The notes under the pieces: generated by a model
Database searches by the model: none
What the model was told of the DNA's origin: nothing
The model's input: the letters and a program-made list of their open reading frames with translations, nothing else
Virus record (IMG/VR): IMGVR_UViG_3300037205_000062
Location: 32,001-96,000 of that record
From: a virus
Reading direction: 5' to 3' (one strand)
Length of the DNA: 64,000 nt
Made by a program: the position numbers and the translations under genes
Part shown: positions 1-64,000 of the stretch, one piece after another
Position numbering within the stretch: the first letter of the stretch is position 1
Layout of the letters: every line of letters begins with the position of its first letter

Positions 1-258
1 ATTTCTGGGACTCAATTATTATCAAATAGTTCTTTTTATGTATTTACGGGTGGCAGTGGTATAATTTGGACTTTGCCAGCATTAAATTCTTGTACTGGAA
101 GACTTTATTATCTAAAAAATAGAGGAAGTGTTACAATTACTTTATCTGGAAATGGAACAGATAAAATTTATTCAAATGTATCATCAAGTACTTTTTCAAT
201 AAATCCTGGAGAAGCGTATACAATGATAAATGATGGACAATATTGGACAACTAATTAA
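1..258 (+). CDS. C-terminal part of a putative tail fibre/virion protein (5' end outside window)
   Basis: Frame 1 is open from base 1 (ISGTQLLSNSSFYVFTGGSGIIWTLPALNSCTGRLYYLKNRG...NDGQYWTTN). The TLP...G..Y..KN.G...W pattern is typical of phage fibre C-terminal modules. Confidence 0.55.
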   Translation: MSGTQLLSNSSFYVFTGGSGIIWTLPALNSCTGRLYYLKNRGSVTITLSGNGTDKIYSNVSSSTFSINPGEAYTMINDGQYWTTN

Positions 259-263
259 TAATA

Positions 264-2093
264 ATGTATAATATGAAGATGTTAAAAAATAAAATGTTAA
301 AGATAATTATTGGATTTTTATTCTTGACTGGGATTTCTCTTTGTCCAGTTTATGCTGCATATATTCCACCAATACCAAATCTTGTTACTAATTTTACCTT
401 TATTTCACCGATGCAATATGGTGCAGTTGGTAACGGTATAGCAAATGATACTTTGGCTTTGAGCAATTCAGTTACCGCCATGAACGCGGGCAACATCCTG
501 ATATGGGATGGGCAGGGGCAGACGTATTATATCACATCTGGAGTTGCTTGGACTGGGGGACATATTGAAATTAGGAATGCAACCATAGTAGTCCCTAGTA
601 ATTTCGTTGGGTCAGTGTTTATACACAGCCAATCAATACAAGGACAGTTAGGCAATGGAGCTTATTATCACGGTCTAACAATTGAGAGACAAGGAACAAA
701 TGCCCCCGATCCATCCGTTGTAGGTATCCAAAATGGGGTATTAGGATTTAGCTATTTCGAAGATTTAAAAACAGAATTTGTTCACTTTTCAAACCTCTGG
801 AGGAATGTAGAGATTATTAATACACCGCAATTCGATATTAGACATTGTATGATGGGTAACTGTTGGAGCAACAAGGTTTATGTGGCCCAGTCGGTTGCAC
901 AATCGCAGACGTCGAGCGAGGGCGGTGACGAGAGCATAATCACGCTGAACGACATGAACACCCTGGATGACAATAATTCTTCACCGACCAGTGTTGTTGA
1001 TTCACAACGTCATAATTGCATCGACATACAATTAGACGCCTACTGCCTCCACCTAGAGGTTTCGTACAACAACGGGGGAAGTGATAAACAGGCGGTGAAA
1101 GTTTCGCCATGGGTAGGTGGTAGTACCTTATTCTTTAGGGGCGGTGAGTATGAAGGTATGTTCGCCAATTATCCCACAAATCTTTGCGAATTTGAGATCT
1201 GGAATAGCGTTGTTCATTTTGAAGATTGTCATATTGCAGGAAATGGAGTATTTGGAACGAGTAATTATCTTGCCGCTATTGGGTTATATGCTACAAATGG
1301 TCAACATATTAGTTTTCGATCAGATACTTTTTATGGGGCATTTCCGAATGAAACTAATGTATTCGACATTTGGACTGCGGATGGATTCCTGGGCAACCTC
1401 GATTTCATCCAGTTTCCTCAATACTTGTCAGCCAATCAGTGCGGTTTTACGTGGCATACAAACTTGAATGATGTAGGGGTAAATTATCCGCTTCAACAGA
1501 CGGTGCCGACAACAATTAGCGGGACAAATACGATAGTTTGGGCACCAGGCCAGGGCACGGTGACAATCGGCACGGCGAATTGCATGGTTGCAGTGAATGA
1601 AAATGGTGTCGGACAATATTGCACGTTCGGTAATGAGGCAAATTTCAACAATGGATTTCTATCGTTGGGGAATGCTTATTTTAATAACGGAGTCACGGAA
1701 AACGGAGGAAGACCAGACATGTCGGTCAATGCTCCTTATTCTCACGTCTTAGACTTTTTTGTGCAATCATCAGGTTTATCAGATTCACACTGGGTTAACG
1801 GGACAAATTGGGTAGCAGATGTTGTTGATTATACCAATCAAGCTAATGTATTTGCTGGTTCAATTGGTATTTACGCTACCAATCAAGCAACTATGACTTC
1901 TACAGGTTATACTAACAATAATACCTATGATGTTAGAGTATTCAATCTTCAAGGTACTACTATTATATTTAGTAATAACGTTAGTACCGCCAATGCTATT
2001 ATCGGTACAATTTCGGTTAATAATGACTTTCTAACATTACATCCTCACGAAATGCTTTATGGTACTGGTATGAGTGGTAGTATCATACAATAA
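264..2093 (+). CDS. Pectate-lyase-like beta-helix protein (tailspike/depolymerase-like) with signal-peptide-like N-terminus
   Basis: SPMQYGAVGNGIANDTLAL resembles the Pectate_lyase_3 N-terminal motif. Hydrophobic N-terminus KIIIGFLFLTGISLCPVYA. Central part is more GC-rich than its flanks. Confidence 0.65.
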   Translation: MYNMKMLKNKMLKIIIGFLFLTGISLCPVYAAYIPPIPNLVTNFTFISPMQYGAVGNGIANDTLALSNSVTAMNAGNILIWDGQGQTYYITSGVAWTGGHIEIRNATIVVPSNFVGSVFIHSQSIQGQLGNGAYYHGLTIERQGTNAPDPSVVGIQNGVLGFSYFEDLKTEFVHFSNLWRNVEIINTPQFDIRHCMMGNCWSNKVYVAQSVAQSQTSSEGGDESIITLNDMNTLDDNNSSPTSVVDSQRHNCIDIQLDAYCLHLEVSYNNGGSDKQAVKVSPWVGGSTLFFRGGEYEGMFANYPTNLCEFEIWNSVVHFEDCHIAGNGVFGTSNYLAAIGLYATNGQHISFRSDTFYGAFPNETNVFDIWTADGFLGNLDFIQFPQYLSANQCGFTWHTNLNDVGVNYPLQQTVPTTISGTNTIVWAPGQGTVTIGTANCMVAVNENGVGQYCTFGNEANFNNGFLSLGNAYFNNGVTENGGRPDMSVNAPYSHVLDFFVQSSGLSDSHWVNGTNWVADVVDYTNQANVFAGSIGIYATNQATMTSTGYTNNNTYDVRVFNLQGTTIIFSNNVSTANAIIGTISVNNDFLTLHPHEMLYGTGMSGSIIQ

Positions 2094-2103
2094 TATATAA
2101 TTT

Positions 2104-3864
2104 ATGTTAACAAAAATAATTACTTTATTGTTATTTATTACTTATTCAGTAATAGCATCGACTACAATACCCAATGAGTATTGGATTTCTCCCGTACCAA
2201 CAGGTAATATTGTTCCAATGGGTGGTACGATTGATAATCCATTAGACGGTTCAAATAATACTAATTTCGATTTGAATATGGGTCTAATCCCAGCAAATTC
2301 TACTATTCACTTATTAACAGGTACATTCCAAACTAAAGGATCGTGGCAAGGATATGGATTAAAGTCTGGACAGAAAGTATGCGGTAGTGGCATTGATAAT
2401 ACTATAGTCCAATTAGTAGCACCAACTTTTGTAGGAGGTTCAGGAGTATCAGTAATGGGAAATTTTGGTTCAGTTACTAACAATGAGATACAAGACTTAA
2501 CTATAGATTGTAATGTAAGTAATGTTTTAGATACATATAGTGGAGTTGGATTGATTGGTACAGAAAATAGTATAAGAAGAGTTAAGGTAATTAACTGCGG
2601 TAAATTTGGTGGCAATAGTGAGGCTTGGGGAATAGTGATAGCAAATTATTATTTACCAGATAGTATAGGAAATATTATAGAAGAATGTGAAGTATCTCAA
2701 TTCAGGGGTGGAGGAGGTATAACTAGTATAGCATTAGCAGGTGGTGGAGATAATTTTGGTAGTAATTCAGAACCAGCTCAAACTATATCTGGTATTATAA
2801 GAAATAATAAAGTTATATTAGTTAGTACAAATTATCCTATATATTCAAAAGGTTCATGGTTTGGTATCGGTTTAGGTGGTTGGCAGCATGATGTATTGAT
2901 TGAAGGCAATTATCTAGAAGGTTGTGACGTTGGCATACCTGGAGATACGGGTTGGGCACATAATGTAATAATTCAAAATAATCAAATACTGGATTGTGAT
3001 TACGGAGTAGAAGCTATAGGATTTGATAGAGTTAATATAACTATAGCCAATAATCATGTAAGGATATTAAGTTTCTTTAATAACTCAACTAATGTAGGAG
3101 CTGAACCATTTCCTCCCTGTGCATTCTATTTTTATCCAGGAACTATATATACTTCATTTACGAACATCTGGATAACAGGGAATGTAGTTGAATATGTAGC
3201 AGGTGTATCTAATGCAATCTGGCAAGGATTCGTAGCTGGCGGGGCATTTACTGGATTAAATGTCAGTGGTAATAGTTACGATAGCTCAATGAATTATAAT
3301 ATATTTACTTGGGCACCTTCTATTAATGTATCTAGTCATGATAATACAGATTTATTTGGAAATCCAATGCCAGGAATAGGTAATTATACTTTCAATGATG
3401 GGTCAGTAAGTATAGGAGGTAGTTTAACTGTCGGCGGAGGAATATCAGGTAATGGAATTAATATAACAAATCTTAATGCTAATAATATCATGAATGGTAT
3501 TATCGCATCTTCATTATTATCTGGAACCTATTCTAATATAGTTAATTTTTCAGCAAAAAATAATACTTTTACTGGAACTTATAATGGTATTTATTCTGGA
3601 AATGGATCAAATATAATTAGTTTGAATGCGTCGAATATATCCAAAGGAATATTACCATCTTTTGCTCTTTCAGGAGTGTATTCAAGTTCTGTAACTTTAA
3701 GTAATAATCAAAATTTATTTGTAGGTAAATTTAATGGAAATGGTAGTAATATTTCTAGTATCTCTTATAATTCAATGGTGGGTGGATTAACAACGAATAT
3801 TATTATTTCTTCAAATCAAATGTTGGTTTACACGAATGGTGGTTTATCAAATATTAAAAAATAA
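2104..3864 (+). CDS. Right-handed beta-helix protein with signal-peptide-like N-terminus and fibre-like C-terminal repeats
   Basis: IHLLTGTF..., GSGIDNTIVQL, IQDLTIDCN, repeated I.NN.I / IEGN turns, three GNGxNIxxL/I(NA)S repeats; N-terminus MLTKIITLLLFITYSVIAS. Confidence 0.65.
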   Translation: MLTKIITLLLFITYSVIASTTIPNEYWISPVPTGNIVPMGGTIDNPLDGSNNTNFDLNMGLIPANSTIHLLTGTFQTKGSWQGYGLKSGQKVCGSGIDNTIVQLVAPTFVGGSGVSVMGNFGSVTNNEIQDLTIDCNVSNVLDTYSGVGLIGTENSIRRVKVINCGKFGGNSEAWGIVIANYYLPDSIGNIIEECEVSQFRGGGGITSIALAGGGDNFGSNSEPAQTISGIIRNNKVILVSTNYPIYSKGSWFGIGLGGWQHDVLIEGNYLEGCDVGIPGDTGWAHNVIIQNNQILDCDYGVEAIGFDRVNITIANNHVRILSFFNNSTNVGAEPFPPCAFYFYPGTIYTSFTNIWITGNVVEYVAGVSNAIWQGFVAGGAFTGLNVSGNSYDSSMNYNIFTWAPSINVSSHDNTDLFGNPMPGIGNYTFNDGSVSIGGSLTVGGGISGNGINITNLNANNIMNGIIASSLLSGTYSNIVNFSAKNNTFTGTYNGIYSGNGSNIISLNASNISKGILPSFALSGVYSSSVTLSNNQNLFVGKFNGNGSNISSISYNSMVGGLTTNIIISSNQMLVYTNGGLSNIKK

Positions 3865-3873
3865 ATTATTTTA

Positions 3874-3891
3874 GTGTAATTTATATTATAT
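3874..3891 (+). promoter_or_regulatory. Representative of the recurring GTGTAA + AT-rich motif (putative late promoter)
   Basis: GTGTAA immediately upstream of genes at + 3874, 4223, 8465, 11717, 12812, 14953, 25296, 39894 and - 54443-54448, 61485-61490. Confidence 0.7.
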
Positions 3892-4209
3892 ATGTCAAAT
3901 GGAGTTGTTCTAATACCAATTAACAATGGAGTTCAGATAGTTTTGAGTGGTAGTAATAATATTAATAGCAGCCTTCAAAATTATGATTGGACTACTGGAT
4001 TGACTAGTGGACTAAATAGTCAATTTATAACTTATCCAGTTGTTATTAGCTCGATTCCAACTACAATTAATTCATTCTTTCAAAACTCCATAGATAATTT
4101 TACATATTTATATAGTACTTCTGGTATTACCACAAGTGGATTCTATATTAATTTTTCTGATTATTTAAAAAATACTGGATATATACTTAACACCGAAATG
4201 TTCGTTTAA
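3892..4209 (+). CDS. Small virion-associated protein, paralogous to the C-terminal domain of the next gene
   Basis: Shares SG.N.QFITYP...IDN...INFSDYLKNTGYIL with 4237..4839; preceded by the GTGTAA motif. Confidence 0.6.
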   Translation: MSNGVVLIPINNGVQIVLSGSNNINSSLQNYDWTTGLTSGLNSQFITYPVVISSIPTTINSFFQNSIDNFTYLYSTSGITTSGFYINFSDYLKNTGYILNTEMFV

Positions 4210-4815
4210 TAATTACATTTTTGTGTAATTATATTTATGGCATTATCATATGATCTTTCAATGGGGCAAGGTTCAGATTTTAGTCTTTCATTAAATTTGA
4301 CTGGTAGTAATGGTGCGCCCATTAATTTAAGTGGATATAATATAAGCGGTTATATAAAAAATTATTTTTCTGATACGGGTTTTTTATTAAATATTTCTCC
4401 AAGTATTGTTAATGCTGCTAGTGGCTTAATCAATATTTATATTCCAGCGGCCCAAACTATTAATTTACCTATTAATATGGGAAGATATAGTATAGGTATT
4501 TCTAATGGTTTTTCTACTTCTAATGTACTTTATGGAAAAGTATTCACTTATCCAAGCGTATTTGCTACTGAAGGTTTACCGTTTACACCAATTTCTATCA
4601 CTGGACAAGATTTCTATTTTTCTACTTCTTTACTAAGTGGAGTTAATACGCAATTTATAACATATCCTAATATTTTACAAAATGCTCCTGCATCCGTCGA
4701 TTGTGATATAGAAAATAATATTGATAATTATAGTTATATATTTAATTTATCGAACATAACAAATAGTGGTTTTCAAATTAATTTTTCTGATTATTTAAAA
4801 AATACTGGATATATA
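4147..4815 (+). repeat. 39-bp identical direct repeat (4147-4185 and 4777-4815)
   Basis: attaatttttctgattatttaaaaaatactggatatata occurs at the 3' end of both adjacent genes (encodes INFSDYLKNTGYI). Confidence 0.9.
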
Positions 4816-4839
4816 TTATTGGTATCATTGGGAACTTAA
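4237..4839 (+). CDS. Virion protein with BppU-N/adaptor-like N-terminal domain plus duplicated C-terminal domain
   Basis: YDLSMGQGSDFSLSLNL...PINLSGY...G.I.I.I.AAQT..L....G.Y pattern resembles phage baseplate-upper/fibre adaptor domains. Confidence 0.55.
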   Translation: MALSYDLSMGQGSDFSLSLNLTGSNGAPINLSGYNISGYIKNYFSDTGFLLNISPSIVNAASGLINIYIPAAQTINLPINMGRYSIGISNGFSTSNVLYGKVFTYPSVFATEGLPFTPISITGQDFYFSTSLLSGVNTQFITYPNILQNAPASVDCDIENNIDNYSYIFNLSNITNSGFQINFSDYLKNTGYILLVSLGT

Positions 4840-4846
4840 ATAATTT

Positions 4847-7800
4847 ATGCCTCAAAATTTTCGTGTCGCACAACTTATTTTAAGCGGACAAGATGTTAAT
4901 AATTTATTTTATCCATTAACTGGGAATCCAAGTGGATTTATATTACCCTCGCAAACTGGGGCATTTGGTGGATCAGCTAATACTGGACAATTAACAGGTA
5001 TTTTTTATCCTTTAATTAGTAATCCCGCTGGATATTTAACTGGTTTTAATTCTGGGTTATATACCTTAAATTCTCAAACAGGTATTTTTATAACCACAGG
5101 TCAAACAGGACAATTTTATTCTATTAATAATCCATCTGGTTTTATTACTGGATTTAATTCTGGGTTATATGTATTAAATAGTAATACAGGAAACTTCATT
5201 ACTACTGGACAAACTGGTATTTTCGCTACTAGTTCTAACTTAAATTTAACTGGAAGTGGTTTACAAGCTAATATAACTTCTCTTTCTGGATTTTTAACAT
5301 CTAATTATTCTACTACTGTAAGTATTTCTAATACTTATGCGACAATTACTAATTTGGCGTCTACTGGAAGTACTTTAGTTAGTTTAATAAATTCTTTATC
5401 TGGATTTAGCACTGGAACATTTATAACAACAGGACAAACTGGACAATTTGCCTCAACAAATAATTTATTATTAACTGGTTCTGGATTATCAGTTAGTATT
5501 AATTCTTTATCTGGTTATAGTAATAATACTTTTAGTACAATTTCTAATTTAGCAATTACTGGTTCGACTTTGGTTAGTTTAATTAATACACTTTCTGGTT
5601 ATGATTCGGGAGTTTATGTAAATAAAAATTCTACTGGAATTTTTATAACTACAGGGCAAACTGGAGCATTTTATGCCGCCTCAAATCCATTAGGTTTTTC
5701 TTTATTAACGGGTACAAACTATCATAGTGGAAATTCATTTAGTATTGGAAATGATATAATTTCTGGAAATGTATCAGGTTATATTTTTAGTGGAACCAAC
5801 TTTATTATTAATGGAAATTCAGTTATTACTAATAATCAAACTGGACAATTTTATCCAAATATAGGAAATCCATCTGGATTTATTATACCATCGCAAACTG
5901 GAGCATTTTATTCCTCATCAAATCCTAACGCTTATATTACGGCGGCAAGTTTAACCCCATATTATTTAAATACTAATCCTTCAGGTTTTATTACTGGATT
6001 TAATAGTGGTTTATATACCTTAAATTCTAACACAGGAAATTTTATAACAAATTCTCAAACAGGTATTTTTGTTACAACAGGTCAAACTGGTGCTTTTGGT
6101 GGTTCAGTTAATACGGGCCAACTAACAGGAGCATTCTATCCTCTTACTGGAAATCCTTCAGGATTTATTTTATCATCTCAAACTGGAAACTTTATTACTA
6201 ATAACCAAACAGGAATATTTGTAGTAACTGGTGCAACTGGAGCTTTCATTACTACTGGACAAACTGGAGCTTTTTATTCAACTTCAAATCCTAATAATTA
6301 TATTTCGACTGTAAATACTGGTTATTATACTGGTATTTTTTATCCATTAACGGGTAATCCTAGTGGTTTTATTTTACCGTCTCAGACTGGTGCTTTTTAT
6401 CCTAATGTTGGAAACCCAAGCGGATTCATATTACCAAGTCAAACTGGCGCATTTGCTTCAATTATTAATTTAGGTTTAACTGGTAATACTCTTTCTAATT
6501 GGACTGGAAATTCTACAGGATTATATTATCCATTAAATACAAATCCTAGTGGTTATATTACTGGATTTAACAGTGGACTATATACACTTAACAGTAATAC
6601 TGGTAATTTTATAACTACAAATCAAACAGGAGCCTTTCAATCAGCATTGGGATATATACCCTTAAATAAAGCGGGGGATTTTACTACTGGAATTTTTTAT
6701 TTAAGTGGAACACATTATTTTACATATACTGGAATAAATACAGGAATTTCTGGGATATTATTTATAGGCAATAATACTTTAGCAACTACTGGTAATCCAG
6801 TACAAAATTCAGCCTCATTAATATTTAGTGGTCAAGGATGGGTGAGTGGGGCAGGAGGAACTGGAAGTCAGGTATCTACTTGGGCTATATATAATAATCC
6901 AATTTCTGGAGGAACTTTATCTTCTGAATTAATTTTCGCATATTCATTAAATACTGGCATTTCTGGTGTTTTTAATTATATTCCACAAGTTATTTTCAAT
7001 ACATCAAGTGGATTAAATGTTTTTGGAAATATTTATCAAAATAATAATCAAGTAGTTACTATAAATCAAACTGGGCAATTCTATTCTATTAATAATCCAT
7101 CAGGATATATTACTGGGTTAAATACGGGTAATTTTATTACAAATTCTCAAACAGGTGTATTTTATCCTAATTTTGGTAATCCTAGTGGTTTTATATTACC
7201 AAGTCAAACAGGAAACTTTTTAACTTCTGTACCAACTGGAAATTTAACTGGAGCATTTTATCCTTTATCAAGTAATCCTTCTGGATATTTGACTGGTTTT
7301 AACTCTGGACTTTATACATTAAATAGTAATACGGGGAGCTTTATTACTACATCTCAAACAGGAGCTTTCTATCCAAATTTTGGAAACCCAAGTGGATTTA
7401 TTTTGCCTAGTCAAACTGGTGTATTTGTTACCACTAATCAAACTGGGGCATTTGGTGGAGGATCAACTCCTACTGGAAATTTAACTGGTGTTTTTTATCC
7501 ATTAACTGGAAACCCAAGCGGATTCATATTACCGTCACAGACGGGCGCTTTTTATGCCGCTTCAAATCCAAATAATTATATTACATCTTCTCAGATCGGG
7601 GGGGTACAGACTATTAATATAACTGGATTATCTATTTCTGGTAACTTAACTTTTACTGGTATAAATGGTATGTTACTAAGTACTGGAAGTAGCTCTATTA
7701 TAAGATTCGATGGTTCAAATTTTGCATTATCTTCTCAAACAGGTACATTTATTACAAGTAGCCAAACTGGGGCTTTTTATCCAAATGCAGGAAATCCAAG

Positions 7801-8461
7801 CGGATTCATATTACCAAGTCAAACTGGAAATTTTGCATCAGCAGCAAATTTACTTACTACTGGAACTAGTTTGCAGAATGCTGTAAACGCCCTTAATACT
7901 TGGAGTGGAAGCTCTACTGGTATATATTATCCTTACCATTCTAATCCATCAGGATATATTACTGGAGTATCTTTGACATCATCTACTGGTATCATTATTG
8001 GTGGTACGCAACAAAATCCTACAATTAATACATATTTTGGTTCGCAATTTATTACTGGTTTACAATTAAATACCATATTGACTTCTTCTAATACGTATTT
8101 TAATATCCTTTCTGGAAATGTTGGTCCTGGAACTTGGCTAACTTTATCATCATTAACAGCTAGAAGTGTCGGTATTGATTGTATAGTTACTACTAAATTA
8201 TGGAGTGGTTCTGGAGCATTTGTATCTAAAGAAATTGCTTTACCATTTAGCGGAACGACCGCTACAACAACTGGATTGGCATCTATTAGTCTTAATACTA
8301 TTATTACAACTGTCGCAGGGTCTACTCCTATTGTATTATCTTCCGCTACTACTTTTGGTGCATCAGGTAATCCAATTATTGAATCAGCTCCATCTAATAA
8401 TTTGACACCTGGAATACCTTCAGGAACTTCGACTTTTATCAATATGGTAAGATTGTATTAA
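4847..8461 (+). CDS. 1204-aa Thr/Gly/Ser/Asn-rich repetitive fibre-like virion protein
   Basis: Many copies of FYPxxGNPSGFILPSQTGxF, NPSGYITGFNSGLYTLNSNTG and FITTGQTG; almost no charged residues. Confidence 0.7.
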   Translation: MPQNFRVAQLILSGQDVNNLFYPLTGNPSGFILPSQTGAFGGSANTGQLTGIFYPLISNPAGYLTGFNSGLYTLNSQTGIFITTGQTGQFYSINNPSGFITGFNSGLYVLNSNTGNFITTGQTGIFATSSNLNLTGSGLQANITSLSGFLTSNYSTTVSISNTYATITNLASTGSTLVSLINSLSGFSTGTFITTGQTGQFASTNNLLLTGSGLSVSINSLSGYSNNTFSTISNLAITGSTLVSLINTLSGYDSGVYVNKNSTGIFITTGQTGAFYAASNPLGFSLLTGTNYHSGNSFSIGNDIISGNVSGYIFSGTNFIINGNSVITNNQTGQFYPNIGNPSGFIIPSQTGAFYSSSNPNAYITAASLTPYYLNTNPSGFITGFNSGLYTLNSNTGNFITNSQTGIFVTTGQTGAFGGSVNTGQLTGAFYPLTGNPSGFILSSQTGNFITNNQTGIFVVTGATGAFITTGQTGAFYSTSNPNNYISTVNTGYYTGIFYPLTGNPSGFILPSQTGAFYPNVGNPSGFILPSQTGAFASIINLGLTGNTLSNWTGNSTGLYYPLNTNPSGYITGFNSGLYTLNSNTGNFITTNQTGAFQSALGYIPLNKAGDFTTGIFYLSGTHYFTYTGINTGISGILFIGNNTLATTGNPVQNSASLIFSGQGWVSGAGGTGSQVSTWAIYNNPISGGTLSSELIFAYSLNTGISGVFNYIPQVIFNTSSGLNVFGNIYQNNNQVVTINQTGQFYSINNPSGYITGLNTGNFITNSQTGVFYPNFGNPSGFILPSQTGNFLTSVPTGNLTGAFYPLSSNPSGYLTGFNSGLYTLNSNTGSFITTSQTGAFYPNFGNPSGFILPSQTGVFVTTNQTGAFGGGSTPTGNLTGVFYPLTGNPSGFILPSQTGAFYAASNPNNYITSSQIGGVQTINITGLSISGNLTFTGINGMLLSTGSSSIIRFDGSNFALSSQTGTFITSSQTGAFYPNAGNPSGFILPSQTGNFASAANLLTTGTSLQNAVNALNTWSGSSTGIYYPYHSNPSGYITGVSLTSSTGIIIGGTQQNPTINTYFGSQFITGLQLNTILTSSNTYFNILSGNVGPGTWLTLSSLTARSVGIDCIVTTKLWSGSGAFVSKEIALPFSGTTATTTGLASISLNTIITTVAGSTPIVLSSATTFGASGNPIIESAPSNNLTPGIPSGTSTFINMVRLY

Positions 8462-8479
8462 AAAGTGTAATATAAATAT

Positions 8480-8983
8480 ATGAAGATTATAGATATTGCT
8501 AATGAAATATACGAAGAAAGTTTTGAGCCAACTTATACTTCTATTCCTGCAATTTCATTTTGGATTAGAGGAAAAATTGGTACTATTAATAGTCTCCTTT
8601 GTGAAGATTTTCAAATTAATTCAAGTACATTAGAAATTAATTATTGCGATGGAAGCGAAATTAGTATTGACGCTGTAGCCATTATAAAACAATTATATCG
8701 TTTATATGATCTACAACAACAGGTTAATAATCTTATGAATGCTTTGGCTAGTGATTCTCTTTTATCTGTAAAAGATGCTTTTGGTGGCGGAGAATATACA
8801 AGAGTAAATAAAAATTCTATGGCGCAAACTCTTATTTCTTTAAGAAAAGATGAAATGAAAACTTTTGATATACTTGTTGGTGCGTATAAGATTAATAGAG
8901 GTAAACCATTAGCTGTGAATGGCGATGATACTATCTCGGCACCATATTGGAATGAAGGATATACAAGTCTAAGAGACGTTTAA
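8480..8983 (+). CDS. Putative head-tail adaptor/connector
   Basis: Helical 167-aa ORF, first of four neck-sized genes before the tail tube; inferred from synteny only. Confidence 0.4.
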   Translation: MKIIDIANEIYEESFEPTYTSIPAISFWIRGKIGTINSLLCEDFQINSSTLEINYCDGSEISIDAVAIIKQLYRLYDLQQQVNNLMNALASDSLLSVKDAFGGGEYTRVNKNSMAQTLISLRKDEMKTFDILVGAYKINRGKPLAVNGDDTISAPYWNEGYTSLRDV

Positions 8984-8984
8984 T

Positions 8985-9446
8985 ATGTCAAGTTTAATTT
9001 CATCAACAGAAATGTTAAATTCTACAGGAGTATTTCAAAATATATTTGATTCTTGGAGTCGTCAAATTATTATATTTAAAGAACCTATAAAACAACAAAT
9101 ATTACCACAAAATTCTTCTGCTCTTTTTGGATTTGGATCAAGTCAATCAACTGAATTATATAATTATACTCCTATTACTGGTGTATTTCCAGCACTTATT
9201 AGATATAATGATAGATATGCGAGTAAAGATAAAAGTGACCAATTACAATCAGAAATTAATGAATATATATCTGATGGTCCTGTTTCTATTAAAGTTAGAC
9301 AAGATTGTAGAGATTTTATTATTGTTGGTAAAACGCAAAAAATACAGATAGATAATCAAGAATATTTACTTGACGATGTTGATTTTAAAGTTGATTATTT
9401 CTTTCAGTCTATGTATTATATATTTGATTTAGAACGCAAAATGTAG
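8985..9446 (+). CDS. Putative head-closure (stopper) protein
   Basis: Size, beta-rich pattern (KIQIDNQEYLLD...YYIFDLER) and position. Confidence 0.4.
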   Translation: MSSLISSTEMLNSTGVFQNIFDSWSRQIIIFKEPIKQQILPQNSSALFGFGSSQSTELYNYTPITGVFPALIRYNDRYASKDKSDQLQSEINEYISDGPVSIKVRQDCRDFIIVGKTQKIQIDNQEYLLDDVDFKVDYFFQSMYYIFDLERKM

Positions 9447-9458
9447 TATCATATAAGT

Positions 9459-9642
9459 ATGATAAATTTAAAAATAATTTCAAAAAAATCTGGAATTTAC
9501 AAATTAACTAATAAAATTTTATTCTATTAGAGAGGCTGCTAGTTATTTTAATGTTACCAGTCAGTATATAGGACAAATTTTAAATAATAAAACAAAAAAT
9601 CCAAAAATATTAGAAGATTTTGAAATTAAAAGGATAAATTAA
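9459..9642 (+). pseudogene. Internally deleted GIY-YIG homing endonuclease remnant
   Basis: ATG at 9459 gives MINLKIISKKSGIYKLTNKILFY* (GIY motif). The +1 frame from about 9517 gives FYSIREAASYFNVTSQYIGQILNNK...* (NUMOD1-like HTH), ending TAA 9640-9642. Confidence 0.75.
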
Positions 9643-9643
9643 T

Positions 9644-10246
9644 ATGGCTACTTTTTCCGCTAAAATTAATGCTAAAAGTTTCGGAAGAAAATTTAACAAG
9701 ATGTTAGATTCTCCTAAATTTAAGAAAGATGCTTATGATATTATGGATGAAACTTATCAGCATGCGAAACAAGAGTTATTTAAAGAATTTAATGATAGTA
9801 AAATTACTCAAGAAATAGAAAGGGGGCCAAATGCTGAAAATGAAAGCGGTTTATTAGATGGATATGGTAATTTATTTTCTTATATTGGTTTTCCAGTTGA
9901 TGAACAACCCATTGAAAATTTAAGAGATTATTTAGATGCTTATTTAGATAATTTTCAACAAACGGTTAGAAAAGAAAATTATTGGTATTTTCGTATTCCT
10001 TGCCCAAGTAAAAAAGAAATTGAGGCGCAAACTCCTATGCCTTGGGAAGAAGGAAATTCATGGGTAAGTGGAATAGAAGAAGAGGGTATCACAAATTTAT
10101 CTCATTATTTATATGGCGAAAGTAATAGATCAAGATCAACTATGGGTTTACAAATTACACCAGAATATAGACCTGGGGCCGCAATGCATACCTCTCCATA
10201 TTTATTAAAAATGTTAGAAGATTTTCGAGAAAGATTTGAGGTATAA
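9644..10246 (+). CDS. Putative neck/tail-completion protein
   Basis: Position in the neck module; C-terminal PYL..M.E.F pattern resembles tail-completion proteins. Confidence 0.4.
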   Translation: MATFSAKINAKSFGRKFNKMLDSPKFKKDAYDIMDETYQHAKQELFKEFNDSKITQEIERGPNAENESGLLDGYGNLFSYIGFPVDEQPIENLRDYLDAYLDNFQQTVRKENYWYFRIPCPSKKEIEAQTPMPWEEGNSWVSGIEEEGITNLSHYLYGESNRSRSTMGLQITPEYRPGAAMHTSPYLLKMLEDFRERFEV

Positions 10247-10247
10247 C

Positions 10248-11087
10248 ATGGGAATTCAACCACATTATGATAATAAATTAACTAGTTCTTTTATGCTGCT
10301 TATTGATAATAAAATTTTATCACAAGGTCAAGCTTTTACTAATTATTCGAGTTTATTTTATCCTATTAATTCATATATAAGTAATGAATATGCTTATGCG
10401 TGTCCATTTAAGTCATTAGTGAATGATATATCAATTAGTGGGGCCAATGTAATAAGTGGATTATATCTTAATGGAAATTATGTTAATATTGGACAATCTG
10501 GATTAGTTAGTATAAATCATTATAATGGAGCCGCTTTTTTTAATACGAAATTACCAACAAATACAATAATTAGTGGAAATTATTCGGTGAAAGATTTTAA
10601 TATTAAAATATCAGATCAACCAGAATATAAATTACTTTTCGAGACAGATTATACTACAAATGGAAAATATTATCAAAGTCCAACTGGTATTGATTTAGAC
10701 GCCGAAACATCTCCTATTATATTTCTAAGAACTAAAATGGATAATCCTGTTCCATTTTCTTTAGGTGGTATTGAAAATAAAAAGAAAACAATTCGTGCTA
10801 TTATTATAGCTGATTCCGAATATCAAAGGATGGCTGTTTGTGGTATTCTTAAAGATATGATGTATTCTCCTTTTTATATTAAAACGGGTTTGCCATTTGA
10901 TGCCATGGGAAATTATACTGGTATTCCTTATAATTTTAATAGTTTAGGTAATGATAATACATATTTACCTTGGATTATGAAAACTCAAGTCGTTGATGTT
11001 CCAAGACAGGGGGATTTTAAAACTATGCCTAAAAATATGAGTTTTGTAGATTTTCAGGTGCAAACACTGGCGTTACATACGTATTAA
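10248..11087 (+). CDS. Putative tail terminator protein
   Basis: ATG at 10248 follows the previous stop; last neck gene before the tail tube. Confidence 0.4.
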   Translation: MGIQPHYDNKLTSSFMLLIDNKILSQGQAFTNYSSLFYPINSYISNEYAYACPFKSLVNDISISGANVISGLYLNGNYVNIGQSGLVSINHYNGAAFFNTKLPTNTIISGNYSVKDFNIKISDQPEYKLLFETDYTTNGKYYQSPTGIDLDAETSPIIFLRTKMDNPVPFSLGGIENKKKTIRAIIIADSEYQRMAVCGILKDMMYSPFYIKTGLPFDAMGNYTGIPYNFNSLGNDNTYLPWIMKTQVVDVPRQGDFKTMPKNMSFVDFQVQTLALHTY

Positions 11088-11713
11088 ATATATTTAAAAA
11101 AGTATCCATTATAAGATTTATTTTCCTTAATAAGTTTGTTTATATATGCTCTACTAATATTAAATTCTTTAGCTGCATGAGTCATACAATCAAATTTTTT
11201 ATTATTATTTTGATTGAATGCTAATATGGGTTTTCTATGAACAGGTATTCTACCCTTAGATTTTTCTCCTATAAGTTTCTTACTTTCTTCTGAATGGTTT
11301 TTGCCATAAGAAGCATTATTTTCTCCAATACGTCCCTCTGGAAAATTTTTATTTAATGTTTGTATAATTTTATCTTTAACTTCTTGTGTCCTAGGTAATC
11401 GTTTAGCTTTTTCTCCCTCCCATATATTATAACCATTATTAGTATCAGTTGTTTTATAAAATTTAATCCAATATTCTTCTCTTTCCTTTAAATTTTCTAA
11501 CGTACATTCTTCTAAAATAGAAAATTCAAAATTATCAAAACCATATTCTTGTATAGCATTAGTAAATCTTGGAGCATTACTATGTCCATTTTTATGGGAG
11601 ATATATCTTTGATAAAGAACTTTTGTACCCCCTATATATTTTTTATTATTTTTTTTATTAGTAAAACAATAAACTACAATTTTTTTTAAATTACTTTTTT
11701 TATCTAACAACAT
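11084..11713 (-). CDS. GIY-YIG homing endonuclease (NUMOD3/NUMOD1-like DNA-binding tail)
   Basis: VVYCFTNKKNNKKYIGGT...R...H, LEEC...REEYWIKFY...GYN, NASYGKNHSEESKKLI, HAAKEFNISR. Antisense insertion in the tail operon. Confidence 0.9.
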   Translation of the reverse strand: MLLDKKSNLKKIVVYCFTNKKNNKKYIGGTKVLYQRYISHKNGHSNAPRFTNAIQEYGFDNFEFSILEECTLENLKEREEYWIKFYKTTDTNNGYNIWEGEKAKRLPRTQEVKDKIIQTLNKNFPEGRIGENNASYGKNHSEESKKLIGEKSKGRIPVHRKPILAFNQNNNKKFDCMTHAAKEFNISRAYINKLIKENKSYNGYFFKYI

Positions 11714-11727
11714 AACGTGTAAATAAT

Positions 11728-11756
11728 ATAGTAAGATAAATTTTAATCTTTGTCAA
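11728..11756 (-). promoter_or_regulatory. sigma70-type promoter for the GIY-YIG gene
   Basis: TTGACA-N17-TACTAT on the - strand. Confidence 0.75.
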
Positions 11757-11825
11757 GTATTAATTACTTTCACAATGAAAAAAAAATACTGTAATAATAA
11801 ATAAGAATAAATAATTTTAAACCAT

Positions 11826-12752
11826 ATGCCTTCAAGAATATTATATGTCGGACAATCTGTGACGATAACTACCTTCGGTGGTTATGTCCGTAATTTGCCA
11901 GTTCAATCAGCTAGTTGTGATGTTACTCAACCAGCAGAAGACGTTCTTTCTTTCGGTCAAATCGGTTCATTGGGCCGTTATCAAACATCAGTAACTACCT
12001 GTAAATCAACAGTTAAATCTTATGTTCCTTTACCTCCTACTGGAACTAGTTTTGCTGGTGACGTAACTGGTGGCGCTTCACCTGATAAAAATTATATTGA
12101 TGCTACTTTCATTCAAGCTCTTACTGGTGATGCTTTAGCTGGTAACATTGCTACTATTAACGTTTCTCCTAATGGATTTATACTTTCAGGAATTTTATCA
12201 TCATTTTCAGTTGATATTTCTAATGGTGGATTTGCTATGGCAGATTTCGGGTTTGAAGGTGTAGGACAACCATTTTTCGCCGCACAACCTATTGGAAATA
12301 ACTATGCAGTTCCAGGAAATATGCCTAGTTCATTTACTCCAGTTATTTCATCTCACGTTTCTGGTATTTATAATCCAAATACTCAAGCAATTACTGGTAA
12401 TACAGCTAGTTCTTTGAAATTTACTTTAGATATTCCTACGGATCAATTAAGCTCATTAGGTGGGGCTATTACTGGTTCCCAAGTAACTGTGGCTCCTTAT
12501 TTTCTAAAGGTAGCTAAACCTCCCTTTAAGGCTACTATAGCTGTTGATGGAACTTCAGTAGCTATTCCAGTCGGCACTGGCGCTGCTAATAATACATATA
12601 TTATTGGTGGACTTGGTATTACATTACCAAGTGCTATTGTAACTAGTTATTCGTTCAATAACGCAGTAGGGAATGTTGGTGCTACTTACAATTACACAAT
12701 AGAAGATGTAAACTGCTTATTTACAGACGTAACAAATAATTATCTTTACTAA
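11826..12752 (+). CDS. Putative major tail (tube) protein
   Basis: 308 aa, beta-rich (VQSASCDVTQPAEDVLSFGQ...), between neck genes and tape measure, followed by a strong terminator; no sheath-sized gene adjacent. Confidence 0.6.
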   Translation: MPSRILYVGQSVTITTFGGYVRNLPVQSASCDVTQPAEDVLSFGQIGSLGRYQTSVTTCKSTVKSYVPLPPTGTSFAGDVTGGASPDKNYIDATFIQALTGDALAGNIATINVSPNGFILSGILSSFSVDISNGGFAMADFGFEGVGQPFFAAQPIGNNYAVPGNMPSSFTPVISSHVSGIYNPNTQAITGNTASSLKFTLDIPTDQLSSLGGAITGSQVTVAPYFLKVAKPPFKATIAVDGTSVAIPVGTGAANNTYIIGGLGITLPSAIVTSYSFNNAVGNVGATYNYTIEDVNCLFTDVTNNYLY

Positions 12753-12775
12753 TTTTCAGTTTATTCATATATATC

Positions 12776-12801
12776 AAGCCCATCGAAAGATGGGCTTTTT
12801 T
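12776..12801 (+). terminator. Rho-independent terminator
   Basis: AAGCCCATC-GAAA-GATGGGCTT followed by a T run. Confidence 0.9.
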
Positions 12802-12841
12802 ATTTATTTATGTGTAAGTATTATTGGTAAAAGGCGCAGTT

Positions 12842-13204
12842 ATGAATAATAGTCCAGAAAATAATTTAGTGACGCTACAAACACAAAAAGAAATTACTTC
12901 TCTTTATAAGAACTTTTTAGAAATACTAGAAAATATCAAGCAACAACATGAAACAATGTTAAGGAAAGCTTCTGTTAATGTCGATGAAAATTACTTAAAA
13001 GATATTAATTATTTTACTAAAGAATATCATGATTATATTAGGAAGAAAATACTTGATGAGGGCAATGATACTTCAAGGACATTATTGACTTTTTTAGATT
13101 ATTTTGATTTTCAAATTAACCCACAAAAATTACAACAGGCGACCGAAAAACAAAAGATAATAAAAAGAGTTGTAATAAGTAACCCAATCGAGTATAATAA
13201 GTAA
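12842..13204 (+). CDS. Hypothetical protein
   Basis: ATG at 12842 downstream of the GTGTAA...GGTAAAAGG motif; helical, charged. Confidence 0.6.
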   Translation: MNNSPENNLVTLQTQKEITSLYKNFLEILENIKQQHETMLRKASVNVDENYLKDINYFTKEYHDYIRKKILDEGNDTSRTLLTFLDYFDFQINPQKLQQATEKQKIIKRVVISNPIEYNK

Positions 13205-13209
13205 TAAAT

Positions 13210-14025
13210 ATGAGCAATATTAAATATTTGTATGAGACTTTAATTAATAAAGAAGTAGAAGAACAAATTATAGAAACACGGGAAGAAAATGGTAAAAGTA
13301 TCACAACTACTTCTCCAATTAAAAAAATAAAAACTGTTAAAGTATCTATTCAACAACCAGATCGTAAATTATCTAAAGGTGCCGAATTATTCTATTCTAA
13401 AAGTTTAGCTCATTATTTGAAAGAAGGGCTTATGCCATATTCTTTAGTTGCCAAAAGATATGCTAATGATGGAGGACCACTTACAGAAGCAGAAATTAAA
13501 AGACTTCAAGAACTTAAAGATAAACTTAAAATACTTGAAAAAGAATTTTTTGAAACGCTAGTTAATAAGCCAGAAACACCAGAAGAAGATCAAATATTAG
13601 CGCAAAAAAAAACTAGCCTTTTATTAGAAATTAATTCTTATAATGCGGAAGCTTCTGGTATTCAGAATTCTTATGTTGATATTTTTGATAATACAGCAGA
13701 AATGAAATCTCATCATGATACTATTGAATGGTTAGCTTTATTTTTAATTAATGTCGATGAAGATGGTAAGGGATATAAACCTCTTTTTGGAGATGGTGAT
13801 CCTACTAAGTCGGATGATTATGCCCAAAAGGTATCTAAACTAGAAGAATTTGAAAATAAAAATAATCCTTTCTATAATGAAATTATTAAAAAACTTTCTT
13901 ATTTAATTAGTTTTTGGTTTACAGCTAGAACTCCTATATCACAAAATGATTTCAAAACTATGGAAAAGCTTTATGATGATACATTAAGTACATATAAAGT
14001 GGCCCCATTAGAACCTGTATCATAA
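13210..14025 (+). CDS. Putative tail assembly chaperone
   Basis: Charged helical protein between tail tube and tape measure; synteny only. Confidence 0.4.
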   Translation: MSNIKYLYETLINKEVEEQIIETREENGKSITTTSPIKKIKTVKVSIQQPDRKLSKGAELFYSKSLAHYLKEGLMPYSLVAKRYANDGGPLTEAEIKRLQELKDKLKILEKEFFETLVNKPETPEEDQILAQKKTSLLLEINSYNAEASGIQNSYVDIFDNTAEMKSHHDTIEWLALFLINVDEDGKGYKPLFGDGDPTKSDDYAQKVSKLEEFENKNNPFYNEIIKKLSYLISFWFTARTPISQNDFKTMEKLYDDTLSTYKVAPLEPVS

Positions 14026-14026
14026 T

Positions 14027-14917
14027 GTGGTTGGTTCATTACAAACAGAAGTAGAAAAGCTTAAAACAATTTATTACGAAATTGTTCGTGGGCATACTTT
14101 TATTCCAGAACTAGATGTTTATATAAAACATTTTAGTGAATTAGAAAATATTGAAATAGCTAATAAAAAACAGCTGTTCTACAATCAATATATTAAAGAA
14201 GGTATTCCATCCTATGAAGAAAGAATGAAAATGCTTAATGAAATAGGGGAATGGACTAAAGCTGATGAAGAAAATATTATTTTCTTAAGAGGCGCCATTA
14301 TTGATAATGAAAAAAATATTCCCACAATGACTATGATGAATAAGGTTATTCCAGAGCAACAAGAATATCTTAAACAAATTATTAAAGACAAAAAAAAAGA
14401 ATTAACCACTGCTCTTTTAAAAAAACGTAGTATTCTTGGGGCAACAGCAGAAGAATTTTCCGAAAGAGATACTATAAACTATATGACTTATAGGGCGCTT
14501 CAATCTAGTAATAATAAACCATTATTTGAATCATTTGATGATTTTCTTGAATTGGATGACGACCTAATGGAAACTTATATTGTAAAAATGGATGAAGCTG
14601 TTGCAAAATTTGATGAACAAAATATACGAAAGATTGCTGTCATGCCATTTTTTATTAATATGTTTTCCTATACTAAAGAAAATGTATTTTTTTTCTTTAA
14701 TAAGGCGATGATAGAACTGACTAATTTTCAATTTATGTTAATAAGTTTGGGCAGTAGAAATCTTGGAGTTCTTCAAAATTGTGATAAAGAACCACCTGAA
14801 ATTTTAGAAGTAAGTGATTTAGATAAACTAGTAAGTTTTTATGATATGGAATTTTCAGTTTTACTAGGGAAACGACATACTACACGCCCAAGTCAAAATA
14901 GAGTAGTTGTTGGATGA
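14027..14917 (+). CDS. Putative tail assembly chaperone 2 (GTG start)
   Basis: Charged helical protein directly before the tape measure; synteny only. Confidence 0.4.
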   Translation: MVGSLQTEVEKLKTIYYEIVRGHTFIPELDVYIKHFSELENIEIANKKQLFYNQYIKEGIPSYEERMKMLNEIGEWTKADEENIIFLRGAIIDNEKNIPTMTMMNKVIPEQQEYLKQIIKDKKKELTTALLKKRSILGATAEEFSERDTINYMTYRALQSSNNKPLFESFDDFLELDDDLMETYIVKMDEAVAKFDEQNIRKIAVMPFFINMFSYTKENVFFFFNKAMIELTNFQFMLISLGSRNLGVLQNCDKEPPEILEVSDLDKLVSFYDMEFSVLLGKRHTTRPSQNRVVVG

Positions 14918-14986
14918 TAATTATATTAAATTTTATTATAGTAAGTCTTTTGGTGTAATTTACATAGTAAAGGTTAAAGATATTAT

Positions 14987-17900
14987 ATGTCACAAGCAGA
15001 TATAATTGCCTCAGTGGGTTTGGTACCAGAACAAAGTAGCTTAAATCAAATTGAAGCTGCTGTAGCAAACGCTGTTTCTAAAGGTAGTCAAAGAGGAACG
15101 CAAAAAGGATTAATACAAGGAATTAATGCTAATGCTTATGTTCAACCATTAGGCAGAATCACAGGTAAAGCTAATGAATTTGAAAAATCAATGGCGGCGG
15201 CTAATGCTCGTGTTATTGCTTTCGGTGCTTCAACAGCTCCAATTTTTGCGATGGGGGCAGCTTTTCATAAACTAGTCGAATCTACTATTGAAGTTCAAAA
15301 AGTAATGACGGGTATTAATGCTATTTTTGGACTAGGAGCAGGAAATCTTAGAACATTTACATCTCAATTATTTCAAGTTGCTAATCAAACTGGTCAATCA
15401 TTTAATATGGCTGCTGATGCCGCAACAGAATTTGCTCGTCAGGGTTTGAATGTAGAAGAAACTCTAAAAAGAACTTCCGCCGCTTTAATTCTTAATAAAA
15501 TTTCTGGTTTAGATATGGGTGAAGCTGTTTCATCTATTACTTCTATCTTAAACGGTTTTTCTAAAGAAGCTCTTAATTCTACAGATATTATTAATAGAAT
15601 GACATCTGTTGATACTCAATTCGCTGTATCTGCTGGTGACTTGGCAGAAGCTTTAAAGCGTGTAGGTGCGTCAGCTAATGATGCTAATGTTTCATTTAAT
15701 CAAACTCTTGGTTTAATTACTGCCGCAAGACAAATTACAGGTCGTGAAGGTTCAGTTATTGGTAACTCATTTAAAACAATGTTTACTCGCTTACAGCGTC
15801 CAGAAGTTTTAAGCGATTTGGAAGAGGCTGGTATTAAAGTTCGTGATCTTAGTGGTAAAACCTTACCTTTAATTGAAGTATTAAAAGATTTAGCTGGTAC
15901 TTATAATAGTTTAGCGGCTTCGCAAAAATCATTTGTATCAGAAGCGGTTGGTGGTGTTTATCAAATTAATATCTTAAAAGGTATTATGCGCGACTTAAGT
16001 TCTGGAGTAAGTATTTATGATAACGCCGTTACTGCCGCTGATAATTCAACAAGCGCCGTGACAAAACGTATGGAAGTTTTGAATTCTACTTTGTCTTCTG
16101 GACTTGTTAGAACTATGAATGATTTGGCATTAGCTTCATCAAATGTTGGTAATGCTTTAATTGGTAATTCAATGAAAAATGGTATTGGATTTTTCGATAA
16201 CATGCTTAAAGGAACTATTGAAAATACTAATCCAGATAATAAGGCTCCAGGAGCACAAGCTATTCAAGCTGGTATTAAAGGATTAGGTAATTTTTTAGCT
16301 GGCCCAGGTGTTCAAGTAGGTGTTAATATTATACTAAAATTATTAGATAGACTTAGAGATTTTAGTATGAAATCAGGAAAAGATTTATTAGGTCTTGATG
16401 CTGGAATAAAAGAAAGAGAAACTCTTGAACAAAAATATTTTGAAATCCTTTCGAGAGAAAAGGAAAAGGTTGATGAAATTATAGCGGGCAAAAGAACTTT
16501 AAATGAACTTATTAGTTCAACTATTTCTGCTTCTGTTCAGGGAGGGCAAAGAGAAAATTTATTAAGAACAATGGCTGCTGGTGCTGCGGCTTCAACCGTT
16601 GGTAAAATTCCAATTAATAATACTTCAGAAATACCTAATTTATTTAATCCAGTTGCGAATGCTCTTTATAAAGAAAATGTTCTTACTGGAGGAAATGCTA
16701 GATTAAGTTATAGTCCATTATTAGTTTCGTCTAATAACCCATTTGGATTAGCAGCTATTGATAGTAGAACACAAAAAAATGCTACCGATGCTGTTATGCA
16801 ACATAAAATTTTGGGGCAAACAACAACACAAATTAAAAATGGAATGTCTGTTCCTCATTTGGCAACTGGTATTGACCTATCGGTTTTATTAAGTACATTT
16901 GGTTTCCTTGCTCAAATGGGACATTCTACTGATAATATTCAAAAATTTATTAATGTGGTTCCTCAATTATTTTCTGCTACTGAAAAAGAAATCTATGCTA
17001 AAAGAAAACTTGTTGATGAATTCGATAAGATGGGAAAAGATTTACTTACTACTGGGAAACCTCAAACTTTCTATGGAAATAAATTTTCTAATTTACAGCA
17101 AGTTTCTCAATCAGAGGTTGTAAAAGAAATTGAAGTTTTTAGACAGCAAGTAAAAGAATTCGGAGGAAAACAAGATACTGATAGAAAAAATATTTGGAAT
17201 ACTGGATTTAAGATTGCTAATTGGTCTGCTTTCGGTGGTGCCGCTTTATCACAAACTTTAGGTAATGTATCACCAACGGCAGGAGCAAGTGCTGAGGTTT
17301 TACAAGCTGGTATAACTGCTGCTGGCCAAGCATTAATAGCTTTTCCTAATAAAATTGGTAAAGCTTTATCTGTTGGTTTAGCGGCTAGTGGTGTACTAAA
17401 TGCTTTGGATACTTTTGGAAAAGGACTTGAAAATCAAAGAGCTGCCGCTGATTTAGAACTAGGAAGACTAAAAAATGTTAATGAAAGTTTACAAACACTT
17501 TCTCAAACATCTAGCAATTTAACTAATCTTTATAATGATGCTGGTAGTTCTGTAGAAACCATTTCTCGCGAAACTAAAAAATATTCTGAAACTTTGGCGG
17601 CGTTAAGTCAACTTTCTGGCGGGGCGGATATGGCAAGAAAAATTGCCTTGGCACCAAGTTCAGACGCACGTCAAGGAGTTATTCAAGATTTATTAGGTCA
17701 ACAAAGTAAACGAGCTGAAACTACAGCTTCTTTAATTAATGCCCAAGAGCTATTCGGAAAAAGAAGTTTTTTTGGGATGAATCATATCCCAGGTCTTCAA
17801 TCAAATGAGGGTTACGTTTATTCTAATGACTATGAAAAAGATTCCGTTAAACAACAATTAGTGGAAAATGCTTCTGTTGCTATAAGTAATATGGGTGATG

Positions 17901-20900
17901 ATTTCAAAACCGCTCTTATTGGAAGCGTCGAAAGTCTATCTCAATTTACTGATATTTTAAGTAAATTTAATGGTGGTGGAGCAGAAGATATTAGAGGTTA
18001 TCTTGGAGAAATAAAAAGTTCTGGAGGAAGTGGGGCTTATAATAAAGTTATTCAAGAAATTAGAAGTCTATTGACCGAAAAACTTGTATTAGAAAGAAAT
18101 CCTCAAGTAACCAATTTATTAGGTTCTTCTCGCGGCAAATTAGAAGCTCAACAATTAAACATTGATAATGCCGTAAAAAATCAACAATATATTCAAAGAT
18201 TGTTTTTGAATCAAGGGGTTTTGGGTATCCAAAATGTATTAGATGTGCGTCAATCAAATGTTAGAGGAGCTTATAATCAGGAAATGGCAAGAGTTTCTGG
18301 ATATGAAATTAATAGTCCATTATTTGCTCAATCTCATGGGGAAAGAACAGTAGCCCAAAGAGAATATGGAATTAATTTACAAAAAAACGCTATTGAAACC
18401 AGAAACGCTTTAACTAATCTTAATATTGAAACTAATAGAAATTTAGTAGGTTCTTTGGCGCAAAATTTTGATGAAAATTTAGCCAAAAGCGCAAAATCTG
18501 GTAATCTTCCAAATATTACTGGAGAAAAGAATTTGGGTATTAGTGAAAATAGAGCAAATTTAATTACAGCTATTAATACTGGATTAACTAGCGTTCTTAA
18601 AGGTAACGCTGGTGATATTATTAATAAATTTACTGGCGCAAATGGACAATTTAATTTTCAAGCATTTTCTAAATCTGCTGCTCAAGGAGGAAGTAATAAT
18701 CCAGTTATACAAGCTCAAGTTGAAAAGTATTTGAATAGTCAACAATCAATTGATATTCTAAAAACTCTTAATCAATCCGCTCTTAAGCAAAATGAAATTT
18801 TACAAGATTTCAAAGTTAAAAGCGTAGAGGAACAACAAAAACTTACTGCCGCTATTCAAGAAGCAGATTTTAAAAGACAAATTTCTTATTTAGGTGGAAT
18901 ACAAAGTTTATTAGATAGAAATAGCCTTCGTGGAACAATGCGAGATGTTCAAAGAGGTATTTATATGATGTCTAATCCTAACGCTTCTGCTATGACTCAA
19001 TCCATGGGAGCTACAACTTTATTAGAAGCATTAAAGAAAATGAATGTTCCAATGGACATGAGCAATCCTTTAATTAACAAAGCGTTTAGTGTGGGTATTT
19101 CTAGTGGAGCTAGTCTTTTTGGTTCATATAGAGATAAAATCCTTAATAATGTAGCTAGTAAAACTGGAGCCGAAAGTGCTGAAACAGTTGGTCTTTCTCA
19201 AGCATTAGGTATCAATTTACAAGAGGCAGTTTCTAAAATGTTCCAAGCTGAATTTAAACCAGAAGGAAGTATTTCTACTAGTGATGGAGGCTTTATTGAT
19301 TCCGCTGCTTACTTAAAACCTTTTGATGATGGATTAATAGCATCTACAAAATCACTATACGATTTTCCAATAGCTATACAATCTACTATTAATGATTTGA
19401 AAAATGCTGCTAGTGGTATACAAGACGCAAAGGCATCTTATGATACTACCATGAAACAAGTTGATAAACAACTTGAAAATTTAATGCAGTCTATTCAAGA
19501 CAAATATAAAGAAGCTTCACAAAGTCCAGAGCCAGGAAAACAACAAAATATTTTAGGATATGTTAAAGATGTTTTACCAAGTATTATATCTGGGGTAGGA
19601 ATGGCTTTAGCTACAGCTTTTATTAATAGAGGAGGAGGGTTATTTAAAACTGGTTTTAATCTTCTTACTGGTAAACTTTCTAAGAGTACAGTAACCGAAG
19701 GAGAGCAACAGATAGTTAATGCTATTCAATCTAGTGGTAATGGAATTTCTAGTGTTTTAAGAGGAGGTGGGGGCGGTTCTTATTCAATTGGTGGAGAGGG
19801 GACATCTGCTGATTTTGCTTCAGCAAGTGGGGCTTGGAAAAATACTCTCGCTTCTGGTAGAATGAGAATTCATATTCCAACAAATTTACCATCCACTATA
19901 TTAAGCGATTTGGGACAACCAATAAATTCAGGATCAGCGGGTGAATTACCAAAAATTTTTAAATTAAGTTCTATTAATCCACCAAAACTTACTATTCCAA
20001 AATTATTAAGAGTAGGAAATTTACAAAAAGCTTTAGATTTAATACAAAATGATATAGTAAAATCTCAAGGAGAAATTGAAATTTTAACTAAACAATATCA
20101 ATTGAATTTAGAAAAAATAGCCCAAGATATACATTTGGGTAGAAATACTTTAATTAAAATTAATGGAGAAGATGTTAATTTTTCTGGTTGGAAAGGGATT
20201 GGTAAATCAAATATTTTACAAAGACTTTCGGATATGGGAATGTCTTCTGACTCTTTCAAAGAAAATGCTACGAAAAATATTTTAGAGCATGCAAAACAAA
20301 GATTAAATAAACTAGCCGCATTTGAACAAAATATTAAAAATATAAATTTTGATAAAATATCAACAGCTAATTCAGCTAATAGAGCGTCTTTCTTTAGTTA
20401 TCAACAAGGTTCTGTTATTCACGCAAGAGAACAACAATATATAGAACAATTACATAATGATTTTAGAGGACCAGCCATTGCTAATTCTATGGCAGAAAAA
20501 GCCAGAACACCCGCTAATTTATTAAGACAAGATTTACTTCGTAAGAGTATAGAAAATAAACAATTTGAAGCTTGGAAAAGGATGATAGCGAACAATAATT
20601 CTGGTATTCCAGAATATAGTATTAAAGGAAATAATATAAATGATAATATGATTTCTGTTAGAAATACTTCTGGTTTCTCTCAATTACCTTCGAGGTCTAT
20701 TAATGGAATATCTGAATTTATAAAAGATACTAAAGGTATATTATCTAATACTGGTAAATCCATGAATATTCTTCCAACATTATCTGGTGTATTAATGGAA
20801 CAGGCTTGGAAAGGAATCAAATCTTCTTCATTTAATAATAGTTTATTTAACCCATTAAGTTTATCTGGTTTCAAAAATGCTGGAATATTAGGAAAAGGTA

Positions 20901-21889
20901 TACATGGATTAGGTGCCCTTGGTTTAGCTGCTTCTGGATACCAAGCCATTGGAGATTATAAAAATGCTGCTAATGGTGGAAGTTATACACAAGCTACAGG
21001 TAATTTAGCTAATAATTTATTGGGATTTGCTGGACCACTTGGTATGGTTGGTTCTATAGGTAATAGAGTAATTAGTAGTGGAGTTAATAAATTAATTGAT
21101 TATCATTTACAAAGTGTAGAAGGACAAGGATATGGGGGCGTATTAGATATGCAGAGAAAATTAGTAGATGCTCAAAAAAGATGGAAACAAAGAGATGCTG
21201 GTAAAAATCTTATAGCAGCTAATAAGGCTCAAGAATTAGATCAACAAGGAATTTATGAATCATTAGCTAATGATCCTACTCACGCCCAAGGAAGAGCTAG
21301 ACAAGTGTTATCTTCAATTATAGCGCCAGTAAGAGCGGGGTTTAATTTAGATAGAACTCAGTTAAGTACTTTACATGGGATAAGAAATGCTATTTTTAGT
21401 AAAGGTTTTAAGGGGACCGATAAAGATTTTGAAAGTTGGATTGCTAATAATACTGGCGAAGCAGAAAGTAAGCTTACTGGATATTATGGTAAAACATTGC
21501 CCACTTATTTAAATGATAGAAAATATACTGATGGTAATGGTCAAACACATCAAAGATTATTAGCTAGTTCTAATATTTATCCTAATACAACAGTAGCTAA
21601 TGCTCAACAAACAGAACAAAATGGGCAACTTAGTCAAATGATTGATTTATTAAAAGAATTGACTAATTCATCAATTAATGCAGAAGGAGGTAAAACTCTT
21701 GAGCAACATGTAGATTTTGCCACTTTACCTATTAATATAAACGTTAATTCTAATCTTAAGAATTTACCACAAGATACACAAAATTCTATTAATATGGTGG
21801 TAGAAACATTAAAGCAGTCAATTAAAGATTTGAAAGATAGAGTTGCTAAATTGGATGGAACAGTCATCCCAGCTAAAGTAAATAGTTAA
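14987..21889 (+). CDS. Tail tape measure protein (TP901-family core)
   Basis: 2300 aa, Ala/Gly/Leu/Gln-rich helical; AATEFARQGL, FAVSAGDLAEALKRVGASA and GSVIGNSFKTMFTRL are typical of the TP901 TMP domain. Confidence 0.9.
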   Translation: MSQADIIASVGLVPEQSSLNQIEAAVANAVSKGSQRGTQKGLIQGINANAYVQPLGRITGKANEFEKSMAAANARVIAFGASTAPIFAMGAAFHKLVESTIEVQKVMTGINAIFGLGAGNLRTFTSQLFQVANQTGQSFNMAADAATEFARQGLNVEETLKRTSAALILNKISGLDMGEAVSSITSILNGFSKEALNSTDIINRMTSVDTQFAVSAGDLAEALKRVGASANDANVSFNQTLGLITAARQITGREGSVIGNSFKTMFTRLQRPEVLSDLEEAGIKVRDLSGKTLPLIEVLKDLAGTYNSLAASQKSFVSEAVGGVYQINILKGIMRDLSSGVSIYDNAVTAADNSTSAVTKRMEVLNSTLSSGLVRTMNDLALASSNVGNALIGNSMKNGIGFFDNMLKGTIENTNPDNKAPGAQAIQAGIKGLGNFLAGPGVQVGVNIILKLLDRLRDFSMKSGKDLLGLDAGIKERETLEQKYFEILSREKEKVDEIIAGKRTLNELISSTISASVQGGQRENLLRTMAAGAAASTVGKIPINNTSEIPNLFNPVANALYKENVLTGGNARLSYSPLLVSSNNPFGLAAIDSRTQKNATDAVMQHKILGQTTTQIKNGMSVPHLATGIDLSVLLSTFGFLAQMGHSTDNIQKFINVVPQLFSATEKEIYAKRKLVDEFDKMGKDLLTTGKPQTFYGNKFSNLQQVSQSEVVKEIEVFRQQVKEFGGKQDTDRKNIWNTGFKIANWSAFGGAALSQTLGNVSPTAGASAEVLQAGITAAGQALIAFPNKIGKALSVGLAASGVLNALDTFGKGLENQRAAADLELGRLKNVNESLQTLSQTSSNLTNLYNDAGSSVETISRETKKYSETLAALSQLSGGADMARKIALAPSSDARQGVIQDLLGQQSKRAETTASLINAQELFGKRSFFGMNHIPGLQSNEGYVYSNDYEKDSVKQQLVENASVAISNMGDDFKTALIGSVESLSQFTDILSKFNGGGAEDIRGYLGEIKSSGGSGAYNKVIQEIRSLLTEKLVLERNPQVTNLLGSSRGKLEAQQLNIDNAVKNQQYIQRLFLNQGVLGIQNVLDVRQSNVRGAYNQEMARVSGYEINSPLFAQSHGERTVAQREYGINLQKNAIETRNALTNLNIETNRNLVGSLAQNFDENLAKSAKSGNLPNITGEKNLGISENRANLITAINTGLTSVLKGNAGDIINKFTGANGQFNFQAFSKSAAQGGSNNPVIQAQVEKYLNSQQSIDILKTLNQSALKQNEILQDFKVKSVEEQQKLTAAIQEADFKRQISYLGGIQSLLDRNSLRGTMRDVQRGIYMMSNPNASAMTQSMGATTLLEALKKMNVPMDMSNPLINKAFSVGISSGASLFGSYRDKILNNVASKTGAESAETVGLSQALGINLQEAVSKMFQAEFKPEGSISTSDGGFIDSAAYLKPFDDGLIASTKSLYDFPIAIQSTINDLKNAASGIQDAKASYDTTMKQVDKQLENLMQSIQDKYKEASQSPEPGKQQNILGYVKDVLPSIISGVGMALATAFINRGGGLFKTGFNLLTGKLSKSTVTEGEQQIVNAIQSSGNGISSVLRGGGGGSYSIGGEGTSADFASASGAWKNTLASGRMRIHIPTNLPSTILSDLGQPINSGSAGELPKIFKLSSINPPKLTIPKLLRVGNLQKALDLIQNDIVKSQGEIEILTKQYQLNLEKIAQDIHLGRNTLIKINGEDVNFSGWKGIGKSNILQRLSDMGMSSDSFKENATKNILEHAKQRLNKLAAFEQNIKNINFDKISTANSANRASFFSYQQGSVIHAREQQYIEQLHNDFRGPAIANSMAEKARTPANLLRQDLLRKSIENKQFEAWKRMIANNNSGIPEYSIKGNNINDNMISVRNTSGFSQLPSRSINGISEFIKDTKGILSNTGKSMNILPTLSGVLMEQAWKGIKSSSFNNSLFNPLSLSGFKNAGILGKGIHGLGALGLAASGYQAIGDYKNAANGGSYTQATGNLANNLLGFAGPLGMVGSIGNRVISSGVNKLIDYHLQSVEGQGYGGVLDMQRKLVDAQKRWKQRDAGKNLIAANKAQELDQQGIYESLANDPTHAQGRARQVLSSIIAPVRAGFNLDRTQLSTLHGIRNAIFSKGFKGTDKDFESWIANNTGEAESKLTGYYGKTLPTYLNDRKYTDGNGQTHQRLLASSNIYPNTTVANAQQTEQNGQLSQMIDLLKELTNSSINAEGGKTLEQHVDFATLPININVNSNLKNLPQDTQNSINMVVETLKQSIKDLKDRVAKLDGTVIPAKVNS

Positions 21890-21895
21890 AATTTT

Positions 21896-23584
21896 ATGTC
21901 ATTTAACTTAGAAGGTATAAGTACAGGATTATTGGGTTATTCATTAAGGAAGGAATTTTTTAGTGATTCTATTCCTTATAGAGAGGTAGAAACATTCAAT
22001 TTTGAATTTTATTCGACTGATATTTCTGGGTTAAGTCCATATAATATTCAAACAAATATCTACAATTATTTTACTGGTATTTATAGCGGAAATATTGATT
22101 GTAAAATTTTTGGAATCCCTACGGAATTTCAGTTTCCATCTGATAATATTAGAACAACTAAATTTGATGTTTCCGTAGAAGTTAGACGTGTACCATCTAA
22201 TCTAACTGGATATACTGAACTTAACACTTCAACTTATTCAGGATTAAATTATAGTTTTTTTTCAGGATATTCTACTTACTTATTAGATTTCAAGGAAGAT
22301 TTTACTTTTGATCAAAATGAAAATGGACATCAATCATTTAATCATACAGTATCATTTGGTTTAATTACGGGTGGGAAAACGGCAGCAATGCAAATTATTT
22401 CTGGTATTTTTGGAAATGATTTTCGTACTCCATTTGGTTTATCGGTGTTTATTAGTGGCATTAGTGGAGCAAATCCAGCAAATGTACAAAATTATTATAC
22501 TGAAAGTTATGATTTAATAAAAAATAGTTATTCATTTAATAAAAAAAGAGATTTTTATCCCAGTGACGCAACTACATTTACATATAATCTTATTCATTCC
22601 ATGAGTTTACAAGCAAATGGAGTATTTGATATTACTGAAAAATGCGATTTACAAGGTAAAGTAAGTTTTTTACAAGCAACTCAAGGATTAAATTTATTAT
22701 ATAATAATTCAATATCAAGATGTACTGATTTTTATAATATGTATAATTCTGCTATAGCCCAACCTGGAGAACCAAATTCCATTGCTCCATTATCTATTAC
22801 TCCCAGAAAATATGTTCAAACTTATAATATACCAAGTTTATCGGCTTCTTATGAAATTACATATACTAATGATCCAGAATTTCAGAATGGAGGTGATAGT
22901 GAAGAAGAAATTATTGAATTAAATGTAGATGAAAAAAATATTGTTACAATTACGGATAAATACACATTTACTTTTAATAAAAGAAATCTTAATTTCCAAG
23001 GCGCTTATGCATTATTAACTGGAGCATTTACTACATCTCCTTCGGCTATATCTGGATATTATGCACAAAGTTGTTTTTATCAACCCTCTTGGCCAATTAA
23101 TATGATAAAAATGGATATAACATGGCCATATAATAAACATCAATCAACTATTGATTTATCTTATTCTAATAATCCTCGTTTTGATGTAACCATTAATAAT
23201 GTCTTATTCAAGTCTTTGGATTATACTATTACTAATTTAGTACCAGTTGATATTGTTCAAGAATATAAGATAATAAATAGGCCAAATAAGTTAAGTGTAT
23301 TAAATTATGCGTATCAAAGCGAAAAAGGAGCCATAACTGTTAATATAAACGCTGGTATTGGTCGTCAAACTAATGAATTTGTGACTGGTTTTAGAACTGA
23401 TATTGCTACATATTTATTAGCCCTGTATCAATATTCAATTACTTTATTTTGGCAACAATTTAGTAATGTATTACCGATTAGTTTTACATATTTTCTATCA
23501 GATATTAAGTATAATATGAATAATGATGGGTCATTAAATATGAATGTACAATTTACATATACATACAAAAAATATCTTGCTTAA
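21896..23584 (+). CDS. Putative baseplate/tail-tip protein
   Basis: Directly after the TMP; beta-rich; shares F.Q.E.G....H..S..G features with the next gene. Confidence 0.45.
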   Translation: MSFNLEGISTGLLGYSLRKEFFSDSIPYREVETFNFEFYSTDISGLSPYNIQTNIYNYFTGIYSGNIDCKIFGIPTEFQFPSDNIRTTKFDVSVEVRRVPSNLTGYTELNTSTYSGLNYSFFSGYSTYLLDFKEDFTFDQNENGHQSFNHTVSFGLITGGKTAAMQIISGIFGNDFRTPFGLSVFISGISGANPANVQNYYTESYDLIKNSYSFNKKRDFYPSDATTFTYNLIHSMSLQANGVFDITEKCDLQGKVSFLQATQGLNLLYNNSISRCTDFYNMYNSAIAQPGEPNSIAPLSITPRKYVQTYNIPSLSASYEITYTNDPEFQNGGDSEEEIIELNVDEKNIVTITDKYTFTFNKRNLNFQGAYALLTGAFTTSPSAISGYYAQSCFYQPSWPINMIKMDITWPYNKHQSTIDLSYSNNPRFDVTINNVLFKSLDYTITNLVPVDIVQEYKIINRPNKLSVLNYAYQSEKGAITVNINAGIGRQTNEFVTGFRTDIATYLLALYQYSITLFWQQFSNVLPISFTYFLSDIKYNMNNDGSLNMNVQFTYTYKKYLA

Positions 23585-23586
23585 TT

Positions 23587-25227
23587 ATGAGTAATCAAAT
23601 TTCAGTAGTATATAACGGAAATGTTCTTTATCCAGTTCCATTTGTAACGCAAGACTATAAATTTATTGATTATAATGGTAATCGCTGGGGTAACGTATTA
23701 GAAATTACCCTTAATGGTATTTTAAGTGGAATTAATTCTACTGGAAATGTCGCCCAAATTACCAATATTTTTGCCACACAATTTGGTAATCTTCAGGTTT
23801 ATCAAGGTAATCCTTTAAGCGGGGCATCTGGAACTTTAATTTATAATTGGCCAAATGTTATTATTAATGAAATTTCATTTCCTCAATCTCATTATTATGG
23901 AACAACTGCTATTCCATATGTTATAAAGGCTCATAGTTTTAATGTTCCAAGTGGTGTAACCGATCCCTCAAATCAATATTCGTTTACACAAAATGAAGAT
24001 GGAACAGTAGATGTTTCTCATCAAATATCAGCCAAAGGAATAAGAAATTCTACAAGCGCATTAAATAATGCTGTTAATTTTGTACAACAATTTACGGGAA
24101 AACAACCCTTTCAAAATTGTGCTACACAATTTGTTCCAAGTGGGAGCGGTCTTCTTATTAGTTTAAATGAAAAAATTGATAGGGCAAATGGAGCTTATAT
24201 GGTTACTGAACAATATAAGTATTCAACTGGTTTTTCTACTCCATATACTCAAATATCAGATTTAACTATTAATGACTCATTAGATCAAACTTATCTTTTA
24301 ATTGATTATAATGTTAAATTTAAGGGTTCGCCTGTTTATAATAATATTTCAGCTTTGAATCTAGCTATTGCTAGTGGTTTTAATGAAATGAATGATATTT
24401 CTGGATTTGGAGTGGCAAGTGGATTATTGGTTCAAATTACATCGGAAATTATAAGAAATAGTGGAGATGCTTCGATTGAAGTTAAATACTCTTATTATTC
24501 AGGTTATACGTTAGCAGATTTAACTGGATTTTTTGATTATAATGTAACATTGAAAAAGGATTTAATTATACCAAAAGAAACTTGGGAAGTTAAGGGTGAA
24601 TATACTTGTCGTGGGCCAATTATTTATAGACTTCAACAATTAAATGCTTTCAAACAAACTTGTAGTGGAAATTATAGAAATATGTTATTAGGTTTAATTA
24701 GTGGCGCTCCAATTTGGACTGGTTTTCATACAAGTGGGAATTTATTATCTAACAATGCAATAGTCTCAATTAATGAAAATACTGGTATGGCAACTTTTGA
24801 AGCTTCTTTAACAGTTGATGATGGAGCTGATCCTACGAGTTTAGCTAATTCAAGATATGAAATACAAATGCAACCTGGAAAATGGGAATTTGAATTGATG
24901 CCCGCCGCAAATATTGAAGGGCATTATATAGTTCAAGATTTACAGATGCAAAGTCAAAGTAAAATAAATATATCTTTATCTGCTGTATCTCAATTTCCAG
25001 CTAGTGGATTACCAATTTTATCTGGATATTTAAGTCAATTATCAGGTATATATCTTAAAAGTGGTTTTATGATTGAATCGCAATATCAAACAGGCATTAA
25101 TGATTTGTCTTGCGAATCTCATTTTATAGGTCAAGATAATTTTAATACAGGATTATTAAATATTAAGATGGTTGGTAGCAATAACTTTAACTTTGTAAGA
25201 TCATCGGGTTTTTCATTCGGATACTAA
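23587..25227 (+). CDS. Putative baseplate/tail-tip protein
   Basis: LYPVPFV...ITLNG.L and YSFTQNEDGTVDVSHQISAKG; position after the TMP. Confidence 0.45.
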   Translation: MSNQISVVYNGNVLYPVPFVTQDYKFIDYNGNRWGNVLEITLNGILSGINSTGNVAQITNIFATQFGNLQVYQGNPLSGASGTLIYNWPNVIINEISFPQSHYYGTTAIPYVIKAHSFNVPSGVTDPSNQYSFTQNEDGTVDVSHQISAKGIRNSTSALNNAVNFVQQFTGKQPFQNCATQFVPSGSGLLISLNEKIDRANGAYMVTEQYKYSTGFSTPYTQISDLTINDSLDQTYLLIDYNVKFKGSPVYNNISALNLAIASGFNEMNDISGFGVASGLLVQITSEIIRNSGDASIEVKYSYYSGYTLADLTGFFDYNVTLKKDLIIPKETWEVKGEYTCRGPIIYRLQQLNAFKQTCSGNYRNMLLGLISGAPIWTGFHTSGNLLSNNAIVSINENTGMATFEASLTVDDGADPTSLANSRYEIQMQPGKWEFELMPAANIEGHYIVQDLQMQSQSKINISLSAVSQFPASGLPILSGYLSQLSGIYLKSGFMIESQYQTGINDLSCESHFIGQDNFNTGLLNIKMVGSNNFNFVRSSGFSFGY

Positions 25228-25319
25228 GTCCCAATTTATATTCGCCTTTATATCTATTTACATGTATAATAAGTTATGGTTTTAAGTGGGAATATGTGTA
25301 ATCTATCTTGGTAAAAGGT

Positions 25320-27362
25320 ATGAATTTAAACAGTTTTCTTACTTGCCTGAATGTTAATGGAATTGTTAGTGGAAATTCCATTCAAGGCGTTTATACCTTC
25401 TCTAGCGGAGATTCTAATCTTATTTATAATAATTTGTATCCTACTGGAAATATGTATTATAGTGGTTTGGTATCTACTATTAGTTACCCACTAATAAATG
25501 TAGGTCAACCAATATCAAATTCATATTTTAGTGGTACTCAACTTTTTAGAATAGGATATACTTCTTCAGGAGACTTTGGTTTATTGTTAGATATTCAATA
25601 TGATAGTTGTTCTAAACAAAATTTAGTTGATTATTGTTTATTATCCTCAAATACTCTTAATAATTCTGGTAAAAATTTTACACTGACCATTAATGATGCT
25701 AATAGATTAACTTTAAAAACAAGTGGCGGATATTATTCAACAGTATCTCAAGAATTGACGGAGCATGATTTAGTTTATTTTAGCATGGCTCAACATCAAT
25801 ATTTAACTTTTGGTGTATTTAATGTTGCTAATAATTATTTTTATAGTAATCAAATTAATTTAGGTGGGCCAATTCTTAATTCGGATATAGTTTATATAGG
25901 TGGCGAATTTAATAATTTTACTTCTACAGGATTCTTTGGTACTATTAATAATGCGGTATTATTTTGTCAGGCTCCATCTAATCTTAATATATGTGTTAAT
26001 TGTTATTTAACTACTGGTTATATTATCAATAGTAATACCCAAACTGTAAATGTGCCACAAATTACTGGATTTTTTTATTCTGGTATTCAAACTAGTTATC
26101 AAACTACTGGAATCGCTTCTGGTATTATTTCAAAAGTAAATGGTGGAACTATTAATTTGGAATTTGGAACAGCATCTACTTCTGGAATAACAAGTGGTTT
26201 ATTAGTTTCGGCATTATATGGAACTACGGGTTTGAACATTAGTCAACCTTCTTATCAATTTTTTCAAGATACTGGTATTGTTAATACTTATAATAAATTT
26301 GAATTAGCATTTGGAACTTCTTTACAATCAGGAGACGCTCTTGAAATTTATACATATTATTATCCAATACCTAATATTGGAACACAATTAATTGGTTTTG
26401 AAGTACCAGCTAATAGTGGCATAATGCAGTTAATAGTAAATGGTGTTGATGAAACTCTTAATGTTGATTATACCATTGTTAGAAATCAAGTAAGTGGTTT
26501 TTATTCTAACGATGTTTTAGCTTTTGACAGTTTAAATTCTCAATCAGTAATAGTTAATTTTAGCGGTGTTTTTAACAATATTTTTACTGGAAGTTCTGGG
26601 GTAAATTCAATATTAAATGTAACTGGTTTAAGTGGTGTTTGTTATAGTAATACTTATTATCCTAGTTTTGGATATGATATTTTCTTAAATGGGCAAAAAC
26701 TTATTTCAGGATATGAATATGGTATACAAACAACTGGAGTTTCTGGATTTAGTGTTAATATTTCGGGTGTAGAAATTTTAAATCCTACTAATAATGGTAT
26801 TGATAATGCTGAATTGGGATTTATACCTCAATTTAATAATATTATTTATTTTTTGAGTGGAGTCACTCAAACTACTCAAACGGTAACTGGAATAGCTGGA
26901 TTTTCTGAACAAGTATGGGTTAATGGTGTTAGGCAAATAAGAAATATTGATTATTTTATTTATAATCCGTGTTCGACGGTAAGTGGATTAAATAATATAA
27001 ATTTACCATTTAAATTTTATAATAATGATCAAGTGGCATGGAACTTTAACTATCCTCCAATAATTTTAAATTATTCTGGATATTTACAGACTGGTAATGG
27101 AAATTTAAGTGGATTTTATTCTTGGTCAAACATAAACAGTGGTATTTTTATTAGTGGAATTTATCCTTCTGGATCATTTATAGAAATTTGGGCTAACTAT
27201 AATAGTGGATTATTTAATTTAATAAATAATATTGATGTGTTATCAACTGGATTTTCTTATAATATAGGTGTGCCAATTCACGGAGTTTATGGTATTCAGA
27301 CACGTTATCATAGTGGAAATTTAATTGGAGATTTTAGTAGTGGATATTATATAAGTTATTAA
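25320..27362 (+). CDS. Virion protein with LamG-like region and NGxxxxxxxDY repeats
   Basis: VYIGGE...GFFGTINNAVLF (LamG-like); NGVDETLNVDY, NGQKLISGYEY, NGVRQIRNIDY repeats; ATG at 25320. Confidence 0.5.
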   Translation: MNLNSFLTCLNVNGIVSGNSIQGVYTFSSGDSNLIYNNLYPTGNMYYSGLVSTISYPLINVGQPISNSYFSGTQLFRIGYTSSGDFGLLLDIQYDSCSKQNLVDYCLLSSNTLNNSGKNFTLTINDANRLTLKTSGGYYSTVSQELTEHDLVYFSMAQHQYLTFGVFNVANNYFYSNQINLGGPILNSDIVYIGGEFNNFTSTGFFGTINNAVLFCQAPSNLNICVNCYLTTGYIINSNTQTVNVPQITGFFYSGIQTSYQTTGIASGIISKVNGGTINLEFGTASTSGITSGLLVSALYGTTGLNISQPSYQFFQDTGIVNTYNKFELAFGTSLQSGDALEIYTYYYPIPNIGTQLIGFEVPANSGIMQLIVNGVDETLNVDYTIVRNQVSGFYSNDVLAFDSLNSQSVIVNFSGVFNNIFTGSSGVNSILNVTGLSGVCYSNTYYPSFGYDIFLNGQKLISGYEYGIQTTGVSGFSVNISGVEILNPTNNGIDNAELGFIPQFNNIIYFLSGVTQTTQTVTGIAGFSEQVWVNGVRQIRNIDYFIYNPCSTVSGLNNINLPFKFYNNDQVAWNFNYPPIILNYSGYLQTGNGNLSGFYSWSNINSGIFISGIYPSGSFIEIWANYNSGLFNLINNIDVLSTGFSYNIGVPIHGVYGIQTRYHSGNLIGDFSSGYYISY

Positions 27363-27392
27363 TATGAAAAGATTTTGTATAAAAAAGCGTAA

Positions 27393-30300
27393 TTGGAAAG
27401 GAGAAGTATAATTATCGGATACCAACTTTTACAAGGAATAGTAGTAACACCTTTAGGTTCTCGTAACCAATCAAGATTTAGTTCGTCATTAGTAAATGGG
27501 TCTTGGCCAACAAGTTTTGCATTTGGAGGTTGGATATATTCATCTTCTGTAGAAATAGGATTTAGTGAAAAACCCACAGAAATTAAATTAGGTATAGTTC
27601 TTGAAGTTGTAAATAAATCTCAACAATATGCCTTCTTTAATATTACAGATGATGATCTTCGGGCTGATGCTGGTAATGGAGGTCAAGAAAGTTTATATAA
27701 TTTAAATATTAATGGGGTTTTATTTAACAATTTTATTTTATATGAATATGAAATTTCTATCGAAAATAATGCGAAAATTTTAACCGTTATTTTCAAAGAT
27801 TATTCGGTGATTTTAGATAAAATTTATATTGGGCTTCTAAAAAGACAGGGTAATACATTTACTCATACAGCCAATTCTCAATTAGTTTTTAACATAAAAT
27901 GTTCTGATTGCGTACTAGCTGGTGATACATTTACTCAATTAGGTTATGCTAACAGAGATATAGCTTTTTGTTCCTATGTTGGTATAAACGGACAGGTATA
28001 TGATAATTTTATTAATTCAAATCCTAATTTAGATATATTTTCTCAATGGAGTAATCTTTTTGCTCAACAAACAAAACCATTTTCTAATACTTTTGATTTA
28101 AATGGTGGTTATTTAATTATAGGAACAGAAGAGGCTACAGATGAACGTTGTGGTAATTTTGCTCAAGTGGGGTATAATTTTAATGAATTATTAGCTTCTT
28201 TAAGATTAAGAGGATTTAATTTTATCGGCGCTTTTCCTTATGGTCAAACTGATTCTGATTTTGTTTACAAACAAAACTATAATGGTACTTTAAGAGAAGT
28301 ATTACAACAATGGTGTTCGGACTTAGGTTATTCATATTATTGTGATGGAAAAAATTTTGTAGGTATAAGTTTAATATATCCATTAGATATTTCGGCTGTT
28401 ACCTCAATTGCTGATCCAACTACAACATTAGGTTCACAATTTTCGCTTGGAACTAATACAGCTATTCTTTCCTATAAATCTAATTCAACGTTAGATAATA
28501 CTTTTACTCAATCGGTTATTTGTGAAAATAATCGTGTTAGAAATGCTACAACTGATAGCAAAACACCAAAAAGATATGTTGGTATTCTTCCATTACATCC
28601 TATTGATTTTAATATTCGTAACCAATCGCCTGTATTAAGAGTTAATGCTTTAGGCGCTCCCTTTATTGATATTGGATGGTCTTATTCTTTTGAACCAAAT
28701 AGTCCTACACTTAATAACACTTTTTTCTTATTGGACAATAGAACATTTGATCACGTAGATACGGCCATTGCTCTTGGTAAATATAATGCTGATTTAAGAG
28801 ATATTTTTTGTCAAGATCAAGCTATATATGGAGCTACTCAAGAAATTAGATCATCTAATTTTAGAGCATTGGGTATGGTGCCATTAATTGAAGTCACTGG
28901 CGAAGAAATGTCATTTGCTATTGAGTCACTCATTCCAACAGCTAAGGATGAAATTTCTAATATTTGTGTGGATAAAAGATTTTATAGAGTTTATATTGGT
29001 TATTATTATCCAGAACTTAAACAGGATACTATCCAATGGGAACAAACAGCAGCAGAGACAATGTATCAATATGGTATAGTTTCGGAAGGTTTATTAGATT
29101 ATTTTCCATATATGCCTCAAAGTTCTTTAACTGATGAAAGTCCTACTGGTGGTTTTTATGGAGAAAGTGGGACTTCATTATTGAGAATTCAACATTCGTA
29201 TGAACCTTCATGTCAACAATATTATCAATTAAGAGATGCTCCATTTAAAGACGTAATTCTTTTTTCTGGTTTAGAAGTATCAACAAATAATGTCACTGTT
29301 AATGCTATTACTGATCCTAATGGAAATCAATTAACACAAAATAATTTAGGTGTTAATATTCCAGTATTTTTACCTACGGGTGATGTATTTCCTGGTGGAT
29401 TATTTTTTGGAGAAATAACTAATTCATGGGGTACTGATCCTTCTGAATTCAATAGAGTTATGTCATTAAATTTAACTGATCCTTGTGTATCTGAATTCTC
29501 ACAAGATCAAAGTTATACAAATATTGTTAATGGAAATACTTATAACAGATTTCAAGATTGGAGATTAGAATTATTTCGTCCACAAGTTACTTCTGATATT
29601 GATTCATTTTATGCTTATTACGAGCCTCAATTAAAGCAAATTCAACCAGTATATAATACAAATGGTGGTAATGTAACTGGTAGCATTATTGATAGAACTG
29701 TTGGTACTTATTATAATTTTAAATACAAACAAAATGCTTTTTGTTCTAAACTTCATATTATGGTATTAACTGATACTAGAAATCATCCTAATATTCAAGT
29801 GAATTTTAATAAATATGGCACTGAATTTGTTAATCCTATTGTATTAACTCAATGGGTAGATAAAGAAAGACAAGCTATTTTAAGAAGAGATCAAACTGAA
29901 ACATTAAGTATTTGCGCTATATCTTTATTACAAGAAATGTGCGATAATATTATTTCTGGTATATACCACGCTGGAACAGGTGATCCAAGGTATCGTTGTA
30001 TTATTGATGAAAATAAATATAATTTCTTAGAAGAAGGTTATCCACTTACTGATTTACTCATTCCTAATTCTAGGGGTCTTAACGTAAATATTATAAAAAA
30101 TCCTTTAAGAAATAATAATATTGATGCTTTACAAGCTACATTCCAAAATGCTGATATTAATGGAGATTTTTATTATTCAGATGTATCTTCAAATTTATTA
30201 ACCTCAACTCAGGCCCAAGCTAGTATGAATATTATTTATCCAGTTTCATTTGGTTCACAAGCTAACTATAGAGGAATTTTGACTTCTCAAGTAGATGTTG

Positions 30301-30755
30301 AAAATCGTATCCCAGAAATTATTAATATTCTTGGAACCCCTACTAATATTACTAATAATAGAGCTGCCACTATTAAAGTTATTAATGAGGTTATTGATCC
30401 TGATCTACAACCACAACTTGATCCATATTTACAAAGATTTGTACCATATTTTACTGTAATTACTGGAACTGGAAATGTGATTACTACACCCGATCAATAT
30501 TATAATTTTATTTCACAACTTAATAGTTATCAATTAACTGGAGCATTTAAGTCAGTCGAATTAAGTTTGGCTGGAACGCCTGATACATTTGGTAATTTTA
30601 GCCAATATTTATCTCCTAATTATGGATTAAATAAAATGAGTATTAATGTAGGCGATAATGGAGTAACTACTTCTTTGTCGTTTAGTGATAGACCACGTAT
30701 CCTACCTAAACAAGAAAGTATACTTAATAAAATTATTACAAGAATAGCACCATAA
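27393..30755 (+). CDS. Large baseplate hub/tail-tip-like protein (start codon uncertain)
   Basis: 1120-aa ORF; FGGWIYSSSVEIGFSEKPTEI and YNGTLREVLQQWCSDLGYSYY resemble hub proteins; no in-frame ATG near the 5' end. Confidence 0.5.
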   Translation: MERRSIIIGYQLLQGIVVTPLGSRNQSRFSSSLVNGSWPTSFAFGGWIYSSSVEIGFSEKPTEIKLGIVLEVVNKSQQYAFFNITDDDLRADAGNGGQESLYNLNINGVLFNNFILYEYEISIENNAKILTVIFKDYSVILDKIYIGLLKRQGNTFTHTANSQLVFNIKCSDCVLAGDTFTQLGYANRDIAFCSYVGINGQVYDNFINSNPNLDIFSQWSNLFAQQTKPFSNTFDLNGGYLIIGTEEATDERCGNFAQVGYNFNELLASLRLRGFNFIGAFPYGQTDSDFVYKQNYNGTLREVLQQWCSDLGYSYYCDGKNFVGISLIYPLDISAVTSIADPTTTLGSQFSLGTNTAILSYKSNSTLDNTFTQSVICENNRVRNATTDSKTPKRYVGILPLHPIDFNIRNQSPVLRVNALGAPFIDIGWSYSFEPNSPTLNNTFFLLDNRTFDHVDTAIALGKYNADLRDIFCQDQAIYGATQEIRSSNFRALGMVPLIEVTGEEMSFAIESLIPTAKDEISNICVDKRFYRVYIGYYYPELKQDTIQWEQTAAETMYQYGIVSEGLLDYFPYMPQSSLTDESPTGGFYGESGTSLLRIQHSYEPSCQQYYQLRDAPFKDVILFSGLEVSTNNVTVNAITDPNGNQLTQNNLGVNIPVFLPTGDVFPGGLFFGEITNSWGTDPSEFNRVMSLNLTDPCVSEFSQDQSYTNIVNGNTYNRFQDWRLELFRPQVTSDIDSFYAYYEPQLKQIQPVYNTNGGNVTGSIIDRTVGTYYNFKYKQNAFCSKLHIMVLTDTRNHPNIQVNFNKYGTEFVNPIVLTQWVDKERQAILRRDQTETLSICAISLLQEMCDNIISGIYHAGTGDPRYRCIIDENKYNFLEEGYPLTDLLIPNSRGLNVNIIKNPLRNNNIDALQATFQNADINGDFYYSDVSSNLLTSTQAQASMNIIYPVSFGSQANYRGILTSQVDVENRIPEIINILGTPTNITNNRAATIKVINEVIDPDLQPQLDPYLQRFVPYFTVITGTGNVITTPDQYYNFISQLNSYQLTGAFKSVELSLAGTPDTFGNFSQYLSPNYGLNKMSINVGDNGVTTSLSFSDRPRILPKQESILNKIITRIAP

Positions 30756-39917: not shown

Positions 39918-42900
39918 ATGAATTTAACTGGAACACCTAACAATATTATAATAAACAACATTTTAAGTGGTTATTATAGTGAAAATGTTATTGTGGGTAT
40001 TAAACCACATTTATTTGATTTTTCTAGCCCTACCTATTTAATTAATAATTTTCAAGCCCCGTACGATGCTAAATTAAATATATTTACAGGAAACCAAAAT
40101 TCTTTACAAGCAGTTGGTAGAAAGATACCAAATCCTACTACTCCTAGTTTTGACTCAAATCGTAGTGGAGTTTTATATTATAGTGATAATGCCACAATTT
40201 ATGGAGTATGTCATGGTTTTAGTGGAGATTCTTTAACATATTATCAAGGTTATAATTTCTATAATGCTCATTATGCACCTGGTTATTTTTCGCCACCATT
40301 TGGTGAAAACATATCTATTCTTAAATATGATACTAATGATGATGAAAGCGTATTAGGAGAAGGTGTATGCTCAGACTTAAATATAACAGAATATAATGAA
40401 ATATATGGTATCAATTCTTTTGTTTCTAGTGAAGCTAATATAACTTCTAATGATTTACAAGCTGGTAATTCAATGCTTTTATCTACTCCAAAAGCGGCTT
40501 GTCCAGAAGATGCTGTTTCTGATTTTTTTGATGAATGGGCACTATATCCAATTCAAGGTACTGTCACTGAATTAGGGGCTAATAATCTTTTTAATGGAAA
40601 TCCAATACCTACATCGTTAGATAATTATGAAATTAGATTATTAAGTCGTTATTCTACATTTGTATCTGGAGGTGGTTCAACTGGAATAACTTATCTAAAT
40701 TATAATAGTAGCGGACAACCAATAGCTTCTTATTTTCCTTCATCTCAACAGAATAAATTAAATAATACTCTTTGTGAAGCTCAAATTATTGAAACTTCAA
40801 CAGATTTTGGTATTGGAACTAATGGTCTTCAATTATTACTCGTACCTGACGCTGGAAATTCGGCAGTAGGAAGTCAAGCTAGTTTTATTGGCGTTGCCGA
40901 TCCTTGGAACATGTGGCAATTTAATTTTGAAGAAAATTCAGATTCTTTTCCATTTTCAGATGGATTTAGTGTGGAAGGGGGTGGGGTACATCAATTATTA
41001 GCTAGTGAAGGAACGGCTTTATTTAATTCGACATTAGCTGTAGAAGATAATTATTGGCAAAATAGACAATGTCCATCTACGGTTGATTATCTACCTTGGA
41101 CATTTGGCGCATCAATTTATGCGTGCCCTTCATATCATTTCGATATACCTTATTATGCAGCAATAAATAAGTTTGGATTTTATGGTATGAGGTTTATGAA
41201 TAATTGCGCTGGATTAAGTTTAACTTATCCTTATAGTGGAGTTCCAAACGCAATGGAAGTACAACAAAGTTTTACTCCACAACCTATTGGTGTTGGTAAG
41301 AATGAACCAGAAGGAATTGACGCTTTTGGTAGTCAAGGAAATTTTACTCAATATGATAATTTGTTATCAATAGCTAAAGCTGAATCATCTTATTCAAATA
41401 TGTATGCCTTGAATAAGGGATTTTTTATTTGGTCAAATAATCAATATATCAATACAACATCTCAATTTAATCAATTAAATCAAAAATATCCAGGTTTTAT
41501 TTATTTATATAGTGGTTTAATTAGCCCGTTTCAAAATATTTTTAGCGGTGGAATTACTGGATATTCTAAATTTGAACCAGATTTTATTAATAATAACGCT
41601 GGTAATATAATTAGTAGTAGTTGGATAGCTGATACCTTACTTACTAATAATGTATATAATACATTTATTCAAAATTTACCAAATATTTTAAGTGGTCAAG
41701 ATTATAATCTTTGGAATGAAATTGAAAATGCCTATGCCTATTATGTAACAAATGGTCAAGGAAGTGTTAATGAATCCTTTTATGAAAATCTTATTACTGG
41801 TAGAGATGCCAGATTATTGACTAGATATTTTAATAATTTAGTAACCGCAAATCCTATAGATTTATTTCCGTTAAATCAAGTTATATTTTCATATGATAAA
41901 GCTCAAGACTATTTAGAAAGTACTGGTTGGAATAGATTAACTACTTCATTTGGTTTAAATTCTCCTATACCGCAAATTAATAGAAGATATTTTGTTGGAG
42001 CTTATGGAAATGGTGGTGATATTTCTGGTGTGATCCAAGCTATGAATCAATTATCTCTTGTAAATGGAAGTTATTTCTATCCTGGGTTTTTTAATGATGT
42101 TAATATTAATAAAGATATGCCAGCATTAAAATATGAATCTGTTAATTCTGGAATTATATTAGACGAAAAATTAAGATCATTTTCTCCAAGTGGATGGTTG
42201 GCGCTAGGATATGGTGGAATTGGACAATTAGATAAGAATTTTTCTTGTTTTACTCCTATTTTTATTCAACAACCATTACAACAAGTTTATTGTAAGATAG
42301 GACAAGCTCCTACTTTAAGGTCTTTAGCCGTAGATTATCATACTATTCCAGAAGATAAAATTTCTTATCGTTATACAGAATTAGTTTATTGGTTACAAAA
42401 ATTAAAAATTGTAGATAATAGTTTTAATAATCTTTATCCATTACAATATAAATGGTATAGAGTGCCAAAAGGAAATTATTCTACTATGGTTCAACAAGGT
42501 AATTTCGCTTTAGCTACTCCTAGTTCTTCTACTGGAAATTGGGCATGTTTAGAAGGAGATGGACCAGATTGCACTGTAATCAATCCATTACTATCTTTAC
42601 CAACTGGAACATTAGGTTCGACAGACAATTATACATTTGTCAAAGGAATTACTTATGGAACTGATGATTCGTATTTTTACTTTTGTATGGTATCTGGAAG
42701 ATTTGGTATTAGAATGAGTGAAGCAAGCTCGTTAGTTGTCGAAAATTGGGCTAGATTTGATGTATCTTTTAAAAATGCTATTAATGCCAATGCTAGTCTT
42801 TCAATATCATTTATGATTAATGATGGATTAGGAAATAATCAACAAATTAATTTTCCAACTTCTAGTAGTTATCCTCCATATAATGGTTATCAACGTGATG

Positions 42901-44603
42901 AATATGCCGTAGTAGAAAATCAAGCAAGTCAAAAAATTCCACCACCAAATGCTGGTTATGGAGATGTATCAGCTTTAGCTCCAGTTGGACCAATTAAATA
43001 TATAGGAGCATTAAGAAGTTATACACCCTCAACAGTACGAGATACCAGAGGATTAAGAGAAGATTGGGGCAGATTTATAGATTATGGAACTTTAGTTCCA
43101 TTTTATAAAATTTTATCTCAAAACGAAGGGGATTGGTTATATGGATATAGTCATTTACCAATTTGTAATAATTATCAAATGAATAATGGACAAGCTGGTA
43201 TTCAAATTTCTCCAACTTTAAATGGAAATAAAATTTTACATTGGAGTTTAAGTCAAAGAGCAGTAGCGTCTTATCAACAAACTTGGGTTGGCGTACCTTG
43301 GGAACAACTTAATACTTTTGGAGCTTTATATCCTCCAATAACCCCATCTGATTATGAAGCTGGACAGGATTATGAATCGTTGGGTATTGGACAATGGCAA
43401 TGGTATAATAATTTTGGTGCTATTAAAAGATTTGGACATAATTCTACTTATCAAACTAATGATATTGTGTTAGTCGGTAATGGCTCTCCTAGTTCTAATG
43501 ATCAAGCTGGTTATAATACTCAAATAGCTTTAATTAAACAGAAATGGATTAAATCAACTGATTTAGCTGGATATAATTGTGGTTATACACCATTTGGTTT
43601 AGGACGTAATATGATTTTTTATATTGAAGCTTTTGATAGATTCTATATTTATTGTGATCCTCTAAAGAAAAAAAACGTTCAAGACCTTAATTATATGAAT
43701 CCTGGAATTAGATTAGGTAATTCATCTATTCAATATTTTTGGTTAGGCAAACCTAATAATACATATGTTGAACGTAGAGCAATGTATGGACCCTATGCTT
43801 ATCAATGGAGAGTGAGAAAACATAATAGAGATCGTAATGGTAATGGCATATCTCAAGGTTTTTATTCTATGGGATGGGAAGCTCCATATTCAGAAATGTA
43901 TGATGCTCCCGCTATTTATGGACTTTATTCTAAAGTAATGGATTCTCCACAATCTATGGCTAATATAAATAATATTACTCAATTAAGAAATACCGCTGGA
44001 TATTTAACGGAAATAGGATTAAGAGGAAATTGGTTTGGAACAACTAATGATGAAGGTACTTCTAATACTTATGGAAGTACTTGGCTAGGAGATTGTAGTA
44101 ATGGTGGAGCTGCTTGTAATTATTATAGTGCTTTTTCTGAATTAGCTGGCCAACCAGATTTTGAAAATTACGCCTGTACTCCATTAATGATTCAAAATAA
44201 ACAATGTTTTGACCCATGTTTAAGCATAAGATATGCCCAAGGGTTTTTTCCTGGAGGAAAGTCTCAAAATATGTTTAATTTGTATGGTTCTAATAAGAAT
44301 ATTAGATTAGTTCCAACAGCTAATAATGCTGGTAATTCTCCTATTTTATATGATGAACAATCACAGATTGATAAATCTACTTTTTTTAGAAGTCCAGTTA
44401 ATACACCACATGCTCAACTTATGAGAATATTGGGAAATACTATTGTAGGAATAAGTCCTTGCAAGGACGGAGGAAGTGATCATTGTAATTATATTACTCC
44501 CACTGTTCACTTAGGAACGAGTAGTTTTTTACAAGGACAAACAACATCATTTTTAGCATTAGTTAATCTAATGGAGTCAATTGTTGGAAACTATAGCGGA
44601 TAA
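39918..44603 (+). CDS. Giant virion-associated protein with an Ig-like segment
   Basis: ATG at 39918 after GTGTAA...GGCAAAAGGT; PIFIQQP...KIGQ.PTLRSLAV...YKWYR...YFCMVSGRFG is Ig-like; Cys clusters at the C-terminus. Confidence 0.55.
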   Translation: MNLTGTPNNIIINNILSGYYSENVIVGIKPHLFDFSSPTYLINNFQAPYDAKLNIFTGNQNSLQAVGRKIPNPTTPSFDSNRSGVLYYSDNATIYGVCHGFSGDSLTYYQGYNFYNAHYAPGYFSPPFGENISILKYDTNDDESVLGEGVCSDLNITEYNEIYGINSFVSSEANITSNDLQAGNSMLLSTPKAACPEDAVSDFFDEWALYPIQGTVTELGANNLFNGNPIPTSLDNYEIRLLSRYSTFVSGGGSTGITYLNYNSSGQPIASYFPSSQQNKLNNTLCEAQIIETSTDFGIGTNGLQLLLVPDAGNSAVGSQASFIGVADPWNMWQFNFEENSDSFPFSDGFSVEGGGVHQLLASEGTALFNSTLAVEDNYWQNRQCPSTVDYLPWTFGASIYACPSYHFDIPYYAAINKFGFYGMRFMNNCAGLSLTYPYSGVPNAMEVQQSFTPQPIGVGKNEPEGIDAFGSQGNFTQYDNLLSIAKAESSYSNMYALNKGFFIWSNNQYINTTSQFNQLNQKYPGFIYLYSGLISPFQNIFSGGITGYSKFEPDFINNNAGNIISSSWIADTLLTNNVYNTFIQNLPNILSGQDYNLWNEIENAYAYYVTNGQGSVNESFYENLITGRDARLLTRYFNNLVTANPIDLFPLNQVIFSYDKAQDYLESTGWNRLTTSFGLNSPIPQINRRYFVGAYGNGGDISGVIQAMNQLSLVNGSYFYPGFFNDVNINKDMPALKYESVNSGIILDEKLRSFSPSGWLALGYGGIGQLDKNFSCFTPIFIQQPLQQVYCKIGQAPTLRSLAVDYHTIPEDKISYRYTELVYWLQKLKIVDNSFNNLYPLQYKWYRVPKGNYSTMVQQGNFALATPSSSTGNWACLEGDGPDCTVINPLLSLPTGTLGSTDNYTFVKGITYGTDDSYFYFCMVSGRFGIRMSEASSLVVENWARFDVSFKNAINANASLSISFMINDGLGNNQQINFPTSSSYPPYNGYQRDEYAVVENQASQKIPPPNAGYGDVSALAPVGPIKYIGALRSYTPSTVRDTRGLREDWGRFIDYGTLVPFYKILSQNEGDWLYGYSHLPICNNYQMNNGQAGIQISPTLNGNKILHWSLSQRAVASYQQTWVGVPWEQLNTFGALYPPITPSDYEAGQDYESLGIGQWQWYNNFGAIKRFGHNSTYQTNDIVLVGNGSPSSNDQAGYNTQIALIKQKWIKSTDLAGYNCGYTPFGLGRNMIFYIEAFDRFYIYCDPLKKKNVQDLNYMNPGIRLGNSSIQYFWLGKPNNTYVERRAMYGPYAYQWRVRKHNRDRNGNGISQGFYSMGWEAPYSEMYDAPAIYGLYSKVMDSPQSMANINNITQLRNTAGYLTEIGLRGNWFGTTNDEGTSNTYGSTWLGDCSNGGAACNYYSAFSELAGQPDFENYACTPLMIQNKQCFDPCLSIRYAQGFFPGGKSQNMFNLYGSNKNIRLVPTANNAGNSPILYDEQSQIDKSTFFRSPVNTPHAQLMRILGNTIVGISPCKDGGSDHCNYITPTVHLGTSSFLQGQTTSFLALVNLMESIVGNYSG

Positions 44604-44623
44604 ACAATATAATAAATAACAAT

Positions 44624-47600
44624 ATGATAACGTCTGTTAGTAATTTGTTTGGATTTTCTACCACCGTAGCTAATATAAGAGCTACAGTATTAGGTCAATC
44701 ACCCATAAGAGAAGGATTATGTAATTCATTTGTACAAGCATTTGATTTTTCTAGTTCTTATGGTGCTACTATTTATCAACAAGTAAAGAATAATTCTAAT
44801 ATTCAAAATACTCCAGGATTTAATATTGGAAGTACTTATGATTCTATAGAACAACAATTTTATAATATATTAAATACTTCTTTTCCAAATGAATCAATAC
44901 AAAACAAAAAGAATTTAGCATTAGCGGCCAATGCTTTAGTATTTGGATATTATGTTTACAATAATATAAATTTATCTGATTTCGTTAATCTTATGGGACA
45001 GTTAATGTATTATGTATCTACTGTTATTAATAATAGTCCTATCTTCGGAGTAAATAATAGTTCAAATGTAATTACTCCATTTACATCTTCAGTTATTCAA
45101 ACTTTATTAAATAGTAATTATACACAAGTTATAGAAAATATGTCAGGGGCACCTAGAAATTCCCCCATTGAAGTAGTTAATTATAATTGGTACGAAACTC
45201 AAAATATTTTTTCTAATCCCAATTTACAATTAATGAAAGATATAGAAAATCAATATTACTATATTTCTGGTCAATTAATATATCAAGGAGATGAGTCTAA
45301 TTTACCAAATTGTATTGAAATACCTTTAACAATTAATACATTAACAGGTACAATTAATTCAACATATTTTCTTAATCAACCCTGTGTAGATCAAACACAA
45401 TATATTGGGCCAGTTACAGGAGTATCGTTTTATAGAGAATTTAATGATGGTCCTTTTTCATCTGGTGATTTTACGGCTGATGTTCAACAACAATATATAG
45501 AATTTGATCAAAGTGTTTTATCTGGTTATCAATATCAAAGTAATGCTAAAATTTTATATTCATTTTTAACTGGTAGTGACAGTGGTTATCTTCCAGTAGC
45601 ATTTCCATATGTTTATACTGATGCTAATGGTATTTATAATTTAGATCAGGAATATATTAATATACCAGAGACTTATGAATGTTCTCAGGTATATAGTTCC
45701 ATGCATATAGGTAGTAATTGGCAGAGAATTAGATGTCAACGAGATATACATGGTAATTGTATTAATTGCGAAGAAACTAATTTAACTGGATTCAAATTCG
45801 CGACTTTAGAACTTGACTATCAAAATTGGTATAGAAAATATTCTTATGTTAAAACAAATCCACCGACATCTATTGATAGACTGTTGGCAAGGGCTTTGAA
45901 TATTTTGCCTTATTCATATATTTCGGAGCCAAATACGGATAATAACTTAATAACAGTAAATTCATCTATTAATCAACCATATTTAGGTTATCCTCAATTA
46001 ACTGGACAAAATGCCTTACCTACTATAGCATTTTTTCAAACTTTTAGTAGTCCTACCTTTAATGTAGAACCATCTTTAGCTATATATCCAGCTATAGGAA
46101 CTTCTTATAACGGTACTAATACTGGTTCAGATAGAACTTATGAAATTTCATCTAATTTGATTTTTTCTGGTATTTCATCAATTAATCCGCCAATAGGTTC
46201 TACTGGAGTCAAAGTATTACCATTTGGTGTAGTTATTACATCTTCTGGTAATACAGATGATATATCTAAACAATTTTTTGGTATGGGTGATAATTTAGGT
46301 AATCAATTTACCATTCTTGAAACATTAAATTATAATGCTGGATATGCTTATACTGGAATCGTATTAAGTGGCAGTGGAATATTAGAAAATATTATTTTAT
46401 ATAACAATAATACAGATACAGCTTATCCAATTTTAGGAAGTCAATATCAATATATTGATTTAATTAGTGGATATTCTAATGGTAATGGCAATCAATATGT
46501 TATTACGCAAATGTATGCTCAAGATAATTCTGGAAATTTAATATCATACTATTATCTTGATAATAGAAATTTACCATTAGATTTACAAGTATCAGAAAAT
46601 GAATTAGTTTCTTTTTGTCCATTGCCTGACGTATTTGAAAATAATCTTCAATATAATAGAATATCTGGTACTCAAATAGTTGAGAATTATTTACCACGTT
46701 TTAGTTCTGGGGCATACTCTTTAGAAACAGAAACATTTTTATATCCAAACGCGTCTTTAGCAGATTCATTATATAAAAGTAAAATAAATGGTTTTCCATT
46801 AAGAATTAAATTTGTATTAAATATTAGAGAAGAAACTGTTAGAGAATTATATTCAAAATTTTTTATTACATCTAATGGCTCAATATCTGATATACCATAT
46901 TATGTTAATGTTATTAGACCAAATTCAAATGGGCAAATAGATAACAATATTTTACCTACAATGAGAACAATTTTTGTTCCCGATAATTCTTATTATTCAT
47001 TTCAATATAATTTTAACAATTTTGGAATGGATACCAATAATGATTCGTTTCAATATACTGCCGATCTTTCTATGGTAGACAATAACTGGAGTCCATATAT
47101 TAGTAGATATTTTTATCAAAATATAGGAAATCCAACTTTATTTAAGCAATTTAATCAAACAAATTTTTCAGCTACAAATTATTTTACTCCTTCTGGAAGA
47201 AATTCAATTATATATAACAATGAAAATAATCCTTTTGATCAAGGGGTAAGATTAACTGGTAATGGAGGTAAACAAAGTGTTTGGTTTACTGGGACTGGTA
47301 ATAATAATTCATTTAATTTTTATCAAGAAATACCAATGGGTAATGGACTTTTTCATTATTATAAACCTCTTCAAATTACTGGATATTTATTATATACTCC
47401 ACCATATTTTGATCTTTCTTCTGGACAGGGATATATAAATAACGCTATCCAAGAAGCGTTTTCATTAATGGTTAATGAAAGTACAAATGCTGGACCGATG
47501 AACTGTAACGTTTCTAATGATGGAGGTTGCGCAGTAGTTGAGGGAGCATATTATCAAAATATTCATGGAATAACTGGATTTATTCCAGAAGGAGTTGACC

Positions 47601-49453
47601 CTATATTTTTGCAATATATGGGTGGAAGGAGTGGGGGTTATTTAGTTCAACAAGAAGGTGGTTATCATCCAGAGGGTATCATTGGTGATTTATGGAATAA
47701 TTTTTCATTTCAAAGATATGGTATGTTGGGTTGTTCTCAATTTTCTCCTTGTTGTCCGATTACAAGATGGGCGCATTATGATAATAGTTTGGTATTAATT
47801 AGTTCTAATCCGACTGCTACTAATTTATTTTTAAGAGCATTGTCATATAATCCTTTTATTATGCCAATTTCTGGATTTAATAAATTTATTGGTTCTGAAA
47901 CTTATGCTTATAATTTAGATAATAATAGTGGGCCTCTTAATTTAAAATTTTCTGGAGATTATGCTACTTTTGATTTAAAAACATATATGCCAATTAGAAA
48001 TATTTCTGGGGCATATTTTTATGATCCAACTGGTCTTATTATAGGTCCATTTGATAGAGATATGGAATTGGGTGTACTTGGTTCAAATCAAATATATACT
48101 AATGCTAATCTTTACTGTAATAATAATCAATTAACTGATCCAAGTGGTTTTGGGGGTTGTGATATTAATGCTCAAATTTATTCTCAAGGAGCATTGAATA
48201 GTGGTATAATTCCAAATAAAAATGGTAGAGATGCTAATTTTACAATTTTTGCTGTTATTCCTAAAGGTGGTTATGCTACGTTTAATTTATCTGGTTTAAA
48301 TAGTGGTCAAATTGGATTTGGTAATGTAACTGGAGTTAGTGGAATTCAACTTAATTATTCTTCAGTATCTTTAAGACCAAGAAAGTTAATTAATTTATCT
48401 TTATATGATCCTAATATTCATTATGGAGAAGAGGGATGGATTAATCCAAGATGTTTTATTAACAATGGAATGGAACAAAAATTTTCTTTTAATACAAGTC
48501 AATTTGAAGATTTAACATCTCAAATTTTTACATTTACAACTTATAGTCAATCAGGACAACTTTTTCCAATTCCAAATTTAGATTTTACTGGATTAGCAAA
48601 TGTTGATCAATACGGAAATTTTATTTATCCATCTACAGCCACGGTAGAACAATATTGGAAAAATTATGCCATTAAAAATAATCAAACAATTATAGTATCT
48701 GGGTGGAGAGAGGGAAGTAGAATGTCATTTCAATTTTCAGATATTGAAGTGGAATATGATCAAATGCCATATCAAATACATAGTCTTTATAATCCGTCTG
48801 GAAATTGTATTGTTACTGGAGAAATGGGGTATGTATGTCAAGCAGAAGCTTCTATTTTTTCTGCTGGAGTAATTATACAAGATAATACTCCTCCTATTCC
48901 TGATGGAATAAATACCTATAATCCTTCTTATTTTTCTGATATATTAACTAGATTACCATTTTTAACTGGTATTTCTGGAAATGCTATTATTCCTGTTTTG
49001 CCCGCTCCATCTACAATGATTCAGAGGCAAAACGTTCCTATGATTTCTGGCGGTCAAAGTTATAATAAATTATTGAATTATCCACCATATGATTATAATA
49101 AATATGATTGGCAAGCATATAGTGATTTAGAAACTTTAAATCCTGGAGAGACTTTAGAGGCACAATTACCAGATGATCCAATTTCATTTGTTAAATCGTC
49201 TTTGCAATTTAGCGCATCTCAAGGACAACCATTACCCAATGGAAAAAATAATCCTATTATAGATCAAATTTATGATGTATCAGGGGCGTACCAACTTTAC
49301 GATAGTATAGCTACCGATGCTCTTATTAACAGTGGTAAATGTATTACACAACTTCGTGGAGTAAAAGTTCGTATTCAACAAAGTCAAGACTTATCTGGAC
49401 TTTTAGCCCCATTGGGAACATCCTTAACCATGATTAAGAACGGAATTACTTAA
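44624..49453 (+). CDS. Giant virion-associated protein (1609 aa)
   Basis: Composition like the other structural genes (N/S/G/Y-rich, SG motifs); co-oriented with the previous gene. Confidence 0.5.
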   Translation: MITSVSNLFGFSTTVANIRATVLGQSPIREGLCNSFVQAFDFSSSYGATIYQQVKNNSNIQNTPGFNIGSTYDSIEQQFYNILNTSFPNESIQNKKNLALAANALVFGYYVYNNINLSDFVNLMGQLMYYVSTVINNSPIFGVNNSSNVITPFTSSVIQTLLNSNYTQVIENMSGAPRNSPIEVVNYNWYETQNIFSNPNLQLMKDIENQYYYISGQLIYQGDESNLPNCIEIPLTINTLTGTINSTYFLNQPCVDQTQYIGPVTGVSFYREFNDGPFSSGDFTADVQQQYIEFDQSVLSGYQYQSNAKILYSFLTGSDSGYLPVAFPYVYTDANGIYNLDQEYINIPETYECSQVYSSMHIGSNWQRIRCQRDIHGNCINCEETNLTGFKFATLELDYQNWYRKYSYVKTNPPTSIDRLLARALNILPYSYISEPNTDNNLITVNSSINQPYLGYPQLTGQNALPTIAFFQTFSSPTFNVEPSLAIYPAIGTSYNGTNTGSDRTYEISSNLIFSGISSINPPIGSTGVKVLPFGVVITSSGNTDDISKQFFGMGDNLGNQFTILETLNYNAGYAYTGIVLSGSGILENIILYNNNTDTAYPILGSQYQYIDLISGYSNGNGNQYVITQMYAQDNSGNLISYYYLDNRNLPLDLQVSENELVSFCPLPDVFENNLQYNRISGTQIVENYLPRFSSGAYSLETETFLYPNASLADSLYKSKINGFPLRIKFVLNIREETVRELYSKFFITSNGSISDIPYYVNVIRPNSNGQIDNNILPTMRTIFVPDNSYYSFQYNFNNFGMDTNNDSFQYTADLSMVDNNWSPYISRYFYQNIGNPTLFKQFNQTNFSATNYFTPSGRNSIIYNNENNPFDQGVRLTGNGGKQSVWFTGTGNNNSFNFYQEIPMGNGLFHYYKPLQITGYLLYTPPYFDLSSGQGYINNAIQEAFSLMVNESTNAGPMNCNVSNDGGCAVVEGAYYQNIHGITGFIPEGVDPIFLQYMGGRSGGYLVQQEGGYHPEGIIGDLWNNFSFQRYGMLGCSQFSPCCPITRWAHYDNSLVLISSNPTATNLFLRALSYNPFIMPISGFNKFIGSETYAYNLDNNSGPLNLKFSGDYATFDLKTYMPIRNISGAYFYDPTGLIIGPFDRDMELGVLGSNQIYTNANLYCNNNQLTDPSGFGGCDINAQIYSQGALNSGIIPNKNGRDANFTIFAVIPKGGYATFNLSGLNSGQIGFGNVTGVSGIQLNYSSVSLRPRKLINLSLYDPNIHYGEEGWINPRCFINNGMEQKFSFNTSQFEDLTSQIFTFTTYSQSGQLFPIPNLDFTGLANVDQYGNFIYPSTATVEQYWKNYAIKNNQTIIVSGWREGSRMSFQFSDIEVEYDQMPYQIHSLYNPSGNCIVTGEMGYVCQAEASIFSAGVIIQDNTPPIPDGINTYNPSYFSDILTRLPFLTGISGNAIIPVLPAPSTMIQRQNVPMISGGQSYNKLLNYPPYDYNKYDWQAYSDLETLNPGETLEAQLPDDPISFVKSSLQFSASQGQPLPNGKNNPIIDQIYDVSGAYQLYDSIATDALINSGKCITQLRGVKVRIQQSQDLSGLLAPLGTSLTMIKNGIT

Positions 49454-49463
49454 GTAATATTTT

Positions 49464-50669
49464 TTATTCATTTCCAGAATCTTTAAGCTGAGCTAAAGAT
49501 ACATATATCTTATTTTGTTGTATAGATATACTTTTGGCAAATACGGTATTATCTTCTTTTTTTTGTCCCTTTATAATAACAATATCATTAGCTTTAGGAA
49601 GAGTACCATTAATCTCTTTACATTCTTGTAAACTGTCATTAAATATCATCACGTTCATAGTACCTGTTTCGTCAGAAATTGAATACTTAGCATATTGACT
49701 TCCATTAGGATTTTTTTCGCTCTTATTTTTTGATAATCCAAGTTTTGGATTATCATCAACTATACCAACAAAAATACAATTAGTTTTATCTAATTCTCCA
49801 CTTAAATCATTTACTGAAATTAAAGAAGGAACATCATTAATAAATATATCAATAAGTTTAGTTTTCGTAGAATATCCTAATAAGGTTTTCTCATACCACC
49901 AATTAGCAAAATCTTGACAAATTTTATTTTTTTCATAGATTTCTTTGTATTTTTCCATCTTTTTCTTTATAGTTTCAAAACGCGATTCTTTAATTAAAAA
50001 TTTACTTTTTTCATCTTTTAATTCTTTAACCATAGCATTAACTAAAATAGGTAACTTATATTCATATTTTTCAGCATATGACATGGCTAATCTTTTTTCT
50101 TTTTCAGTTAATACGTTCCATAATTGGGCTTCATAAACTAAAAATACTCTATTTTTACCAAATTGTTCTAATGTGCCCGCTTGAATTAATGCGGAAACTA
50201 CACCTATAGTTAGTCCAGCTTGTTTAGCTGATTCAAATAATTCAAATTTATTAGCATGTTTTCTTTTAAAATTATTAAGTTTTTCAATAGTTTTTTCACT
50301 AATACCTTTAATAGATGATAAACCGAATCTAATATTTTTTCCTTCAATAGTGAAATCCATTTCAGAAAGAGTTAAACTTGGTGGTAATAATTCAATATTA
50401 AAATACTGCATTTCTTTATGAATTTTAGATATTTCGCCAATTGGGTCTGGTTCGTGTCTTGTCATCCTCAATAATGAAAGATAAAATTCTTTAGGATGGT
50501 TAAATTTTAAAAATACAGAAATAGCACTTAACGCACTATAAGAAAAACTATGGCTATTAGATGTAACCATACCCTCCGCATAAAAGTTGTGGTCTGGATG
50601 ATTAACTTCTAAATCTATAGTAGGTTTTATACCTAAAGATTTAATTGATTTTATTTTTAAAAGTTGCAT
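49464..50669 (-). CDS. dnaE: DNA polymerase III alpha C-terminal part preceded by a 38-aa C-intein
   Basis: IntC MQLLKIKSIKSLGIKPTIDLEV...HNFYAEGMVTSN, then extein SHSFSYS...LKFNHPKEFY, IRFGLSSIKGIS (HhH), ALIQAGTL, OB fold ISDETGTMNVMIF. Confidence 0.92.
   Translation of the reverse strand: MQLLKIKSIKSLGIKPTIDLEVNHPDHNFYAEGMVTSNSHSFSYSALSAISVFLKFNHPKEFYLSLLRMTRHEPDPIGEISKIHKEMQYFNIELLPPSLTLSEMDFTIEGKNIRFGLSSIKGISEKTIEKLNNFKRKHANKFELFESAKQAGLTIGVVSALIQAGTLEQFGKNRVFLVYEAQLWNVLTEKEKRLAMSYAEKYEYKLPILVNAMVKELKDEKSKFLIKESRFETIKKKMEKYKEIYEKNKICQDFANWWYEKTLLGYSTKTKLIDIFINDVPSLISVNDLSGELDKTNCIFVGIVDDNPKLGLSKNKSEKNPNGSQYAKYSISDETGTMNVMIFNDSLQECKEINGTLPKANDIVIIKGQKKEDNTVFAKSISIQQNKIYVSLAQLKDSGNE
50556..50669 (-). 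mobile_element. C-terminal half of a split intein (blocks F/G)
   Basis: TIDLEV..PDHNFYAEG.VTSN|S; terminal Asn codon at 50556-50558, +1 Ser. Confidence 0.92.
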
Positions 50670-50670
50670 A

Positions 50671-51246
50671 TTATAATTTAATAGAATTTTCTACTTGATT
50701 TCCAAATACATCCCATCCATTTGTTTGTTGACGTGCGAAAAGCTCCACCCTTGGAATATTACCACAAAGTTCAACAATTCTATTTCTTACTTCATCTGGT
50801 TTTTTACTATGTTGTTCTCTTGGGCTTTGAATTAAAGCTCTAACTTTACGATTTTTGACAAGTTTGGTAGCGTTTTTACCTTTAGTAGCCAACAAACATA
50901 ACTCTACTCCAGATTTAAGAGTATAAGTTCCCATAAAACATACTGGCTGATTTTTCTTGTTTAGCTTTTGCCAAACGAATCCAACGGTTTTGTAATCAAA
51001 TCCCCATTCTTTGATAACCTCGCAACACCTAGATAAATGGTAATCAGTTGTCTAGATAAATAGGATACAATCATCGTCAGCAATATTCTTAACTGGCAAC
51101 GCTTTAATATCTTCACTAGACATTACGGGATATGGCACTTTACGCATCAAACCTAGTCCAAAATGATTCTTTTCTGGAATAACAGTCATATCGTTATAAT
51201 ATGACCAAGGTGGGTCTGCATAAATTATATTATATTTTTTACTCAT
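50671..51246 (-). pseudogene. MT-A70-family adenine methyltransferase interrupted by one in-frame TAG (51052-51054)
   Basis: IIYADPPWSY...DCILFI*TTDYHL...KEWGFDYKTVGFVWQK...ELCLLATKG...HSKKPDEV...RVELFARQ...GWDVFGNQ reads in one frame. TAG sits where the family has Trp (LFLW). Confidence 0.88.
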
Positions 51247-51267
51247 ATTAAATTCAATTCCTATAGA

Positions 51268-51296
51268 ATAATATCACATCATTAGTTTACTGTCAA
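51268..51296 (-). promoter_or_regulatory. sigma70-type promoter for the MTase and IntC-dnaE-C
   Basis: TTGACA-N17-TATTAT. Confidence 0.75.
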
Positions 51297-52117
51297 GAGA
51301 TTTTGTATGTTTGATTTTTACAAATTCTAGCAATAGTTGAGATACTAACATTATAAAATTTAGCTATATTTGTAAAACTATCTCCACTTTTACTTCTTTG
51401 TCTAATATCAATAATTTCATTATCTTGAAATTTGGAAGCGTAATGTTCTGAACCATAATAAACTTTTAGGTTCAGTGATGGATGACTTAATCCAGTTTTT
51501 ACTGCATGTATATTATTTTGTTTAATAGTTACCCATTCTAAATTATCTATTCTATTGTCTGTTTTAATTCCATTTTTATGATTAATACAAGGTAAATTTT
51601 GTGGATTTGGTAAAAATGCTTGAGCGACTAATCTATGAATAAAATATTTTTTAATATTTTGTTTGTGTTTTATTTCTACCCTTAAATATCCATCTTTATC
51701 TAAATACGGAGTTAAAGTCTTACCCCCGTAAAATCTATTATTACCACATTTTCTAGGTAAACTAATAATAGTTCCTAGATTAGATATTTTGTATAATCCC
51801 TCAAAACCTAGAACGCCTCTGAATATTTCCTGTTTTTCATCGGTGACAATTTCTAAATTATTATCTAAAATTTCTTGAATAGATTTCATTTCCACATTAT
51901 TAGTAAGAAATTTGTGTTTAAGTGAACAAATAATTTCTCTATCATCTGATAAAATAATCTGAAATAACTCTTGTTCTCCGTATATTTTGTCTTTAACTTC
52001 TACTTGTATATTACATTGGTTAATAGCATCAAATGAAGTAATATTATCTCCAATATTGATTAAAGACAGTGGTTTATATCCATGTCGAGTAGTAATAATA
52101 GTGTCTGGATGCAAACA
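51293..52117 (-). mobile_element. N-terminal half of a split intein fused to a NUMOD4-HNH-HTH endonuclease
   Basis: Block A CLHPDTII starts at Cys504 (52117); block B IICSLKHKFLT; HNH domain follows in frame; no C-terminal splice motif in this ORF. Confidence 0.9.
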
Positions 52118-53626
52118 TTTATTAAAAGAATAGTCCGCGCTGGCTATAAGAGCATCCCAATAAAATTTTGCAGATTTTGGTATTCCTAATTTTTGCCCTT
52201 GATTATAAATAATATCCTTATATTTATTCATATCATCAATTTTCTTTTTACCGCAAGCACGACGAATTTGTTCGGCATCATCCAGCGTTAATTCAAAAAC
52301 TTCTTTGGCGATTTGCATCAGTGTCTCTTGATACAAAATAATACCACCAGTTTCAGCCATAATTTTCTTTAATTTATCGCTTTCTATATCAAAATTAGGC
52401 ACTTCTCCACTATTAGTATAATGTGCATAATCGTCAATAAATGCCATACTTCCAGGGCGAGCTAAGGCCAGAATAGCACTTAGTTCATTAAAATTATGTG
52501 GTTTGACTTTTTGAGTAGTTTTGAAACCGAGATCAGCTTCAATTTGGAATAATCCATGAGGATATTTAAGATTTTGTAAATGTTCATACGTTGATTTATC
52601 AGCTACATCAATATCTTCGACATTGATTTTTAACATCTTACACACATCATCTACTACAGATACTCCTCTAAGTCCTAAAATATCTACTTTAAGAGAAAAT
52701 AAAGACACTTGGTTCATGTCATATGAAGAAACCAAGTCTTTATCAGACGATAATTCTACTGGACAAATATCTTCTAGTTTGTCGTAAGAAATCATAATAC
52801 CAGAAGGATGTACTCCCTTATTTTTAATAAGGTCTTTTAACTTCATGGCTATATCATAAGTTTCTTTATTCGCATTACACCAATCTCTAAATTCACTAAC
52901 ACTCGCATAAGCTTTGTCTAGGTCTTCAATTTGTCCGTGTATTTTTGGAATCATGCTCGTAACATGAGTCATTTCTTCTTCTGGTTTTGCGCCAAAGATT
53001 TTGCCGACTTCTTTAATAACTAACTTAGAAGATAAAGTATTAAATGTAAGAATTTTAGCGGTCTTACCTTGGTATTTGTCGTTGATGTATTTTAGAACTT
53101 CTTGACGGCGATAGTAATCCACGTCGCAGTCGATGTCGGGGCAGAGTGAACCATCAAGATAATCTACTCCATTAATGGTTGTTTTTCTTGCTCTAATTTT
53201 AGATATAAATCTCTCAAAATATAATCCATATTTTATAGGATTGATTTTTGTTATGCCTATAAAAAATACAACTAAACTACCAGCGGCAGACCCTCTCCCA
53301 AGTCCAGTTGGTATATTGTTTTTACTACAAAAATTAATAATATCCCAAACCAAGAGAAGATAATCAGTAAATCCTAATTCTTTAATAATTTCCAATTCAT
53401 ATTTTACTCTCTCTGAATATTCTTTATATTCATTTGAATTCTTTTGTAAATTTAATTTCTTAAAACCAATTAAACATAAATGTCTTAAAAAATCAAAATT
53501 AGACATGTCTTTTTCAATAGAGAATTGTTTTTTATATTCCTCGGTGACAATAAATTCTGGTAGTCTAACCCCAAGAATAGGTATTTTAATTGACTCAAAT
53601 TGCTCAATAAATTCAGTTGGTTTCAT
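51293..53626 (-). CDS. dnaE: DNA polymerase III alpha catalytic part + N-intein + NUMOD4-HNH endonuclease
   Basis: GRGSAAGSLV, FERF, PDIDCDVD, GVHPSG, KVDILGL, GLFQIE, RPG, ILYQE, ADYSFNK|CLHPDT..., then YKISNLG, IHRLVAQAFL, INHKNGIKTDNRIDNLEW. Confidence 0.93.
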   Translation of the reverse strand: MKPTEFIEQFESIKIPILGVRLPEFIVTEEYKKQFSIEKDMSNFDFLRHLCLIGFKKLNLQKNSNEYKEYSERVKYELEIIKELGFTDYLLLVWDIINFCSKNNIPTGLGRGSAAGSLVVFFIGITKINPIKYGLYFERFISKIRARKTTINGVDYLDGSLCPDIDCDVDYYRRQEVLKYINDKYQGKTAKILTFNTLSSKLVIKEVGKIFGAKPEEEMTHVTSMIPKIHGQIEDLDKAYASVSEFRDWCNANKETYDIAMKLKDLIKNKGVHPSGIMISYDKLEDICPVELSSDKDLVSSYDMNQVSLFSLKVDILGLRGVSVVDDVCKMLKINVEDIDVADKSTYEHLQNLKYPHGLFQIEADLGFKTTQKVKPHNFNELSAILALARPGSMAFIDDYAHYTNSGEVPNFDIESDKLKKIMAETGGIILYQETLMQIAKEVFELTLDDAEQIRRACGKKKIDDMNKYKDIIYNQGQKLGIPKSAKFYWDALIASADYSFNKCLHPDTIITTRHGYKPLSLINIGDNITSFDAINQCNIQVEVKDKIYGEQELFQIILSDDREIICSLKHKFLTNNVEMKSIQEILDNNLEIVTDEKQEIFRGVLGFEGLYKISNLGTIISLPRKCGNNRFYGGKTLTPYLDKDGYLRVEIKHKQNIKKYFIHRLVAQAFLPNPQNLPCINHKNGIKTDNRIDNLEWVTIKQNNIHAVKTGLSHPSLNLKVYYGSEHYASKFQDNEIIDIRQRSKSGDSFTNIAKFYNVSISTIARICKNQTYKIS

Positions 53627-54434
53627 TTGCTTTTAATAATCTAAAAATTTCTTCAAATTTACCTTTTTTTCTTTTAAGGAAAATCGAAGCGTCATTATAA
53701 AGATAATAGTATATCTTTTGTATTTTGTCAATCTTATTCCCTCCAATACTTAAATAACATAATTTTTTATTATCCTGCTCCAAAGATAACTTTAAAAATG
53801 AAATTGATGATTCTATATTTTCCCCAAGTATGTTTTGGATAGATTGGTTGAACGGTATGGTGCTAATAAATGAAGTTCTCCATTTTATATAACCATATTT
53901 CTTATCTATACTATAATTAATAGAACCATCTCCATCAAAAAATCCCCTAATAAAATGTGGCAATAAATTTTTTGGAACCTGTTCTAAAGTTGGAAATTTT
54001 AATGTTAGACTTTTCTTATGCCCACATCCCTGCTTTAATAAATCATTATATAACTGTTTGTTATTGATACAAAATCTCATATAACCTCTATCATTTACGA
54101 ATGCATGGGCAGAACCTATTGCTTTTTTAAAATCTTTTAAAATATGAAAATCTTTTTTATGTAAAGTTAATTTCATAGAATTATGAGTAATTGACCCATC
54201 TGCATAAAGAAATCCAAGAAAATAAGCCTTTGCCTCGTTATCTATTTTAGAAAAAAAACTATAGTCACAATCTTTAACTATGTGAGATTTTGATAAATCT
54301 CTAATTGATATATTATTACGTCGAAACATAGTATGAATCCATGCTGAATTCCATCCATATTTTTTCCCTAATTGTTGTAAAGATAGACCTTTATTATAAT
54401 CTTCTTCTAAAATTTTAAGTTCTTGTTGTGTCAT
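53613..54434 (-). CDS. Free-standing LAGLIDADG homing endonuclease
   Basis: AYFLGFLYADGSI and HFIRGFFDGDGSI motifs, N-terminal HTH; overlaps the dnaE start. Confidence 0.9.
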   Translation of the reverse strand: MTQQELKILEEDYNKGLSLQQLGKKYGWNSAWIHTMFRRNNISIRDLSKSHIVKDCDYSFFSKIDNEAKAYFLGFLYADGSITHNSMKLTLHKKDFHILKDFKKAIGSAHAFVNDRGYMRFCINNKQLYNDLLKQGCGHKKSLTLKFPTLEQVPKNLLPHFIRGFFDGDGSINYSIDKKYGYIKWRTSFISTIPFNQSIQNILGENIESSISFLKLSLEQDNKKLCYLSIGGNKIDKIQKIYYYLYNDASIFLKRKKGKFEEIFRLLKANETN

Positions 54435-54469
54435 ATATTATATTACACTTATTTTGACCGAGACGTATG

Positions 54470-54703
54470 TTATTTGTTATTTCTTACTTCTACAAAATTA
54501 CTTGTTGTAAAATCATTCAATATATGATTATTTTTATCGAAAAGAGTCCATCTATTTCCATTAACTTGATAGTGGTCGCATTGATAAGTTATTAATTGTC
54601 CCCAATGGTGTTGCCAAACCGTATAATGGTTTTCATTCCCACATCCTAATATAACAAAAGATATAATTAAAAATATACAAATATATAAAATTTTATTTTT
54701 CAT
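54470..54703 (-). CDS. Small putative lipoprotein
   Basis: MKNK + hydrophobic core + lipobox ILGC. Confidence 0.6.
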   Translation of the reverse strand: MKNKILYICIFLIISFVILGCGNENHYTVWQHHWGQLITYQCDHYQVNGNRWTLFDKNNHILNDFTTSNFVEVRNNK

Positions 54704-55347
54704 AGTTCAATCTGAAACTTGAGTTTATCCCATACCGCCTTATTTATCTCAAGGTCGTAAGTTGCATTATGTAATTTGCTTTCGTCTAAATCAATTCCAA
54801 ATTCTTTAGCTAAAGTTGATAAACTAGTTTTTATTCCTTTGACAACAGCATTACTATAACGATATTGATAATCAATAAAACTTCCTTGTTTTGAATTATA
54901 GGGAACTCCCATTTTAATACCTTGGGCAATAGCTTTAGTATCAATGATTTTTGGTAATATCCATTTCCAAGGAACTCCCATAAATTCAGCATAACCTTTT
55001 AATAAATATATATCAAATCTTAAAATATTATGCCCCATAATATAATCGCAATTTTTTAGATCATTCCAGAATATAGAAAAGGCTTCTTTGGGTTGAATAG
55101 CGATTCTTTTATGTTCTTCTTGATTAAAATGAGTAATTCGCGCAGCTTCAAATCCTATTTTTAAATTAGGTGCAACTTTACTCCAATCAATTCTAATATC
55201 TTTTTCACTTGTATTATTACCTTGAAAATTAAGAATACTTACTTGCCAAGGTCTATTAAATCTAAATGAAAGATTCAAATTAAATGTCTCCACGTCGCAC
55301 AAGCAGAACTTAACTTCTTTGTTATATCTAAGTAAATTACCATTCAT
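54700..55347 (-). CDS. DEDDh 3'-5' exonuclease (Pol III epsilon-like)
   Basis: CDVET (ExoI), GHNILRFD (ExoII), IIDTK, HNATYD (ExoIII). Confidence 0.88.
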   Translation of the reverse strand: MNGNLLRYNKEVKFCLCDVETFNLNLSFRFNRPWQVSILNFQGNNTSEKDIRIDWSKVAPNLKIGFEAARITHFNQEEHKRIAIQPKEAFSIFWNDLKNCDYIMGHNILRFDIYLLKGYAEFMGVPWKWILPKIIDTKAIAQGIKMGVPYNSKQGSFIDYQYRYSNAVVKGIKTSLSTLAKEFGIDLDESKLHNATYDLEINKAVWDKLKFQIEL

Positions 55348-55349
55348 AA

Positions 55350-55673
55350 TTATTTAGCTGGAATAATAAGTTTTTTACCTTGGTCTGGATTTTGAGATTG
55401 CCCCTTAGATAAAACTGTAGCCGACGCTTTCAATAGATTAGTAATTATTTGTTCTGGGGTACCAGTAAAAACCGCATGACCCAATGGAATTGAGGAACCC
55501 TTTTCTCCATTTTGATTAATGGTCCAAAATGATGATTGTATAGCCATCTTGCCAATAGGAGCATTGACTATACTAACGATAAGATTATTATTATCTTTTA
55601 TATCAAACTGACTAATTGTTATTTCGACTGGATTTTGTTTTGTTACTGGTGTTGTATTATGTATATTTTCCAT
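55350..55673 (-). CDS. Hypothetical protein
   Basis: Tightly packed ATG ORF between flanking genes. Confidence 0.6.
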   Translation of the reverse strand: MENIHNTTPVTKQNPVEITISQFDIKDNNNLIVSIVNAPIGKMAIQSSFWTINQNGEKGSSIPLGHAVFTGTPEQIITNLLKASATVLSKGQSQNPDQGKKLIIPAK

Positions 55674-55674
55674 A

Positions 55675-56445
55675 TTATTTTATTAATTTTTCAAAATTAA
55701 AAGTATCACTACATAGATGCGATAATTCAGGACGTTCACATGTAGATTTTTTTGCCGAACCTCTTGCGTGAATACATCGAAAAGTAAGATAAGCGGGAAA
55801 ATCTTCGGGCTTATTATAATAGACGCTTTGGGTATCAAGAGTTTCAAAATTATTTTTGGCGCAATAATCTTCTACTTTTTCTAATAAAATATCATCAAAA
55901 GGTATATCATTAGTTTCCTTAAAAAATATAGGTTTAGTAAATGTAAAATCTGGAATATGTTTATGACTTTCTAAATTATTAAGATGTAAAAAAGAATCAT
56001 AAAATGGCACAGTTAACATAAGATTTGCTGTCCATAAACGTTTTAAATTTTTGAAATCTATAATTGGATAATAATAAAAACCATCTTGTGCCGCAAATGT
56101 CCAAATTTTAATTAAATCTTTATATCCTTTTGTATTCTTGACGAAAATAATATATTTAGCTTGTTTTGCGTCACTATCATCGTTCTTAATTAAGACATCG
56201 TCTGTAATTGAGATACGAAGACCGAAAATTAATTTAATATTATTATTTGCGGCATTTTTACTAGCTTCAAGCAAAGAACTTACATTATCTTCGACAAGAG
56301 TAAGGGTTTTTTGATTATGTTTTTGTAAAATATAGAAAATAGAGTTTTCATTAGGTTTCTTTTCTTTATTAAAGGGGGTATCTAAATTAAAAATTGATTT
56401 TCCAATTGAATAATGCGATTTCCACAAAGCAAGGACTTTATCCAT
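55675..56445 (-). CDS. dnaE: Stand-alone PHP domain of DNA polymerase III alpha
   Basis: KSHYSIGKS, LVEDN, IKLIFGLRI, VKNTKGYKDLIKI...A..DGFYYYPIID match the DnaE N-terminal PHP domain. Confidence 0.82.
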   Translation of the reverse strand: MDKVLALWKSHYSIGKSIFNLDTPFNKEKKPNENSIFYILQKHNQKTLTLVEDNVSSLLEASKNAANNNIKLIFGLRISITDDVLIKNDDSDAKQAKYIIFVKNTKGYKDLIKIWTFAAQDGFYYYPIIDFKNLKRLWTANLMLTVPFYDSFLHLNNLESHKHIPDFTFTKPIFFKETNDIPFDDILLEKVEDYCAKNNFETLDTQSVYYNKPEDFPAYLTFRCIHARGSAKKSTCERPELSHLCSDTFNFEKLIK

Positions 56446-56451
56446 ATAAGA

Positions 56452-56480
56452 ATAATACTATAAGTTTTACTTTTTGTCAA
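56452..56480 (-). promoter_or_regulatory. sigma70-type promoter, probably leaderless
   Basis: TTGACA-N17-TATTAT, 6 nt before ATG at 56445. Confidence 0.8.
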
Positions 56481-56919
56481 TCATTAATTCTGGATTTTCA
56501 AATATATTACCAATAATTTCACAAGTAGCAAACCCACGAGATACACAATAATCTTCTTCCCAAGTAAAATTTTGTAAAGCTCTTTTATTACCATTTGTGT
56601 GTTCTGGATGCGGTTCTATAGTGGCTATACCATCAAAACTAATCATAACCTCTGAAATATGCGGTTCTTTAGTTTCCCATGTATGATGAAGTTTAACTAT
56701 ATCTCCATCATAAATTTCTTTCCCATTCTTATCTTTAAGACCCGTAAACTGCTGGACAATATAGTTGTATTGATTAATTGGCGCGATATATTGCCCACTT
56801 AAATGAATAATTTCTCCATTTGTGCCGACTGCCATACCCATATATCCATATCTTTCTGGCCCAAAGAATCGGTTAGAATCTTTCATCCATATTCTAAATT
56901 TTATTTCTCTATTTTTCAT
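56467..56919 (-). CDS. YopX-family protein
   Basis: Likely start MKNREIKFRIW at 56919; QFTGLKDKNGKEIYDGDIV; EIIGNIFENPEL. Confidence 0.88.
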   Translation of the reverse strand: MKNREIKFRIWMKDSNRFFGPERYGYMGMAVGTNGEIIHLSGQYIAPINQYNYIVQQFTGLKDKNGKEIYDGDIVKLHHTWETKEPHISEVMISFDGIATIEPHPEHTNGNKRALQNFTWEEDYCVSRGFATCEIIGNIFENPELMIDKK

Positions 56920-56923
56920 AATT

Positions 56924-57970
56924 TTAAAAATCCCAAATAGGAGTTTTTTTAACTTCCTTCTTAACTTCTGGCAACATATCTTGTAGTGGTTGGCGGTAGC
57001 GCGGACAACCATCAAAATGTCTTATTTCAATTGTCTCGTCATCTTTAGGTAGTAATTCTTCTTTTGTTAAAGCAGTTTTTGTAACTATACCGTCTTTAAT
57101 AAGAATAAAATAATCATATGGCCAGCGATACGGACAAGCATACATTTTTGTTCCATCTTTTTTTAATTGATTTGGAAATTTGCCCATTCCGCAGATTAGT
57201 TTGCCGCTAAAAGTAGTAGTTCCATACGCTTTGTCAGCCGCCATATTAGACGTAGCATCTTCTTTTGTAAAAGAATTTATCTTTTTTTGAATAAAACCCA
57301 AATATTCTTGAAATCCACTTGCAATGTTTTCATTAAAGGGGGTTTCTATAATTGGGTCTTCTGGAAATTGTAAAAAAATAAAACGAACAATTGGTTTTAA
57401 TTTTGGCCATAGTTTTGTAGCTATTAAAGCATAAGAAAATGCCTGAATATTTGCCGTAATTTCTTCTCCTTCGTATTTTTTCTTTGATGATTTATAGTCG
57501 TGGATAAGAATATTTTTGCCTTTCTTATGAATTTTATCAAGAAATCCTTTAAGACGAAAGGGTGGATTTTCATTAACATAATCAAATGCGTGTTCTATTC
57601 CAATTAATTTACCTCCATCTACAAAAAAGTCGTGTTTTAAAGCAACTAAAACCATTTTATCTATATGATTAAATGATTCATTTAATTTATTTGGTAATTT
57701 TAATTTAACTATTGATTCTTCAATTAATTTTTTAATAACCTCGGAAGACGAAATAGAATTGGAGGCAATTATTTTATCATATTCATCTTTATTCTTTGGC
57801 TCTAATAGAAATTCAAGGACATCGTGGACGCAACTACCCTTATTCGCGCCATTATTTGATGACTGCGGCGCTTTTAAAATATAGTTTGAATAATATATAT
57901 ATGAACAATTTTCAAATGTTTTTATGCGCGAAGCTGATAATGGTATATGTTCTATTGATTTATTTTCCAT
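56924..57970 (-). CDS. PD-(D/E)XK (RecB/Cas4-like) exonuclease
   Basis: LSASRIKTFENC, GSCVHDVLE, LKGFLDKI, IHDYKSSK, Q...YAL, C-terminal C...CPY...C. Confidence 0.85.
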   Translation of the reverse strand: MENKSIEHIPLSASRIKTFENCSYIYYSNYILKAPQSSNNGANKGSCVHDVLEFLLEPKNKDEYDKIIASNSISSSEVIKKLIEESIVKLKLPNKLNESFNHIDKMVLVALKHDFFVDGGKLIGIEHAFDYVNENPPFRLKGFLDKIHKKGKNILIHDYKSSKKKYEGEEITANIQAFSYALIATKLWPKLKPIVRFIFLQFPEDPIIETPFNENIASGFQEYLGFIQKKINSFTKEDATSNMAADKAYGTTTFSGKLICGMGKFPNQLKKDGTKMYACPYRWPYDYFILIKDGIVTKTALTKEELLPKDDETIEIRHFDGCPRYRQPLQDMLPEVKKEVKKTPIWDF

Positions 57971-58757
57971 ATTGATTTAAATATTGTTTTTTATAACTAA
58001 TAGCCTCTTTAAGAGTTTTGAATTGTCCTAAATATATTGTTTTTTTGTTTAAAGTAAGTCGGACTCTCCATGATAACCTTTTCTTACAAAAATAAATGTT
58101 ACGCTCATATTCAGGGACAAACTTATATAAAGAATTTATAGTTTTCTTAAATAAAAATTTATTTTGTATCCATTTATTTCTTTTTATTTCAAAATTAATT
58201 AACGCTCTATTTCCAAATAAAAATAAAGCTAATTTGTCATACATAATGGCTGCTTTAATTTCAGAATTAAATGTTTTAGTATATTTTTTTCCCATACAAC
58301 ATATTTCTGAATAGTATCTTTTCTGCCTAGATTTAAACACGCCAATATATTTTTTGTTTGAATTTCTTCTTGTTAATTGTTGGTGTTTGGAAGATTTTCT
58401 TTTAGATTTCGGGCTTCTTTCAAAGAATGGTTGATATAATTCTAAATTATATCCATTTGGAGATATACATTTATATTCTTTTATATAAAACGACTCCTTT
58501 TCGGCACAATTTAAATTAGTAACATTTTCATCAATAATAATAAAAGAAAAATTTTTATTACCATATTTTTTTATAGCATACTCTATTGGGGTTCGTGGCC
58601 CTTTGCGCGCCTTGCTTTTGTGTTCAGTCCATCTTCTTAATGGATTTTTTGCAGAGGTTCTTCCGATATAAATCTTGTTATTAATTTGATTGATTATTTT
58701 GTATATTACCATATCTTTAATTACACTTGAATTTACCTTTTTACGCTCCATTTTCAT
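57960..58757 (-). CDS. GIY-YIG homing endonuclease with AP2-like domains
   Basis: VIYKIINQINNKIYIGRT...RW.EH, GYN, KYIGV...FNSEIKAAIMYDKLALFLFG..A.INF, YLGQFKTLKEA. Confidence 0.88.
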   Translation of the reverse strand: MKMERKKVNSSVIKDMVIYKIINQINNKIYIGRTSAKNPLRRWTEHKSKARKGPRTPIEYAIKKYGNKNFSFIIIDENVTNLNCAEKESFYIKEYKCISPNGYNLELYQPFFERSPKSKRKSSKHQQLTRRNSNKKYIGVFKSRQKRYYSEICCMGKKYTKTFNSEIKAAIMYDKLALFLFGNRALINFEIKRNKWIQNKFLFKKTINSLYKFVPEYERNIYFCKKRLSWRVRLTLNKKTIYLGQFKTLKEAISYKKQYLNQYGK

Positions 58758-59668
58758 TTAAATTTTTGTAAAAAGTTTTCTAATCCAGCCCTATCATTCT
58801 TTAACCATTCGTTAAAGTCTTTATGCTCTGGCGTAGTAATGTCAATTTGATTCTCATCAAAATAATTACATAGCTTCTCTTTAATTTCGAGGGCAGCGTC
58901 GTTTCCAACCATACCGTTACCTTGGTCATCGTTTAAGGCAACCGTAATCTTTTGCATATCCATTTTTAATAGAAACTCAATCATTTTTTCGCTTAAATCA
59001 ACCCCAAATATAACTAACACATTCCTAACGCCACATTCAAAAAGAGCAAGCATATCCCCAATAGATTCAACTAATATAACGCTTTTCTTCTTGACAATAT
59101 CTTGTTTGTTAATATGTAATGGATATAACCAATGAGATTTCTGCCCAATTAACTTCCATTTAGGAAAATCTGGATTATCTTTGAGAAGTCTTCCAGCAAA
59201 TCCGACTAATTCATCTTTAGAATTAAAGATAGGGAAAACGTAACGATTAGTCATTGATCCATTAAAAGTGATACCACCCTTAAATTGTTCAAGGACATTT
59301 GATGATATTCCTCTCTTTATCCAATAATCATGTTGTTTTATTAATCTTAACAACATATTTTTGTCAAAAGTTGTTTGCATTGTAATAAAAGAAACGTATT
59401 TTGTATCTTTTTTTTCTAAATCAATAGAGTTTTCTAATAAAATTTTTTCCGCATCTTCACATGAAGTAAGCTTTAAAGTTCTTTTAACTAAATCTTTTAA
59501 GTTTCCACCAGTTCTATCAGCGAAATCATAATATAAGCCTGTTTTTTTTTGAATCGAAACTACACTATTATTATCCGATTCTCTATATAATGGCTTTGTT
59601 CTCCATTCGTTTCCCATATCCTTAAGGACATATCCAAGTTTTTCTAAAACTGTTTGTATGTTATTCAT
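58754..59668 (-). CDS. dnaG: DnaG-like DNA primase
   Basis: RYVFPIFN..DELVGFAGR, PKWK, Toprim ILVESIGDMLAL, ALNDD, KDFNEW; adjacent to DnaB. Confidence 0.85.
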   Translation of the reverse strand: MNNIQTVLEKLGYVLKDMGNEWRTKPLYRESDNNSVVSIQKKTGLYYDFADRTGGNLKDLVKRTLKLTSCEDAEKILLENSIDLEKKDTKYVSFITMQTTFDKNMLLRLIKQHDYWIKRGISSNVLEQFKGGITFNGSMTNRYVFPIFNSKDELVGFAGRLLKDNPDFPKWKLIGQKSHWLYPLHINKQDIVKKKSVILVESIGDMLALFECGVRNVLVIFGVDLSEKMIEFLLKMDMQKITVALNDDQGNGMVGNDAALEIKEKLCNYFDENQIDITTPEHKDFNEWLKNDRAGLENFLQKFK

Positions 59669-59669
59669 T

Positions 59670-64000: not shown

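Follow-up and report, generated by a model that had tools for sequence, protein, structure and literature searches.

The DnaE gene of this large uncultured phage is likely interrupted by a functional naturally split class-1 intein, whose homing endonuclease is now part of the N-terminal half. The window, i.e. the whole analysed stretch of 64,000 nt, carries an IntN that is joined seamlessly to a full-length I-HmuI-type enzyme, and IntC opens a separate ORF. The following features were located:

52118-53626, minus strand: DnaE N-extein with palm/NTPase and fingers domains, residues 1-503, ending ...ADYSFNK (Pfam DNA_pol3_alpha, E 4.5e-64; DNA_pol3_finger, E 1.5e-32)
51836-52117, minus strand: IntN, 94 aa, Cys504 to Glu597 (phmmer, AlphaFold model, invariant splicing residues)
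51296-51835, minus strand: complete NUMOD4-HNH-HTH nuclease module, residues 598-777, in frame with IntN (Pfam, I-HmuI alignment, Foldseek)
about 51674-51829, about 51512-51646 and about 51311-51418, minus strand: NUMOD4, HNH and HTH of this module, respectively (Pfam)
51293-51295, minus strand: stop codon TGA of the IntN-HNH ORF
51268-51296, minus strand: promoter-like TTGACA-N17-TATTAT (11/12 match), the -35 hexamer overlapping the HNH stop codon
50671-51246, minus strand: MT-A70 N6-adenine methyltransferase gene, broken by TAG at 51052-51054 (Pfam if read through)
50556-50669, minus strand: IntC, 38 aa, ending VTSN (alignment to intein C-termini, block F/G)
49464-50555, minus strand: DnaE C-extein from Ser+1 (SHSFSY...), HhH and OB domains, stop codon included (Pfam HHH_6, E 1e-16; OB fold, E 7e-5)

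Intein halves and fused nuclease

The upstream ORF (51293-53626, 777 aa) reads ...SADYSFNK/CLHPDT..., where the slash marks the splice junction, and contains IntN as residues 504-597. The catalytic motifs PDIDCD and KVDILGL are visible in the translation of the N-extein. The C-terminal letters of IntN, ...EILDNNLEIVTDE, continue in frame into NUMOD4 with no stop. After 623 nt the downstream ORF (49464-50669, 401 aa) starts in a different frame with MQLLKIKSIKSLGIKPTIDLEVNHPDHNFYAEGMVTSN/SHSFSY, and its residues 39-397 align with intein-less relatives. Thus, the halves are encoded on separate polypeptides, each fused to its own extein, as in naturally split inteins, and joining of the exteins restores the host motif YSFNKSHS. 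Hint-N, nuclease and Hint-C do not form one polypeptide, as they do in canonical bifunctional inteins, since TGA follows HNH-HTH. The first-pass annotation had described a DnaE split intein with Ser+1 at these positions, and the ORFs and Pfam matches agree with it throughout. This includes the passage from IntN into NUMOD4-HNH-HTH and a stop (Pfam NUMOD4 and HNH_3 within the 777-aa ORF, then TGA), the Lys-rich IntC of 38 aa about 620 bp later, and the restored motif, for which intein-less relatives encode the same string.

The resemblance to a split intein is not due to chance: divergent homologues share Cys1, SxxH, block F/G, the terminal Asn and Ser+1. Cys504 (Cys1) and the block B residues Ser568-Leu-Lys-His571 (SxxH) were invariant in an alignment of nine fused proteins (P0001-P0008 and P0012). 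For the IntC block F/G, DLEVNHPDHNFYAEGMVTSN/S, residues D19, H27, N28, F29, S37 and N38 were invariant in five loci. With phmmer, IntN matched cyanobacterial DnaE inteins (E 1.9e-5) and gp41-1, and the AlphaFold model (pLDDT 88) fitted the Npu DnaE IntN chain 4qfq_A with a TM of 0.77 and an rmsd of 2.3. IntC aligned with intein C-termini, namely those of Spl DnaX (E 0.005), VidaL, Mxe GyrA and gp41-1. It is also collinear with the contiguous mini-intein of relative L009, for which gp41-1 was the best PDB match, with end-to-end alignment (E 1.7e-9). The Pfam Intein_splicing score was under the cut-off (19.4 vs 35.8 bits). The net charge of IntN is -8, that of the first 16 residues of IntC +4. 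The features of class 1 inteins are present, i.e. an N-terminal Cys with block B SxxH, block F/G with terminal Asn and Ser+1, and the Hint fold. The intein has Ser at its penultimate position in place of His. Ser-Asn instead of His-Asn is also found at the end of the active Npu and Ssp DnaE inteins. Judged from these conserved residues, the DnaE split intein is probably functional in trans-splicing.

For the fused nuclease, NUMOD4 (E 1.8e-10) and HNH_3 (E 1.9e-9) were detected above the Pfam cut-offs, HTH matches being weak. I-HmuI (1u3e) aligns with the module from I-HmuI residue 4 (E 1.6e-10), and Foldseek with the AlphaFold model gave an E of 3.9e-8. H683, N695, N704/705 and H707 of the HNH were invariant in the nine aligned sequences. 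The domain composition, NUMOD4, an HNH beta-beta-alpha fold with conserved His/Asn and a weak HTH, is that of I-HmuI-like NUMOD4-HNH enzymes. Free-standing HNH homologues begin ((M)KEIWK...) exactly where IntN of the plain split forms ends, and their natural C-terminus coincides with the end of the HNH ORF. The last residues are ...TYKIS here vs ...WKH(V/I) in the family. A domain of 180 aa on the C-terminus of IntN could slow the association with IntC.

Relatives at the same site and the methyltransferase cassette

Most relatives were found to have no intein at YSFNK/SH. Many metagenomic DnaEs carry a contiguous mini-intein there, as does gp103 of the cultured Rhodococcus phage Grayson. Other occupants are plain split inteins and split inteins with a free-standing nuclease gene, either Vsr-like in sense or GIY-YIG in antisense orientation. 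Thus, the site is not a new one, and the search for contiguous alleles in related phages that had been proposed yielded them at the same position (Grayson gp103, L009). Likewise, the fusion of IntN and HNH is not a one-off but a recurrent lineage, with at least 12 further examples among metagenomic DnaE genes. P0002-P0008, P0012, P0216 and P0217 have the same architecture at 34-50% identity. The stop of the fused N-terminal ORF is found at one and the same aligned position in the nine proteins compared and in L008, L089 and L249, three relatives with genomic context. In these three, IntC lies in another frame and abuts or overlaps the HNH stop, either with a 16-nt overlap (L008, L249) or 11 nt downstream, and there is no methyltransferase between. 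The PHP domain is a separate ORF without intein in this clade. A protein with TerL, IntN and HNH (P0231, probable) and a mirror-image protein with HNH, IntC and RNR (P0245) also exist.

The independent split event that was suggested earlier is plausible, since this phage family has contiguous forms interspersed with split ones. Yet the nearest solved relatives are gp41-1 and the DnaE inteins of cyanobacteria, so the intein itself may share descent with these.

A methyltransferase gene does lie between the halves, as the first-pass annotation had noted, but it is not typical of the layout. The full MT-A70 profile (Pfam E 1.3e-30) and the motif DPPW are obtained only if the TAG is read through, so the ORF is not intact. 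The position of this codon is occupied by Trp in all 15 aligned homologues. Both fragments were recorded from five contigs, the unbroken form from none. As stop codon TAG is rare here (1/43 long ORFs). The gene stops 1 nt before the ATG of IntC. Judged by its sequence, it is now a pseudogene, which was inserted at a later stage behind the HNH stop and ahead of IntC, in this phage only. Furthermore, its TAG, located upstream of the tightly coupled IntC start, might reduce the translation of IntC. The promoter pattern TTGACA-N17-TATTAT occurs four times in the 64 kb (0.17 expected), and three of the copies head the PHP, dnaE-core and MTase/IntC units.

Proposed mechanism and alternative readings

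In the favoured explanation, promoters of one class would drive both halves, that of the IntC half having come with the methyltransferase cassette. The acidic IntN would associate and fold with the basic N-terminal part of IntC, and trans-splicing by Cys1 and Ser+1 would yield a continuous DnaE with ...YSFNKSHS.... A two-chain complex of IntN-HNH and IntC would be released, with the topology of a canonical HNH-bearing intein carrying one backbone nick. The earlier proposal that splicing would release the nuclease still joined to IntN is in line with the in-frame ORF. The released complex, or the unspliced precursor, would cut the intein-less dnaE of co-infecting relatives, and repair would copy in the whole cassette. 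Targets for homing exist, since most relatives are intein-less at this site.

Phylogenetic signs of mobility were found. On the extein tree 11 fused alleles are scattered, which needs 11 changes, all forced by starred branches. On the IntN tree the fused alleles cluster with only 4 changes, and none of 500 shuffles gave a number as low, but IntN is short and the basal branch uniting the fused lineage is weak (65/88). L089 (fused) and L090 (another intein lineage) are 80-87% identical in DNA, while the last ~450 nt of their N-exteins share 49-57%. Scatter and divergent flank are what a homing element would leave, and by these comparisons the element looks mobile.

The fused HNH could also be a decaying or domesticated remnant without homing, the scatter being due to ordinary phage recombination with repeated loss and the fusion to a neutral loss of a stop codon. 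Decay after fixation is expected for homing endonucleases according to the cycle model, as cited in 10.1101/2025.01.02.630785. The atypical C-terminus of the HNH in this phage fits such decay, and in L005 and L088, which are plain split forms, the spacer shows a weak resemblance to the 3' end of HNH, hinting at its loss. In contrast, none of the nine aligned fused proteins deviates in the HNH motif residues, the full module length is kept in 12, and no complete ORF showed a frameshift or truncation of HNH. With intein-less targets as the majority allele, homing should remain under selection, and the tract that differs between L089 and L090 adjoins the site as in co-conversion. A remnant is therefore rather unlikely. 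We rate slightly lower a reading in which the halves do not splice and only hold two DnaE fragments together as a non-covalent zipper. Its precedent is phage Aeh1, whose HEG-fractured NrdA assembles with no ligation step; assembled fragments can suffice for a working phage enzyme (PMC3045599, PMC2677866), and the separate PHP ORF of this clade points in the same direction. But Cys1, SxxH, the block F Asp/His, the terminal Asn and Ser+1, i.e. the residues of the splicing chemistry, are kept in homologues at 36-50% identity. Moreover, the break is located inside the strictly conserved finger motif FNKSH, where a free end and an appendage of 130 aa are unlikely to be tolerated.

A contiguous intein in vivo, with the split being only apparent owing to misassembly, an error of sequencing, programmed frameshifting or stop read-through, is highly improbable. 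The 16-nt ORF overlap in L008 and L249 and the rare TAG inside the methyltransferase gene would be compatible with it. Yet the halves differ in frame and have a whole gene of 576 nt and a promoter between them; the HNH ORF closes where its free-standing homologues have their natural C-terminus, and the stop is kept at the same aligned position in homologues and in relatives with context. The 777-aa ORF was recorded letter for letter from four contigs and the 401-aa ORF from five, which may not be independent assemblies. No canonical slippery heptamer was seen at the ORF overlaps, no protein with both HNH and HhH domain was among the matches up to 1360 aa, and the window yielded no tRNA gene, hence no suppressor tRNA.

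Comparison with known systems

The split intein described here is a variant of the fractured genes of marine phages, which include three DnaE loci at non-cyanobacterial sites (Dassa 2009, PMC2677866), and not a new kind of system. As in these, a split intein interrupts a conserved replication enzyme of a phage at the usual HEN-insertion point, the two halves share strand and locus with a homing nuclease between them, and the intein ends carry complementary charges. In contrast to these, IntN and HNH form one polypeptide: neither here nor in 12 other fused homologues is there a stop or start between them, and the IntN stop, the spacer of 27-51 nt and the nuclease start are lacking. The methyltransferase cassette between nuclease and IntC is a further difference. 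A free-standing HNH was also described for MIJ3 PolB (PMC6892783). Canonical HNH-containing inteins have the HNH in frame (Dalgaard 1997, as cited in 10.1101/2025.01.02.630785). With such inteins (example P0059) the locus shares the order Hint-N, NUMOD4-HNH, Hint-C and the nuclease at the conserved HEN insertion point, but here the reading frame stops behind the nuclease, and Hint-C opens an ORF of its own in fusion with the C-extein.

The Ssp and Npu DnaE inteins interrupt the same host protein and finger motif, have an acidic IntN and a basic IntC, and in both sequence and fold belong to the closest solved relatives. Their insertion, with native exteins AEY/CFN in Npu (PMC8484483), is PolIII-alpha site a (PMC4760082). 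The present site, FNK/SH, lies four residues downstream and is not site a, with Ser+1 instead of Cys+1; both differences had been named in the first-pass annotation. In addition, the halves are adjacent and not at distant loci, a nuclease is attached, and the element is phage-borne and apparently still mobile. gp41-1, with the native C-extein SSSGV (PMC12245125), likewise comes from a phage fractured gene and uses Ser+1, but its host gene encodes a helicase, its HEG is free-standing and its charge polarity is reversed (Dassa 2009, PMC2677866). Grayson gp103 and related actinophage DnaEs have exactly the same site (YSFNK/C...HN/SHS) and a separate PHP gene, but gp103 is a single polypeptide without nuclease from a distant phage group.

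According to the model of Dassa 2009 (PMC2677866), a free-standing nuclease gene lodged in an intein could turn into a domain of the latter by losing its flanks. The simplest origin of the present layout would be a fractured gene, i.e. split intein and free-standing nuclease gene, which has lost the IntN stop and the spacer. It would thus correspond to a half-way stage of step IIIa of this model, stabilised and spreading here. A description of such a half-fused intermediate was not found in the literature searched. Tentatively, half-fused split inteins may be a stable, selected and mobile class and not fleeting accidents, with IntN-HNH in DnaE and probably in terminase, and the mirror form HNH-IntC in RNR. 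Tethering would couple dosage and timing of the nuclease to the host gene. Its activity could hinge on association with IntC or on release by trans-splicing, as a conditional homing endonuclease. These forms would then be living intermediates in the gain of nuclease domains from free-standing genes.

One DnaE site thus provides a series from empty over contiguous mini-intein, plain split and split with Vsr-like or antisense GIY-YIG gene to HNH on IntN. Together with the signs that the welded form still moves, the co-evolution of intein and nuclease becomes testable. The family also lends itself to asking, in a natural setting, whether fast trans-splicing tolerates a large cargo at the C-terminus of IntN. 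As the new orthogonal ligation tool that had been anticipated, its value is modest and incremental because Ser+1 split inteins already exist (gp41-1, PMC12245125); it does offer a set of divergent Ser+1 pairs.

The split DnaE gene and its intein

The window belongs to an IMG/VR phage record of 162.9 kb (estimated 79% complete, ~29% GC). Its DnaE core is encoded in two parts:

51293-53626, minus strand: DnaE N-part, IntN and nuclease, ORF of 777 aa (translation and Pfam)
49464-50669, minus strand: IntC and DnaE C-part, ORF of 401 aa (translation and Pfam)
50671-51246, minus strand: MT-A70 methyltransferase gene between the two ORFs

In the 777-aa ORF, the Pfam domains for the NTPase and for the fingers of Pol III alpha are both matched over their full length. 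The N-terminal intein half (IntN, 94 aa) begins with CLHPDT directly after SADYSFNK and ends with ...EILDNNLEIVTDE. Beyond it the ORF continues without a stop into NUMOD4 and HNH_3 domains, both above the Pfam cut-offs, and a weak helix-turn-helix, and is closed by TGA. The 401-aa ORF starts with the C-terminal half (IntC), MQLLKIKSIKSLGIKPTIDLEVNHPDHNFYAEGMVTSN, followed by SHSFSY and by HhH and OB domains. The two ORFs lie in different frames, with 623 nt between nuclease and IntC. Thus, the first-pass annotation, which described a split DnaE intein with a fused HNH nuclease and a methyltransferase gene between the halves, was accurate on the layout, and all parts were found on the minus strand.

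Several comparisons were made for the assignment to the Hint inteins. In the PDB, IntN alone matched gp41-1 as well as cyanobacterial DnaE inteins (E 1.9e-5). For the 38-aa IntC, the alignments fell at the very C-terminal ends of four inteins (Spl DnaX, VidaL, Mxe GyrA and gp41-1). At the identical site, the related phage L009 has a contiguous mini-intein of 132 aa, which is collinear with IntN followed by IntC and can be aligned over its entire length to gp41-1 (E 1.7e-9) and to DnaE inteins. The AlphaFold model of IntN-HNH (pLDDT 88) resembled the Npu DnaE IntN chain (TM 0.77, rmsd 2.3 A) and I-HmuI (Foldseek E 3.9e-8). Homologue alignments show conservation of Cys1, of SxxH in block B, of Asp/His in block F, and of both the terminal Asn and Ser+1. 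The net charge is -8 for IntN and +4 for IntC residues 1-16, which fits the complementary charges described for natural split inteins (PMC2677866). Removal of the intein yields YSFNKSHS, identical to the coding of many intein-less relatives. Native Npu exteins are AEY/CFN (PMC8484483). Ser+1, regarded at first as a novelty, is also found in the native gp41-1 extein SSSGV (PMC12245125).

Misassembly, frameshifting or read-through could make a contiguous intein appear split. Against this, identical records of the 777-aa and 401-aa ORFs exist in several repositories, from 4 and 5 contigs respectively, and no protein joining HNH with the downstream HhH domain was present among matches up to 1360 aa. 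Loci with genomic context were located by pattern scans of viral and metagenome contigs. In the three of them with the fused allele, L008, L089 (the contig of L248) and L249, the stop at the nuclease end is identical; IntC starts within a 16-nt overlap in L008 and L249 and 11 nt downstream in L089, always in a different frame. Thus, misassembly, frameshifting and read-through are very unlikely. A -1 frameshift joining the overlapping ORFs of L008 and L249 was considered and rejected: no slippery heptamer is present, L089 has the 11-nt gap, and a whole gene intervenes in the window.

The insertion site and the fused form among relatives

In related phages the intein is absent from the site YSFNK/SH (slash, insertion point) in the large majority. 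Where occupied, the site holds contiguous mini-inteins (L009, P0016, P0017, P0033), plain split inteins with a 27-nt spacer (L005, L088), split inteins with a sense NUMOD3/DUF559 (Vsr-like) gene (L006, L007, L169) or with an antisense GIY-YIG-like ORF (L090, L093), and the IntN-HNH fusion as a further state. The GIY-YIG-like ORF (287 aa; L090 6109-6972 and L093, minus strand of the loci; assigned by motifs read in translation) separates the two halves of a split intein from another lineage. FNK/C was also found in the full-length, PHP-containing DnaEs P0042, P0049, P0052 and P0063. Gp103 of the cultured Rhodococcus phage Grayson carries a contiguous mini-intein at exactly this position (...YSFNK/CLAEDT...THN/SHSVAY). 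Novikova et al. (PMC4760082) regard the PolIII-alpha finger as a hot spot for inteins, which occupy several sites inside a span of 75 residues. Dassa et al. (PMC2677866) described three fractured DnaE loci from phages; their insertion sites differ from the cyanobacterial one, and one of the loci has a Vsr-like nuclease. YSFNK/SH is a hotspot rather than a unique event. The proposed comparison with related phages did reveal contiguous alleles, and the uniqueness of the site implied by the first-pass annotation does not hold.

The IntN-HNH architecture was identified in ten other metagenomic proteins of 770-1032 aa (P0002-P0008, P0012, P0216, P0217), at 34-50% identity over the IntN-HNH part; in P0007 the PHP domain is additionally fused to the DnaE core. 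The HNH residues H683, N695, N704/705 and H707 are invariant in a 9-sequence alignment. Free-standing HNH homologues start ((M)KEIWKxIxGYEG...) at the exact point where plain IntN halves end, and I-HmuI aligns to the fused nuclease from its residue 4. From these comparisons, the fused ORF comprises a complete IntN plus a complete nuclease of the free-standing type, ending at the natural C-terminus of the nuclease. In a DNA search against cultured phages the HNH segment was the sole part matched. A profile of the IntN-HNH alignment (A4) matched tandem HNH proteins among 1.8 billion representatives; its IntN columns fell under the half-occupancy rule, hence it spanned HNH only. In the plain split forms, the 27-nt spacers (L005 7971-8000, L088 5502-5531; ...GATGGAA(T/C)ATTTAAA...) resemble the 3' end of the fused HNH ORF (...TGGAAACATATTTGA). 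This match is short, AT-rich and weak; it may be what an HNH deletion left behind.

Two candidates in other host genes emerged when longer proteins with IntN-HNH were sought. In P0231 the N-part of a terminase large subunit is followed by a weak Intein_splicing match (below the cut-off, E 0.0015) and by HNH, where the protein ends; it is a probable IntN-HNH fusion. P0245 starts with NUMOD4-HNH from residue 1, followed by an intein C-terminal match (33.0 bits, cut-off 35.8) that ends with ...VLVHN/C and by a ribonucleotide reductase barrel; this is the mirror fusion, HNH-IntC-ribonucleotide reductase. Loci of both proteins were sought in viral contigs and none was found. Step IIIa of Dassa's model predicts two kinds of half-fusion, and with these proteins beside the DnaE fusions both seem to exist. 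No description of half-fused split inteins was found in the literature searched; its coverage was incomplete, and an earlier description is possible.

Signs of mobility

In the tree of the N-extein (500 residues) the 11 fused alleles are fully scattered: 11 changes are required, each imposed by well-supported branches, and this count is no better than with shuffled labels. In the tree of the IntN segment they cluster with 4 changes, a value as low as this being reached in 0 of 500 shuffles; ten of the 11 lie inside one group of 12, with weak basal support (65/88). Furthermore, the exteins of P0016, which has a mini-intein, are nearly identical to those of P0027, which is empty. Between L089 (fused) and L090 (different IntN lineage, antisense nuclease) the DNA identity is 80-87% over flanks of ~9 kb. 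It falls to 49-57% in the ~450 nt that close the N-extein and rises back immediately in the C-extein. This divergent tract looks like a co-conversion tract. Together, tree incongruence, divergent tract and abundant empty targets would be the pattern expected of an element that is still homing.

The best reading of the locus is a functional, still-mobile split intein with its homing nuclease welded to IntN, with splicing, nuclease activity and homing predicted from sequence. Since the nuclease is welded to IntN, this form is a variation on fractured genes. The earlier interpretation was right in outline, apart from site uniqueness, the novelty of Ser+1 and the status of the methyltransferase.

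The methyltransferase gene and other elements around dnaE

The methyltransferase gene is present between the halves as first described; it is an insertion specific to the window phage and is interrupted in frame. In L008, L089 and L249, the three fused relatives for which context was available, no gene separates nuclease and IntC. In L169 (3426-4528) two tandem MT-A70 genes, one 74% identical to that of the window, lie immediately downstream of IntC-dnaE-C, which suggests local rearrangement. The cassette begins with TTGACA-N17-TATTAT, the -35 hexamer overlapping the HNH stop, and ends with a TAA 1 nt before the IntC ATG. The gene contains a single in-frame TAG (51052-51054, minus strand), at a position that is Trp in 15 of 15 homologues. 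Each of the two fragments is recorded from 5 contigs, and no record of the read-through form was found; the downstream fragment (87 aa) still ends 1 nt before the IntC ATG. As no tRNA gene was found within the window and other ORFs are intact, the simplest reading is a nonsense mutation from TGG to TAG, which is probably recent. Recoding of TAG was rejected, given the invariant Trp position, the other long ORFs intact under table 11 and the window without a tRNA gene. Stop codons of the window ORFs of at least 120 aa are TAA (36), TGA (6) and TAG (1).

TTGACA-N17-TATTAT occurs four times in the window, with 0.17 expected:

Exact matches to TTGACA-N17-TATTAT in the window
56452-56480, minus strand
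53703-53731, minus strand
51268-51296, minus strand
34463-34491, minus strand

Since three of the four copies head the three dnaE transcription units (PHP, dnaE core, methyltransferase/IntC), the sites probably form one promoter class. Through the shared predicted pattern, the DnaE pieces could plausibly be expressed independently and yet under common regulation. A Shine-Dalgarno-like 4-mer was found upstream of just 3 of 43 window ORFs of at least 120 aa; therefore, its absence before IntC means little. The rarity of the motif suggests a host with little Shine-Dalgarno dependence.

A free-standing LAGLIDADG endonuclease ORF (273 aa; 53613-54434, minus strand) shares 14 nt with the start of the dnaE core. 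The examined relatives L002, L005, L007, L008, L089 and L249 lack it at that position; it is a second selfish element in the dnaE locus. The DnaE PHP domain is encoded by a separate 256-aa ORF without intein (55675-56445, minus strand). This separation is kept across the clade, with P0007 as the exception, and in Grayson, as in the window phage. Between PHP and dnaE core lies a DEDDh-like exonuclease ORF (54700-55347, minus strand), assigned by motifs read in translation; Pfam gave a weak RNase_H_2 match alone. Outside the window, the same phage has a large ORF (L329, G000:C1:10950-14387) with a canonical contiguous intein and a LAGLIDADG domain. Its host protein, with a weak TerL_ATPase match (E 0.0018, under the cut-off), is probably the terminase large subunit. 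The phage therefore carries at least two inteins of different architecture.
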